A DNA stretch of 64,000 nucleotides from Oopsacas minuta (taxonomy: Eukaryota > Animalia > Porifera), in assembly GCA_024704765.1 (NCBI GenBank), contig JAKMXF010000298.1, forward strand, positions 310,001-374,000, written 5' to 3'. This document shows, in pieces, positions 1 through 64,000 of this stretch. A model generated the notes under the pieces. It saw only the letters and a list, made by a program, of their open reading frames with translations, was not told the origin of the DNA and made no database searches. Position numbers and translations under genes: made by a program. Each line of letters opens with the position of its first letter. Position 1 is the first letter of the stretch.

Positions 1-3000
1 CTTCTGTTGTTGCTAATTCAGGCCAGTAACGATAGCACTTGTTCTTACCTGCCATGATATTGTATTAATAAGGAAAGAGAATATTAAACTACCTGTACGT
101 AATACAATATCCCTTCAACTTCAACTTTTACATAATTATTTCCAAATAGACTCGATTACCCCTAACTGGCAGTTGAAACGAAAGTTCTCGTGTGAATTTG
201 TTACTTTTGAGCTCTGAAAATGGTTTCTACGCACTAAATTACTGCTGATAATACGAAGTTCTTAAGAAACGATATACGTATAAACACGAGGTATAATTTC
301 AGGACTTAAATCAATTGAAACACAACTTACCTCCCTCTTTTAGTGACGTAAGCATTACAATAAGTGTACACCCCTGGTCCCAAACCATACACCAGAAATC
401 CTTGCAAGTGTGTTTCAGTGGCCCTTGTGTTACAACATAGAACTTCTTTTCTATAACACAAAACACTAAAAGTTACAATTTTTGGTGAATATTTACAAAT
501 AATATTCACCTTTAGCATTAATTGTTACTTCAACATGTGAAGCATTGATATAATCAGATTCTATAGTTAGCTGTACTCTTGTCTCGTCATAAGGTAAAAT
601 ATCCTTGTATCTATTCTTCTTAAAGTTATCTGGGTATCTAGCTGCTAGCGTACTCCTAGACGGGTTATTAGGTTGCTGGGGGATGGCAAGGAATGTGTCT
701 ATTGATGATCCATCTCTCAAGCATTGAGATATTAAATCGATTGACTGTGGTAACGTTAAAGAGGGCAGTCCTAGACAAAGTAGATAATAAGATAACTGTA
801 TAACAATGCATGAATCAGTTCCTTCAAAAATTTCATCACAAGTGACCATGGATGGAATTAGTGTATATATTTTATAAAATATTAGAAAATGTGAAATTAA
901 CATACTCTTAGGGGCTAAAGCAGAAGGAGTTTGATTACCAGCTGTTCTTGATACAGCCATCAGCTGTCCCTCACTAGCAGATCCACTATGTATATGTCTT
1001 GAACTGTCAGCTGATATCATATTTTGAGATTGATTGGGGAACTGAGCTTGTAGTAAACTGAGCATTTCAGTACTCTTACTTTTACGACGTCTGACTACCA
1101 GTTCTAAGCCATCCTGCTGGAGATCTTTACCAGACTTAATAAACTTTACCAATTGGTGATGAGAGAATATTTGTACTGAATGTCTATTGACCTAATTGAA
1201 GAATTGTACATATATGAAGTATCTTGAAATTATAATTATGTATGAAAAACTTGTAGCACTAAAATCCGGGAAATAAGTACATAATAAGACTATACTCACT
1301 CACCTGTACAAGTTCATCTCCCAGCTGTAAAGGTGTCGGGTAGGCTAGACTAGCTGGTGAATCAGGCATCACTTTAGAAACAATAACAGGTTCTTCCTGA
1401 TTACGCTCTTTCCCTTGTATATTGAAGCCGTATCTTCCTTCTGGGTCAGACCGTAGTATCAAACAGATCTCTTCTCTAGCTATACAGCACATTTTGTATT
1501 CAATACTTGTATAATAAAGTTTAATGAAAAATTATACAAAATTTTTTGATAATGAATTAGTTATGCAAGCTATTTATATTTCTAAAGCAAATTAATGAAT
1601 ATCCCAACTTTGATATTTTGTATTAGTTCTTACCTGCTAAATGTTAGTTAATTGTGGATCTATATGCATTCACCTCCCGTTATATGAAGCTCAAGGGGCT
1701 GCGATAATTATTTCGATATAGGCAGAGTTTGACGGTTTGCGACCATATTTGTACAATTTCAGACTTCGATATGAGTGGGTATATCGTTATATCCATATTC
1801 GATATTACGAGAATTGACTGAACGTAGATTCTTACAGATTATGTAGATCGTAAAAATACTCAAAAATATCGTAGAATTAGAAATATATTCACCTGGTACA
1901 GTTTGATAGCACTCAGAATCCATAGACAGATTTCTATCATGCATATACTGTAACAACTGATTCTCTGATTGAGGAATATTATTATACTCTTCTGGCTCAA
2001 AGTTAGCTTCTCTACTACTAGTACTGCTAACAGATGAAAGAGACAGAGATCTGGTAGCCATGGTGAATTGTGAGCCTATAACATAAGGTGTCATAATCGA
2101 ATCCATATGTTTTAATACACCTAGAATAGAAGCCTATCCAGATATACACATAAATATGTCACATGTAAAAATTTCTATACTAAATTAAATAATTCAAAAC
2201 AATTTGTTTCAGAAATTAGTTCATATAAAAAACGCAGAAAATGGCACTGAATATCAACGTGGAATATTATACAACTTCAGAGCACATATAAAATTGTATT
2301 GCGTAATATACCTTCTATTAATCCCTGATTAAAACTAGTTGAACTTTGAACTCCAGCAGTAACTATATTAGGAGTTGATGACTTTTTGACATAGGGAGGC
2401 TTCTTATACGAGGGAGGAGGATCTTTGTATCTAGGTACTGAGTAGTGATACAGCTCTGAGGTAGAGTTTGAGTATACTTTATTGATATCATTTGTTGGAT
2501 ACTGTAGCTGTAGTGTCCGAAATGAGTTTCTAACGGTAAGATACGTAAAATGAGTGGTTAGAATAACACATACGTATTTTGAATTATGAAGTAACTTACC
2601 CTGGTGGAGTTAGAGGAGTAAGTTGATGGGTCATAGACTCAGGTACGGTTGCCTTTATTGGCTTAGATACAACAGGAGCTTGTGATCTAGGTCGATTAGT
2701 TGCTATACCATGAGAAGTAGGCTTAGGTGTAAAGAAAGGGGTTAGGTTAAGCCCAGTGAACTCAGTTTTAGGAACACCTAAACTACCAGTCCGTATTCTC
2801 GTTGGAACAGGCGGAGGGAGATCGTTCATACTCTTTTTCTTAACAAAATTCATCTCTATAAATTACAAAATGAAATCGTTAAGAATGTCAAATTTTTGAA
2901 GTAAATACCTTTCTTTTTCATATCTTGTCCAAGTTTGTCTAAATCTTCATACTGATTAATGAATGGAGGCGTGATTGCCTGTGATGACGTCAGCATAGAA

Positions 3001-5356
3001 TTATGCGTTGCAATAGCATTATTTTGTGGAGGAGTAAGCGAGTCTCTATACAGAAAATCTAATAACGAAGTGTTCATATTTATCATCATAGAGTACCAGC
3101 TGTATATGTATTAAGATGATGTTATCATGGGTCACATTCAAAATGATTCTAATTCGCAGTAGTGAGGATTTTGAAGTCATATATTTTTGTATATGACTGA
3201 TTTGTATAAGTTCAGATACAGACAACTCTAGTTACATCAAAATACCTGCTGATATCGAAGTCTTAAATTGTATAAATATGACCCCAAAGTAACATAAATT
3301 CCACCGGTTATATCCAAGTTATTTATTACCGCCGTCCCCTGAGCTTCGATATGACAGGAGTTGACTGTATATAATATATACCTGTCAATTGCCTTGTCAA
3401 ATGAACCAGTTCTTGACCTTACGTCATCATTAGGCTGCTGCAGTTCAGAGTTAATCTCTTTTCTCAATGTATTATGTTCGTTCACGCTAGCAACGCTATC
3501 GGAATGCATAAAAGGAGGAGGATCAGGAGCACTGCGACGTATTCTAGGCGGAGAAGATGATAGTGACTTAGTGTTAGCTTCCGCGTATGGGAATATACTA
3601 TCATTAAACGGGGGACTAGTAATAGACATACAGAGATGACCTGCTAGATTACTAGAGGTAGATGGCGTATGTTTGAGTGGAATTGAGGGTGTTTGAAATG
3701 CAGGGTGAATAAGAGACCTCTCTCCCGTGAAGAAGGCGTGATAATCTCTGCATAGACACCAGAAATCTTTACAAATACGACCGTTTACAAGTTTAAACTC
3801 TAAATCCGTCTTTTTACCAGTTCTATGATGACGTGCTACAATTTTATATTTATTTCTTCGTGAAGATAATCGTATTATATTTCTCCAGGGGAAAACTTCA
3901 TGTAATATTCTCTTCTCGAATAAGCACACACCTATATGTGATACTGCTATTTGGATGGGGTAGCTAACTCTTCTGGCTGAACAGCAATTCATACCGTAGT
4001 ACTCCAATGCTAGAAAAGGTATAATATCGGTTCAAATGTTACGTAACGAAAGTTACCTGACCCCAAGATTGTCACATTCTGCATAATGTGGCCTTGGTAG
4101 CGTTACATAACGTTTGAACGACCGCTTACAGTGTTTCATTCAGACATTTTGGTGAGAGGGGGAAAACCAGAGTTTTGGCTATGAAGGATGGGTACTCATC
4201 ATCTAAAAGGGACACCTAGGATCCAAGGGGGACAAAATGCCCCCTTAAATCAACCCTGCCTTAACTACAGTCAACTCCCATCGGTTATAGGACATATATC
4301 GAACACGGATATATCGAAGTACCCATTTATATAGAAGTCTGAAATTATATAAGATAGTTCAAAATAGTCAAAGTAACATAATTTCACCGATTAACCGTTA
4401 TATCGTAATTTTCGCAAAAAAGTCCTAAGAATACTTTTAGCTAATATTTACATAAATTACACTTACTTGTTACGATAGAAAGAAATTCCTTTTCGGCTTG
4501 TCCAGCAGGCATACCGTATTTAGATTGATGTACAGCTGCTACAAAGCTAGAGAATGTATAGTCAGTGTCTTGAGTGAATCTAAACTGATGTACATAACCA
4601 TCTGTCATACGATAAGGATCATAGTCACCTAATTCAGCTTGTAGAGCTAATGCACACAGTTGCTTTAGAGTACTATCAGAACAAGGTAGTCTCCTATTGA
4701 GAGGAATATACGTGATAAGAGGGATTTGTGAATAATCGTTTTGTTCTCGATTCGCTGGAAGAAAAGTTACAAAAAATAGCTGAAAAACGATGGACAAAAT
4801 CTAAGTGTATTTGTAACTAAAGGAATTTGCTAAGCACATACATATAGATTCCACTCCCATTAAATCTAACTACGCGGGAACTGACGTATATATCTTAGCG
4901 TATACCCACATTTCGCACCATGATAATTCGTGGATTATCTCACATTCACTTTGAAAGTATACATTTCCTTTCATCATGGTGCGAATTGTCAGTATTCCCT
5001 CACTTAGTATATAGATCCAATTTGAGCTGTAGATAAAACAGATAACGTGTATATTCATGGTGACATCTATCAGGAGCTGGCGGGTAATACTTTACACGGA
5101 AATATAAATGTATACGTGTTTGTTTTGAAAAATTTGATAATTGTTTCTTCAAACTCTTCTCAGCTAATAACCATTTGAATTGAGTTTCTTGTTGATATTG
5201 TAAACCGAAATAAATATTCTCCTTCAATTCGATCTGATCGAATATATGTTGTAATAGATAATGCCCGGAGCAAGTTCGATCAACTTCATAGCACATTTCA
5301 GCTCCATCTAGAAACTGTACTTGACATAGCATGCCTGTTGGAAGAGGAGATTCCAT
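1..5356 (-). CDS. PTPN3/4: FERM-PDZ-protein tyrosine phosphatase (PTPN3/PTPN4/PTP-MEG type), multi-exon, 3' part runs off the left edge
   Basis: FERM exons 5356-5004 ([20 protein letters not shown]), 4693-4467 ([12 protein letters not shown]) and 4009-3382 ([16 protein letters not shown]). PDZ exon around 1490-1305 (GRYGFNIQG). PTP motifs [15 protein letters not shown] and DYINASHV (770-510), [17 protein letters not shown] (451-328) and KCYRYWP (48-1). GT-AG boundaries join in phase where checked. Confidence 0.92.
1667..1820. mobile_element. Degenerate MITE, family A (pogo/Tigger-like TIR CAGTCAACTCCCGTTATATCGAA)
   Basis: Starts CATTCACCTCCCGTTATATGAAG and ends CGATATTACGAGAATTGACTG. The interior matches the copy at 61947-62100. 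Lies in a PTP intron. Confidence 0.7.
3219..3367. mobile_element. MITE family A, TA-flanked
   Basis: TA-CAGACAACTCTAGTTAC ... CGATATGACAGGAGTTGACTG-TA, intronic in the PTP gene. Confidence 0.8.
4268..4420. mobile_element. MITE family A, left end intact, right end decayed
   Basis: TA-CAGTCAACTCC...TATATCGAACACGGATATATCGAAG, plus the shared interior motif GTCAAAGTAACATA. Confidence 0.65.
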
Positions 5357-5523
5357 ACTATCAATTTCTCTAGATTTATATATGAATATAGCCTATAATT
5401 AATATATTATGATACTTACAAGTACATGATTGTATAAGGAATATAATGCATGGTATTCAAACTGAATATATTCATGAACAATAGATCCTAATATGAAATC
5501 TTCCCAGCTGTTTAGTCGAACAC

Positions 5524-6228
5524 TCATAACATACAGGCTTTGAGAAATCGGTTAGTTTTCAATTCTGATGAGCTCTTTATTTTCGACAGGGCTACTTCTA
5601 ATGAAACGGGGTTGAAGAGTTGGGTAGGCTCTTTGAATATAGAACATTGATCAAATATAATTTCATCAATAGCAACCTTTGTTTGTATTGCTATTCTAAT
5701 TGCAGGGATTTGTACAGGGAAACCGCATACTATAAGTGTATTTATTTGTAATGCATTATCTGCTATGAGATTGTGTTTATGTATTTGTCGTAGTGCTGCC
5801 CGTATGGATAAGAATATATTCATTCTATTTTTATTAGAAGGATCTGCTCTATGTGTAGGGGTGTAGATAAAGTATCGATTTGTAGGGAATGAAAGGAGGA
5901 GAGATTCGCCCACTAACAATTCTCCATTATATTTATCTTGTATGCTTTTGGTTAGGCTTTGTTCAAGGTAATCTCCGTACAGCTGAATAGCCTTTGAATG
6001 TAGTTCATTTTCTGTTGATAAGAACCCAAAGCTATTGCCAGGTAGGATAAGAGCTGAGTTTGGAGATAATTCAAGTTTATTTGTCTCTATTTGTTGGTAT
6101 CTTATTAATTCTGAGTATCTAGAGTGAGAGAAAACTTCTTCACAATTTTGCAATAGTTCTGGGTTATCTGAATGGAAGTGTAGGGAGTTCAAACAAGAGG
6201 ATTTATCAGTTTCTGTTTCAGTAGCCAT
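5524..6228 (-). CDS. Macrodomain-like protein (Appr-1''-p processing family), intronless, ligand loops degenerate
   Basis: ALILPGNSFGFL, IQDKYNGELLVGE, YFIYTPTHR and NIFLSIRAAL resemble family motifs AIVSPANSFGFMDGG, YxGELxVG, YLIxAPTMR and NxYLAFRAAL. Confidence 0.72.
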   Translation of the reverse strand: MATETETDKSSCLNSLHFHSDNPELLQNCEEVFSHSRYSELIRYQQIETNKLELSPNSALILPGNSFGFLSTENELHSKAIQLYGDYLEQSLTKSIQDKYNGELLVGESLLLSFPTNRYFIYTPTHRADPSNKNRMNIFLSIRAALRQIHKHNLIADNALQINTLIVCGFPVQIPAIRIAIQTKVAIDEIIFDQCSIFKEPTQLFNPVSLEVALSKIKSSSELKTNRFLKACML

Positions 6229-6333
6229 TTGAATACGTATTTAGAGAATAATTTTGAATTACGATTTATTCAAATAGGGGATAGCTAGGTAACTGATAAA
6301 ATGCCTGAGGAAGTGTGTAATGTATAGTTAGCA

Positions 6334-6489
6334 CAGTCATATCCCGTTATATCGAACACGGATAATTTACTTATATCGCGGTCTGATATTATACAAAAAT
6401 GGTCTCATACCGTCAAAGTAACATATTTTATCGGTAATTGAAGTAATTATAATTACCCATTGAGTTTCGATATAACAGGAAGTTGACTG
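6334..6489. mobile_element. MITE family A
   Basis: CAGTCATATCCCGTTATATCGAAC ... TTCGATATAACAGGAAGTTGACTG-TA. Confidence 0.8.
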
Positions 6490-7175
6490 TATCTCGTTAT
6501 TAACCGCATGGTATTTGAAATAAATATACACATAGATCTGTGTTGCAATTTATAAGAGAGTTACTTTCACAACTGACAAGGGTGTAGATCCATAAAAAAG
6601 AGGAGGACTAACCCCAAAAGTGGTGGGAAACGCCCCCAATACACCCATAATCCCGCGATTTATGCCGATGCAAATCTGCCAAGTATCCAGTTGCAACTTT
6701 GCGCTGGCATCATTTTTGGCACAAGTCACGATTTGGGGCAATATCTTGACTGAGTATCAATTCTCTCGCAAAATTCATTAAAGTCCTTATACGGAGTTAC
6801 GTGCTAATCGTATTAATAATGAATATTACGTCCAAACTCCGTAATCAATTAATTTTCTTAAATAATTATCATGATACTAATCTATAATTAATTTCCAGTT
6901 AAATGCTGAATGTATTACTTTTGTAATGCTGAAGAAACTTTCAATATACGCTACTCTGTGTTCATTAAAACAGCCATATAAGCAAATATAATGGCAACAG
7001 AACTAATTCTACGTAAGCTAAAGTTGGCTAAACAATTCGTCAAAATGTAATGATCAAAATTATTAATTAAATCAGCTCCCAGTACAAAGTAATAATTGTT
7101 TAGGTTATGAAAATTTATTCCAGATAAGGACAAAAATTGACATTTATTACAAATATTATTCATTACGTATTTAAT

Positions 7176-9512
7176 TCATGTAGGTGCAAATGAGAAACTT
7201 GCTGGGACAGCTGATAGCTGACAGTAGCTTTTCTTTCCACGAGTAACATCCTCAGGAGGTGAAGTTAGGCGAGCGAGGGTGACTCCATTGAAGTTTCCAT
7301 TCTTATTGAAATGGAAATGGTGACAACAATCTTTGCTGAGGAAAATAAGTCTATCTTCTGTATTAGCTATTACTGGCATATAGCGTGTACGAAAATGTCT
7401 TACTTTATGTGGGATGAGCAGAACCGTATCTCCAGTTTTGAAGTTATCAACTGATACGAATCCAGAAAGGGATTCTTGTGCATCTATATCAGAGAGAGAA
7501 GATGAACTAATTCCATCACTGAGTGGAAATGAGGGCGTAGGAGTACGTGCACTAGGGTATGGCATTAGGAAGTTCTGTGGTGTAGCAAGGTTAACGATTA
7601 GCTCTCTTGAATCACGGAGAAGTCTATGTATTTGTAATGTGTACTTTGAGCGGATATCAAGTAGCAGGTGGGAGAAATTAGCTATTATAGTCTGTAGCTG
7701 TAGTGAAGACGTGTATACTGCCTGCAAAGATAGTGCGTATTTTGCTGAACGCTGAGCGCGCTCAGTTCTTAGCTTTTCAAGGTTATTTTCTAACAAATGA
7801 ATTTGCGAATCTTTCGGTTTAGATTCGGGGCTGCTAGAGAGGACGCTGATGCAAGCTTCCAAATCATTTAAACTGGATAATGGCGAGTGCGAAAACTTTG
7901 AAGATGACAAATGTGAAATTAGCTCAATTGCTTTATGTTGTTGGAAGGAAACATCTGCAGTTAACTTAGTCTGTATTTCTGACAAATATTTCGTGATTTC
8001 CTGCAGTTTCTCTTGCCCAGGAATATTCGTAGCAAGTACAAAATCAAAGTTGAGGCTATCAAGTTCAAGCGTTGTGTTTATCGTATCTATTTTAGCATCT
8101 GCAGCCGCTTTCTCTAATGATAACTGTGAATCTATATCTTGGTAATGAGCAATGAACTGATTGCAGTAAGAGAAAAGAATCATGACAGCAGTATTATGGT
8201 ATTCCTCGCTTTTTTGCAATATGTTATATGTCGTGATACAATTACGAGCTAATTCACCTTTACTCATTGAACCAGTCCCTGATTCAAGTTTTAATAAAGA
8301 TGCAGGCACGGAGAGTGGTGAGAAGCGTGGTGTAGCAAATATAGAAGTATCGCAGAGTACAGCCATGTCAAGGGAAGATTGGATTGATTGGAAATGAGGG
8401 ATCATACTTTTGTTTTTGATGTTGATGCTAACAATTCCATCTTTTGATGGATACAATATTAGTAGATCTTCTTGTCGCACAGAAAAGAGTTGACTAGCTT
8501 TACAAGCAATTTCGTTCCAGGTCATAACTTCATCTTTCGCTACACGTGCTACTTCTTCAGTGTGTAGGAAGAAAAGGGACATTTTGGGGATTTCGAAGTC
8601 TTCAGCTTGTTCTACGAGTGCATCAATACCGATACGTTTCAGAGGATCAACTTTCAAAAGTTGTATTATTAAAACTTCAATTTGCTGAAGAAAAGATTGA
8701 GAGAAGAAATGACTAATTTTGTTGGGAAGTTTACGAATGTAGTTAACTTTATCGAATTTAATTTCAAATGCAAGAGCATCTTCCTTCTTAGAAATAAGCC
8801 CATGAATTCTCTTCACATCAGCAGCAAATCCGTATTCCCCAACAATAGCAAAATACAGTAGAGCTCCGATACTCCAAAGATCTACCAAATCATTGTATGT
8901 TCTTCCTGGCTCTATGAGGCATTGCAAAGCTTCTGGGGCCATAAAGGCTGGACTACCTGCGAGTGATACAAGAGGCATGCTATGATCCCAGTAACGAGCA
9001 TACCCAAAATCGGCTAGCTTAATGTCGAACGTTTTCTTTTTAGGGTCAATCCATTTTATAAGCACGTTCTGAGGTTTTATATCTCTATGCACGATATCGT
9101 GTTGATGCAGGAAAGACACACCCTGTGCAACTTGTGAAAGGAAACGAATCAACATTTGCTCTGAAGGATCATTTGCTTTTCTGTATACTGCAAAATCGTC
9201 ATCACAAAGTTCCATCACAAGGATAATCTCAGCTCGAGTTTCCTCTACAGCGAATAGCTTCACTATATAAGCACAAGTCCCAACATTTTGCAAAATATCA
9301 ATTTCTCTTCCCAGAATACGCTGGCTTTTCTCGTTCTTTAGTATGCGACTTCTGGCAATACATTTTACAGCAACTGCGTATTTCTCTCTAACGTGGTGAC
9401 CCTTGTAAACATTCGCGAATGTTCCTGAACCTATTCTATCACCGGAATTTTCCGTCCACTTAAAATCTCCTGAAAAAGGGGAAATACCTTCAATATTAGT
9501 GATACCAGTCAT
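7176..9512 (-). CDS. Ser/Thr kinase (ULK1/TBK1-IKK-like) with ubiquitin-like domain, helical scaffold and C-terminal Atg11/FIP200 Claw-like domain, intronless, 778 aa
   Basis: GSGTFANVYKG, VAVKCI, HRDIKPQNVL, DFGYARY, GSPAFMAPE and DLWSIG give an intact kinase. A ULD-like segment follows (MSLFFLHTEEVARV...DLLILY), then a long helical region and the C-terminal VSVDNFKTGDTVLLI...LIFLS...SYCQLSAV. Confidence 0.88.
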   Translation of the reverse strand: MTGITNIEGISPFSGDFKWTENSGDRIGSGTFANVYKGHHVREKYAVAVKCIARSRILKNEKSQRILGREIDILQNVGTCAYIVKLFAVEETRAEIILVMELCDDDFAVYRKANDPSEQMLIRFLSQVAQGVSFLHQHDIVHRDIKPQNVLIKWIDPKKKTFDIKLADFGYARYWDHSMPLVSLAGSPAFMAPEALQCLIEPGRTYNDLVDLWSIGALLYFAIVGEYGFAADVKRIHGLISKKEDALAFEIKFDKVNYIRKLPNKISHFFSQSFLQQIEVLIIQLLKVDPLKRIGIDALVEQAEDFEIPKMSLFFLHTEEVARVAKDEVMTWNEIACKASQLFSVRQEDLLILYPSKDGIVSINIKNKSMIPHFQSIQSSLDMAVLCDTSIFATPRFSPLSVPASLLKLESGTGSMSKGELARNCITTYNILQKSEEYHNTAVMILFSYCNQFIAHYQDIDSQLSLEKAAADAKIDTINTTLELDSLNFDFVLATNIPGQEKLQEITKYLSEIQTKLTADVSFQQHKAIELISHLSSSKFSHSPLSSLNDLEACISVLSSSPESKPKDSQIHLLENNLEKLRTERAQRSAKYALSLQAVYTSSLQLQTIIANFSHLLLDIRSKYTLQIHRLLRDSRELIVNLATPQNFLMPYPSARTPTPSFPLSDGISSSSLSDIDAQESLSGFVSVDNFKTGDTVLLIPHKVRHFRTRYMPVIANTEDRLIFLSKDCCHHFHFNKNGNFNGVTLARLTSPPEDVTRGKKSYCQLSAVPASFSFAPT

Positions 9513-10004
9513 TCAGTAGTTCAATTAATTTTTTAGTTAATTTAAAATACAAATATTTTTCTTTTATACTTGGAACTTAAAAATTTTTATGATTAATCAT
9601 GGCATTAATCAAAACTGCAACGCATTACATTCATCATTTCCAAAAATAACATGTAATCAAAGTCTAGGTAAACCAAAATAAACCTACAGTGTAGCTTATC
9701 CTTTATCTGACCTCAGTTGATGAAGAGATTTTCCGTAAAATGGATTGTAGTATATTACTTTCTATGAAAATATATTGAAAATGCTTTATTATCCACTTTT
9801 TCATAAAATACTCACGAAGAATGAATTTCAGATAAAGATACGTCTGCAGTGTACATGAATGCAATTTCATAATTAATAAACAGAAGACAATAAATCAAAA
9901 CAACACACTTAATAAAAAGATATTTAAAACACCATATATGTGTGGAATGAAACCCAATCACGATGTAAACTGAATGGCTGCAATTATGACGCCCGTCCGT
10001 TGGT

Positions 10005-10028
10005 GTTCGTTTTAATGAGGTTCCACTG
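10005..10028. mobile_element. Isolated pogo/Tigger-type TIR (family B right end)
   Basis: GTTCGTTTTAATGAGGTTCCACTG-TA is the reverse complement of the CAGTGGAACCTCGTTAATACGAAC end at 20729, with small mismatches. Confidence 0.55.
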
Positions 10029-10408
10029 TAACTAAGTATAGAAACGAATCGGTTTCATGTACCAACGTAATTTCTAGCTACCATAAAGATTGTAAACTGT
10101 CACGTATATTGTACAAAGGAAAGACAGTTGTCTTTGTACGATTGTATGCATGAGTAGAATCAAAGCAACTGAATAGGAAAACTTAATATTAACATGGTTG
10201 TAATAGTACTAGCATAATATGCAGGTTTATATGTAGTGGTGTCACAGGCTATCATATTTCTGTGGTGAATGTTTAATGTAGTTCTATGCCAAAGAATCAG
10301 TGGTTTAGCAATTTGTAGAATATTCATAAATGCTGATAAGCCCAATTGAACGTTTTGTTTCGTATAAAATAATAAGCCTATCTCGTAAAGACTATAATCT
10401 ACAAAGAA

Positions 10409-11623
10409 ATGTCACATTCTTCGTATCGTGTCTTGTCCAACCACACGGGTAAGATGGCCCCTAAAGGCGTAGTAGGCCTAGACAAGATACCTCAACAAGT
10501 CGTGAACAAGGCAATACGTCTTGGTTTCGATTTTAACATTTTGTGTATTGGTGAAACTGGAATAGGCAAGAGTACACTGATCGATACTCTTTTCAAAACA
10601 GAGTTCAACTCATCGCCTGTAAAACACAACCAAGTAAAGGTAGCTCTTTGCGAGAACACATATCGGCTAAAGGAAAGTAACGTGCAATTGAGATTAACCG
10701 TGGTTGATACTGTTGGATTTGGGGATCAAATAAATAAAGTCAATTCTTATGAACCTATCGTAGAGTATGTTGACAAACAATTTGAGCGCTATTTGTTAGA
10801 AGAACTGAGACCAAATAGAAATAGGTTAGATTTTCATGACACACGCATACATGCTTGTCTCTACTTCATTTCCCCTACTGGTCACTCACTGAAAATCCTG
10901 GATCTCCATACCATGAAGGCGCTGGATAAAAAGGTGAACTTAGTGCCAATAATCGCGAAAGCTGACACTATGAGTCAACAGGAAATCGTCGCATTTAAAG
11001 CACGTATTTTAGAGGAAATCAGAGCTAATGATATTCACGTGTATACTTGTGTTGATGGGAACGGCGGTGCAATGGAACCTGTTGGCATGCCATATGCTGT
11101 TATTGGTAGTAGAGAAATGGTGTTGGTCAAAGCTTCCAAGGTTCGTGGGAGGAAATATCCATGGGGTGTTGTTGAGGTTGAGAATGACAAACATTGTGAT
11201 TTTGTACGTCTAAGGGACATGTTGATTCGTACGAATATGGAGGATTTGAGGGAACAGACAAATTCAAATCTTTATGAGGTCTATCGTAGTGCATATCTCG
11301 AAGCTAAAACAGATTATCAACCTTTCATGAGTTCAAAACAAATTCAAAATGCTCAAGAACAGCGGATAGTCCGTGATAGGGAAATTGATAGGCTCGTACA
11401 AGATAAACTGAGTGCGAAAGAGAAAGAATTGAAACAAATAGAAATCCAAATGAAAGAAGAGTTCGAAATTGAACGACAAAAATACACAGAAGAGAAGGAA
11501 AACTTGGGTAAAAAGGGTGAAGCACTGAGAAAAGAATCCACAGAGTTCCAACAGGTCAAGAAACATATGGAAGCAAGCAGAACTTCTACACTGGAAAAAA
11601 TGAAAGCGAAGAAAGCCAAGTAA
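10409..11623 (+). CDS. SEPTIN6/11: Septin, SEPT6/8/10/11 group, intronless
   Basis: GFDFNILCIGETGIGKSTLIDTLF (G1), DTVGFGDQ (G3), AKAD (G4), septin unique element GRKYPWGVVEVENDKHCDF and a C-terminal coiled coil. Confidence 0.95.
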   Translation: MSHSSYRVLSNHTGKMAPKGVVGLDKIPQQVVNKAIRLGFDFNILCIGETGIGKSTLIDTLFKTEFNSSPVKHNQVKVALCENTYRLKESNVQLRLTVVDTVGFGDQINKVNSYEPIVEYVDKQFERYLLEELRPNRNRLDFHDTRIHACLYFISPTGHSLKILDLHTMKALDKKVNLVPIIAKADTMSQQEIVAFKARILEEIRANDIHVYTCVDGNGGAMEPVGMPYAVIGSREMVLVKASKVRGRKYPWGVVEVENDKHCDFVRLRDMLIRTNMEDLREQTNSNLYEVYRSAYLEAKTDYQPFMSSKQIQNAQEQRIVRDREIDRLVQDKLSAKEKELKQIEIQMKEEFEIERQKYTEEKENLGKKGEALRKESTEFQQVKKHMEASRTSTLEKMKAKKAK

Positions 11624-11883
11624 ACGCAAGAGTAACCGCTGTTTTGTTCAATCAATTTACCAGGCAATCCCAGTTAAATATAGTCAATTTTTCTACGGTC
11701 TGAAGTTGTATATTTAGCATTTACTCAACCTAGAATATATTATTAAATTATTGTATTTGGCTGATGAAAGAATAATCTAATTAATAGAAACTACCTTCCT
11801 ACTTTACAGAACGTAACGGACCCGTTTGCTTGAGGATTTTGAATGTGGCTGTATCATGCGATTTCCAAAACAATTATATAATG

Positions 11884-11992
11884 CAGTGGGTCCCAAAGCT
11901 GGGGTCCACGGGTGAAAAAGGTTCATATTCAATTTTGTCAGTTCAAAAAACAGAAGCATAGAATATGATATTCATGAAAATTGGGGACACTT
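11884..11992. mobile_element. hAT/Charlie-like MITE remnant
   Basis: CAGTGGGTCCCAAAGCTGGGGTCC ... AAATTGGGGACACT, similar to the ends of other CAGnGnTTCCCAA copies. Confidence 0.5.
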
Positions 11993-12406
11993 TTCAGGAA
12001 GAGATTATTCAGTTTTCCTTTGTTGAATTGTTCGAAAGATTAGTCTAAATGTTCAATTTCTGGCAGATATGGTCGAAGCATAAAAAACTGCAATTTCCCT
12101 TTCAATACATAAATTTTTACAATCCTTGAGTTGCACATATGTTACGCAATACAACATAATTATTATATCAATAACAAGAGGAAAGCCAGTCAGCTCTCTC
12201 TCTCTCGTTACATAGAAAGTGCATGAATCTGATTATTCTCTTTGAAAATTAGTTAGTAAGTAAACTAATATAAGAGTAACTATTTTAAGAAAGACCTTAG
12301 ACCTATTCTGATGGAAGCAGTGATTTCGTATTCGTTCTCGATATAACGAGAGTTGGCTGTAAATTCCTACAATGGTATGTAACGTAAATAATTTATCTGT
12401 ATCTAG

Positions 12407-13789
12407 TTGGATATGAATTCAGTCACTGACACATCCCATGTTATCCAAGATAATCTCCCATCAATGTGGAATGCAAAAGACAACTATTCTTCTCTCTCCC
12501 TTACTCACAACAATTTATGGGTCTCTTTTCGTGGACACGGTAAAGCTCATCAAAAAGAAGCCGCATCAGTACGCTCAAACAACTCCATCCCCAAATCCTG
12601 CGGAATATATTACTTCGAAATACACATCATTTCTAAAGGAAGAGATGGTTTTATTGGAATTGGGTTAACCTCACGAAAATCTGTAACCAATCGTTTACCC
12701 GGTTTAGATAAAAATTCCTATGGTTACCATGGTGACGATGGTTGTATATTTTCTTCCTCATCTTCTGGAAAACCATACGGTCCATCTTTCACAACCAATG
12801 ACGTCATAGGATGTGGTCTTAATACAATTACAAATACTTGTTTCTATACAAAGAATGGGATATTCCTTGGCCATGCTTTCCAGAATGTTCCATCGAATCT
12901 CTACCCAACAATTGGCTTACAAACTTCTGGTGAAACAATCGCAGCTAATTTCGGACAGGAATCATTTATGTATGATATTGAAGGTATAAGTAGCTCATTT
13001 CGTCAGAAATTGATTGATTCTATTATAAAACGAAAGTTGCCTTCCCATACGGTTTCTACAGCACCTGACTATATGCATGAGTTAGTGTTATCATACTTAG
13101 TGCACCATGGACATTGTAGAAGTGCTAGAGCCTTTGCCTCAGCTACTGACCAAGATATCGCCGAATCGGAAGCATCCATGGTCCAAAGACAGCAAATACA
13201 CAATTACATTCTTTCAGGGAAAATAAGCGAAGTTATTAAAATGTGTGACTCGTTTTATCCAGATTTATTTGAGAGTAATTTAGAGTTAAAATTTCGTGTC
13301 AAATGTCAGCAATTCTTAGAAATTCTATCAGGAAATGATAGTATTAATCTCGAAGCTTTCAATGGTACAGAAAACATATTTCCATACGAAGATTCAAACT
13401 CAATAGAAAATTCAAATATTTCAACAGCTCGTACTTACAAAGAATTAGCTAGTTTAGTGTATTTCGGTAGAAACGAGTTAATTCCAATTGTCAATGTAAT
13501 GTTAGAGAGAAAACTAATGACAGAAGAACTGACATCATATTATCAGGATATATTCAGTATCTTTGTGTATCCAGACCCAATGAACTCACCGTTAACCTAT
13601 TTACTCGACAACTCACAAAGAATTTCATTAGGTAACTATCTGAATAGTGTAATTCTAATGCGACTAAATTTACCTGCAAATCCGCCATTACATACACTAC
13701 TACAGTATGCCAACCAAACATGGAAATATATGCAGGAAAAAGAGGTCAGTTCAACAGCTCTCCTCTCTATCAACCACTTTTGTACATAG
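12407..13789 (+). CDS. RANBP9/10: Ran-binding protein 9/10 (SPRY-LisH-CTLH-CRA; CTLH/GID E3 subunit). True start is ATG 12413 or ATG 12372 via a 32-nt intron.
   Basis: CGIYYFEI, GFIGIGL, NRLPG, SYGYHGDDG, YGPSFTTNDVIGCG, LYPTIGLQT and ANFGQ (SPRY); LVLSYLVHHGHCRSARAF (LisH). Confidence 0.93.
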   Translation: MDMNSVTDTSHVIQDNLPSMWNAKDNYSSLSLTHNNLWVSFRGHGKAHQKEAASVRSNNSIPKSCGIYYFEIHIISKGRDGFIGIGLTSRKSVTNRLPGLDKNSYGYHGDDGCIFSSSSSGKPYGPSFTTNDVIGCGLNTITNTCFYTKNGIFLGHAFQNVPSNLYPTIGLQTSGETIAANFGQESFMYDIEGISSSFRQKLIDSIIKRKLPSHTVSTAPDYMHELVLSYLVHHGHCRSARAFASATDQDIAESEASMVQRQQIHNYILSGKISEVIKMCDSFYPDLFESNLELKFRVKCQQFLEILSGNDSINLEAFNGTENIFPYEDSNSIENSNISTARTYKELASLVYFGRNELIPIVNVMLERKLMTEELTSYYQDIFSIFVYPDPMNSPLTYLLDNSQRISLGNYLNSVILMRLNLPANPPLHTLLQYANQTWKYMQEKEVSSTALLSINHFCT

Positions 13790-13972
13790 TTATGTATTGT
13801 TACGTCACTAGTCAGTTAAGCGTGTGTACTTTCTTTAATTGTTCAGCTACTTTATTAAGTTAGTTCTAATGAAGTTTATATTGGAAGTTAGTATTATTTA
13901 TTCTCTAATATCTTGTATGGAGAATTTTATTATGATAACAAAAAGTTACGAACACTTATTTACAAATTTACC

Positions 13973-14089
13973 CAGAGGTTCCCAACCTTTTTCACTCGTG
14001 GGCCCTCCCATATTTCTAGATTCCATGGACCCGTGCTGTCGCTCGTGCACCATCAAGGGGCACATAGACCCCATGGTTGGGAACCACAA
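13973..14089. mobile_element. hAT/Charlie-like MITE
   Basis: CAGAGGTTCCCAACC ... GGTTGGGAACCAC. The interior (CCATGGACCC, AAGGGG..CATAGACCCC) is shared with 48433-48592 and 55279-55448. Confidence 0.75.
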
Positions 14090-14145
14090 AATTCCATGAA
14101 TTTCAGATTTCATAATACTTTACTGTTATAATAATAAATTTTTGT

Positions 14146-15353
14146 ATGGCAAGTCTATTTGCTGATGACTTCGAAGAGGTAGATGTATTCTTGACAGATA
14201 TTGCTTATTGTAAAGAGGAAATAATTCGTAAACTCGAAGAGCTAGAGAGGATATTGAATGAAAGGAAGCAAGTATTACTTGGTGAAATCGCTTATATAAA
14301 AGAGAGATACGAAAAATCAAGAGAAACGATTAAAACACTCGAAAAGAGTAGAGCTTCAATTCTTCAGAGTATTATTAAAGTTGATAATCTGTTGATCAGT
14401 GCTACAACTCGTAAAGATGTAATAAACCCGTTAGATAACGAGATTAATCACCTCAAAATTGCTCAAGAAATATTCACGAAAATTAAAGTCACTTTCGGTG
14501 ATGAAGAAAAGTTATTAAATTTTATTGAAAATTATGGGAAAATTTCAAATTCTATAGAAATATGTTATAAAGAACGAACAATCCCACAATACACACTATT
14601 CCTTCGCAAATATTTAACTTTAACTCTCTTTACGGTATCTCAATAGCGTTTAACGGGAGGAAAGAAAGGCAAGATTGTAGTTCTTTCGAAAGATTTAAAG
14701 GATATAAAATATATAAAAGACAAGCGTTTATCAGCTCCTTATGGTATATTTGTGTTAACAATGATTTTGTCTTCATTACTGATGCTATTATGCATAAATT
14801 ACTTAAGTTTAATCGTGATGGAACATTTGTGAAGCAAATCGGTAACTTTGGCTCGCGAAATAACGAATTTAAATACCCTTATTCATTGGATATTGACTCG
14901 GGAAACTTACTATTTGTCTGTGATAATGATAACAACAGACTATCGGTTTTTAACACAAAACTTGAATGGCAAAAATCATTGACTAATCCTATCTTAAACT
15001 ACCCACGAGATGTTAAAGTTAATGAGAATATTTACGTTTTATGTGGCGACAAAACTATCTATGTTTTTTCAAAATTATTCGCATTAGTCAGGAAGATAAA
15101 ACCCATTTCTAAATTCGTGAATAATCCATTCTGGTTCTGTATTGATAAAAATGGACACTTTTTGGTAAGTGATAGAGATGGTGGTGTTATAAAGATATTT
15201 ACACCTGAAGGCAAATTGGATTCTATTTTAGGTTCAAAGGTTCAAGAGAATGAATATGCATATTGTCATGATACTCAGGGTATAGCTATTAATCAGGATG
15301 GATGCATTGTCAGTGTATCATCAGATATTAATGTCTCTCTTAAATATTTTTAA
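14146..15353 (+). pseudogene. Coiled-coil plus NHL-repeat (TRIM-NHL-like, no RING/B-box) gene disrupted by frameshifts
   Basis: Coiled-coil ORF 14146-14646 and NHL ORF 14790-15353 (FKYPYSLDIDSGNLLFVCDNDNNRL, LNYPRDVKV, NPFWFCID, TQGIAI). NHL-like peptides in 14601-14760 alternate between two frames. Assembly indels cannot be excluded. Confidence 0.6.
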
Positions 15354-15820
15354 TTTATCCCCAATATTTTTTCTGCTCATGTTTTGTGTATATTTTTACT
15401 TCATTTTGGAAGCCTGTTTTTCGTTGATCGAAATTTCTTCCAAACTATGGATAAATACACTGTTCACACAAGTACTCACTTGATTATTTATAATACGTAC
15501 TCTTGTTTACGGAATACATTATATGACAATTGAGTGCAATACACAGACAACGTGTAATATCATAATTAACAATATCACAGTATTACAATATCTGAAGCTT
15601 AATATAGTAGAATGAACTATAGCACATAATCTATAATAGAATATTCCAAGACTAGATACTTCTTCTGTTATTTGCTATCCTTTCCTTTACTAAAAATACA
15701 ATACAGTTATAGATACGTAGACTCTGCATTATAAGGTCACTTCGGGACCAGGAAAATTGATCCAATTAAGAGGAATTAAAGTGTTGGGCCGATTAACTGG
15801 AGGTAGTTCTGAATCTCTAG

Positions 15821-15910
15821 TATATCGAAGCTCAAGGAACCACAATAATTACTTCGATATACCCGATGAAATAAATTTATGTAACTTTGACGGTTTGAGT
15901 TGACTGACTG
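15821..15910. mobile_element. Partial MITE family A
   Basis: TATATCGAAGCTCAAGGAACC...TTACTTCGATATA...TTTGACGGTTTG...GACTG-TA. Confidence 0.6.
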
Positions 15911-16105
15911 TATATTAGATCATGCACATATCCCACGCTCGAATTAATTGAAAATTCCACTAAATACATGGTAATTTGTATGTCTGTACTTGTAATACAA
16001 TATCTTATTAGGACAGTCACATGAAATGATGTACAGACAAGTACAGTTTATATAAACTTAGATTACCAAATAGTCTCATTTAGTGTTCACAAATATCTTA
16101 GAGAA

Positions 16106-18103
16106 ATGTCTAACAAACGTGCAGTCTATGTGCTGGGGGTGGGGATGACAAAATTCGAGAAGCCTGGTCGTAGAGATAACTTTGACTACCCAGACATGGC
16201 TCTAGAAGCCGCGAGGAATGCATTAGCAGATGCTAAGATATCATATAAAGATGTACAACAAGTATGCTGTGGATATACAATAGGAGATAGTACATGTGGA
16301 CAGAGAGCTGTCTATCAGCTGGGGATGACTGGCATACCTGTATACAATGTGAACAATAATTGTTCTACCGGAAGTACTGCTCTACTACTCGCTAGGTATA
16401 TTGTTCAGGGTGGTGTAGCTGATTGCGTCATGGCTCTAGGATTCGATAAGATGCATAGAGGACCAATCAAATCAGGATATACTGATAGAGTTAATCCTAT
16501 GGATAAACATGTAGAGGTTATGTTCACTCAAAGGGAGATGGGGAATGGACCTATTACTGCTCAAATGTTCGGGAACGCAGGTAATAATATACTATACCCC
16601 CCTGCTTAAAAATCTACGACGTATGTTGTACGTAAACACACGAAATTATAATCATAATTACCTAATTATTCGGGATACTTGGATTGTCTCACAAATTTTT
16701 TATCATCCAGGATTCCTGGGAAATTTGCAATTTTCTGGATATTTTCGTTAATTAATTAACGCTTAGAATTACAGTAGGTGTCGCTAATAAGAACCATCCT
16801 GTGGAAACAGTTCTCAATACTTGTATACTTTACACCGGTTATAAGAACATATTTGGCTACTCCCAACGGTGTTCTTATAAGCGATAATTCGATAACCACT
16901 GTATTCGAATTACTTCAGAACATAAAATTCATGAAATATAACGTTGGTTAATAACTTACAACAGGTAGAGAACATATGGAGAAGTATGGCTCAAATCCTG
17001 ATCATTTCGCTAAGATAGCTTACAAGAACCACAAACATTCTGTGAACAATCCTAACGCACAGTTTCAGCAGCATTACACTCTTGAGGAAGTGAAAGCAAG
17101 CAGACTTGTCCATGACCCACTCACCCTACTTCAATGCTGTCCTACTAGTGATGGAGCAGGTTGTGTTATTGTATGCTCACTTGATTTCCTAAACAAAACA
17201 GGACTACATGCTCAAGCCGTGGAGATACTAGCCATGGAAATGCGTACAGACTTCCCATCTACATTCGAGGAGAAATCATCCATCAAACTAGTAGGTTATG
17301 ATTTATCTAAAAGCGCAGCAGATAGTGTATACAAACAGACCGGATATAATGCAAATGATGTTGACGTCATAGAATTACATGATTGTTTCTCAGCTAACGA
17401 ATTGATTACTTATGAAGCTCTAGGGCTGTGTCCTCCTGGTAAAGCAGGTAACCTCATAGATAGGGGAGATAACACGTACGGCGGTAAATGGGTAGTTAAC
17501 CCTAGCGGGGGTCTAATCAGTAAAGGACATCCCCTAGGTGCTACTGGCCTAGCGCAATGCACAGAGTTATGCTGGCAATTGAGAGGACAAGCTGGTCCGA
17601 GACAGGTGAAAGGAGCTAAACTAGCTCTACAGCATAATCTGGGCCTTGGTGGAGCTGTAGTAGTTACGATGTACAGACTAGGATTCCCTCATTTAACGTA
17701 TGATGCTAAAACACCTTATGCTTTATCACATCAGCCTTGTTCAGGAGGTAATCTAAAATCTGAGGAGTTTTTCAAACTAATCGCAGAGAATATGGAAGAG
17801 AACGGAGCTGATCTGGTGAAAAAGGTAAAAGGAAGTTATCTTTTTAAGATAACAGGTGGACCTGGTGGCCTATCGAAAAAATGGGTAGTAGACCTCAAAA
17901 ATGGTAACGGATCGGTAAAAGAGGGAGATGGAAAGGCAGATTGTACTATTATGATAAGTGACGATAATTTCGCAGATATGGTGAGTGGGAAGTTGAACGG
18001 ACAAAAAGCATTTTTCCAAGGAAAACTGAAGCTATCTGGTAACATGGCTCTTGCAATGAAACTACAAGCAATTATGCCAAGTAATCCTAACTCAAAATTA
18101 TAA
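16106..18103 (+). CDS. SCP2: Sterol carrier protein X (thiolase plus SCP2), 2 exons 16106-16580 and 16965-18103, C-terminal PTS1 SKL
   Basis: [53 protein letters not shown] and SCP2 domain [11 protein letters not shown]. The intron joins AG/REHM in phase. Confidence 0.96.
16772..16901. mobile_element. TA-flanked Tc1/mariner-type MITE in the SCP2 intron
   Basis: TA-CAGTAGGTGTCGCTAATAAGAAC ... GTTCTTATAAGCGATAATTCGATAACCACTG-TA. Confidence 0.7.
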
Positions 18104-18140
18104 ACAAAACCAGCTGAAGATGATGTAGTACATTAGTTCG

Positions 18141-19208
18141 TTACCTTTTAATCTTAACTCTGTGTGTGTCGTGTGTGTAGCGTGCTTGTTGACTGTGACT
18201 TGATGTTGGATCTTGTCCGAATACTCTAGCTCTAAAACAAACAATATTTTGTAATAATATTTAGTTATCTTATATATTAAATGGAGTAATTACGCATATA
18301 TAGTTTAATAGTCAGTTTAAATGTTATATTCGACTTGGTTATAACGGGAATTTCCTGTACCTTGCTTCAGCATAAGTTGCTTCTTTATTCTGTAACCTTT
18401 CTTGGAAAGTTTGTTTATTCAATGCATCTAATTTGTTTTCTGTCCTATTATCAATTCTGTTATCATCTGAATGATTTCTCTTCAATATTTTAAACTATGA
18501 ACATACTCAAATGTTAGTATTGTATAATATTAATAAGGAAGTGTTAAGGACCTTCGGCGAATTATCTTCTGTTGGCGATTTGCTAGCTTCTCCTGCTTGT
18601 TGAGTTGAGTGAGAAGAAGAGTGAGATTTTATTTTCGATCTCTTTTGTCTCCTAGATTTGGATAAGATCTACCGTATTTATGCGAAACGCAGCAATTTTT
18701 ATCAAATTTAAACGTATTTTTTATTCAATTTCTACCAACAAATATGATACGCAGATTTATCGTGAGATGCTTATTTCCTTTTGGCTGTCGCGTCCAGTGT
18801 TGCCAAGTCCTTAGCAAATTTAATAGATTTTGGCTTTGACATGAACTTTGACTTATGACAAGACATTACATGAACCATGAACTTTGGCATGAACTTTGTC
18901 GGCACATCATATGGCCACACTGGTCGCGTCGATCTAGGTAACTGAACTTCCATTGATGGTTTTCAGTGCCTAGAGTTAGATGCAGTTTGAAATAATTATG
19001 TTAAATTGGAAAATTCATGCATTTGGAATAATAATAATAAAAATTTACTTTCTTTCTTTTTCTTTATATTTCTCTTCTCGTTCTGTCATCTTTTTCTCAA
19101 AATCCTACAACTCAAATAAAAAAATGATATAATGAATAATACATCATTAGTGCTTCTTACGTCATCATCTGCATCTTCCCAATTATCTAATATATCTTTA
19201 TCTTCCAT
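18141..19208 (-). CDS. SZRD1: SUZ domain-containing protein 1-like, about 5 exons, not recovered by the ORF track
   Basis: Exon 1 MEDKDILDNWEDADD (cf. MEDEEVAESWEEAAD). SUZ core FKILKR ... LQNKEATYAEAR/ARVFG at about 18497-18361 and 18233-18141 (cf. IRILKR...REAEYAEARKRILG). Confidence 0.75.
18840..18898. repeat. Three close copies of CATGAACTTTG in an SZRD1 intron
   Basis: Copies at about 18840, 18877 and 18888. Confidence 0.6.
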
Positions 19209-19657
19209 AAAATCTCTAATTTGTTAAAATGCCAACACAGATAAATTATAGGAGACCGAGAATATATAATTTATTATGTGAAGTTTAGGCCAAATATTTG
19301 TTTTTTATGAGAAAATATTCGTTTATTAAAAATCTACAATATAGCAGAGGGCCACCGAGTTTTGGTATGCATCACTGAAACCGGGAAAGTTTACACTATA
19401 AAAAGTGAAATTTTCAAAAAATCTGACCTTGCTCTACGTATATATGCTCATAATTATTAGCCAGAAAGTTTTATGGAGAAGGTAAGATAGAAAATTGTCA
19501 GGGCTAACTAATGAACCAATTGAACCTCTAACCTCCAAACAGTTATGAAGGTGTATGGTTGGAGATGATCAAAAATTTCGAGTCCTCATGGCCCAACTTT
19601 ATTCCGCATGATTACTAATGTGATAGCAAAAAATAAATTACAAACTTCATATAGGAA

Positions 19658-20635
19658 ATGGGAGCTAGAGTGAAGATCGTATTAGCATCAGTCCTACCTT
19701 TACCAAACCTACATCATTTCTCAATAAAATCCTCTAACACAGAATTCAACAGACTAGCACTTACATCAGGAGAGAATTATGGATTAAAGGGGAGCGGATT
19801 TCTCACAATTATAGACACAAACCACCACTTACAGGTTATTAAACAATTTCAATGGAGTGATGCATTGTTTGACGTCACATGGGGAGAACAATATAATAAC
19901 ATTGCAGTGACAGTTTCTGGTGATGGGAGTTTCCAAGTTTGGGATATTTCAGAGGAAACATTAAATCCAAAATTAGTAATAAAAGCTCATAGCATAGAGA
20001 GTTGCTGTGTAGAATGGGATGTAACAAATATTGCCTCGCGGTTTTTAACAACTTCATGGGATAAGACACTAAAAGTATGGGATATAAGTGAAGGCCCTAT
20101 TTGCATCTGCGAAATTTCACACCCTAGTATTGTATACAGTGGCCAATGGGCACCATTTTCACCTCATCTAATCGCTATAGCAGGTTCTGATGGTTATTTA
20201 GTACAGAGAGATTTGAGAAATAGCAAATCTCAAATATCAGCTATACAAGCCCACCAGCCTGAAATCCTATCATGTAGCTGGTCCCCACAAAACCAGTTTA
20301 CCATAGCAACAGGTGGATGCGATAGGTATGTAAAGATATGGGACACAAGACAACTGCAATCACCAATAACAATTCTAACTGGGCAAAGACAAACTGTGAA
20401 AAGAGTTAAAATGAATCCTCATAGTGAAACGCTGCTTGGATCCTGTGGATATGATAATAACTGGATTTTATGGGACTATTCTAACAAGAACTGTTTGTTT
20501 GTTTCTAATTGGCATACAAATTTCTGCTATGGATTCGATTTTGATAGAAATGTGAATGGACAGTTCTACACGTGTGCTTGGGATTCAAAGGTTATAAGTG
20601 CAAGATATGAGAGTAAATATTTATCAAAATTGTGA
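19658..20635 (+). CDS. PEX7: Peroxisomal targeting signal 2 receptor (WD40), intronless
   Basis: ENYGLKGSG, FQWSDALFDVTW, SGDGSFQVWD, TTSWDKTLKVWD, LLGSCGYD and HTNFCYGFDF match PEX7 hallmarks. Confidence 0.9.
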   Translation: MGARVKIVLASVLPLPNLHHFSIKSSNTEFNRLALTSGENYGLKGSGFLTIIDTNHHLQVIKQFQWSDALFDVTWGEQYNNIAVTVSGDGSFQVWDISEETLNPKLVIKAHSIESCCVEWDVTNIASRFLTTSWDKTLKVWDISEGPICICEISHPSIVYSGQWAPFSPHLIAIAGSDGYLVQRDLRNSKSQISAIQAHQPEILSCSWSPQNQFTIATGGCDRYVKIWDTRQLQSPITILTGQRQTVKRVKMNPHSETLLGSCGYDNNWILWDYSNKNCLFVSNWHTNFCYGFDFDRNVNGQFYTCAWDSKVISARYESKYLSKL

Positions 20636-20728
20636 CTAAAGTTTATTAATCTGTTTAAAATTTATTTATATCTATATATGTCTATATCTCTATAATTCCC
20701 ACAAATGATTACTTATAATATGTATAAA

Positions 20729-20843
20729 CAGTGGAACCTCGTTAATACGAACACCGACGAATTGAACAACCATTGTAGGGGCCTGAATTTGTGCAATTAT
20801 TCGTTGTTTCTGTCTGGTGATTCGTATTAACGAGGTTCTGCAC
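20729..20843. mobile_element. pogo/Tigger-type MITE (family B)
   Basis: CAGTGGAACCTCGTTAATACGAAC ... TTCGTATTAACGAGGTTCTGC. Confidence 0.75.
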
Positions 20844-20930
20844 ATTTGGCTTACACCAGTTGAAACGTTTAAACAGTGCTTATGTATACATTCAACAATT
20901 TACTATACAGCTAATAATCCCGATTACTAA

Positions 20931-21374
20931 ATGGTGAAGGGAAAGAATAGATACTTCCTAATGGAAATACATTGCGAAAACTCACTCAAAAATCTCACAC
21001 AGCAATCAATGCGAAAAGATATCCTCAACTCAATAGAAGAGAATTTCGGTATATTCGGCTATGCATGTGTAATTACATCACTAAATGTCAAATATCTCAA
21101 TGCACATACGAACACTGCAATAATTCGAGTCAATCATAAATATTTTCAAATGCTACAACAAGCTCTTACACTATTAAGAACAATGGATGGTAAAGTTTGT
21201 ATGTTACGGACACTACACATAGCTGGTACTATAAAATCCTGTCAAAAGAAATTGATGGAGTACGACAAGAAATATTTATTGTTTACGTATGAACGTCTGC
21301 CTAATGATTATGAGAAGAAAAAGCTTGTTAAGAAGTTTATAGAGCAATACAAACTAAAGGAAAAAAGAATGTAA
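20931..21374 (+). CDS. POP5: RNase P/MRP subunit POP5, intronless
   Basis: MVKGKNRYFLMEI, FGIFGYA, VKYLNAHTNTAIIRV and LHIAGTIKSCQKKL. Confidence 0.92.
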   Translation: MVKGKNRYFLMEIHCENSLKNLTQQSMRKDILNSIEENFGIFGYACVITSLNVKYLNAHTNTAIIRVNHKYFQMLQQALTLLRTMDGKVCMLRTLHIAGTIKSCQKKLMEYDKKYLLFTYERLPNDYEKKKLVKKFIEQYKLKEKRM

Positions 21375-21743
21375 TATTTTTCTATATAGACTTTTACAAA
21401 TTTATTATATTATAATCTATATTATTAAATCTCAAAAGTGCGGTAATTGTCCGCTATGTAGAGATGACAGCTTCGTATATATAAAGGAATAATAAGCACA
21501 TTTAATTAATACACCAATTTACTAAATTTTAGAATAATACAACTCTTTTACAATAATAATCTAACATAATAGTAATAATAATAATAATTAATAATAACAA
21601 ACAATATTGCTTTACTCTAAACATAAATAATTATTACAATTAGCCACAGGGTAAGTAATGAATTATTAATGTACATTGTAACCACAATATAAAACTGGTA
21701 AAATAACCATGGATGAGTGCGCGCGTCTGTTTGAGTGGAGTTA

Positions 21744-23105
21744 TTATCTGCTATTTGTACTCTTTTTGAATGAAAAGCATCCACAGCATTTCACAGAGGT
21801 TTCTTGTACAGGAATTGGTTTAGATTCCGGGAATGTTTGGATTGGTGGTGGGGGAGGAAAATCTGTAGTTTGCCCTGACCGGGATAATTGTTTTTCAAGT
21901 GAGTGAGATGGGCTAAGTGGCAATTTGTTCTCCATTGAAGGAGAGCCAGTAGGATTGAGGGGTAACTTGGAGAGGAGTTGTCCCATAGGTGTAAGAGATT
22001 CTTTACCAGACCAATCGAATGCATAATCCTTATACCATTTCTTCTTTTCAGATAGAGTAATAAATAACCCTCGTAAATATGTATAATCAGGGTCTTCATA
22101 GAAATCTAATCTACGTACATACTCTAAATACTTTGAGAATTCGTCTGGAAATCCTTGGCATAGAATCTCAATTGGAGTACATTTTTTCTTTTCCCCGATT
22201 TTTTGATATCTCTCTTTCAATGTCGCAGCTCTAAGACCTTGCCATGGTAGGCTACCACGTAGGAAATACATGAACATATGACCCAACGCTTCTAGATCAT
22301 CTCTTCTACTTTGTTCTTTCCCCATGTGTGTATTTATACTCATGTATCTTGCTGTTCCAGTCAGGTTCTTATGATCACGATATGGAATGTGTTTTCCTGA
22401 GAAATCGCGATATTCCTTCGCAAGGCCGAGATCGATTATATTTAAAACGTTTATTTTGCCCGTGCCAGGACGGCCAATTAGAAAGTTTTCTGGTTTAATA
22501 TCGCGGAATATTAGCCTGCAACTGTGTACATATTCAATTCGAGTAATCAGCTGTAAGGCAATTAATGTTACTGTTTTAGTTGAAAATCTCCGATTAGAAA
22601 TTTCAAATAAATCCTCTAAAGTAGGACCCAATAATTCCAAAACTAAAGCATTGTACTGTCCGAAAGGGCAGAAATAATGTACTTTAGGAATTCCCTCTGC
22701 TTGTCCTAGCATTCTATAGAACTTGTACTCGAGATGGAGTTGTGGAGCTCGTACCTGCATTCTCTCAAGTTTAATAGCAACATGTTCACTTGTGTGTAAA
22801 TTCTTTCCTAGTCTAAGTTCCCCAAAGTTCCCTGACCCAATCTTCCTGCCTAGACGGAAACTACAATTCGCTCCGTTATCGACAATAGTCGGTCTAGTTG
22901 ATGATGCAATTGCAGATGGTGGTTGTAGCGGCATAGGAGCACATCCGTCACTACTCAGCTGATTTACCATACTATTGCTTACCATATTTTCACGAGACAT
23001 ACTCTTTGGTAGAATCAAATGTGAACTGTATAGTCCGGATGCTGGGTGTGTATCTGCTGAGTTGTGTGATAACTTGGCAAGGTGTTTATATTCGTATTCA
23101 CACAT
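21744..23105 (-). CDS. CSNK1G: Casein kinase I gamma, intronless
   Basis: [68 protein letters not shown] and a C-terminal CCGC palmitoylation cluster. Confidence 0.95.
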
Positions 23106-23848
23106 CTAATACAACGAATAAAATAAAAATATTAACAAATATCGAATTTAATAGAATTATCACATTAACTATTACGTCATTATATAAACTAATAAATTGG
23201 TGATAACATTTAAAAGGCTAAGAATCCAGTACAGTGAAACATTTCTGTTGGAATGGGGAACTTAGGTCCTATCCATAGCTGTGGTTCAATCATATATAGA
23301 CTGTAATAATGACATGTCATGCTAGACTTGCAACAACTCTACAACTAATAGATACTATTTTAATTTTTAACGAACTATCCAGCAGAAAAGTATTGCAGAG
23401 ATATCTGAAGAAATTACACTTCAAACAAGATTATGTAATAATTATACACACACTTATTATAGATATCAAGTTAACCAAACAAAGGAAGCTACACGAGAAC
23501 TCTAAACCTCGAAACTATATTTCAAATAATAGCATAATATAATTATGCTTAAAAACAATTAGATGGACATTTAGCTGAGATGGCTCGTGCATTACAACTA
23601 ACTACTAACTGTTGTGCGTATTACTATTCATTTGAAGTTTCATGCCAAATACAACTTTATAGCAGCAGGGAACAAATCTTTACAAGATATCAACTGTGTT
23701 TATAACTTAAAATAGACGAAAACCACCATCCATGGTTAAATATCGAATTAGTAATATAGGGACAATTGTCGTCAAAACAGATGGAGCTAATTCTATTATA
23801 TAATCTCATTAAAATCCACAAATGTCCTATGACATATTAAATCACAAG

Positions 23849-26305
23849 TTACATAAAATCCTTCATTTTAACCTGTCTACGTATAGCATCAGTAACTCCC
23901 TCATTATATCTAAACCTGATAAAGAATTTAGAATATTTCCTCTGTAGAGTATTTTGTATATTATGATTTGAATTAGAAGTGTCAATTATACGACCAAAAA
24001 AGTCTTTAGCTATATATCTATGCTCTTCAATAGATTTTGCATTAGATTTGTAGAGATTAGTTGAGCCTAAAATTGGGCCAGATTTCTTAACTTCCTGCGG
24101 TTTATTCTCCTTATTGTGTCGTGTTGATAATCGCTCAGCTCGGATCATTTTCTCTACATCTACTTCTCGAGCAATCAGCTGTTTAGCTCCGTAGCTTAAA
24201 TACTCTCGGGAGGAGAGACCTGCGAAATGTATCAGTTGCTCTACTGGTGGATCAAACACATATTGATACTGTGCATTTAATCCCAATTGTTGCTTATAAG
24301 TGAGATTATAACTAATCATAGTATCCACCAGCTCAGACAGCTGATTTTTTTCCCTCGGAGAATACAGCTGTGTGTTTATGGGACGCATAGCTGGAGATAC
24401 AATAGTAAGCAAGTAAGGAAGTATATCCATATTGAGAGTAGTAGGGAATAGATAAGCACGTGTATAAGGCAAAATACCGTCAGTTAAAATTTGAAGTATT
24501 TGAGTTTGTTTCGCTTTATTTTGTACGTTTTCCGAATGTTTAACTGGATAGGAAAGGTAAGGGAGTTTAGGTGATGAATAAAGGAAATGGAAATTCACGG
24601 CAATATATGGAAAATACGCCATTAGAGAATATCGTTGTGACGTCAAAATATAATTATTTAAACGATCATAGAATGCAATCCATTCAAGAGCATCTCTCCC
24701 AGATTCTAAGTAAGAATCCTGCACTTTTTGTTTCAAAAAGTTTTCAAATATTCCCATCGTAGATTTTTCATATTCTCCAGCAGATAGAGAAGTTAAATAT
24801 ATTTTATCGAATCTAGACGTACTTCCGGTATTAGGGAGAGATTTCGCGTCAGGTCTACGTTTTCTATTCACTGGCAAATGAAATACTTCCTTCCAAAGGT
24901 CAAACAGTCCCTTATTTGCATCCTTCCTGTCAACTACTTTAGAAGAAATAACTTCAATTGAAATATCTTTAGTTTGATAAGAAATAAACTGAAGTGAGTT
25001 CAAACAAGCACGGATATCATTACCACTTCGTTCACATAACATCATTAACGCAGTTATATTAGAATGTAGCATTTCTTCACTACAAATATATCCCAAACGA
25101 TTTGATAGTTTAGTTGTTGCTGTTTGTGGGAAATGTAATACTAAAGCCACTGGTTTCAATTGTCTCAGTGCATTAGCGTATAAATCATTACAAATACATA
25201 TAATAGGCCGTGAAAGTAGCTGAATTGATTTGTTCTTTTTTCCTTTCCCAGTTACAGTATTAACCAGTACTGTAATAGAGTTTAGCGGTGCTCCGTCTAT
25301 CTCATCAAGTATCAGACATTGCGGTCTATGTCGGTTTGTAATACTCGATAAAGTTTGTGTTGTTGCTTCAATCCGTGAAGTGAAAGCTTCTGGTGAGCGA
25401 TCATCTGACGCGTTTACTTCTACTACGTCATAGCCGGCATGTTCTGCAATTACATGTGCTAGTGTGGTCTTACCGAGACCTGGTGCACCACACAGTAGAG
25501 CTAGTTTATATTTAGGCCTATTTGTATCATCAAGAGTAAAATCATCAACATTTTCATTTGTAGTATTTTTCTGAAAAGTGTTTTCGATTTTGTTGTTGTT
25601 ATTGTTTGTGTTATTTTGTGTGTTTTTAGCATATTTAGGTGTATCTCCACCAAATACTATAGGATCCCATAATTTAAGCCATTTTAATAGTTTTCTATTG
25701 ACTCCATCATCACTGAGTAATTCTGTATAGAGATTAGGCGAGTATTTGTCTACCCAGAGTTTTGAGTTAATTTTAAGCGATTGGGTTGTATCGATACTCG
25801 TGTTTGGTTGATCAGAGAGTGTTAGATTTCGCGATATGTTGTTGTTTAGGTCAATATTATCCTCCTCACGGATTGCCTTCTCTATGGTTCTCTTGTGTTG
25901 TAGATCATAAGCTTCTTCATATAAATCTTTAAAGTTTCTATCTAACATTCCAGTTCGCCTTTGCAGTATTTCGGTGTGAACCAGGGTCTTGGTGTCTCGT
26001 ATTCTCAAATAGAACCTTTCTCCAGTGTCTGTATCAGTCACAGTCATATGTTCCCCTTCAGGACATCGTCTCAGTACTTTAGTGTTACGAGCCTTTTTCA
26101 GTAGAGCTTCTGTATCCCAACTCAGACTAAAATTACTCTCATTATCAAACTCTACATCATTCGGTAGTATGTAATCTTCTTTTACACGTTTCTGTTCATT
26201 GCCAGATGAATTATTTCCAAAAGGTAACTCAATATCCTGTGGAACGAAAATATTTTCATCATTGCTGAATTCAATATGCGAAAACTCTCCAAATTCTGCA
26301 CACAT
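23849..26305 (-). CDS. CHTF18: Chromosome transmission fidelity protein 18 (RFC-like clamp loader), intronless
   Basis: LWVDKYSP, Walker A GAPGLGKTT, EVNASDDRS, LILDEIDG, RPIICICNDLY and C-terminal FRYNEGVTDAIRR. Confidence 0.96.
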   Translation of the reverse strand: MCAEFGEFSHIEFSNDENIFVPQDIELPFGNNSSGNEQKRVKEDYILPNDVEFDNESNFSLSWDTEALLKKARNTKVLRRCPEGEHMTVTDTDTGERFYLRIRDTKTLVHTEILQRRTGMLDRNFKDLYEEAYDLQHKRTIEKAIREEDNIDLNNNISRNLTLSDQPNTSIDTTQSLKINSKLWVDKYSPNLYTELLSDDGVNRKLLKWLKLWDPIVFGGDTPKYAKNTQNNTNNNNNKIENTFQKNTTNENVDDFTLDDTNRPKYKLALLCGAPGLGKTTLAHVIAEHAGYDVVEVNASDDRSPEAFTSRIEATTQTLSSITNRHRPQCLILDEIDGAPLNSITVLVNTVTGKGKKNKSIQLLSRPIICICNDLYANALRQLKPVALVLHFPQTATTKLSNRLGYICSEEMLHSNITALMMLCERSGNDIRACLNSLQFISYQTKDISIEVISSKVVDRKDANKGLFDLWKEVFHLPVNRKRRPDAKSLPNTGSTSRFDKIYLTSLSAGEYEKSTMGIFENFLKQKVQDSYLESGRDALEWIAFYDRLNNYILTSQRYSLMAYFPYIAVNFHFLYSSPKLPYLSYPVKHSENVQNKAKQTQILQILTDGILPYTRAYLFPTTLNMDILPYLLTIVSPAMRPINTQLYSPREKNQLSELVDTMISYNLTYKQQLGLNAQYQYVFDPPVEQLIHFAGLSSREYLSYGAKQLIAREVDVEKMIRAERLSTRHNKENKPQEVKKSGPILGSTNLYKSNAKSIEEHRYIAKDFFGRIIDTSNSNHNIQNTLQRKYSKFFIRFRYNEGVTDAIRRQVKMKDFM

Positions 26306-28827
26306 GTAGAAACGAATATCCTATCAACTCAGCAAATACAGAGTTTGAATGAGGAAATCGCTAAAAATAGAATTCGTGTAATGAATTAATTAATATATTT
26401 TCCAACATCATTGAGATTAATAACATATGCCAGACAATATTATGATGCATTTTCGTTAATAATGATTAAATTTATCAAAAATATTGCCACCTAAGTGGCC
26501 TAGTTTGTTTAGTCGGCAGAGTTAGGAGTTGAGAGCAACTGCAAGTAACGATTATACTCATAGAGTATAGTATAAATAATAGCTTAATAATTAATTCATT
26601 GGGGGAAATGTACTGCTAATGATAAACTAATTTTTGAATATAATCAGTAAATATTGCAACAAAGCAAATATCTAGTCAGAATGTGCAAATTAACAATAAT
26701 TATGCTAATTCAATATGGGGACAGTCTAAGTATGTCTAATGCATGTATTTAGAACTTTTGGGAAGACGATATTCAGAATAATAGATAAATAATCGATTTA
26801 TGTAAAATTGTAGAAGTAGAATTATTATATTTTGTATTTTATACAAAGGAATTGGATTAATGAAGCTGGTAATACAACTACGGAAAAGAAGTAAGTTTAT
26901 TCAGCAAAACATGATGGGATCTCATCATCTAATTCTTACAATTTATGGCATTGCTGTTGGCAAATTTCTTCATTCATGGGTAACAAATGCCCAATATCGT
27001 ACCATTATAATTGTGCACATGAAAAATTATGATAAACAATAACAAAATTCGTGCTATCGCCCAAAAATTATAATTTTGATGCTGGTGTTAGACAGACAAA
27101 GCTTAAACAACTAAATCAGTAATTACGACTCACGAACTCCCTCCCAATACAATGAGAGTAGGTTGTAATGTAGCATATTATTAGCAAAGTATATTCAATT
27201 CAACTAATAGAATCAAGAATACACCTAGTAAATATAATCTCTGTTACCCAACTATTAAATATATGACGCAATTACGTTTATAATCATCTACAAATTAGCT
27301 ATTCACATCAATTCTTGGATAAATATAGATAGTAAAATGCATAATCATTTGAATGGCGTATACATGATATAAAATATTTGTAAGATTACTTGTTTGTGAT
27401 TGAAGTTAGTAGGAATCGCGGAATTTACCAGATATCCTTATAAAAGTATATAAGAAATAACCGATTATCAATTAACTTGTAAATATATTAATGAGGAGAA
27501 TAAAACAAAGAAAACACAACAAAGATTACAATGCAACAACTAGATTGAATTGGGTTCTAATGGTTATGCAAGGTAAGTGAGAAATTTGGATTTTCGTGTG
27601 CAAATGAACGGGCCCGAACAATTTGCTTCGAATGTGCATAATATTTAGGAGAGATTAACAAAACATTATTGTTATAGAGCTAAAATGGCGTACAAGATGA
27701 ATCATATTATCGTAGGTTGAAAGTCTACGAGGATTAGAGCTTAAGTTCGAGATGAATACTATAAAAAATTGGATTTTTAGAGCAAAATTCCCATTACATT
27801 CTTCAAAACTATTCCTCCCGGAATCACTTGCACGGTCTTCGGACTTACTATTTAGATTTTTAACAATTCTCTCAGTCTGAAATTTCTTAATCCAACCCTG
27901 AATTCTCAATTTCCAGGGCGCATTTTTGACATCGAATATATGCAAAATTGTTGTGTAATTTCCTTGAAGGACGGCGTTTCAAAAATACTCTGAACTCGCT
28001 AAGACTTCTACTGAATACTCTATTACTTCGTCTTTGGATTATATAACATATCTTTACATAGAATAAATAGATTATTATTGCTTTGTTTCAAGGTGGCCTG
28101 AAATGTGCACGGGTCCGTATTTTTTTGGCCCACCCGGTATATGGATATTTTGGCTTTATTTTCTTAAAAGAGGGAAAAAGTCATAAAATTAGAACTCCAT
28201 GAATTTCGAGGAAAAAATGCAGGTAAACAGTTACAAGGGGTTGGTACTTGGTCAAAACATATAGTTATCGAACAGACCAGTGTGTATCCGTGTAAAATCA
28301 AGAAAGATAAACAGGCGGTAAATAACAACAATTGTTGTTGTTGTTTCGAACAATTAAACCGTCTAGCCAGCAAAACAAAAGATCTATTATGGATAAACAA
28401 ACTTTATAGAAATATAATAGAACACTTTAGGGTGTTTTAAAAATACACTATTTAAAGCATAATCAAAGAATTACGCAAATAATGAATTAATTGCTGTATT
28501 CTTATTTATGATTAAAATAATAGTATCATATACGTATTATAATATGATATGTATGTACTTGAGTGGATTGTAGCCGTTTGTCAGTAGATGAGGTTACACA
28601 GACTATGCAGAGATTGTTATAGATTAATTGGGACACTTTTATATATGAATTATGTAACACTTAAACGCGATGTTGTTATGCATAACAAAGGAGGTTGATT
28701 TTGAAAAGATGACATCTGAAAGGGACTAAATAAATTGACGTGGTCATCGGATATTACTTATGAAAGGATGTTATTAGTATAAATTAATGATTGGTGGACT
28801 AAATTAAAGGTAAGTAATTCAAAAAAC

Positions 28828-31213
28828 ATGAGTACTGTATCAGCTACAAACAGAGATTTACTGTGTCGAACTCCGCTCGGTTTTAATGCTAACAAAGCGG
28901 AAATAAATAATTGGAAGTTAGCAACTCTTCCCTCACTCCTTCATTTCACAAATTTAGATATATTTGGGTCAGCGAAGGACCAGACAAACCAGGAGAAACC
29001 ATATAGTCCTTTCAATGATTATTTCGGCTTGGCTGGAATTATTAAGTCATTTGGGAATATTGGAGATAAGGAGCGTGTGTATCCCTCACATGAAATGGAA
29101 ATTCAAAAACTCAAGTCAACATGGCAGTCTAATAAACAAATATTAGATAGAGATGAGTGTTTCAAATTGGAAGATAACACGGTAAGTCTTTTCAATTAAT
29201 ATTAGCCTGTTTTGACTAATTTATTATCAAACAAGCATTCAGGTATAGACTGTTACAACAATTAGGAACAACACATCTAGAATTAGCATATGCAGCGTTT
29301 GATAATCAAATCGGGCTTAGTACACACACACAAACTGAATAAATCAGGATTTTAACATAAATAATTAGTGTTTGAAATAATAGTGGCTTTAATAATTAAT
29401 TTCAAATTTGACGACGATTGCTCTTTTTATTAATCAGTGATAATTGCGGTTATAAATTTTAAGGTAGTCAGCGAGTAAATTGAGTTTTTGTGAATTGTAA
29501 AATGATTACTAGTTTATTTCCTTAACTAATGACTTCGTCGAGAAATCACTTATGACGAGATTCTATACTAAACTAAACTCTCGTTACAACGAAGTGCTAG
29601 GAATCTCGGTTTCAATTCGTTATATGCGGTGTTTCGTTGTAAGCGGAGTAAAATCAATCAGTTTCAAGCTGTAGGGGAAAAAAATAACTTAATAAAAACA
29701 AGAGTTTCGTGATATCCAACTTGGTTACAGTAGTTTAAAGTATTTGTCTGTAATATTATGTCGTTTTTGACAAAAATTTCCCTTTTTGACATATTTTCGT
29801 CCAGGAGTTCATATAGAAATTCGTAAGTGTAGAGGAGAGGCAATTGACCTTGTTCCCTATAAATGAATCCTAATTATACTTGGCTATTTTTGTTGTTAAA
29901 ACTCATCATACATTCAATTCCTAGCAAATATTATGTTGTTCATCATTTTGCCGAAGCGAAAAAAACGATTTACAAATCTAGCAACCGACTTTATCAAATC
30001 AAAACAATATTCCAATAGATTGGCTATGGAGAGCCTCTTAGCAATGGTATATGGAATAACACTGATACAGACTCATCAACACATACGTCCCCTCTTACAC
30101 CTTCACAGACATTCTCCTCGTTCTCACACTTTGATAACGATCTTAGAATAAATGCTAATATACAACATCATGTAGTTAGCATGCTACAAGCAGAGGAAAT
30201 GCTGAAAATAAAAAGAATGGAAGGAAAGCCTCAGCGTGCAGGTAGTATTGGTGATGAAGATTCGTTATCAGAAGGAAGTAGTAATGGAATTTGTCCTACC
30301 CGTGGTTTGATGTCAAGTGCTGTGTCAGCTGCCATAGCAAATGGTCTAGCCAACATGAATGTAAGTATATAATTAAATTTTGTATATACATTTCCCGGAC
30401 AAACAGTAGAAATAGATTTTCCCCATTTCCTCACAAAGGGAACAAAGACAAATTATCCTAAGGTATTTACAGCCAAAAGCCTATTTCTTACAATTGAAAT
30501 AGTTTCGGAGAGAAATATTCGATAATTAAGTAACCTAGCGATCAAAAAGATTTCAACACTAATTGGTTCAAAAATGTTTTGAAATTGTCAATGAAAATTC
30601 TATTGTTCGAATCCATCCTATAACTCTACACAAATTGATAACTCTAGTAATAATAATAGATTTTACTTGAATAATAATTGCCAACGAATCTTGAAATTCA
30701 CACTTGCCAGCCTAATACTAGCACCAAAATCAAACTAGACTATGTGTATTCCAATATGCGTATCAGGAGAAATGTTATAAAAATAAAGTGGAAAATTATT
30801 ATGCTACTATTTTCGTGCATCGCATTTGTAATTCTACACAACTTAACATATATTTTTTGAAATATTAATTTGACATTTGCAATGGCTTCCAAGGTGTGTT
30901 TTAGTTGAATTTGTAATTATGAATAATAATATTTATTAACTTGTTTTGACAGGGATCAGATGAAAAGTTTCAAAGACATCGACGCGTTAAATTATGTGTA
31001 TTCTGCCGTAACAATGGCGAACCAGAGAGCGTCTTCAAAACTCACATTCTCAAGGATGCAAATGGTCGAGTGAACTGCCCAGTTCTACGAGCGTACACAT
31101 GCCCCACCTGCGGTGCTTCTGGTGATGACGCACATACACTCAAGTATTGCCCTGCTACACAACCTACCATTATATACTCGCCTGGTATCCCTGACAACGG
31201 CGTCAAGTGGTAG
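28828..31213 (+). CDS. nanos: Nanos, 3 exons 28828-29181, 30019-30360 and 30953-31213 (about 318 aa)
   Basis: Two CCHC fingers CVFCRNNGE...HILKD...[26 protein letters not shown] in exon 3 (missed by the ORF track). NIM-like [14 protein letters not shown] in exon 1. Phase-0 GT-AG junctions. Confidence 0.93.
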
Positions 31214-32390
31214 ATTAGAATGCAGCATGCGTGGGATCACTTAAGGCTTAGAATTTGGGGTTACTTTTAATCAATACTCAACATCATTGGAATTCGTATA
31301 CACTATACAAGCATTTATCCCTCTCTCTCTCTCTCGTTTTAGGATAGTTTTGAGTTCGTATTATAGCATGCGTGATGTTTTTCGTTTGATTGTTTTTATT
31401 ACCATTGCAGAATTGAGATGCTGGTGACTACAGTGGAAGAGTTCAATTATCAATATTACTTCAAAATAATTTGGACATTTACTATATTTTTATTCACCCA
31501 TTTATTTTATTTTGTGGTTCTAATGTCATATGTTACATATATCAATATATTGAATCTTGAGTGAATTTTATTTAGTGAATTATTTAACATAATTGCTTGC
31601 GAATAAACGAGGGGTTAGTAGTTCACTGTTCCCAAAGAAAGCAAGCAACTTGGTAATTAGAAAATGGTTAATTTTTCTTAGAAAAAGAAACACCTAAATT
31701 TATTCTAATAGAATTAAACAAATAGTTTCAATAGTCTACAAAAATGGAAACTTTATTTATTAAGGGGTATATGTTGTGGATAATTCAGTAGTTTTAGACT
31801 CAGATAATGCTGGTATTATTATTATTAAATCAGTTACCACTACTGACTTTGAAATTGGAATTCCATTGTCTTGTATGTGTAGTCAGTTAGAATAATTTCT
31901 AGCAAATGTTGCAAAGCAGTTGTGATTAGCTACCAAATGATTGATAAAATTATAGCCAAAGGTCAAACTGATTTATTCTCTCACTAATTCTAACACAGGA
32001 TATTACAAATTAAGAACATCGACAAGTTGAGCATGATATGAACAAACTTGTGCTTTAAATAGAATGTAATAAATTTAGTAGAATCCTTATATGGTAGTAT
32101 AACTCCTTGTAAGAAATTTACGGATTACAAAATATATAATGGGTTATTAAACTATTCGTTTGGTAAATGTAAATTGAAATTGGTAAAGAGCTGTCACGAA
32201 TATCAGGTCGGTTTTGTGTCTGATCCAACCAGACGAAACATGGCAGTAGCCTTGGGTTCGACCGGTTATTTGTGATTCCTTCGCCTATAGACACCCCTTA
32301 TGAGTGAATATAATACATATCAACTACATTTGATAATACAAAAATGATTATTAATGAATTAATCAAGCATATATGTTTTCAGAATAAATT

Positions 32391-34965
32391 CTACTGAATT
32401 GAAGTACAAACATCGTCAAATTTCGGTAAAAGCAAACTATCAAAATTCTCAATACGATAGCGTACAATCTCTATACCCAACACTTGGACCAATTCTAACA
32501 ATGATTCCCTCGCGGCTCTAGAAGTAGCTAAATTCGCGTGATTCAGTGAGTAGAACAACATTTCAATAAACAAATGAAAATATTTTTTAAACTCTTTCTT
32601 TCCAATACCTTTAGCAACCAACGGCAAAGCTCTACAAATAGTTTCGAATAGTTGAATATGCTGCGAGTAATGTTTGTGCCTTACAGCTTCTGACAATAAT
32701 TGTAATACTTCAAATATATATTTATGCGTGATTTGATTCTGTGAAAGTTCTGCTATAAGATACACACAACCATCTGTACGCATCCATGGTTGTGATATAG
32801 AGTTAATAAGATCTGGTTGAGAAATTTCTTTTTCTCCGGGAACTATGGCAGAAGATCTAAATATTCCATAGAAATTCGGTGGAACAGTTGCGTCATCATA
32901 AACAGGCACTAATTTCTGTTCCTCAACCTGTACTATACGTAGTTTAATCTCGCGGAATACATCAACTAGTACTTTATCCTTAAACACCTTGACTAGATCT
33001 GCAAGTGTAAAAGCCGCACTTTGTCGTGTGGTAGGAATAAAATCACCTAACATGTCAAAAAGCGCGGGTAACATTTCGCTAATCTGATTCAGATATATAT
33101 GAGGAGATAACGGTAGCATAGCAGTAATACAATAGCAAGTAGCTTCTCTCACAGGCCAGCATGGATCTTTCAATGTACGCAGTAAACAGCTACAAATATC
33201 TACTTGATAAATCTCAAGATTATCTGATGGTAATTTTCTACCTAGTTCTCCTATACAGTGTAGAACAGCTGTTCTGGCTGCATGGTTCTCACTTACTGAT
33301 TGACTTAGATAGAAATGTAGAATAGCTTCTAAGTGAGTCTCTACTAAAGATTGTCCTTTTTCAGCTGTTACTATTCGCCAAGTCTCACTGCTGTATGTCA
33401 GTACACCTGTTGCTTCATAGTATCTATAATATTATCAAGTATTATCAGTCAACTCCGTTATATCGAACACACGGATAATTACCAGCTTACTTCAAAATAA
33501 TTATCGCAGTCCCTTGAGCTTCGATATAACGGAAGATGTTCACGTACGTATTTAACATCTTGGGAAACCGGAAATAGTATTTGTAATAAGATAGGGGTGA
33601 TTTCCACTTAATTGGCCAATTTTAAATACTAGACAAAGGAACAGTGCCGCCAGATCATGAACAAGGTACATAGATTTTGGCTTATGGCATGAACTGATTA
33701 TCTGACAACCCAGCAAATGATTACGATAATATCTAAAATCTCTACAGCATAATAACCTGTTTAAACATAGAGGAGGCAATAACATAGGAAAGAATACTTC
33801 CCATTCTGTATTAGGTAGATTAAGAAAGAACTGTCTACAAGCTATACTTGCTGACATCCTAACTTGGCTCCAATCATCTGATAAACCTACACACAAACAA
33901 TCCACTAGCTTATCTCTCCATTTCATACAGGCTCTCAAGCTGTCAACTTCCGCAGTATTCCCTGAAGATTTCTGTACTATTAAACTAATTATATTGAAAG
34001 TAGACTCTCTGACGAATCTGTTGGGATGACGAGATGTTTGTTTTATTAGTTCTATTAAACGTGACGTCACGAATATGTCAAATTCAGCAGGACCTTTGAC
34101 CGATTCGTTGCAACCTTTTGCAACATACCTATAAAGAAAACAAACAAACAGATCAGAGTGTAAAAAGTAAACCTTTACAAATGGGGCCACGCATGTGGAA
34201 ACAGGTAATTTCTGAAAACTGAGTGATGAATAAATAGAGCGAATTGTTAGTCCAATACAAATGAACCGCCACAAGCAGGGAAACAGGGTTGCAATTGTAA
34301 TTATCGGCGTTCCTGGTCTGGCACCCCGTTTTTGGAGGTTACACTGTACTTGAATGAATTAAATTTACGAATAGTATCAATTATCCGTTTGAAACCATGG
34401 ATCAGTACCTAATAGTCTCCAGATAAGATTCCAGATATTTCCAAGTCAAAGCATCACTCAATTCATCAGTAGGGTTAAAGTTCTTTCTTTTCGGACTAAA
34501 GCTAGAATTGACTGTTTGAGGATCTTTGCTTAAAGTAGAAATAGAATAATAATGTTCAGCTTGAGATAAAACTGTTTCTTGTAATTTTGAGAAACATTCA
34601 AAACCGTAAACTTTAGATAAAACTTCAAGAAGTTTCGCAGTTTCATTTCTAATCGCAATTTCTTTAGATAGTATCAAAGTGTTATATTTCGCGAGGTATA
34701 ACTCAACAATGGTAGAATTAATCTTCCCTAATTGTGTTAACATCCCAATTAGGAGGAGGAGCCCGTGTGTCGCCTCCCATGTAGCCGATAAAAATTCTGT
34801 ATTCAATTTCTCGGATATAAACCTGTGTATTTCTGTAATATTATTATCTGTAATTACACAGTTTTCTACGGTACTATTTATTAGAGAAATAGCTTTCTCT
34901 CTCTCTAATCTCTTCTTACTCTGTGTTTGAGTTAGTAATGTTGGTATGTCAGTGTCAGTATCCAT
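32391..34965 (-). CDS. Uncharacterised HEAT/ARM-repeat protein, 3 exons 34965-34409, 34128-33757 and 33423-32391 (about 653 aa)
   Basis: HEAT-like motifs NRFVRESTF, GLSDDWSQVRMSASIAC, LLPPLCLNR/YY, NHAARTAVLHCIGELG and DPCWPVREAT. Exons join in phase. Confidence 0.8.
33446..33538. mobile_element. Internally deleted MITE family A in the HEAT-gene intron
   Basis: CAGTCAACTCCGTTATATCGAAC ... CTTGAGCTTCGATATAACGG. Confidence 0.7.
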
Positions 34966-35190
34966 AACTAATATACTTCTATCAGCGAATAAACCTGCCT
35001 AACAACACAGGAATGCAGTAATTATAGACCTAGATATACATTTTTACCAGATAGGCCATGGAGAATTCTAATTGCTTCTATGACTATGAGGTTGATTTAC
35101 AATTAAGGATTTTATGGGTGTGATAGTGAGACCGAGCCCACACAAAATTAGAGTGTCCCAATTATTACTTCAGTGTTTTAAATAAAACTA

Positions 35191-35387
35191 CAGTCAACTC
35201 CCGTTATATCGAACAAGGTTACCTGTATTGAATGCGTACCCGCTTATATCATCGAAGTCTGAAATAAACCCACACCGTCAAAGTGACATAGCTATAGATA
35301 TATTCCATCTGTTATATTAATCTCCGCTTATATCAAAGTAATTATCACTGTACCTTGAGCTTGGATATACATAACGGGAGTAGACTG
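35191..35387. mobile_element. MITE family A, TA target-site duplication
   Basis: TA-CAGTCAACTCCCGTTATATCGAAC ... ATAACGGGAGTAGACTG-TA. Confidence 0.85.
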
Positions 35388-35488
35388 TAATAGAAGGAAA
35401 TCTTAGCATCTGAAAATTTAAATATCCCTGCCTCAATTAACCACATAAAAACTTCACAATGAAAGATCAATGCAACCATACAATACAT

Positions 35489-35743
35489 TCAAAACCTATG
35501 ATGACTAGAAGCAGGTATAACAGGAGGAGGTAAAAATGAAAATGAATTCTTCTCCATCAACTCATCTATTTTCTCCTGTATTTTAGCCAGCAGTCTATGG
35601 TCATTATCAATGAATAGATGCTCATCATCTAAGTCTTGTATTATGAAGCTACGACCAAACTCGTTTGTTTCTTGTAAGAACAGAATCAGCTGTTTCATAG
35701 CAGGATCACATGTGATTAGTATCCCCTTGGTAAAGTTCACCAT
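35489..35743 (-). CDS. GTF2H5: TFIIH subunit p8/TTDA
   Basis: MVNFTKGILITCDPAMKQ...FIIQDLDDEHLFI. Confidence 0.94.
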   Translation of the reverse strand: MVNFTKGILITCDPAMKQLILFLQETNEFGRSFIIQDLDDEHLFIDNDHRLLAKIQEKIDELMEKNSFSFLPPPVIPASSHHRF

Positions 35744-36132
35744 TTAGCTAAATGCTAGAATTATACGTTTGTAATATTTATACCTGGGCTTGTATATTGA
35801 TAGCAACAGGATAATTAGCCAAGAAATGCTAAGGATTCCCAGTTAGTACCTAGGATAACATCCATAGTTCATTTAATTGATCTACCATATTCTCCAAAAT
35901 CATCAGCGAAATGTAACACACAAGACAATACACTTATTAATAATACTACATCAGTCACAATAAAAACAAGATCTAAATAACAAATCAAATACATAACATA
36001 ACATAACATAATACTAACTTTAGCATACACAGATATAATATTAAGATTACTGGGATCTTATAACAACCGATTATAGAATTTGTATATATATTAAGAACCC
36101 AGATTCTTCCGCTGACAGAGCAATCTTCATAA

Positions 36133-37112
36133 CTATTTATTGCCGCTGTTTCCTGCTATAACTGCAATGATAATTATTGCTAGAAGAAAAAAGATAGATT
36201 AAAATTGGTTGAATAAAGTTTCGTGTATTGTATAAGACTTACCAATGATAATAATCAGAATGACAGCTATTATAATGATCAGAATTATCCACATCTGAGA
36301 ATAGGGAAAAGTAAATATGTGTGTATATTGAATGGTCCTTAACATATATAGAAATATTCTATTTGATTGGGACAAGTTGGCAAGAGCTAATCCCAATCAA
36401 ACAAAGCTAATAACGAATTAGTTGAACACATATACATTAGATGCTGGTTATAAGATCACCTCTGGGAGTATCAATAGATGTTCTTATAATCAGCATAAAA
36501 TATACAGGAATACATGAAACTGTTTTCCAGAGGAAGGTTCGTATATCAATCAAATAATTATAGAATACAAAATACCTTAATATTCTGCCACCACATCTTC
36601 CTCTTGAGTCTGGTAGCTCCATATACAAACTGTCTTGAACCATACTCAAGTTGATCTAAACATAATACAGGAATTTATTAGTGAGAGATCATTTGTAGTA
36701 CGTAGTGGTTTATTCAGCCATATTTTGAACTTAAAATTTAAACAATTGCACATGCTTGTCGTTCTATGCGTCAAACTATGCTACCTAGAGTTCCACTTAT
36801 TCTTAAGCTCCCTAAAACACTTCCCATAATCGATGACTAATCGAAAAGTAACATATATTCTTATCAATACAATATTAAATACGTAACCTGCTCGCTGATC
36901 AATATCTGATAGCTTCTGATCTCGATCTAATAACTTCTCAATATTAGTCTTGAGATGTGATTTTACCTAAAAGAATATGACGTCATAAAGGTAATAAGAT
37001 AATTAATTTGAATATTTATTGAATAGAACATAACCTCAGTAGTTTTGGCTTGTGTGTCACGAATACGGTCTGTTTCCCTTGTATCCCTAGAATAGTAAAA
37101 ATTACGTCCCAT
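36133..37112 (-). CDS. VAMP: Synaptobrevin/VAMP R-SNARE (brevin type, no longin domain seen), 5 exons
   Basis: Exons give DRIRDTQAKTTE / VKSHLKTNIEKLLDRDQKLSDIDQRA / DQLEYGSRQFVYGATRLKRKMWWQNIK / TM MWIILIIIIAVILIIII / AIIIIAVIAGNSGNK*. The zero-layer Arg is present. The start at 37112 is tentative. Confidence 0.88.
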
Positions 37113-37257
37113 TTTTCGCACATATGTTAAGTAGTATACACCAAAAGCGGAATGTCGTGTTTATGTATGCCAAGATATTAGAAATTTGATACGTCACGCA
37201 CAACAATATGATCACAGAACACATTGTAAATCTGTAATTGTTTGTTATATCATAAAG

Positions 37258-37344
37258 CAGCGCTTCCCAATCATTTTGACCCGTGGATCTTGTTGTCTTT
37301 CCTGGACAACCAAAGGCCCGCGGACCCCTGTTTGGAAACCGCTG
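37258..37344. mobile_element. 87-bp hAT MITE with perfect 8-bp TSD TCATAAAG
   Basis: TCATAAAG-CAGCGCTTCCCAA ... TTGGAAACCGCTG-TCATAAAG (TSDs at 37250-37257 and 37345-37352). Confidence 0.9.
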
Positions 37345-38265
37345 TCATAAAGTGAGATAAGTGTTCTCGAAACTGAACCCATGTTTTCCATCCATACCAC
37401 AATACTGAAACGTTAGGAGCTCTGGGGGATTGTTGGGAATACTGTAATTATATAAACTCACATTATTCCAATGTCTTGTATAAGCAGGTGTATGTAGGAT
37501 CAAGCTAATCATTATAAATACAATTATTTTGATTTAGTAATTCATTTCATTTATCGCATCTCTAGACTAGACAATATCAGGGCCGTAGCCAGTTCATGTA
37601 AACCGGTTCTGCTCAGTCAACCCAACACTGAGCAGTAATAGTATTAACAATGGTTTATCAGCCATAGCCCGGGGTACTGAATGACAATACTTCACAAGAT
37701 AACTCAATGGTTAGTAAGAGGTACGAACATATTATTAATATTTTTATCCGTGGAATAAGTAGCACTTTATTCGCCCCGAAATCAAAATCGTCCCAGCCAC
37801 AATTAGGATAAATACAAAGGAGTGAAGCTAAACAGGCTGACTAGCTCAAGGCCTGAACACTCTACTTTAGAATAGTTGGCCTTTGACGTGACCACCGCAT
37901 GTGATAATGGATATTTTATTGAGGCAATACGCTTCGAAGAATAATTAAATGAGTAAAGTACTACTTTGTAATAAATAAAATTGTGTCTATGTAATATTTG
38001 CATAGTCAAAGACTTGCCAATAGATTAGTCCACTGCTTATGATGTAGTATGAAGAATAATCAGCTTACATTATACAGCTGTGTTTATCAGCGAAAATAAT
38101 CCAAATTATAAAGACTGGAAGTATAACTGCAAGGTGCAGTATATAGCGAAATAAGTAACAACATGAATTGATCATGTAAACCCACTGCTTCCACAAAATC
38201 TAACAATGATTATTTATTCAATTTCCATAATAGTCCTCTTATGCAAATTACTGAATTTGATAATA

Positions 38266-38319
38266 ATGCAATGATTTTAATATATATTATGCAATGATTT
38301 TAATATATATTATCCAATG
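38266..38319. repeat. 23-bp tandem duplication ATGCAATGATTTTAATATATATT, two full copies plus a partial one
   Basis: Units start at 38266 and 38289. Confidence 0.85.
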
Positions 38320-38584
38320 CACCTGTGTATCAAAAATGCAATTGATCTTCGTCACAGCATAAGAATTTGCCAAAGATTTGTATAGGCAGTGCATAATGGC
38401 AGTTATATGGATATAAGGTTACATGTGTTCTACAATCCTTTATCTCATAAATCCTCTCAAATTATACCTTACCTAAAACTATAGAAGTACTGTTACATGC
38501 AAAATAAATTTGATATTAGGCAATGAAAACAAATTACTTCTTTCTCATGCGGAATTTCTTCCGAAGCTGGAACGAGGGAAGGTA

Positions 38585-38785
38585 TTTATTTGTATTTTTT
38601 TAGAGGCCAATTAAAATGTAAATGTGATTACCCTTCGATTATCTCACCACATTCTTTCTGGGCAAAAAATAATGTATTTTTCAACTACAGGAAGTAAAAT
38701 GTAGATTGCACAATCTTGTGACCAAATAAATATCCATGAATTTGGAACAAATACAAATACAATCTCTTCGGACGGGGATGAGAAA
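38585..38785 (+). repeat. Dispersed repeat of about 200 bp, copy 1 (copy 2 at 50158-50365)
   Basis: Shares GATTACCCTTCGATTATCTCA, CTTTCTGGGCA, TATCCATRAATTTGGAA and GGGGATGAGAAA collinearly with copy 2. Confidence 0.8.
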
Positions 38786-39229
38786 TTAGACATTCCAGTT
38801 TTCAGCTTATAAATGTGATATAATCAAATGTTTTACACATAAATGGCTGATAATGAATAAGGGCCTATATGATCCCTTATAATACACATGGATATATTTT
38901 CATGTTGATGCATGGTCGAACAAATATGGCGATGCTTTGAAAGTATGATACATAAAGCTTCTTTATAATATAAAAGGATCAATAATTAAGCTGGACATAT
39001 ATCCATTCAAATTACAGGAGTATGGGTTTGAAATTAAATTGTGAAGATTGGAGATCTATATAGGACTGAATTACTGTCACGTTGGGTGTATAAATTTAGA
39101 AAATGCTTATATGATTATAGGTAAGGGATGGCCGCTTGTCTCGCTAAAAAATACATTAGATAATAATAAACTATGAGTCAATAATAATTACAAAATTTTA
39201 TAATAATACACAGGATATATTATCTATGA

Positions 39230-40418
39230 TCAAAGTTTCGAATTTGCTTTTGAAACTTTAGAACCATTCTGTCTTTGTAGAAATTCGGATATATAATTTC
39301 CTGCTTCAATTAGTTTCTTCAAATTTACACCAGTTTCATAGCCACTACCATGTAACATATATACTAAATCTTCTGTAGAGACATTACCAGAAGCACCCTT
39401 AGCGTATGGACATCCTCCCAACCCAGCAACACTAGAATCTAACGTTCTAATCCCGTACATGATAGCTACCATTATGTTAGCAAGAGCTTGCCCATATGTG
39501 TCATGACAATGCATTGCAAGTTTGTCAGCAGGAATAAACTGAGTTATCTCCCTCAATAGAGTATCTACAGATCCTGGGGTACCGATTCCAATTGTATCGC
39601 CAAGGGACACTTCATAGCATCCCATACTTAACAGCTGTTCTGACACCTTGATAACTGCTTTAGGGAGAATATGACCTTCATAAGGACAGCCTAGTACACA
39701 TGATACATAGCCACGTATTTGGATGTTGTTTGTGGAAGCATGTTTGCAAACATCGCGGAATTTGTCTACAAGAGTAATTGTGTAAAACTTGAGATAAGTT
39801 TAATCAGTGAAAGTATGAGTATATCACGGATTGGAGTCAATTATTGAAGTAATTTGTAGACAGTGTGTAATTATTGATTGTAAATTTGAGTTTGGAAGCT
39901 TCCAAATCTATTAGTGTATCTGAAAATTGTATTTGCTGATTTATGTGGCCAAAATTTAAATATAACTATATAAGGAGTGAAAATATTTCTGGTTTCACAA
40001 TCTAAATACCTAAGCTCTTATCTATCGTAGCATTTATATTTTTCTCAGAGAAAGTTTCAGAAGCTGCAGCGAAAATCGCCACCTCATTTGCGCCAGAGGC
40101 TAATGCTCCTTCAAGGCCTTTAAGATTGGGGGTCAATACGGAGTAACTTATCCCTGGTTTATTTGTAATACCCTGCATTACTTCTTTCTGGTCAGACATT
40201 TGAGGTATCCATTTGGGAGATACGAAACTTGTAACTTCAATCTTGGATAAACCACAATCTGACAACATTTCAATTAATTTTAGTTTAACAGACGTAGGTA
40301 CAATAGTCTTCTCATTCTGCAAACCATCTCTTGGACCCACTTCCACAATCTGTACGAAGTTCGCCAAATTTCTAACAGCTGATAACGAGCTTAGTGCCTT
40401 GAATGTGGAGTGCCTCAT
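39230..40418 (-). CDS. HMGCL: Hydroxymethylglutaryl-CoA lyase, 2 exons 40418-40010 and 39765-39230
   Basis: [40 protein letters not shown] and [19 protein letters not shown]; ends SKL. Confidence 0.96.
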
Positions 40419-42319
40419 GTCTAATAATTTTCAAATACGACATTTATAATGCAATATATTTACCAATTTATCGCCAAACCAAAACTCAATATATTCATCA
40501 ACTCCATTCTAAACTATACAGATGTGTTATGTATAATATTGGTAAAAAAAAGCAACAAAACTTGGAGACTGAGGGGAACCTATGGTATGCAAATTGTTCA
40601 TAAAATGTGATTTCTCTGTTTCTAACAATTATTTATGCGCAAATCTAAGGTCATGAATTCTATAAACAAACTAAGCAACTGTTCGAGTTACTATTTTCTT
40701 AATTAAAAGAATAAAATTGATTAATAACTTGATTAGAACAAAACTTCCGAGTTCTAGTAATAATAATAATACGAGATTACATGCAAGGACCAGGCAAGCT
40801 TCACTGAGCGCTTGCAAGTAATTTAACCATGATTACGCTAGCCAACATATTTTGTATAGTAAACATATGGTGAGCCATACTGTATAATTTAGCTGGGTAA
40901 TACAACTGATGCGTAAGGGCTGTTGGCATTATTAAGGCAATAGAAAAGTGCAAATATTTCAAAAGCTAACTTCGTAAAATCCATTTTGGCAGTGGAAATG
41001 AAGCCTTGAATCGAGGGACAAGAGTATAACTATAATTGGTTAGAGCGATGGTCGTTTCGTAATCGTTTATGGATACAGAATAAATCATCATGAATCGAAC
41101 GTAATATATTGTCGTTATAAGGAAGGATAATAAACGATAGCAAATTCAATTGACTCCCTACTTATTAAATCTGTATAATGTTATCACCGATAATCTATAA
41201 TTGTCGACCGTTTCAAATTGATTTGGACTGATAAAGCTGTATAAAATGTACAACCACGAAATGAAGCAATAAATATTCCATCTAAATATCTCTACAAGGA
41301 GAAACCGTTGTTAAGATGAGTGTACGAATTATGATCTACATTCCGTTGTAAATTTTCAGAGATAAATTTGGCATTCTGATTGTAAGAAAAATTTCTCTCA
41401 GGAAGCAGTAATTAACTCAAAATATATCATAATCGCGAAAATTATACAAATAAGTGTAATATAAAATTGTCTATCAGAATGATTTGGGCTAAGTAATATT
41501 AGTCTAATTATAACCCAAGAAAGTTCATTTACAATAGTTAATGATTTATGAAACATTACATAAACTTTCCTTGAGTAATTCTATGAATAACTTTGATGAA
41601 TTTTCTGATAACATGATTTAATCCCAGAAGTTAAAACTCGTGCCATCGCAACATATATAGCATAATGATAATGTACAAAATAATTATCACAAGACAGATT
41701 TAGCAGCCCTGTAGTTTTCAAAAGGATTTGTTTGGTATAGACAAATATGGAATTTCAATCAGAATATGGCAGATATTTCTCTAAAATGTTTACCTATGAA
41801 AATAATTCTATATGTGATATCGGCCTCTATGAATTCAGGAAATTATTGAACTAGCATCAAATTTTGTAAGTAGAACGATGTAAGATCAGATATCTAAATA
41901 ATGAGTGTAAGCAATTGCTAGAACAGTTTATAGAATGCATTTGGACAGGTATTACTTTGTGTACAGTGCATTTGCGGCGTGTGTGTACAACTAGTAGATT
42001 GATTAAATAGAACATTACGTAATTAATGAATCCAATAAGCTCTCACAAGTTGCATAGCCAGTTAAAAGACACTGGCACAATTGGGACTAGAAATCCGAAA
42101 ACCTGAATGTTTCCCTCAGATTTCATTGATTATTTTTACATATATGGCAGTCAGGCCATGTGTTATCTCTAATAAAGTGATCAGGCTTATGACCTGGCCA
42201 TCCTAATATCCTAAACAAAAGATGTAAATGGCTATCAGGACATGACCAGATCAACTTCACCATTTCTACTGCTCCTTCATGCTCTGGTTAATTATGAATC
42301 TCTACGTCCGATAGATAAA

Positions 42320-42375
42320 CAGTAGAACCCCGTTAATACGAACAAGGGTAATACGAATTTCCGGATAAGACGAAC
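42320..42375. mobile_element. pogo/Tigger-type TIR remnant (family B)
   Basis: CAGTAGAACCCCGTTAATACGAAC followed by degenerate subterminal repeats TAATACGAA and TAAGACGAAC. Confidence 0.55.
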
Positions 42376-42675
42376 AAATATTTTCACATAATCAGGTACC
42401 TATGGTGGGTATCCAATGGGTATAAACAACAAGTAAATTTAATAGAGAAAATATCGTATATGAAACTGAAAGAGATGTGATTGATTTCAAATAACTTTAG
42501 GATGATATATAATCAGTAATTGAAAGATGCTTGTTTGTTTTTGAGGATAAAATGAATCGTCTCTTGCAAAAAATTGTCTTGCAATAAAATTAAAGGAACT
42601 AATTAAAAGCAGGTGTATTTGAGCACAAGTGGTGTATCTGGTTAGTGGCCGTGATAATGTAGGCGTTAAAAAGCG

Positions 42676-49294
<6,619 letters not shown>

Positions 49295-50157
49295 TCAGGT
49301 GTAGAGACTAATCAAGTTGAGTTATGTAATGTCGTGAAATTGAAAGTTTGACTTTAGATTGAGAGAATAAATGGTATCCTCTTATATAGTTGATATGCTG
49401 ATATTGAACAGCTGATCAATAAATGTGAATAAATGAATTTTTGGTTTAGGATACTCATTTATGCATAGATAGCAGGTAAAACAATAGAAATACAGATAAA
49501 CGATACTATGGATTGTGATTGTGTAATACCGTGATGAATTCAGCGCACGCGGGGAAAATCCTTATTTCATAACTTAGTCTGTTGAAAGGATGATTGAAAA
49601 TTCCAATCTTACAGAAAGTAGTAACGATTGTGTAGGGAATTCAAATAACATGGGAAAGTAATAATCCACATGTTGAACTATGGATTAGAAAATGCTTCAC
49701 TAAATTCTGAAAATTCTATCACAAAACAAACAAAAAATTTGTAAGTTATAATTCGTGAACAACTAAATACTACAAGTTTATGAAAAGAAACACAAATGAA
49801 TTAATTCCAAAAGCAAAAATACAAATTTTCTACAGAAAACAATTATAACAATGAGTAGCCAAAACTTACAGAGATTTTACGTGGCTGTGTGGAATAACAA
49901 CAAAAATTCAACCAAAATGTCTAGGTAGTTATCAGTCAGGTAATGAGAACAGTTAGAAATGAAAAATTAACTGTATATTAGGTTTTATTGAAAACAGACA
50001 TGTGAGAGACCACCCGCATTGATTTAATCACAAATATAATATACACTATAAATAAAATTTCTACTTTGATCGTGGAGGTATGAGAAATGATCCACATCCG
50101 GATAAATAGATAATGCTGTTGATAATGTGATGTAAAATAAATTACTTGTTTCTGATA

Positions 50158-50365
50158 TTTTATTTGTATTTTTTATAGGCCAGTTAATATCACTATGTAA
50201 AATAAGATTACCCTTCGATTATCTCATCACATACTTTCTGGGCAGAAAGATATTAGAATTTTCAACTATACAAGTATTAAAATGTGGATTGCACGCTCTG
50301 TGACTAAAATACTATCCATAAATTTGGAAACAATACAATAAAATCTGTCCGTAGGGGATGAGAAA
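50158..50365 (+). repeat. Dispersed repeat of about 200 bp, copy 2, between the DYRK1 and SMC3 starts
   Basis: Collinear similarity to 38585-38785. Confidence 0.8.
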
Positions 50366-51464
50366 CAAGTATATACTTTGCATGACCTAATTAGAGCAAT
50401 GTGTATCGCTCTGCATGATAGATTACATCTACATTTTTGAGTTGTCTACGCTATATAAAGTAGGAAAATGATGCTAATAATAGCGAAACTTCTGCTCCTA
50501 ATGCACGGATCAATTAACAACATGTTCTGATGGGAATCACCATAACCCCATAAACAAAATTACTTTACGATTCGTAACCATGAATTATTATGAACCAATA
50601 AACTATTATAAATAATTTTTTATGGCATCTACATTTTAGATTACTTCATAACACCTAAAAATATGTTCTATATATGGGGTATAGTAGCTTGTTTAAAATT
50701 GAGCTTCCTTTTTTTGTACAGTTCAGTTTCTTGTAAGGATGTAACACTGAATATTTAACTTTATATCATTGTGATAGTTAATTTGCAAATAAGCATGACA
50801 TAGAATGCTTTCTCTATCTTCCAGAGAACTGAATCAATTCATGAAAGCTCGTGTTATTATTTATCTTTCTTAAATAATTCAGCCAACACTCACGAATTTT
50901 CGCATTTCATTTTTGCTTTCTCACAAATATTCCTTTGGGGTTTGATCTGAAAATTTTTTGTTTTGAATTTCTCGAGAAGTAATCAGCGATTGTTATAAGG
51001 TGTCCCTAACCGCCAGCACAACAACTGAGTTATAACAGAAAACGTAAGTCTATCCGTGAGATTTTTAGGAACAGTTGAATTTGGCAAGTTTTTGAAATGA
51101 AAAGGATGGCTAATGAGAATTCTACCCACCATAATAGCGTATTAGTATGTATTTCGTTATGAATCACAGTAGTAATGCCTTCAAACTCCGGGCAAAGTAG
51201 AAAGTCAAAAATCAAAGTGAGACTGTGCTCAATGCGTGAGTCTAACTTTGGATCCGTGAGACTTGATAACTATGGTAATGCACCAACGTGGTAGATGTAA
51301 ATCTCACGAGTAGAATTATCTACAATTTACATTTGATAAAGATGCAATATATTGTAATATATCCAGTTACTCACATCCTAAAGTGTAACTGTTATTTTTA
51401 GCTCGGTACACTTAGTATTTATATTATTAGTTGTGCTTTTAGGAGATATTTGCGTCTTTTCACG

Positions 51465-54400
51465 ATGCATATCAAACAGGTTATTATTGAGGGTTTTCGG
51501 TCTTACAAAGACCAGACAATAATTGAGCCATTCAGTCACATGCATAATGTTATCGTAGGTAGAAATGGATCTGGGAAGAGCAACTTTTTCTTTGCCATAC
51601 AATTCGTGCTCAGTGATGAGTTCACAAACATGAGTGGAGAAGAGAGACAACAGCTGTTACACGAGGGATCTGGTGCTCGTGTTGTATCCGCTTTCGTAGA
51701 AATTGTGTTTGATAATAGTGACAATCGTCTGCCGATTGATAAGGACGAAGTAGGTCTACGCCGAGTCATAGGGTCTAAAAAGGACAGCTACTATCTTGAT
51801 AAAAAACACGTGCTCAAATCGGAAGTAATGAACCTGTTAGAAACCGCAGGATTCTCTCGCTCCAACCCATACTACATTGTCAAACAGGGCAGAATAAACC
51901 AGATAGCAATGGCACCGGACACACAACGATTACAATTGTTACGAGAGGTAGCTGGCACTCGTGTGTATGATGATAAGAAAGTTGAAAGTGAGGGAATACT
52001 CAAAGAAACTGAAAGCTCAAGAGAGAAGATTTCAGAGCATCTTGAGAATATCGAAGGGCGACTCACCACCCTCGAAGAAGAAACGCAGGAACTGAGAGAG
52101 TATCAGAAATGGGATAAGAGTAGACGAGCTGCTGAGTATGCACTTTATGAGAAAGAGCTGAGAGATGCGAACAATAAATTATTTGAGAATGAGAAGGATA
52201 AAGATGAATTCCAATCCTTCACGAAACATCGTCACCACGAATCAAAGGAGGCTATGGACAAGGTTGACTCTTTGGAGAGGAAAGTTCGTGACGTAAAACA
52301 GCGCATACGTAACGCTACACTAGAAAATCAACAGATACAAGAAGAGCGAGCAGAGCAAGTAAAACTACGTGCACAACTTCATCTGGATAAAGTGGATATG
52401 GAGCAGAGTGTGTGTGAGGATGAGAGTACCAGAAATTATTTAAGGAAAGAGCTTGATGAGTTGACTGGTGAAATCGAAAGAAAAGATGGCGAACTACAAG
52501 AAATACTGCCTCAGTATAATGATATACGTGAACGTGAACAAGATTTGAATAATGACATTTCGCGAAATGAAATGCGACAACAGGAGTTGTATGCGAAACA
52601 GGGTCGTGGTAAACAGTTCAGAACGAAACAAGAAAGAGATAAATGGTTAAAGAAAGAAGCCAGTGCAATAAAAAAGACACTCAATTCCCAAACAGAGCAG
52701 AGAGATCGTCTCCAGGGAGAAGTAGCGCAATTGAGAGCAACCATTACTGATACTAATAGTGACGTTACTGGAAGACAAGGGGACTTGGAAGTGAAGCGAG
52801 AGAGAATCGATCAGCTGTCTCGTGAGCATACACATCTTAAACGGGAGCGAGACGAGTTGAACAATAAACGTAAAGAGTACTGGAGAGAAGAATCAGGGCT
52901 AGATCAGCAAATACATACTATACGTGAAGAACTTTCTAAGGCAGAACGCGGGTACAGATCTACCATGAGCAAAACCACGAATCTAGGCCTGGACGCTCTA
53001 CACAAGATTGTAGAGGAGCAGGGAATAAGAGGTGTATATGGTCCTCTTATTGAGAATTTCGAATGTGTTTCTACTGATTTCTACACAGCTGTAGAAGTAA
53101 CAGCTGGTAATAGACTGTTCCACGTAATAGTAGAGACAGATGAGATAGCATCTAATATATTACGTATGATGAATAGGAGGAAACTTCCCGGAGAATTAAC
53201 GTTCTTACCTTTGAATCGTCTACTTGATGAACGTATACCATATACAGATTCAAATTCCGATGATAACTACCCGCTAATGGATAAATTGAAGTTTTCGCAA
53301 AAGGTATATCGAGCTGTTAAAACGGTTTTCGGGAAAGTATTCCTCTGTAGAGACCTGGATGTAGCTGCTAATATAGCCCGGATACATGATATGGACTGTG
53401 TTACTCTAGAAGGTGACCAGGTTAGTAGAAAGGGGGCCTTGACTGGTGGGTACATGGATCGGAATCGTAGCCGTTTGCAGCTTAAGAGGACGGTATGGGA
53501 TTTGAAAACTAGTCTACAGCAAGAGGAGAGAGATGTTTATGATGTCAAAAAGAAGATAGAACGAATTGACCAAGAGGTAAGCAGTGTCCTATCACAAGTT
53601 CAGAATACAGAGACTGAATTGGTTCAATTCAAAGAGGCGTATGAAAGGCAGAAAATGGAAATACGGAATTTAATACGAGAGCAACAGGCCAATTCTAAAA
53701 CGCTATCTACAAAGGAATCCACATTGATATCTCTAAACAGTGAAATAGCACAATCAGAACAGCGACTACGTAGCACTGAAGGGGAGGTCGGTACTGAAAT
53801 GCTGTCACAGCTTGCTGAATGGGAACAAAACGAAGTAGAGACTCTCTCAGAAGAGATTACCCGCCTAAAAAATGAGAGTAGAAAAACGCTGAAAGAGCGT
53901 ATCTTTTTGGAACAGCGCAAACTCGCGTTTGAGAATCTTTTAGTTGATAATCTGCTACGACGCAAGCAAGAGAAAGAGCAAGAATTTGAGGATTTACGTA
54001 TGGTTAACAAATCTGTTGAGTTGGAATCTCTACAAGCAGATTACACTATAATCGAGACTAGACTAGCTGAAACGGACGCTCGTATGGGAGAGGTAGGAGG
54101 ACAACAACAAGAATTGTTAGAACAACAGAAACAATTTGAAAATGAGTTAGAAGAGTGGAAAGCTAAAGAGAAAGAAATGAATGACATCATAACAGAGGAT
54201 AGCAAACAGATGGATAAACTTGCTAATAAGAAGAGTTTGCTTTTGAAAAAGAAAGAAGAAGCGCAGAGAAAAATGCGGGAAATAGGAACTCTACCAGAGG
54301 GCCACCAACAGTATCAAGGTCTTAGGACTAAAGAACTATGGAATCGTGTACAGAAATGCAATAGCGAATTGAAGAAATATTCTCATGTGAATAAGAAAGC

Positions 54401-55127
54401 TTTGGAACAGTTCGTTCAATTCTCAGAGTTGAAAGAAAAGTTACTGAAGAGACGAGGAGAAGTCGACAAGAGCTCAACTGCTATTGAAGACATGATTAAA
54501 GTGTTAGAGCTCAGGAAGTACGAAGCTATCCTGAACACTTTCAAACAGGTCTCTCGGTTTTTCACAGAAGTTTTCCAAGAATTGGTACCCAGTGGAACTG
54601 CGAAACTTCGCATGAGACATGAAGTAGAGACTACAGGAAGTGCACAGAGTGGAGATACACCTATGGATACTACTGGGTTCAGCTCACAGGCCTCAGAACC
54701 TGCTGGGGGTGGTCCTACCCCTACCATGGTTGAGAAGCTTGTGGGAGTTAGTATAGAAGTCTCATTCAGCGGAAAAGCTAACGAAACTCGCGAAATTCAA
54801 CAGCTCTCAGGTGGACAGAAAAGTTTAGTAGCATTGACTTTAATTTTCGCGATCCAAAAATGTGACCCAGCTCCTTTCTACCTCTTTGACGAAATTGACC
54901 AAGCTCTTGACCCTCATCATCGTAAGGCTGTTGCTAACATGATCCGGCGGCTCTCCATGCACGCACAATTTATAACAACCACATTCCGACCTGAGCTACT
55001 AGATGCAGCTGATAAATTCTATGGTGTAACATTCCGCAATAAAGTGTCGCATATAAAAGCTGTTAGCAAGGAGATGGCGACAGATTTCGTGGAAGAAGAC
55101 GTGCAGGTACCCCAAGAGAATACTTGA
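51465..55127 (+). CDS. SMC3: Cohesin subunit SMC3, intronless (true ATG 51465, MHIKQVIIEGFRSY)
   Basis: Walker A GRNGSGKSN, acetylation site GSKKD, hinge GVYGPLIE, signature LSGGQKS and Walker B PFYLFDEIDQALD. Confidence 0.98.
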   Translation: MHIKQVIIEGFRSYKDQTIIEPFSHMHNVIVGRNGSGKSNFFFAIQFVLSDEFTNMSGEERQQLLHEGSGARVVSAFVEIVFDNSDNRLPIDKDEVGLRRVIGSKKDSYYLDKKHVLKSEVMNLLETAGFSRSNPYYIVKQGRINQIAMAPDTQRLQLLREVAGTRVYDDKKVESEGILKETESSREKISEHLENIEGRLTTLEEETQELREYQKWDKSRRAAEYALYEKELRDANNKLFENEKDKDEFQSFTKHRHHESKEAMDKVDSLERKVRDVKQRIRNATLENQQIQEERAEQVKLRAQLHLDKVDMEQSVCEDESTRNYLRKELDELTGEIERKDGELQEILPQYNDIREREQDLNNDISRNEMRQQELYAKQGRGKQFRTKQERDKWLKKEASAIKKTLNSQTEQRDRLQGEVAQLRATITDTNSDVTGRQGDLEVKRERIDQLSREHTHLKRERDELNNKRKEYWREESGLDQQIHTIREELSKAERGYRSTMSKTTNLGLDALHKIVEEQGIRGVYGPLIENFECVSTDFYTAVEVTAGNRLFHVIVETDEIASNILRMMNRRKLPGELTFLPLNRLLDERIPYTDSNSDDNYPLMDKLKFSQKVYRAVKTVFGKVFLCRDLDVAANIARIHDMDCVTLEGDQVSRKGALTGGYMDRNRSRLQLKRTVWDLKTSLQQEERDVYDVKKKIERIDQEVSSVLSQVQNTETELVQFKEAYERQKMEIRNLIREQQANSKTLSTKESTLISLNSEIAQSEQRLRSTEGEVGTEMLSQLAEWEQNEVETLSEEITRLKNESRKTLKERIFLEQRKLAFENLLVDNLLRRKQEKEQEFEDLRMVNKSVELESLQADYTIIETRLAETDARMGEVGGQQQELLEQQKQFENELEEWKAKEKEMNDIITEDSKQMDKLANKKSLLLKKKEEAQRKMREIGTLPEGHQQYQGLRTKELWNRVQKCNSELKKYSHVNKKALEQFVQFSELKEKLLKRRGEVDKSSTAIEDMIKVLELRKYEAILNTFKQVSRFFTEVFQELVPSGTAKLRMRHEVETTGSAQSGDTPMDTTGFSSQASEPAGGGPTPTMVEKLVGVSIEVSFSGKANETREIQQLSGGQKSLVALTLIFAIQKCDPAPFYLFDEIDQALDPHHRKAVANMIRRLSMHAQFITTTFRPELLDAADKFYGVTFRNKVSHIKAVSKEMATDFVEEDVQVPQENT

Positions 55128-55278
55128 AAGGTTGTGATTAATATTACACATTGATTAGCTCCGATCTCATCAATTATTATTATCATTGTTTACGAATTAA
55201 ATCTTCTTCCAAATTATAAAATAGTGAATCGAGGCAGAAAAACATTTTTTGCCCAAACTGACCCATAATAGACTACTA

Positions 55279-55448
55279 CATCAGTTCTCAACCTTTTTCA
55301 CTCTTGGACCCCCTGTACTGATTTCAATACATTCTGTGGACGGTGGACCCCTCCCTAATACTGCAATACAATTTTTGAGATCCTGTGGACCCCTACTATC
55401 GTCTCTGGAACGCTAAAGGGTCCATATACCCCATGTTGTGAAACGCTG
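55279..55448. mobile_element. hAT/Charlie-like MITE, degenerate
   Basis: CATCAGTTCTCAACCTTTTTCACTC...ACATTCTGTGGA...TGCAATACAATT...GAGATCCTGT...GAAACGCTG matches 48433-48592. Confidence 0.7.
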
Positions 55449-55597
55449 CAATAGTAATTAAAAATTCTCTGTCTTGTGACCGCTCAAATGTACGTAACGT
55501 AAGATTCCCTATATTTGACCTCCTCCCCTATGTCACGCTCTTTGACCGTTTTGAATACAAAAACTTTGCATACTATTCCATATTCCTGTTATTTAGC

Positions 55598-58500
55598 ATG
55601 GCCAGTATAGACCAGACACAAACTCAGACACTCAATTTCTCAACACGTCCCACTCAAGCAGAACGTCCCTACGACTTCATCTATGACCCCGTACACACCC
55701 TATCAAGTGAGGTGGATTATACCCGTGCCTCCTATAAGACTCAAGCTGATCCAACTCGTATACAGAGGGTCCCAATATATAAAACCATGTTCAGCTGTCT
55801 TACACACAAACCCAAACAAACGCTACGACTCAATCAAGTTGATCCTATCCCTCCTTTTATAGCTAGAGGATGGAGAGGACAGATGAATCTAGCTAGAGAA
55901 CAGCTGGCCTACGTCACTAAAACTAACTATATGCCTGATGTACAGATCCCAGAGAAATCTCACCAGGTTGCTCAGGTAATATGAAGACACATATGACGTC
56001 ACTATGAATTTTTATATCTTATTCCACGAATTTAGGTTGAAGGGCTGGATCGCTACAAGTTCTTCCGGCGCCCAATAATACCATTTCTCCAGAAGCTACC
56101 TCCTTATGTGGTCCTTGCACCTGTGTCCCGACCAGAGGCTGAAATGGCTACAGCTGTTCCCGCTGTGATGGAGGGACCACCTACTACAAAGACAATACAC
56201 ACACAGACGGATTATAGAGAGAGTGAGACACAGACTGATCCCTGGTCTTCTGAATACGTCTTACAGCCAGGTTTCTATTCATAATAATACCACGTTTTTA
56301 CGATATTTCCTGGATTTTCAAATTTTCTAGGATTTCTCGTTAATCCCCCTATTCAACCCGAAATATCCAAGAATATAGAAAATGGGAAATTTCCCGAGGT
56401 TTCAATACTTTCCACTGGATAAAATAAGACGTGAATCCGGGTATGAGATACATCAAATATGCTGTTAATATATTAGGTACTCAGCCAGAGCTATTGTCAA
56501 TTGCTCACCTATGCTGGAACAAGGGTCTTCCTGGGAGACTAGCTGAGGTAGAAATGGTAGAGAGAGCTAGAGCTAAGCGTGCATGGGAAAAGACGCTTCC
56601 TTCACTGAGTGACGTCACACAATTACAGCAGAGATTAAAGATGATGCAGGAACAGGAGGCTAAGGAATGGGCATGGAGGGAAGGGGAAATTCAGAAAACA
56701 CAGAAAGAACGTTTGGTGGTGAGTAAGAACATTACAAATCTCCGAGGGTGATCACTGGATACTCATGACAACCTATGGTTATCCGGTAGAGCCCCAGCAA
56801 TTTGTATTTACAAAGATTAACATGATGACGTCATATCCTCCTCGTAACCACGTTTTGAAATGTCTTTCTATATCAGGTTCTAAAGAAGATGCTACAACAG
56901 AGGGAAAGTGACATAACAGCTATCAATGATAAACGACTGGAACATCTCTGGAATAAGAAACAAGCAGAGAAAGATAGACAAGTAAAACAGCTGAGAACGA
57001 AGCATGTCAAAGCTCTGAGGAAACTGAATGAAAAGAGAAAGCATGTAGAAGGTAAGCTGAAAAGGCGTGATGTTATAAATGAATATTTTGACCATGGATC
57101 ACAAGTGTATGCACCTCAAACACGTATTGGACAGTTCATGGATATTCGATCTGAACAATTCAAGGTTGGTTTCTACCCACTATATCCAATAAATTTTGTA
57201 TGGGGTATACTGTAGATAGGAACAAGAATCAACGAACAAATTCAACCGTAGTACAGCACTCATATGTTTAACATGATCAGTCGCTAATATATTAATGATT
57301 ATCTAATTCCAAAGGTAAGAAGCAAACATCTGAACACATATGCAGGGCTCAACGAGATGGAGATAACTCTACCACGCGGTGCTCTACATCCCAAAACAAG
57401 AGCTCCTGAAAAAGACACTATGCCATTCGGATCTAAGGCCAACAGAGAGGAGAGGAGAGCTAAGGTTAGAACTGTTAATAAGCTTGCCTAAGTTTACAGT
57501 GTACGTATTTTGGGTTAATCAGTATGAACGCAAAGAGAGTAAGAGACCCTGGGAATCTATACTACAATAGTTTTCAAATGTAAAATATTAAATTCTTCAA
57601 ATTCAATTAACTAACAGGGAATGCAACAAAATTTGATATCATCACTGAAATCGGCCAAATTATTTTCGCAGTGAAAATATAATATCACTGTAATTAGATT
57701 CTGGACAGCGTACATGATGAGATTCAGAGGGAGAGAGAGCTTAAAATGAACCCAGAACCTCCTAAACCTCTCCGTCTCTTAGAGAAGGTAGAGAAACCGA
57801 TACCCAGACCTCCTACACCTACGATAGACGCACCAGATGAGGGAATAGAAGAGGAAGAATTAAGTATTGTACTGATACAACAGCTCCTGAGAGGTAGGTC
57901 AGTACAACTAAAGATGAAAGAAGGGAAGAGAAGACGATTAGAGTTGATCAGAGAACTGAGAGCTAGTCATGCCCTGCAGGAGGCTGAGCAGAAATTGAAA
58001 TCAGAGGAGAAGAAGCAGGTATACTTTATTTTTACCGTACAGTCAACTCCCGTTATGTCGAAATAACCTGTTTATATCCAAATCTGAATTGTTGTACAAA
58101 TATTGTCCCAAACCGTCATAGTAATATAAATTCCACCGATTATTGAACTCCAGTTATATCCAAGTAATTATCGCAGTCCTTTAAGCTTCGATAAAACAGG
58201 AGTTGACTGTATTTTAATATTCAATATAATGTTTAATGGGAATTTATGAAGCATCCAAAATGCAGGTGCTTATATAATCCTCTAAAATCTCTTATTAGTT
58301 GATTATATTTGTTAGATCGAGTTATTACAAAAGACAGAAGAGTCAACAAAGCGCAAGGCTTCCTTACTACAAGCTGGATTAGAAATACAAACCATGGATG
58401 AGCTGGGATGTCAGCTCGATTTCCTCAGCAAAGAATTAGTACGACTACAAGAAGAAAGGAGAATACAAGCATTTGTAATGCTAGCAGAGAGAGAAAGGAG

Positions 58501-59092
58501 AATGAGGGAAGCTGAGGAAAGTGGAAGGAGACAGACAGAGGAGAGGAGACGCAGAACCGAAGATGAGATGATTAAACAGATAATGAAGGTACATCAGAAT
58601 ACAGTAGATAGTTATCTTGAGGATATAATTATGTCATCAGTAAATGAAACAGCTGATGAGAAGGCTAGAGAGAGAATACAACAGCTGTCTAAGCAGGTAA
58701 TACATTATGTACAGAAAGCATAGATTATTAATTGTATTCAAGGCTATTCGGCTAAATATAACTATTCCCAAAATAAAATATCAATTTTCTCGTTTTAGAT
58801 AACAATAAATTATTTGGATATTCTGATCCCTTATAAATATACTTTATAGGTAAATCAAACAGCACACGAGTTCGAGAAAGATCGCAGTGACCTAGACGGA
58901 TCAGAGCTTGTAGCAGATCTACTACACACATTCCTCCTTCCTGAGGTAGAGAAATTCACGATTAGAGAGAGAGTACGTCTGTCTCAAAGGAAACATTTAG
59001 TAGCAGCACATCAAGCACTGTATGGAGAAACTAAGGAAATAATGGATGAAGAGTATGACGTGGTAACCCGAGATGAAAATCAAGTGATTTGA
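55598..59092 (+). CDS. CFAP91: Cilia- and flagella-associated protein 91 (MAATS1/AAT-1), multi-exon
   Basis: RPYDFIYDP, RVPIYKTMFS, DPIPPFIARGWRG, RYKFFRRP, TQTDYRESETQTDPW, KGLPGRLAEVEMVERAR, LIQQLLRGR and FLSKELVRLQEERRIQAF. Stop at 59090-59092. Confidence 0.92.
58040..58209. mobile_element. MITE family A with TA TSD in a CFAP91 intron
   Basis: TA-CAGTCAACTCCCGTTATGTCGAA ... TTCGATAAAACAGGAGTTGACTG-TA. Confidence 0.85.
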
Positions 59093-59492
59093 CATCCCGC
59101 ACTTACAAAACTGTGTTGAGTGTATGTACACATGCGAATTTTCACACCTTTGAAAGTAATACATGTGCTCTACATATCATTTATGTATTATTGTCAATTT
59201 ATTATTTGATTATTTATCTCAATATTTGGGTATTTTTCCAATTACAGTACAACCTCGATAAACGGTAAAATTTACAACTTGCAATTCCATGAAAAGTTCA
59301 TTTGACGTTAGTCATAGGATTACGTCATTATATTTGTGGAAAAAAAAGCTATAATTTTCACATAAACTCAAAGGAAAATCGATAATAGGCTAATACAATA
59401 TTTAATATTAACAAACAATACTATATACTATAGATCTAGCAAAAAAATTATTATTTTAAATAAGAACATTTATCTAATACAGTAGTTGAAAT

Positions 59493-62196
59493 ATGGATTA
59501 TGAACGTGTACTGTTAGTGAAACCTACTGTATCTGTGTTTCTGAATATCCCTTCAAGTGGAGGAGGAAGAGGACACAGGTTAGTATAATATAGTAATAAT
59601 TATTAACGATTTCCCTTAAGCCATTCAAATGTTAACTGTTTCTGCCCAATTCTCCGTTTAAGAGGCTTTTGTATGGACTAGGTATTCGCGCGATTGATTT
59701 TTCAATCAGTTCCAGAAGTTCCCCGTGTGTGGAGTTCACGCCATACAAATTATATTATATAAATATTTATGTTTGTGAGTACGTAGGGCAGATCATTGGG
59801 ACCTTACAAAGCCTTCTTGGGTAGGAAGAATTAGGTTATGTACGTATGGACCTAAATGTGTTATCAAACTAGAAGAAAAGACTTCAGGTAATATACAAGA
59901 TTCATAATAATATTCCGTACGGTTTTTATTGTGTTTGTTAGGTGAACTATTCGCTGAGTGTCCAGTAGACAGCTATCCATCTACTACTATTGATCCTGTT
60001 ATTGATAGCAGTAGGTATTTTGTGGTGAAGATCGTTAATGGAATGGGTAAGTTAATTCACTTCTGTATATTTTACAAAACAATTCAGAGACTATACCGAT
60101 TAAGCTTGGGCATCCAGTTAATCGGGTCAAAATGGCCTGGTCCCGAAGTGGCCCTATTAATCGTAGCCTACTGTATGCTAGCTCCATGTACGGTGTATAT
60201 ATATACAGTCAGGGGACAAAAGTATTCGACCACACAAATATATTGTCATAAATTGTATACTCTTTCCCGCTCCTATATATTGTGTAGTCTATATTCGTAG
60301 CTGCTATCTAGTAATTTGTATAGAATAACATATGTTTTCAAGAATTTCAAAAAAATATTTTAGATTGACACTTTCTGAAGGTGTTAATTATTAATAATTA
60401 TTAATAATTATTAGATAATTATTGATAATCAAAATATGTGGTAATTCAAAACCTATTAAGAATCTATAATTTCTGACTTGATATTTGAATTCTACGTAGG
60501 CGAGTTACCCCAGATTGAAATTTCCAATCGGATTGAACAATTTTTACCAGAGTTATAGATGAATTTCAATTTTGTGCCATTTGTGCCACCTTTTGCCCAA
60601 GGTGGCACAAGTGGCCGCTACCAAGAGGTTATTTTGGAATTCAAGGGTTAGCATAGTCATATCATTCGAAAATATTACTTCGACTTATTCCTCCTAACCC
60701 TAGTTGATTTCCTTGTAGTGGCGCTTTTTCCTGCCACCTGTGCCACTTTTTGAAAAAGTGGCACAAGTGGGACAAATTGAAATTCTTTTATAACTCTGGT
60801 AAAATTGTTCAATCCGATTGGAAATTTCAATCTGGGGTAACTCGCCTACGTAGAATTCAAATATCAAGTCAGAAATTATAGATTCTTAATAGGTTTTGAA
60901 TTACCACATATTTTGATTATCAATAATTATCTAACAATTATTGATAATTAACACCTTCAAAAAGTGTCAATCTAAAATATTTTTTTGAAATTCTTGAAAA
61001 ACATATGTTATTCTATACAAATTAGTAGATAGCAGCTACGAATATAGACTACACAATATATAGGAGCGGGAAAGAGTATACAATTTATGACAATATATTT
61101 GTGTGGTCGAATACTTTTGTCCCTTGACTGTATATAATCTTTAGAACATGCATTTGTTGGAATGGGATTTGATGATAGAGCTGATTCATTCGATTTACGA
61201 GTTACATTACAAGAACATTTTAGGTAAATATTAAAGCTATAATCGTGTCTCATTATACTTAATTATATTTAAATTTATTGTGTAAAGGCAAATACAGAAA
61301 GAACTTGAAATAAAACAAGAAGAAGATTGTCCTATACCTTCAAAAGATTATAGCCTTAAAGAAGGACAGTCAATTAGAATAGAGTTTAAGGTTAATAACT
61401 TGCGTTGATGGAAATAGTCGTGGTGAATGGTCTCACGGAAAAAATTCTTCGTTGTTCTAGTTCATTTTGAGAAACTCCTGACTTGGTTGGAGTGGGGATT
61501 ACTCTGGTCCGCGACGAATCTTCAGCAGGCCAATTTACCTGTGACCAACTTTCTACTATTTGATTACTTGTTTGTTTACCATTCGCTTCGGTGATTTATA
61601 TATTACGTATTATGATAGGGATTTAAGAAAACAACAACAGACGAGGATACAACCAAACAAGAACCTGTAAAAGTTGGTACAGCAGGTAAGGTATTCTCGT
61701 ATTATGTTAATGCATATGTATGGCTAATGTATAATTTACATCTGTATAATATTTTGTAGTTAAAATGAGTGGTGGAATGATACTACCACCTCCTACAGCT
61801 AAGAAGATAACTACACCTCAACAAGTACAATCACAACCTAAGAGTATACCTGCTCCACTTATATCATCAGATAACAAGTTAGTAGAATACAATTTTAAAG
61901 TTTAATAATAGTAGCAAATTGGAACAAAATTGCAATGATTGAGATACAGTCAACTTCCGTTATACTGAAGCTCAAGGAACCGCAATAATGACTGCGATAT
62001 AACCGATTATATATATGTTACTTCAACGGTTTGTGACCATATTTGTACAATTTCAGACTTCGATCTAAGCGGGTGTTTCGATCTAACGGGGAGTTGACTG
62101 TACTTATTTGACTAATATATTTATTCTAGAACTCAAGCTAAACCAGATGAAGATCCTTTCCAGGTTGATTCAGGAAGTGCATGGGTTAAGTTCTGA
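59493..62196 (+). CDS. NECAP: Adaptin ear-binding coat-associated protein, multi-exon
   Basis: MDYERVLLVKP, GELFAECPVD, DSSRYFVVKI, AFVGMGFDDRADSFD, DYSLKEGQSIRI, LPPP and C-terminal WVKF* (WxxF AP-2-binding motif). Confidence 0.93.
60206..61130. mobile_element. 925-bp Tc1-type foldback element with long inverted arms (about 385 bp) and TA TSD, in NECAP intron 3
   Basis: TA-CAGTCAGGGGACAAAAGTATTCGACCACAC ... GTGTGGTCGAATACTTTTGTCCCTTGACTG-TA. Arms about 60206-60593 and 60753-61130 are near-perfect reverse complements. Confidence 0.92.
61947..62100. mobile_element. MITE family A with TA TSD in the last NECAP intron
   Basis: TA-CAGTCAACTTCCGTTATAC ... CGATCTAACGGGGAGTTGACTG-TA. Confidence 0.85.
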
Positions 62197-62521
62197 ATCT
62201 TTACAGCATTGAAGAATTGTAATATATTAATAAGCTATTTTTAGCATACAGTTCTTAGAGATGATTATTGCATTGTTATTATTATAATGGTACACACGTA
62301 TATTGAATTGTTCTTTTAATTATGATCTTGGCTATTATTTATCAATAATTTGGTAAGGAAGAATATGCTATTACGTATTATATCTAAATATGACATTACA
62401 ATAAACAGGAAATAACTAAAAGGTTTGACTACATTTGAAGTCTCGTTTTATAGTCAAATTTTTCAGAAATTTCCGCCCTAAGTTCCACGTTTTGTGCAAT
62501 AATTCCGAGTTTCACTTTATA

Positions 62522-62664
62522 CAGTGGAACCTGCATAAACCGACATCTGTACCCTGTACAATCCGTAAGACCTCTATAATCCGAAACTGTTTCTGATATG
62601 AAATAGCTTCCGACAATACACATTCACCCGCTTAATCCGATGTCGGTTTATGCAGGTTCCACTG
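62522..62664. mobile_element. 143-bp pogo/Tigger-type MITE with perfect 26-bp TIRs and TA TSD
   Basis: TA-CAGTGGAACCTGCATAAACCGACATC ... GATGTCGGTTTATGCAGGTTCCACTG-TA. Confidence 0.92.
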
Positions 62665-62915
62665 TAAGTGAGCATACAAGTTTATCCACGGGCAGGCCAA
62701 ATCATTGAAAACATAGATTTCTATGTTCAGGCTTACAGAAATATTTTAAAATAATAATTGGAAAATTGTGTATTTAAGCAAAAACAGCTAAAATATAGAA
62801 AATATAGAAGAAAAACTTCCCACAAACAGCAGGCAAGCTAGTAATCAAAGATACAAACAATATTGTTTCAAATAGTCACTACACAACAAAAAAACAAAAA
62901 TACAAACTACAATAT

Positions 62916-64000
62916 CTATTTCCCAGTTTTCTTGTATACACTATTCACTTTTCTATTCTTACCATTCGCGACCTTATGATTTTGAGTTATCAAATCCAAT
63001 TGAGCTTGTGCTAATAGAAATTCCTCATCAGGGGGTATACTATTAAGTGTATAGACAATACACAATACAGATAGTGCGAGGATTATTATGAATATCAGCG
63101 TATAAGGATTTGAAGTTCGTTCCTCAGTAGCTGTAATTCTTTTCAAAGCTAGGTCTGATAATTCAAAGCTAGGATTAAGTCTGTGTGCATGATCATAGTG
63201 TATACGAGCTTCTTGTAGCTTGCCCATTGATTCTAGTACCTACAATAGTTCAACAACTGTACAATGAAACTATGTTTATACGAACACAGTTAATACGAAT
63301 TCCACTGTAATTAGTATTTGGGATCGTCCGAATATTACTGAATATGTTTAATGGCTTGTTTCGGTATACAGTAGAGTTCTCTTATTAGCACGTCATATTT
63401 TGTACAAATAGCCCTTGCTATTAGAAGGATTATTTCCAATACACTCGTAGCTATATGTACAGAAAAAAATTGCTATTCTTACCTCTCCAAGTGTGAAGTG
63501 CTGTAACCATGAATTCTGTTCAGGAGATTGTACTTGTAAGGATATCTTAGCCAGATAAGCTGCATCATTCTGATAGTTAAGGTTATATAGAACTCTAGCT
63601 AGATTCAGTAGTACATCTGCATTATCAGTTTTACGTGAAAGAGCTTTACGAAAGCATTCAATAGCTAGATACGTGTTACCACGGATTCTCCAGTAGTTAC
63701 CTACTTGATTCAGTATATTGCTGGTTAGCGGTTTCTATAAGAAGTATAAGTTTCAATTAATCGTTAAATTTAGTATACCCTACAAAACATGTGAATAGCT
63801 CCTTGATTGGCCCAACATCCCTAGATGTGGTTAATAATATTTAAATAATATAATTTACTCTTTTCATTTCTTCCTTAAGATTCCTCTCAACTTTTCGTAA
63901 AGTTTCTTCATTACTTTCAAGAGAGTTTTCTTTCTTAAATATCATAATCACGTCAGGTTCAGGATAAGGAGGATGTTCTCTGCGCTTTTTAACACCTTCC
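62916..64000 (-). CDS. TPR-repeat protein (TTC17-like) with a C-terminal transmembrane helix; 5' part lies beyond the window
   Basis: ILNQVGNYWRIRGNTYLAIECFRKAL and DVLLNLARVL (about 63736-63481); last exon with a TPR, then TM YTLIFIIILALSVLCIVY. Confidence 0.75.

Follow-up and report, generated by a model that had tools for sequence, protein, structure and literature searches.

The window analysed here is a 64,000 nucleotide stretch of the Oopsacas minuta contig JAKMXF010000298.1, the prefix JAKMXF belonging to O. minuta (PMC10280926). It carries a complete, intron-free open reading frame (ORF; 7176..9512, minus strand) that encodes a protein of 778 aa plus stop, P0001, with an in-frame stop immediately upstream of the ATG. 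Pfam Pkinase, AF2, VIA-align and Foldseek together place a kinase, a ubiquitin-like domain (ULD), a helical scaffold and a Claw-like domain in this one chain, in agreement with a first-pass annotation of the DNA that had centred on positions 7176-7463, which correspond to residues 684-778 and the stop codon. Intact orthologous ORFs of 777-779 codons each are present in six species, and the O. minuta protein has five syntenic orthologues. The gene order septin, kinase, 234-aa ORF and FERM-PDZ-phosphatase is shared by the O. minuta, L001 and L005 loci, the orthologous loci with enough flank for the full order to be scored, and the septin neighbour is also found at loci L006-L008. Among the hexactinellid orthologues dN/dS is 0.01-0.12 across all domains (0.035-0.10 in the Claw domain and 0.01-0.08 in the linker), and all five polymorphisms inside the ORF are synonymous. 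Every domain of the protein is under purifying selection.

An RNA-like run (X4) covers positions 7210-9501 at a word depth of 660-1200, compared with 25 in the downstream intergenic region, and shows no splice joints over the ORF. It is probable that the 778-codon gene is transcribed as a single unspliced unit. A pseudogene or a gene-model artefact is ruled out by the intact ORFs in six species, the dN/dS below 0.12 and the RNA-like coverage. The earlier claim that the fusion lies in one uninterrupted ORF is thus borne out by the intron-free frame, its conserved orthologues and the coverage free of joints.

The kinase domain spans residues 24-302 (8607..9443, minus strand) and matches Pfam Pkinase with an E value of 7e-51. 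The best PDB matches are ULK2 (1e-37), ULK1 (~4e-36), ULK3 (1e-28) and AMPK (6e-24), and the ULK1/2 matches score about 128-133 bits. Neither TBK1 nor an IKK appears among the best 60 PDB kinase matches (<80 bits), and in a BLAST search ULK-type proteins scored 112-139 bits against 98-107 bits for TBK1/IKK-epsilon. The domain also shares with ULK1, ULK2 and Atg1, its nearest relatives by sequence, a GxGxFA glycine loop and an activation segment of the form DFGxARY...GSPxxMAPE. On these comparisons we regard the kinase as ULK-like by sequence. Lys50, Glu70, Asp144 of the HRD motif, Asn149, Asp168 of the DFG motif, the APE motif at 192-194 and Ser183 of the activation loop are invariant in the hexactinellid and demosponge members of the family, and with all catalytic motifs intact the kinase is predicted to be active. 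In the PDB alignment the position of Ser183 is occupied by aspartate in the ULK2 chain and by threonine in the ULK1 chain, residues that we take to be human ULK2 D173 and ULK1 T180. The protein differs from ULK1, ULK2 and Atg1 in what follows the kinase. No match to Pfam ATG1_tMIT or tandem MIT-EAT (PF12063, PF21127) was found in the 778 residues up to an E value of 10, and the C-terminal tandem MIT (EAT) is replaced by the ULD, scaffold and Claw; canonical ATG13 binding would therefore be lacking.

In a kinase tree that took in TBK1/IKK-epsilon and left out IKK-alpha and IKK-beta, the hexactinellid and demosponge domains form one clade with support of 98/88. This sponge family stands on its own, outside both the ULK/Atg1 clade and the TBK1/IKK-epsilon clade, and the deep nodes between the three are without resolution. 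The demosponge relatives, from Amphimedon, Dysidea and Geodia, carry misleading database names: the Amphimedon protein is labelled 'IKK-beta-like' by NCBI and the Geodia protein 'ATG1'. Both automatic labels are wrong and conceal a distinct sponge family, which dates back at least to the hexactinellid-demosponge split. The first-pass annotation knew of no described protein with such an architecture. We found no published description of a kinase-Claw or kinase-Atg11 fusion in the literature, and to this extent the claim holds; as proteins, however, relatives already sit in the databases under these two names, as members of a sponge family.

Following the kinase, the AF2 model contains a beta-grasp ubiquitin-like domain at residues ~309-400 (8313..8588, minus strand), with strands at 310-315, 320-325, 350-356, 359-363 and 383-388 and helices at 332-343 and 365-380. 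In structural alignments this segment pairs with the ULD of IKK, TBK1 and FIP200. At the sequence level the family profile gives weak ubiquitin/ISG15 matches (E 0.5-2), and a relative, P0016, matches Ubiquitin_2 at E 0.002. The domain leads into a three-helix scaffold at residues ~404-644 (7581..8303, minus strand; pLDDT 75-85), whose predicted helices run from 418-488, 497-537 and 568-642. The whole-protein model was built from an alignment of 6 sequences only and leaves the kinase domain unmodelled, at pLDDT <50.

When residues ~302-651 were compared with known structures using VIA-align, the best matches were IKK2 (Z 20.0) and IKK1 (Z 19.9), followed by the FIP200 N-terminal domain (NTD; 8soi_A, Z 18.0) and TBK1 (Z 17.4). 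A Foldseek search with the whole model placed IKK-beta first (E 6e-9), and the IKK/TBK1 matches range from E 6e-9 to 1e-4. With these fold scores of Z 17-20, the kinase-ULD-scaffold layout is that of TBK1/IKK-epsilon and IKK-alpha/beta, and the domain lengths are nearly equal, almost those of TBK1. Together with the NCBI name of the Amphimedon relative, these matches raise the question of whether the protein is a divergent IKK/TBK1 member. It would then act in innate-immune or NF-kB-type signalling, its C-terminal beta domain would merely stand in for the adaptor-binding tail, and it would be tied to autophagy at most as closely as TBK1 is. TBK1 itself acts in selective autophagy and reaches FIP200 via the FIR motifs of NAP1 and SINTBAD. 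We consider this reading unlikely, if not negligibly so. The kinase sequence is nearer to ULK1/2 in both PDB and BLAST bit scores, and the family falls outside TBK1/IKK-epsilon in the tree, from which IKK-alpha and IKK-beta were left out. The post-kinase region matches the TBK1/IKK-epsilon post-kinase profile weakly in hhalign (13.6% probability), and there is no significant sequence match to the TBK1 ULD or CCD1: no hit to Pfam TBK1_ULD (PF18396), TBK1_CCD1 (PF18394) or ATG17_like (PF04108) was obtained for the 778-aa protein. The FIP200 NTD is nearly as good a structural match. Its resemblance to the TBK1 ULD and scaffold has been reported previously (PMC7337493). In our models residues 309-644 fit the IKK/TBK1 region and the FIP200/Atg11 N-terminus about equally, and the scaffold is assigned to neither in preference to the other. 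Language-model features rank ATG17-like clusters first for the C-terminus of the protein and for the post-kinase part of the Geodia relative, with scores of 0.42-0.79 that lie below the reliable range and serve as leads only. The sponge chain also ends in a Claw, carried only by Atg11/FIP200 proteins, and not in an adaptor-binding helical tail or a NEMO-binding domain.

The Claw, or Atg11 C-terminal, domain occupies residues 685-778 (7179..7460, minus strand) and was assigned from its predicted fold, profile matches to the PDB and a sub-threshold match to Pfam ATG11. It was modelled with AF2 over residues 655-778 from a 6-sequence alignment (pLDDT 61.5). In a Foldseek search of the PDB the FIP200 Claw fills all of ranks 1-24, at E 8e-4 to 1e-2 and a TM by target of 0.5-0.69, and the matches below them are generic OB folds at E >0.06. 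A VIA-align comparison with 48,161 chains gave the RB1CC1 Claw at Z 8.2, with an rmsd of 2.4 Å over 76 residues, and the next match at Z 4.4. Among AlphaFold DB clusters, Atg11 C-terminal domains come out on top for the same model.

Sequence comparisons gave a similar picture at lower significance. An 11-sequence sponge profile searched against the PDB with HMMER matched the RB1CC1 Claw alone up to E 10, in 8 sequences (E 0.05-0.15); with the linker included it found 6gma_A at E 0.0018. RB1CC1 is the sole natural PDB protein found by these broader sponge profiles. The HMMER alignment pairs sponge 'vsvdnyktGdivlliP' with human RB1CC1 'IAIRDFQVGDLVLIIL', and sponge 'vifLdkecys', 'vilarl' and 'fyrvna' with 'LYFLHSESLP', 'WVLGKV' and 'FYRVKA'. 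This is the register that had been proposed by eye in the first-pass annotation. A phmmer search of the PDB with the last 114 residues gave chance matches only, and a Claw-region profile of six hexactinellids gave no match in the PDB. Pfam ATG11 (PF10377) is the sole or top match, at E 0.11-0.17 for the 778-aa protein and at best E 0.013 in 3 of the 11 family members, and its score of 12-13 bits stays below the gathering threshold of 22. The proposed identity of the C-terminus thus stands by fold, in Foldseek and VIA-align, and by the RB1CC1 profile match, and falls short at the Pfam threshold.

Could the domain instead be a generic small OB-like beta barrel, its Claw likeness being convergent or an accident of modelling? 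The modest pLDDT of a model from so few sequences and the sub-threshold Pfam match would allow this, OB/S1 folds occur lower down in every structure list, and a structure search of the ESM Atlas gave assorted small beta proteins only. Against it stand the sharp drop after the 24 FIP200 Claw matches, the large gap in Z given by a second, independent aligner, RB1CC1 as the only natural PDB match of the sequence profiles, and a C-terminal place after ULD and scaffold, as in Atg11. We therefore judge a generic barrel very improbable. Residues 685-778 are shown by the models to be Claw-like at the level of the fold, with borderline sequence support, and the resemblance of the modelled domain is beyond chance expectation.

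Three domains, Ubl, Atg17-like and Atg11, define the Atg11/FIP200 family (PMC7511232). The post-kinase part of the sponge protein follows this order, with a ubiquitin-like domain, a helical scaffold of predicted Atg17-like or TBK1-like fold and a Claw, and a Ser-rich stretch lies just ahead of the Claw. In the AlphaFold DB Atg11 models A0A060T3H7, A0A0D2GZG1, A0A044TFX9 and A0A6G0WZC7, the N-termini (residues ~2-400) align to residues 310-642 of our protein and the C-termini match the Claw model. The sponge protein differs from FIP200/RB1CC1 and Atg11 in the kinase fused to its N-terminus, in missing the Pfam thresholds, and in size, the scaffold part being ~470 residues where known members have 1,000-1,600. 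The long coiled coil, which in FIP200/Atg11 carries the Atg1/ULK-, ATG13- and NDP52-binding regions, is absent from the hexactinellid form, where only ~40 disordered residues separate scaffold from Claw; the demosponge members keep a short coiled-coil segment. Taken together, we put the probability at roughly 0.6 that this is a real, expressed O. minuta gene from a sponge family whose members combine a ULK/Atg1-like Ser/Thr kinase with a compact Atg11/FIP200-type scaffold in a single fusion protein, and that the protein works as proposed below.

By analogy with the known systems, the protein is probably a kinase that cargo receptors recruit and that dimerisation activates. Recruitment through FIR-bearing receptors, and the part in xenophagy suggested by the first-pass annotation, would be putative functions. 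The helical scaffold would dimerise the protein, as in TBK1, IKK and the FIP200 NTD, and the Claw would dock the dimer on partners clustered on a target, cargo receptors or others, through their short acidic or phospho-serine motifs. Local concentration or contact within the dimer could then set off autophosphorylation of the activation loop at Ser183, and the activated kinase would phosphorylate nearby autophagy or receptor proteins. In this way the Atg1-Atg11 or ULK1-FIP200 contact may be hard-wired in one chain, without ATG13-binding MIT domains. In S. pombe, Atg11 activates Atg1 by bringing it into a dimer, and can be replaced by an artificial dimeriser (PMC7511232). An engineered Atg1-leucine-zipper fusion showed in the same study that hard-wired dimerisation can replace a separate scaffold (PMC7511232). 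As in S. pombe, an Atg11-type scaffold would bring the sponge kinase into a dimer; the engineered leucine-zipper construct is artificial, with no Claw, whereas the sponge fusion is natural and keeps a Claw-type module.

In the systems studied so far, the initiating kinase ULK1/Atg1, its scaffold FIP200/Atg11 and TBK1 are separate proteins, and the route from cargo-receptor binding at the Claw to kinase activation is still debated. At ~780 residues the sponge protein offers a compact model in which to ask whether Claw-mediated clustering suffices for kinase activation. A broader proposal, which we hold to be rather doubtful, is that an autophagy-initiation module made of one polypeptide has been retained in sponges, with a ULK-like kinase permanently joined to a mini-FIP200 and its Claw, perhaps as the survivor of an ancestral fusion behind TBK1/IKK. 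If true, it would provide a minimal natural system coupling cargo-receptor binding and kinase activation in a single chain, and the kinship proposed for TBK1 and the ULK1-FIP200 complex would gain direct evolutionary evidence. In the hypothesis reportedly put forward by Shi et al. (2020), TBK1 consists of a kinase and an attached FIP200-NTD-like module, and the sponge family bears on this idea, since it presents the layout with the Claw still attached.

It is a further step to suppose that the fusion is not a recent sponge-specific event, and that IKK/TBK1 arose later from an ancient kinase-Atg11 fusion by loss of the Claw. The age of the family, the Claw still borne by its kinase-scaffold module and the lack of resolution at the deep nodes of the tree fit such a history. 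However, a sister relation with TBK1/IKK lacks support in the tree, an independent fusion is equally simple, and no member was found outside sponges in searches whose reach was narrowed by word filters and length windows; we view this history as improbable. An exhaustive phmmer search with residues 311-778 against 1.8 billion representatives recovered only the protein's own 50%-identity cluster. A post-kinase profile run against a 5.8-billion-protein index recovered the Amphimedon protein and one fragment only; its word filter was limiting, and this search is therefore silent on taxonomic range.

We return to the fused kinase-scaffold protein and the candidate ligands of its Claw. The Ser/Pro-rich linker (residues 645-684; 7461..7580, minus strand) is predicted to be disordered (pLDDT <50) and is nonetheless highly conserved, its invariant stretches including PTPS, LSDG and SSSSLSD, and it aligns with the Ser-rich stretch that precedes the human Claw in 6gma_A. 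The FIR core motif consists of an acidic residue or phospho-Ser, a bulky hydrophobic residue, any two residues and L/I/V (PMC7946963). Within the linker an invariant SSSS-L-S-D-I (residues 669-676; 7485..7508, minus strand) fits this pattern, and we treat it as a lead only, because so degenerate a pattern occurs 22 times in the protein.

The FIR-binding pocket of human FIP200 is formed by Y1564, K1569, R1573, F1574 and R1584. In the sponge protein the beta4/beta5 loop region that holds human K1569, R1573 and F1574 is ~9 residues shorter, and R1584 pairs with a glutamine in the sequence alignment. The basic residues of the human pocket appear not to be conserved, and the ligand of the sponge Claw may therefore differ from human FIR ligands. 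In human FIP200 the basic K1569 and R1573 bind the phosphates of the FIR, and yeast Atg11 likewise lacks both (PMC7946963). Near the FIR-pocket region the sponge protein has an invariant RGKK (758-761).

The kinase-Claw gene of the glass sponge Oopsacas minuta (contig JAKMXF010000298.1, assembly GCA_024704765.1; genome project JAKMXF, PMC10280926) is a single ORF of 778 codons on the minus strand (window 7176-9512), with a stop codon in frame immediately 5' of the ATG. The kinase, the ubiquitin-like domain (ULD), the scaffold and the Claw all lie within it, as the first-pass annotation had stated when it described an uninterrupted ORF. Residues 684-778 and the stop codon (window 7176-7463) form the stretch that had been read by eye as a Claw, the C-terminal domain of FIP200 (RB1CC1)/Atg11. 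Against Pfam, PF10377 (ATG11) was the sole or top match to the last 100-124 residues, but at E 0.11-0.17 and 12-13 bits it fell below the cutoff of 22. Sub-threshold matches to the same family were found in three of 11 family members, the best at E 0.013. When 11 sponge C-termini were built into a profile and run against every PDB sequence, eight RB1CC1 Claw sequences (E 0.05-0.15) were the only matches with E values as high as 10 allowed. The alignment covered the whole domain and reproduced the register of the by-eye alignment, and with the linker added the profile matched 6gma_A at E 0.0018. At the sequence level the evidence for a Claw is borderline but consistent.

At the level of the predicted fold the evidence is clear. 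Residues 655-778 were modelled with AF2 (pLDDT 61.5), and a Foldseek search with this model placed the FIP200 Claw at ranks 1-24 (E 8e-4 to 1e-2, TM by target 0.5-0.69, rmsd ~3 Å), with generic OB folds below it at E > 0.06. VIA-align, which is independent of Foldseek, agreed, giving the RB1CC1 Claw a Z of 8.2 (rmsd 2.4 Å over 76 residues) against 4.4 for the next of 48,161 chains. The top matches of the model in AlphaFold DB were Atg11 C-terminal domains.

In the human Claw, K1569, R1573 and F1574 bind the FIR motif of cargo receptors. The loop carrying these residues is ~9 residues shorter in the kinase-Claw protein, and human R1584 aligns with Gln. The FYR motif (human F1582-R1584) is retained in demosponge members and lost in the hexactinellid proteins. 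The absence of K1569 and R1573 is no argument against a Claw, since yeast Atg11 also lacks both, but the Claw ligand may differ from that of human FIP200. An invariant RGKK at residues 758-761 may provide a substitute basic patch. The linker that leads into the Claw is predicted to be disordered and has an invariant stretch, SSSS-L-S-D-[I/L] (residues 669-676, window 7485-7508, minus strand), which fits the published FIR core motif of an acidic residue or phospho-Ser, a bulky hydrophobic, two variable positions and L/I/V. This stretch could be a ligand of the Claw itself, either within one chain or between the two chains of a dimer, and it is possible that it is a target of autophosphorylation. 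The core pattern is degenerate, with 22 matches in the protein, and the linker motif is notable solely through its conservation.

The kinase domain (residues 24-302; Pfam Pkinase, E 7e-51) has as its closest PDB sequences ULK2 (E 9e-38, 133 bits) and ULK1 (~4e-36), followed by ULK3 (1e-28) and AMPK (6e-24); neither TBK1 nor IKK was among the best 60 matches. The catalytic motifs are complete (K50, E70, HRD D144, N149, DFG D168 and APE 192-194), and they and S183, which aligns opposite the activation-loop threonine of ULK1, are unchanged across all aligned family members. The kinase should be active, as judged from these present and invariant motifs. The top-scoring kinase-domain matches outside sponges were proteins of 950-1,230 residues on ENA contigs of ~3.7-4 kb (P0007-P0014), which have PF03382 (DUF285) repeats alongside the kinase matches and reach 250-280 bits at only ~30% identity, suggesting several kinase-like stretches in each.

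In a whole-protein AF2 model the kinase domain was poor and residues 310-644 were reasonable (pLDDT 75-85), with a beta-grasp domain that leads into three long helices. Over residues ~302-651, VIA-align scored IKK2 at Z 20.0 and IKK1 at 19.9, 8soi_A (the N-terminal domain of FIP200) at 18.0 and TBK1 at 17.4, compared with ~12 for the next unrelated helical proteins, so the modelled ULD-scaffold module is real. As modelled, it fits IKK/TBK1 and FIP200 alike and the tools cannot choose between them, an ambiguity that is to be expected; the N-terminal domain of FIP200 is itself similar to the ULD and scaffold of TBK1 (PMC7337493). The Atg11/FIP200 reading is favoured because the module order equals that of whole Atg11 proteins: residues 310-642 match the N-termini, and the Claw model the C-termini, of A0A060T3H7, A0A0D2GZG1, A0A044TFX9 and A0A6G0WZC7 in AlphaFold DB. 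The Atg11/FIP200 family is defined by Ubl, Atg17-like and Atg11 domains (Pan et al., PMC7511232). Using language-model features, ATG17-like clusters came first for both the kinase-Claw protein and its Geodia relative, with scores below the reliable range. At the end of the ULD (residues 394-397, window 8322-8333, minus strand) the protein reads TPRF, four of the five orthologues NPRF and the fifth, P0006, TARI. NPRF recalls the NPIF motif at the ULD/scaffold interface of TBK1 and FIP200 alike (Shi et al.) and is not conserved among the demosponge relatives.

We found no description of the combination of kinase, ULD-scaffold and Claw in the literature, in line with the first-pass claim of an undescribed architecture, and regard the protein as built from, and working like, known modules. 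If it behaves as its counterparts in TBK1, IKK and the FIP200 N-terminal domain do, the scaffold would form a dimer, while the Claw, as in FIP200, would bind short motifs with acidic or phospho-serine and hydrophobic residues in cargo receptors or other partners. Dimerisation or clustering would set off activation-loop autophosphorylation, as in S. pombe, where Atg11-mediated dimerisation activates Atg1 and a leucine zipper can stand in for Atg11 (PMC7511232). Pfam detected no ULK/Atg1 MIT domains; their absence places the protein outside the ULK family and makes canonical ATG13 binding unlikely. Its sequence does not place it within IKK/TBK1, and its predicted folds fit the Atg11/FIP200 hallmarks, the long coiled coil excepted.

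The architecture extends across sponges. A kinase-domain search recovered relatives of 854-998 residues with 40-45% kinase identity, including an 'IKK-beta-like' protein of Amphimedon queenslandica and an 'uncharacterized' one of Dysidea avara, the latter with its own sub-threshold ATG11 match. The search also recovered a cluster that contains Geodia barretti 'ATG1' and, besides it, several transcript-like contigs. Current annotations mislabel this family. The demosponge relatives (P0015-P0018, P0020, P0133) align across the ULD, scaffold and C-terminal domain, and have an extra coiled-coil segment of 30-40 residues and longer low-complexity linkers between scaffold and Claw. When 44 kinase domains, with none from IKK-alpha, IKK-beta, ULK3 or ULK4, were placed in a tree by maximum likelihood, hexactinellid and demosponge members formed one clade (support 98/88), with at least two demosponge subfamilies, apart from the ULK/Atg1 and TBK1/IKK-epsilon clades; the deep nodes were unresolved. 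That the sponge family preserves an ancestral kinase-scaffold fusion behind TBK1/IKK seems to us improbable.

Five orthologues of 777-779 residues and 72-84% overall identity were found in other ENA assemblies, which we presume to be from other hexactinellids. Although synonymous sites are saturated or nearly so, dN/dS stays low in the kinase domain (0.01-0.08), ULD (0.07-0.12), scaffold (0.05-0.11), linker (0.01-0.08) and Claw (0.035-0.10). Public runs show five polymorphisms within the ORF, each of them synonymous. Three of four runs of one sample gave flat, DNA-like depth. In the fourth, X4, word depth was ~660-1200 over window 7210-9501, compared with 25 in the intergenic stretch downstream, and reached thousands across the adjoining genes; the run revealed no splice joints in the ORF. 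We take X4 to be an RNA run that points to a single unspliced transcript, the kind of run being guessed and contig depth a crude measure.

Upstream of the gene lies a septin (beyond window 10400) and downstream a 234-aa ORF (window 5524-6228, minus strand; no Pfam family, best E 0.1) and a multi-exon FERM-PDZ tyrosine phosphatase (window 3237-5356, minus strand). This order is conserved in the orthologous loci fetched with sufficient flank; the septin adjoins the gene in every locus, including those with shorter flank, and the phosphatase is present wherever the downstream flank suffices. A 235-aa gene call lies directly downstream in loci L001 and L005, and a 233-aa call farther downstream in L006. 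Depth over the 234-aa ORF in X4 is very high, and the ORF looks like a gene that is both conserved and expressed. In the flanking intergenic stretches (window 6334-6483 and 9990-10030), pieces of 21-35 bases recur in several more of the sample's long contigs, and contigs diverge in loose ends at window 6356, 6460, 6480, 9996 and 10030; the pieces are probably small dispersed repeats.
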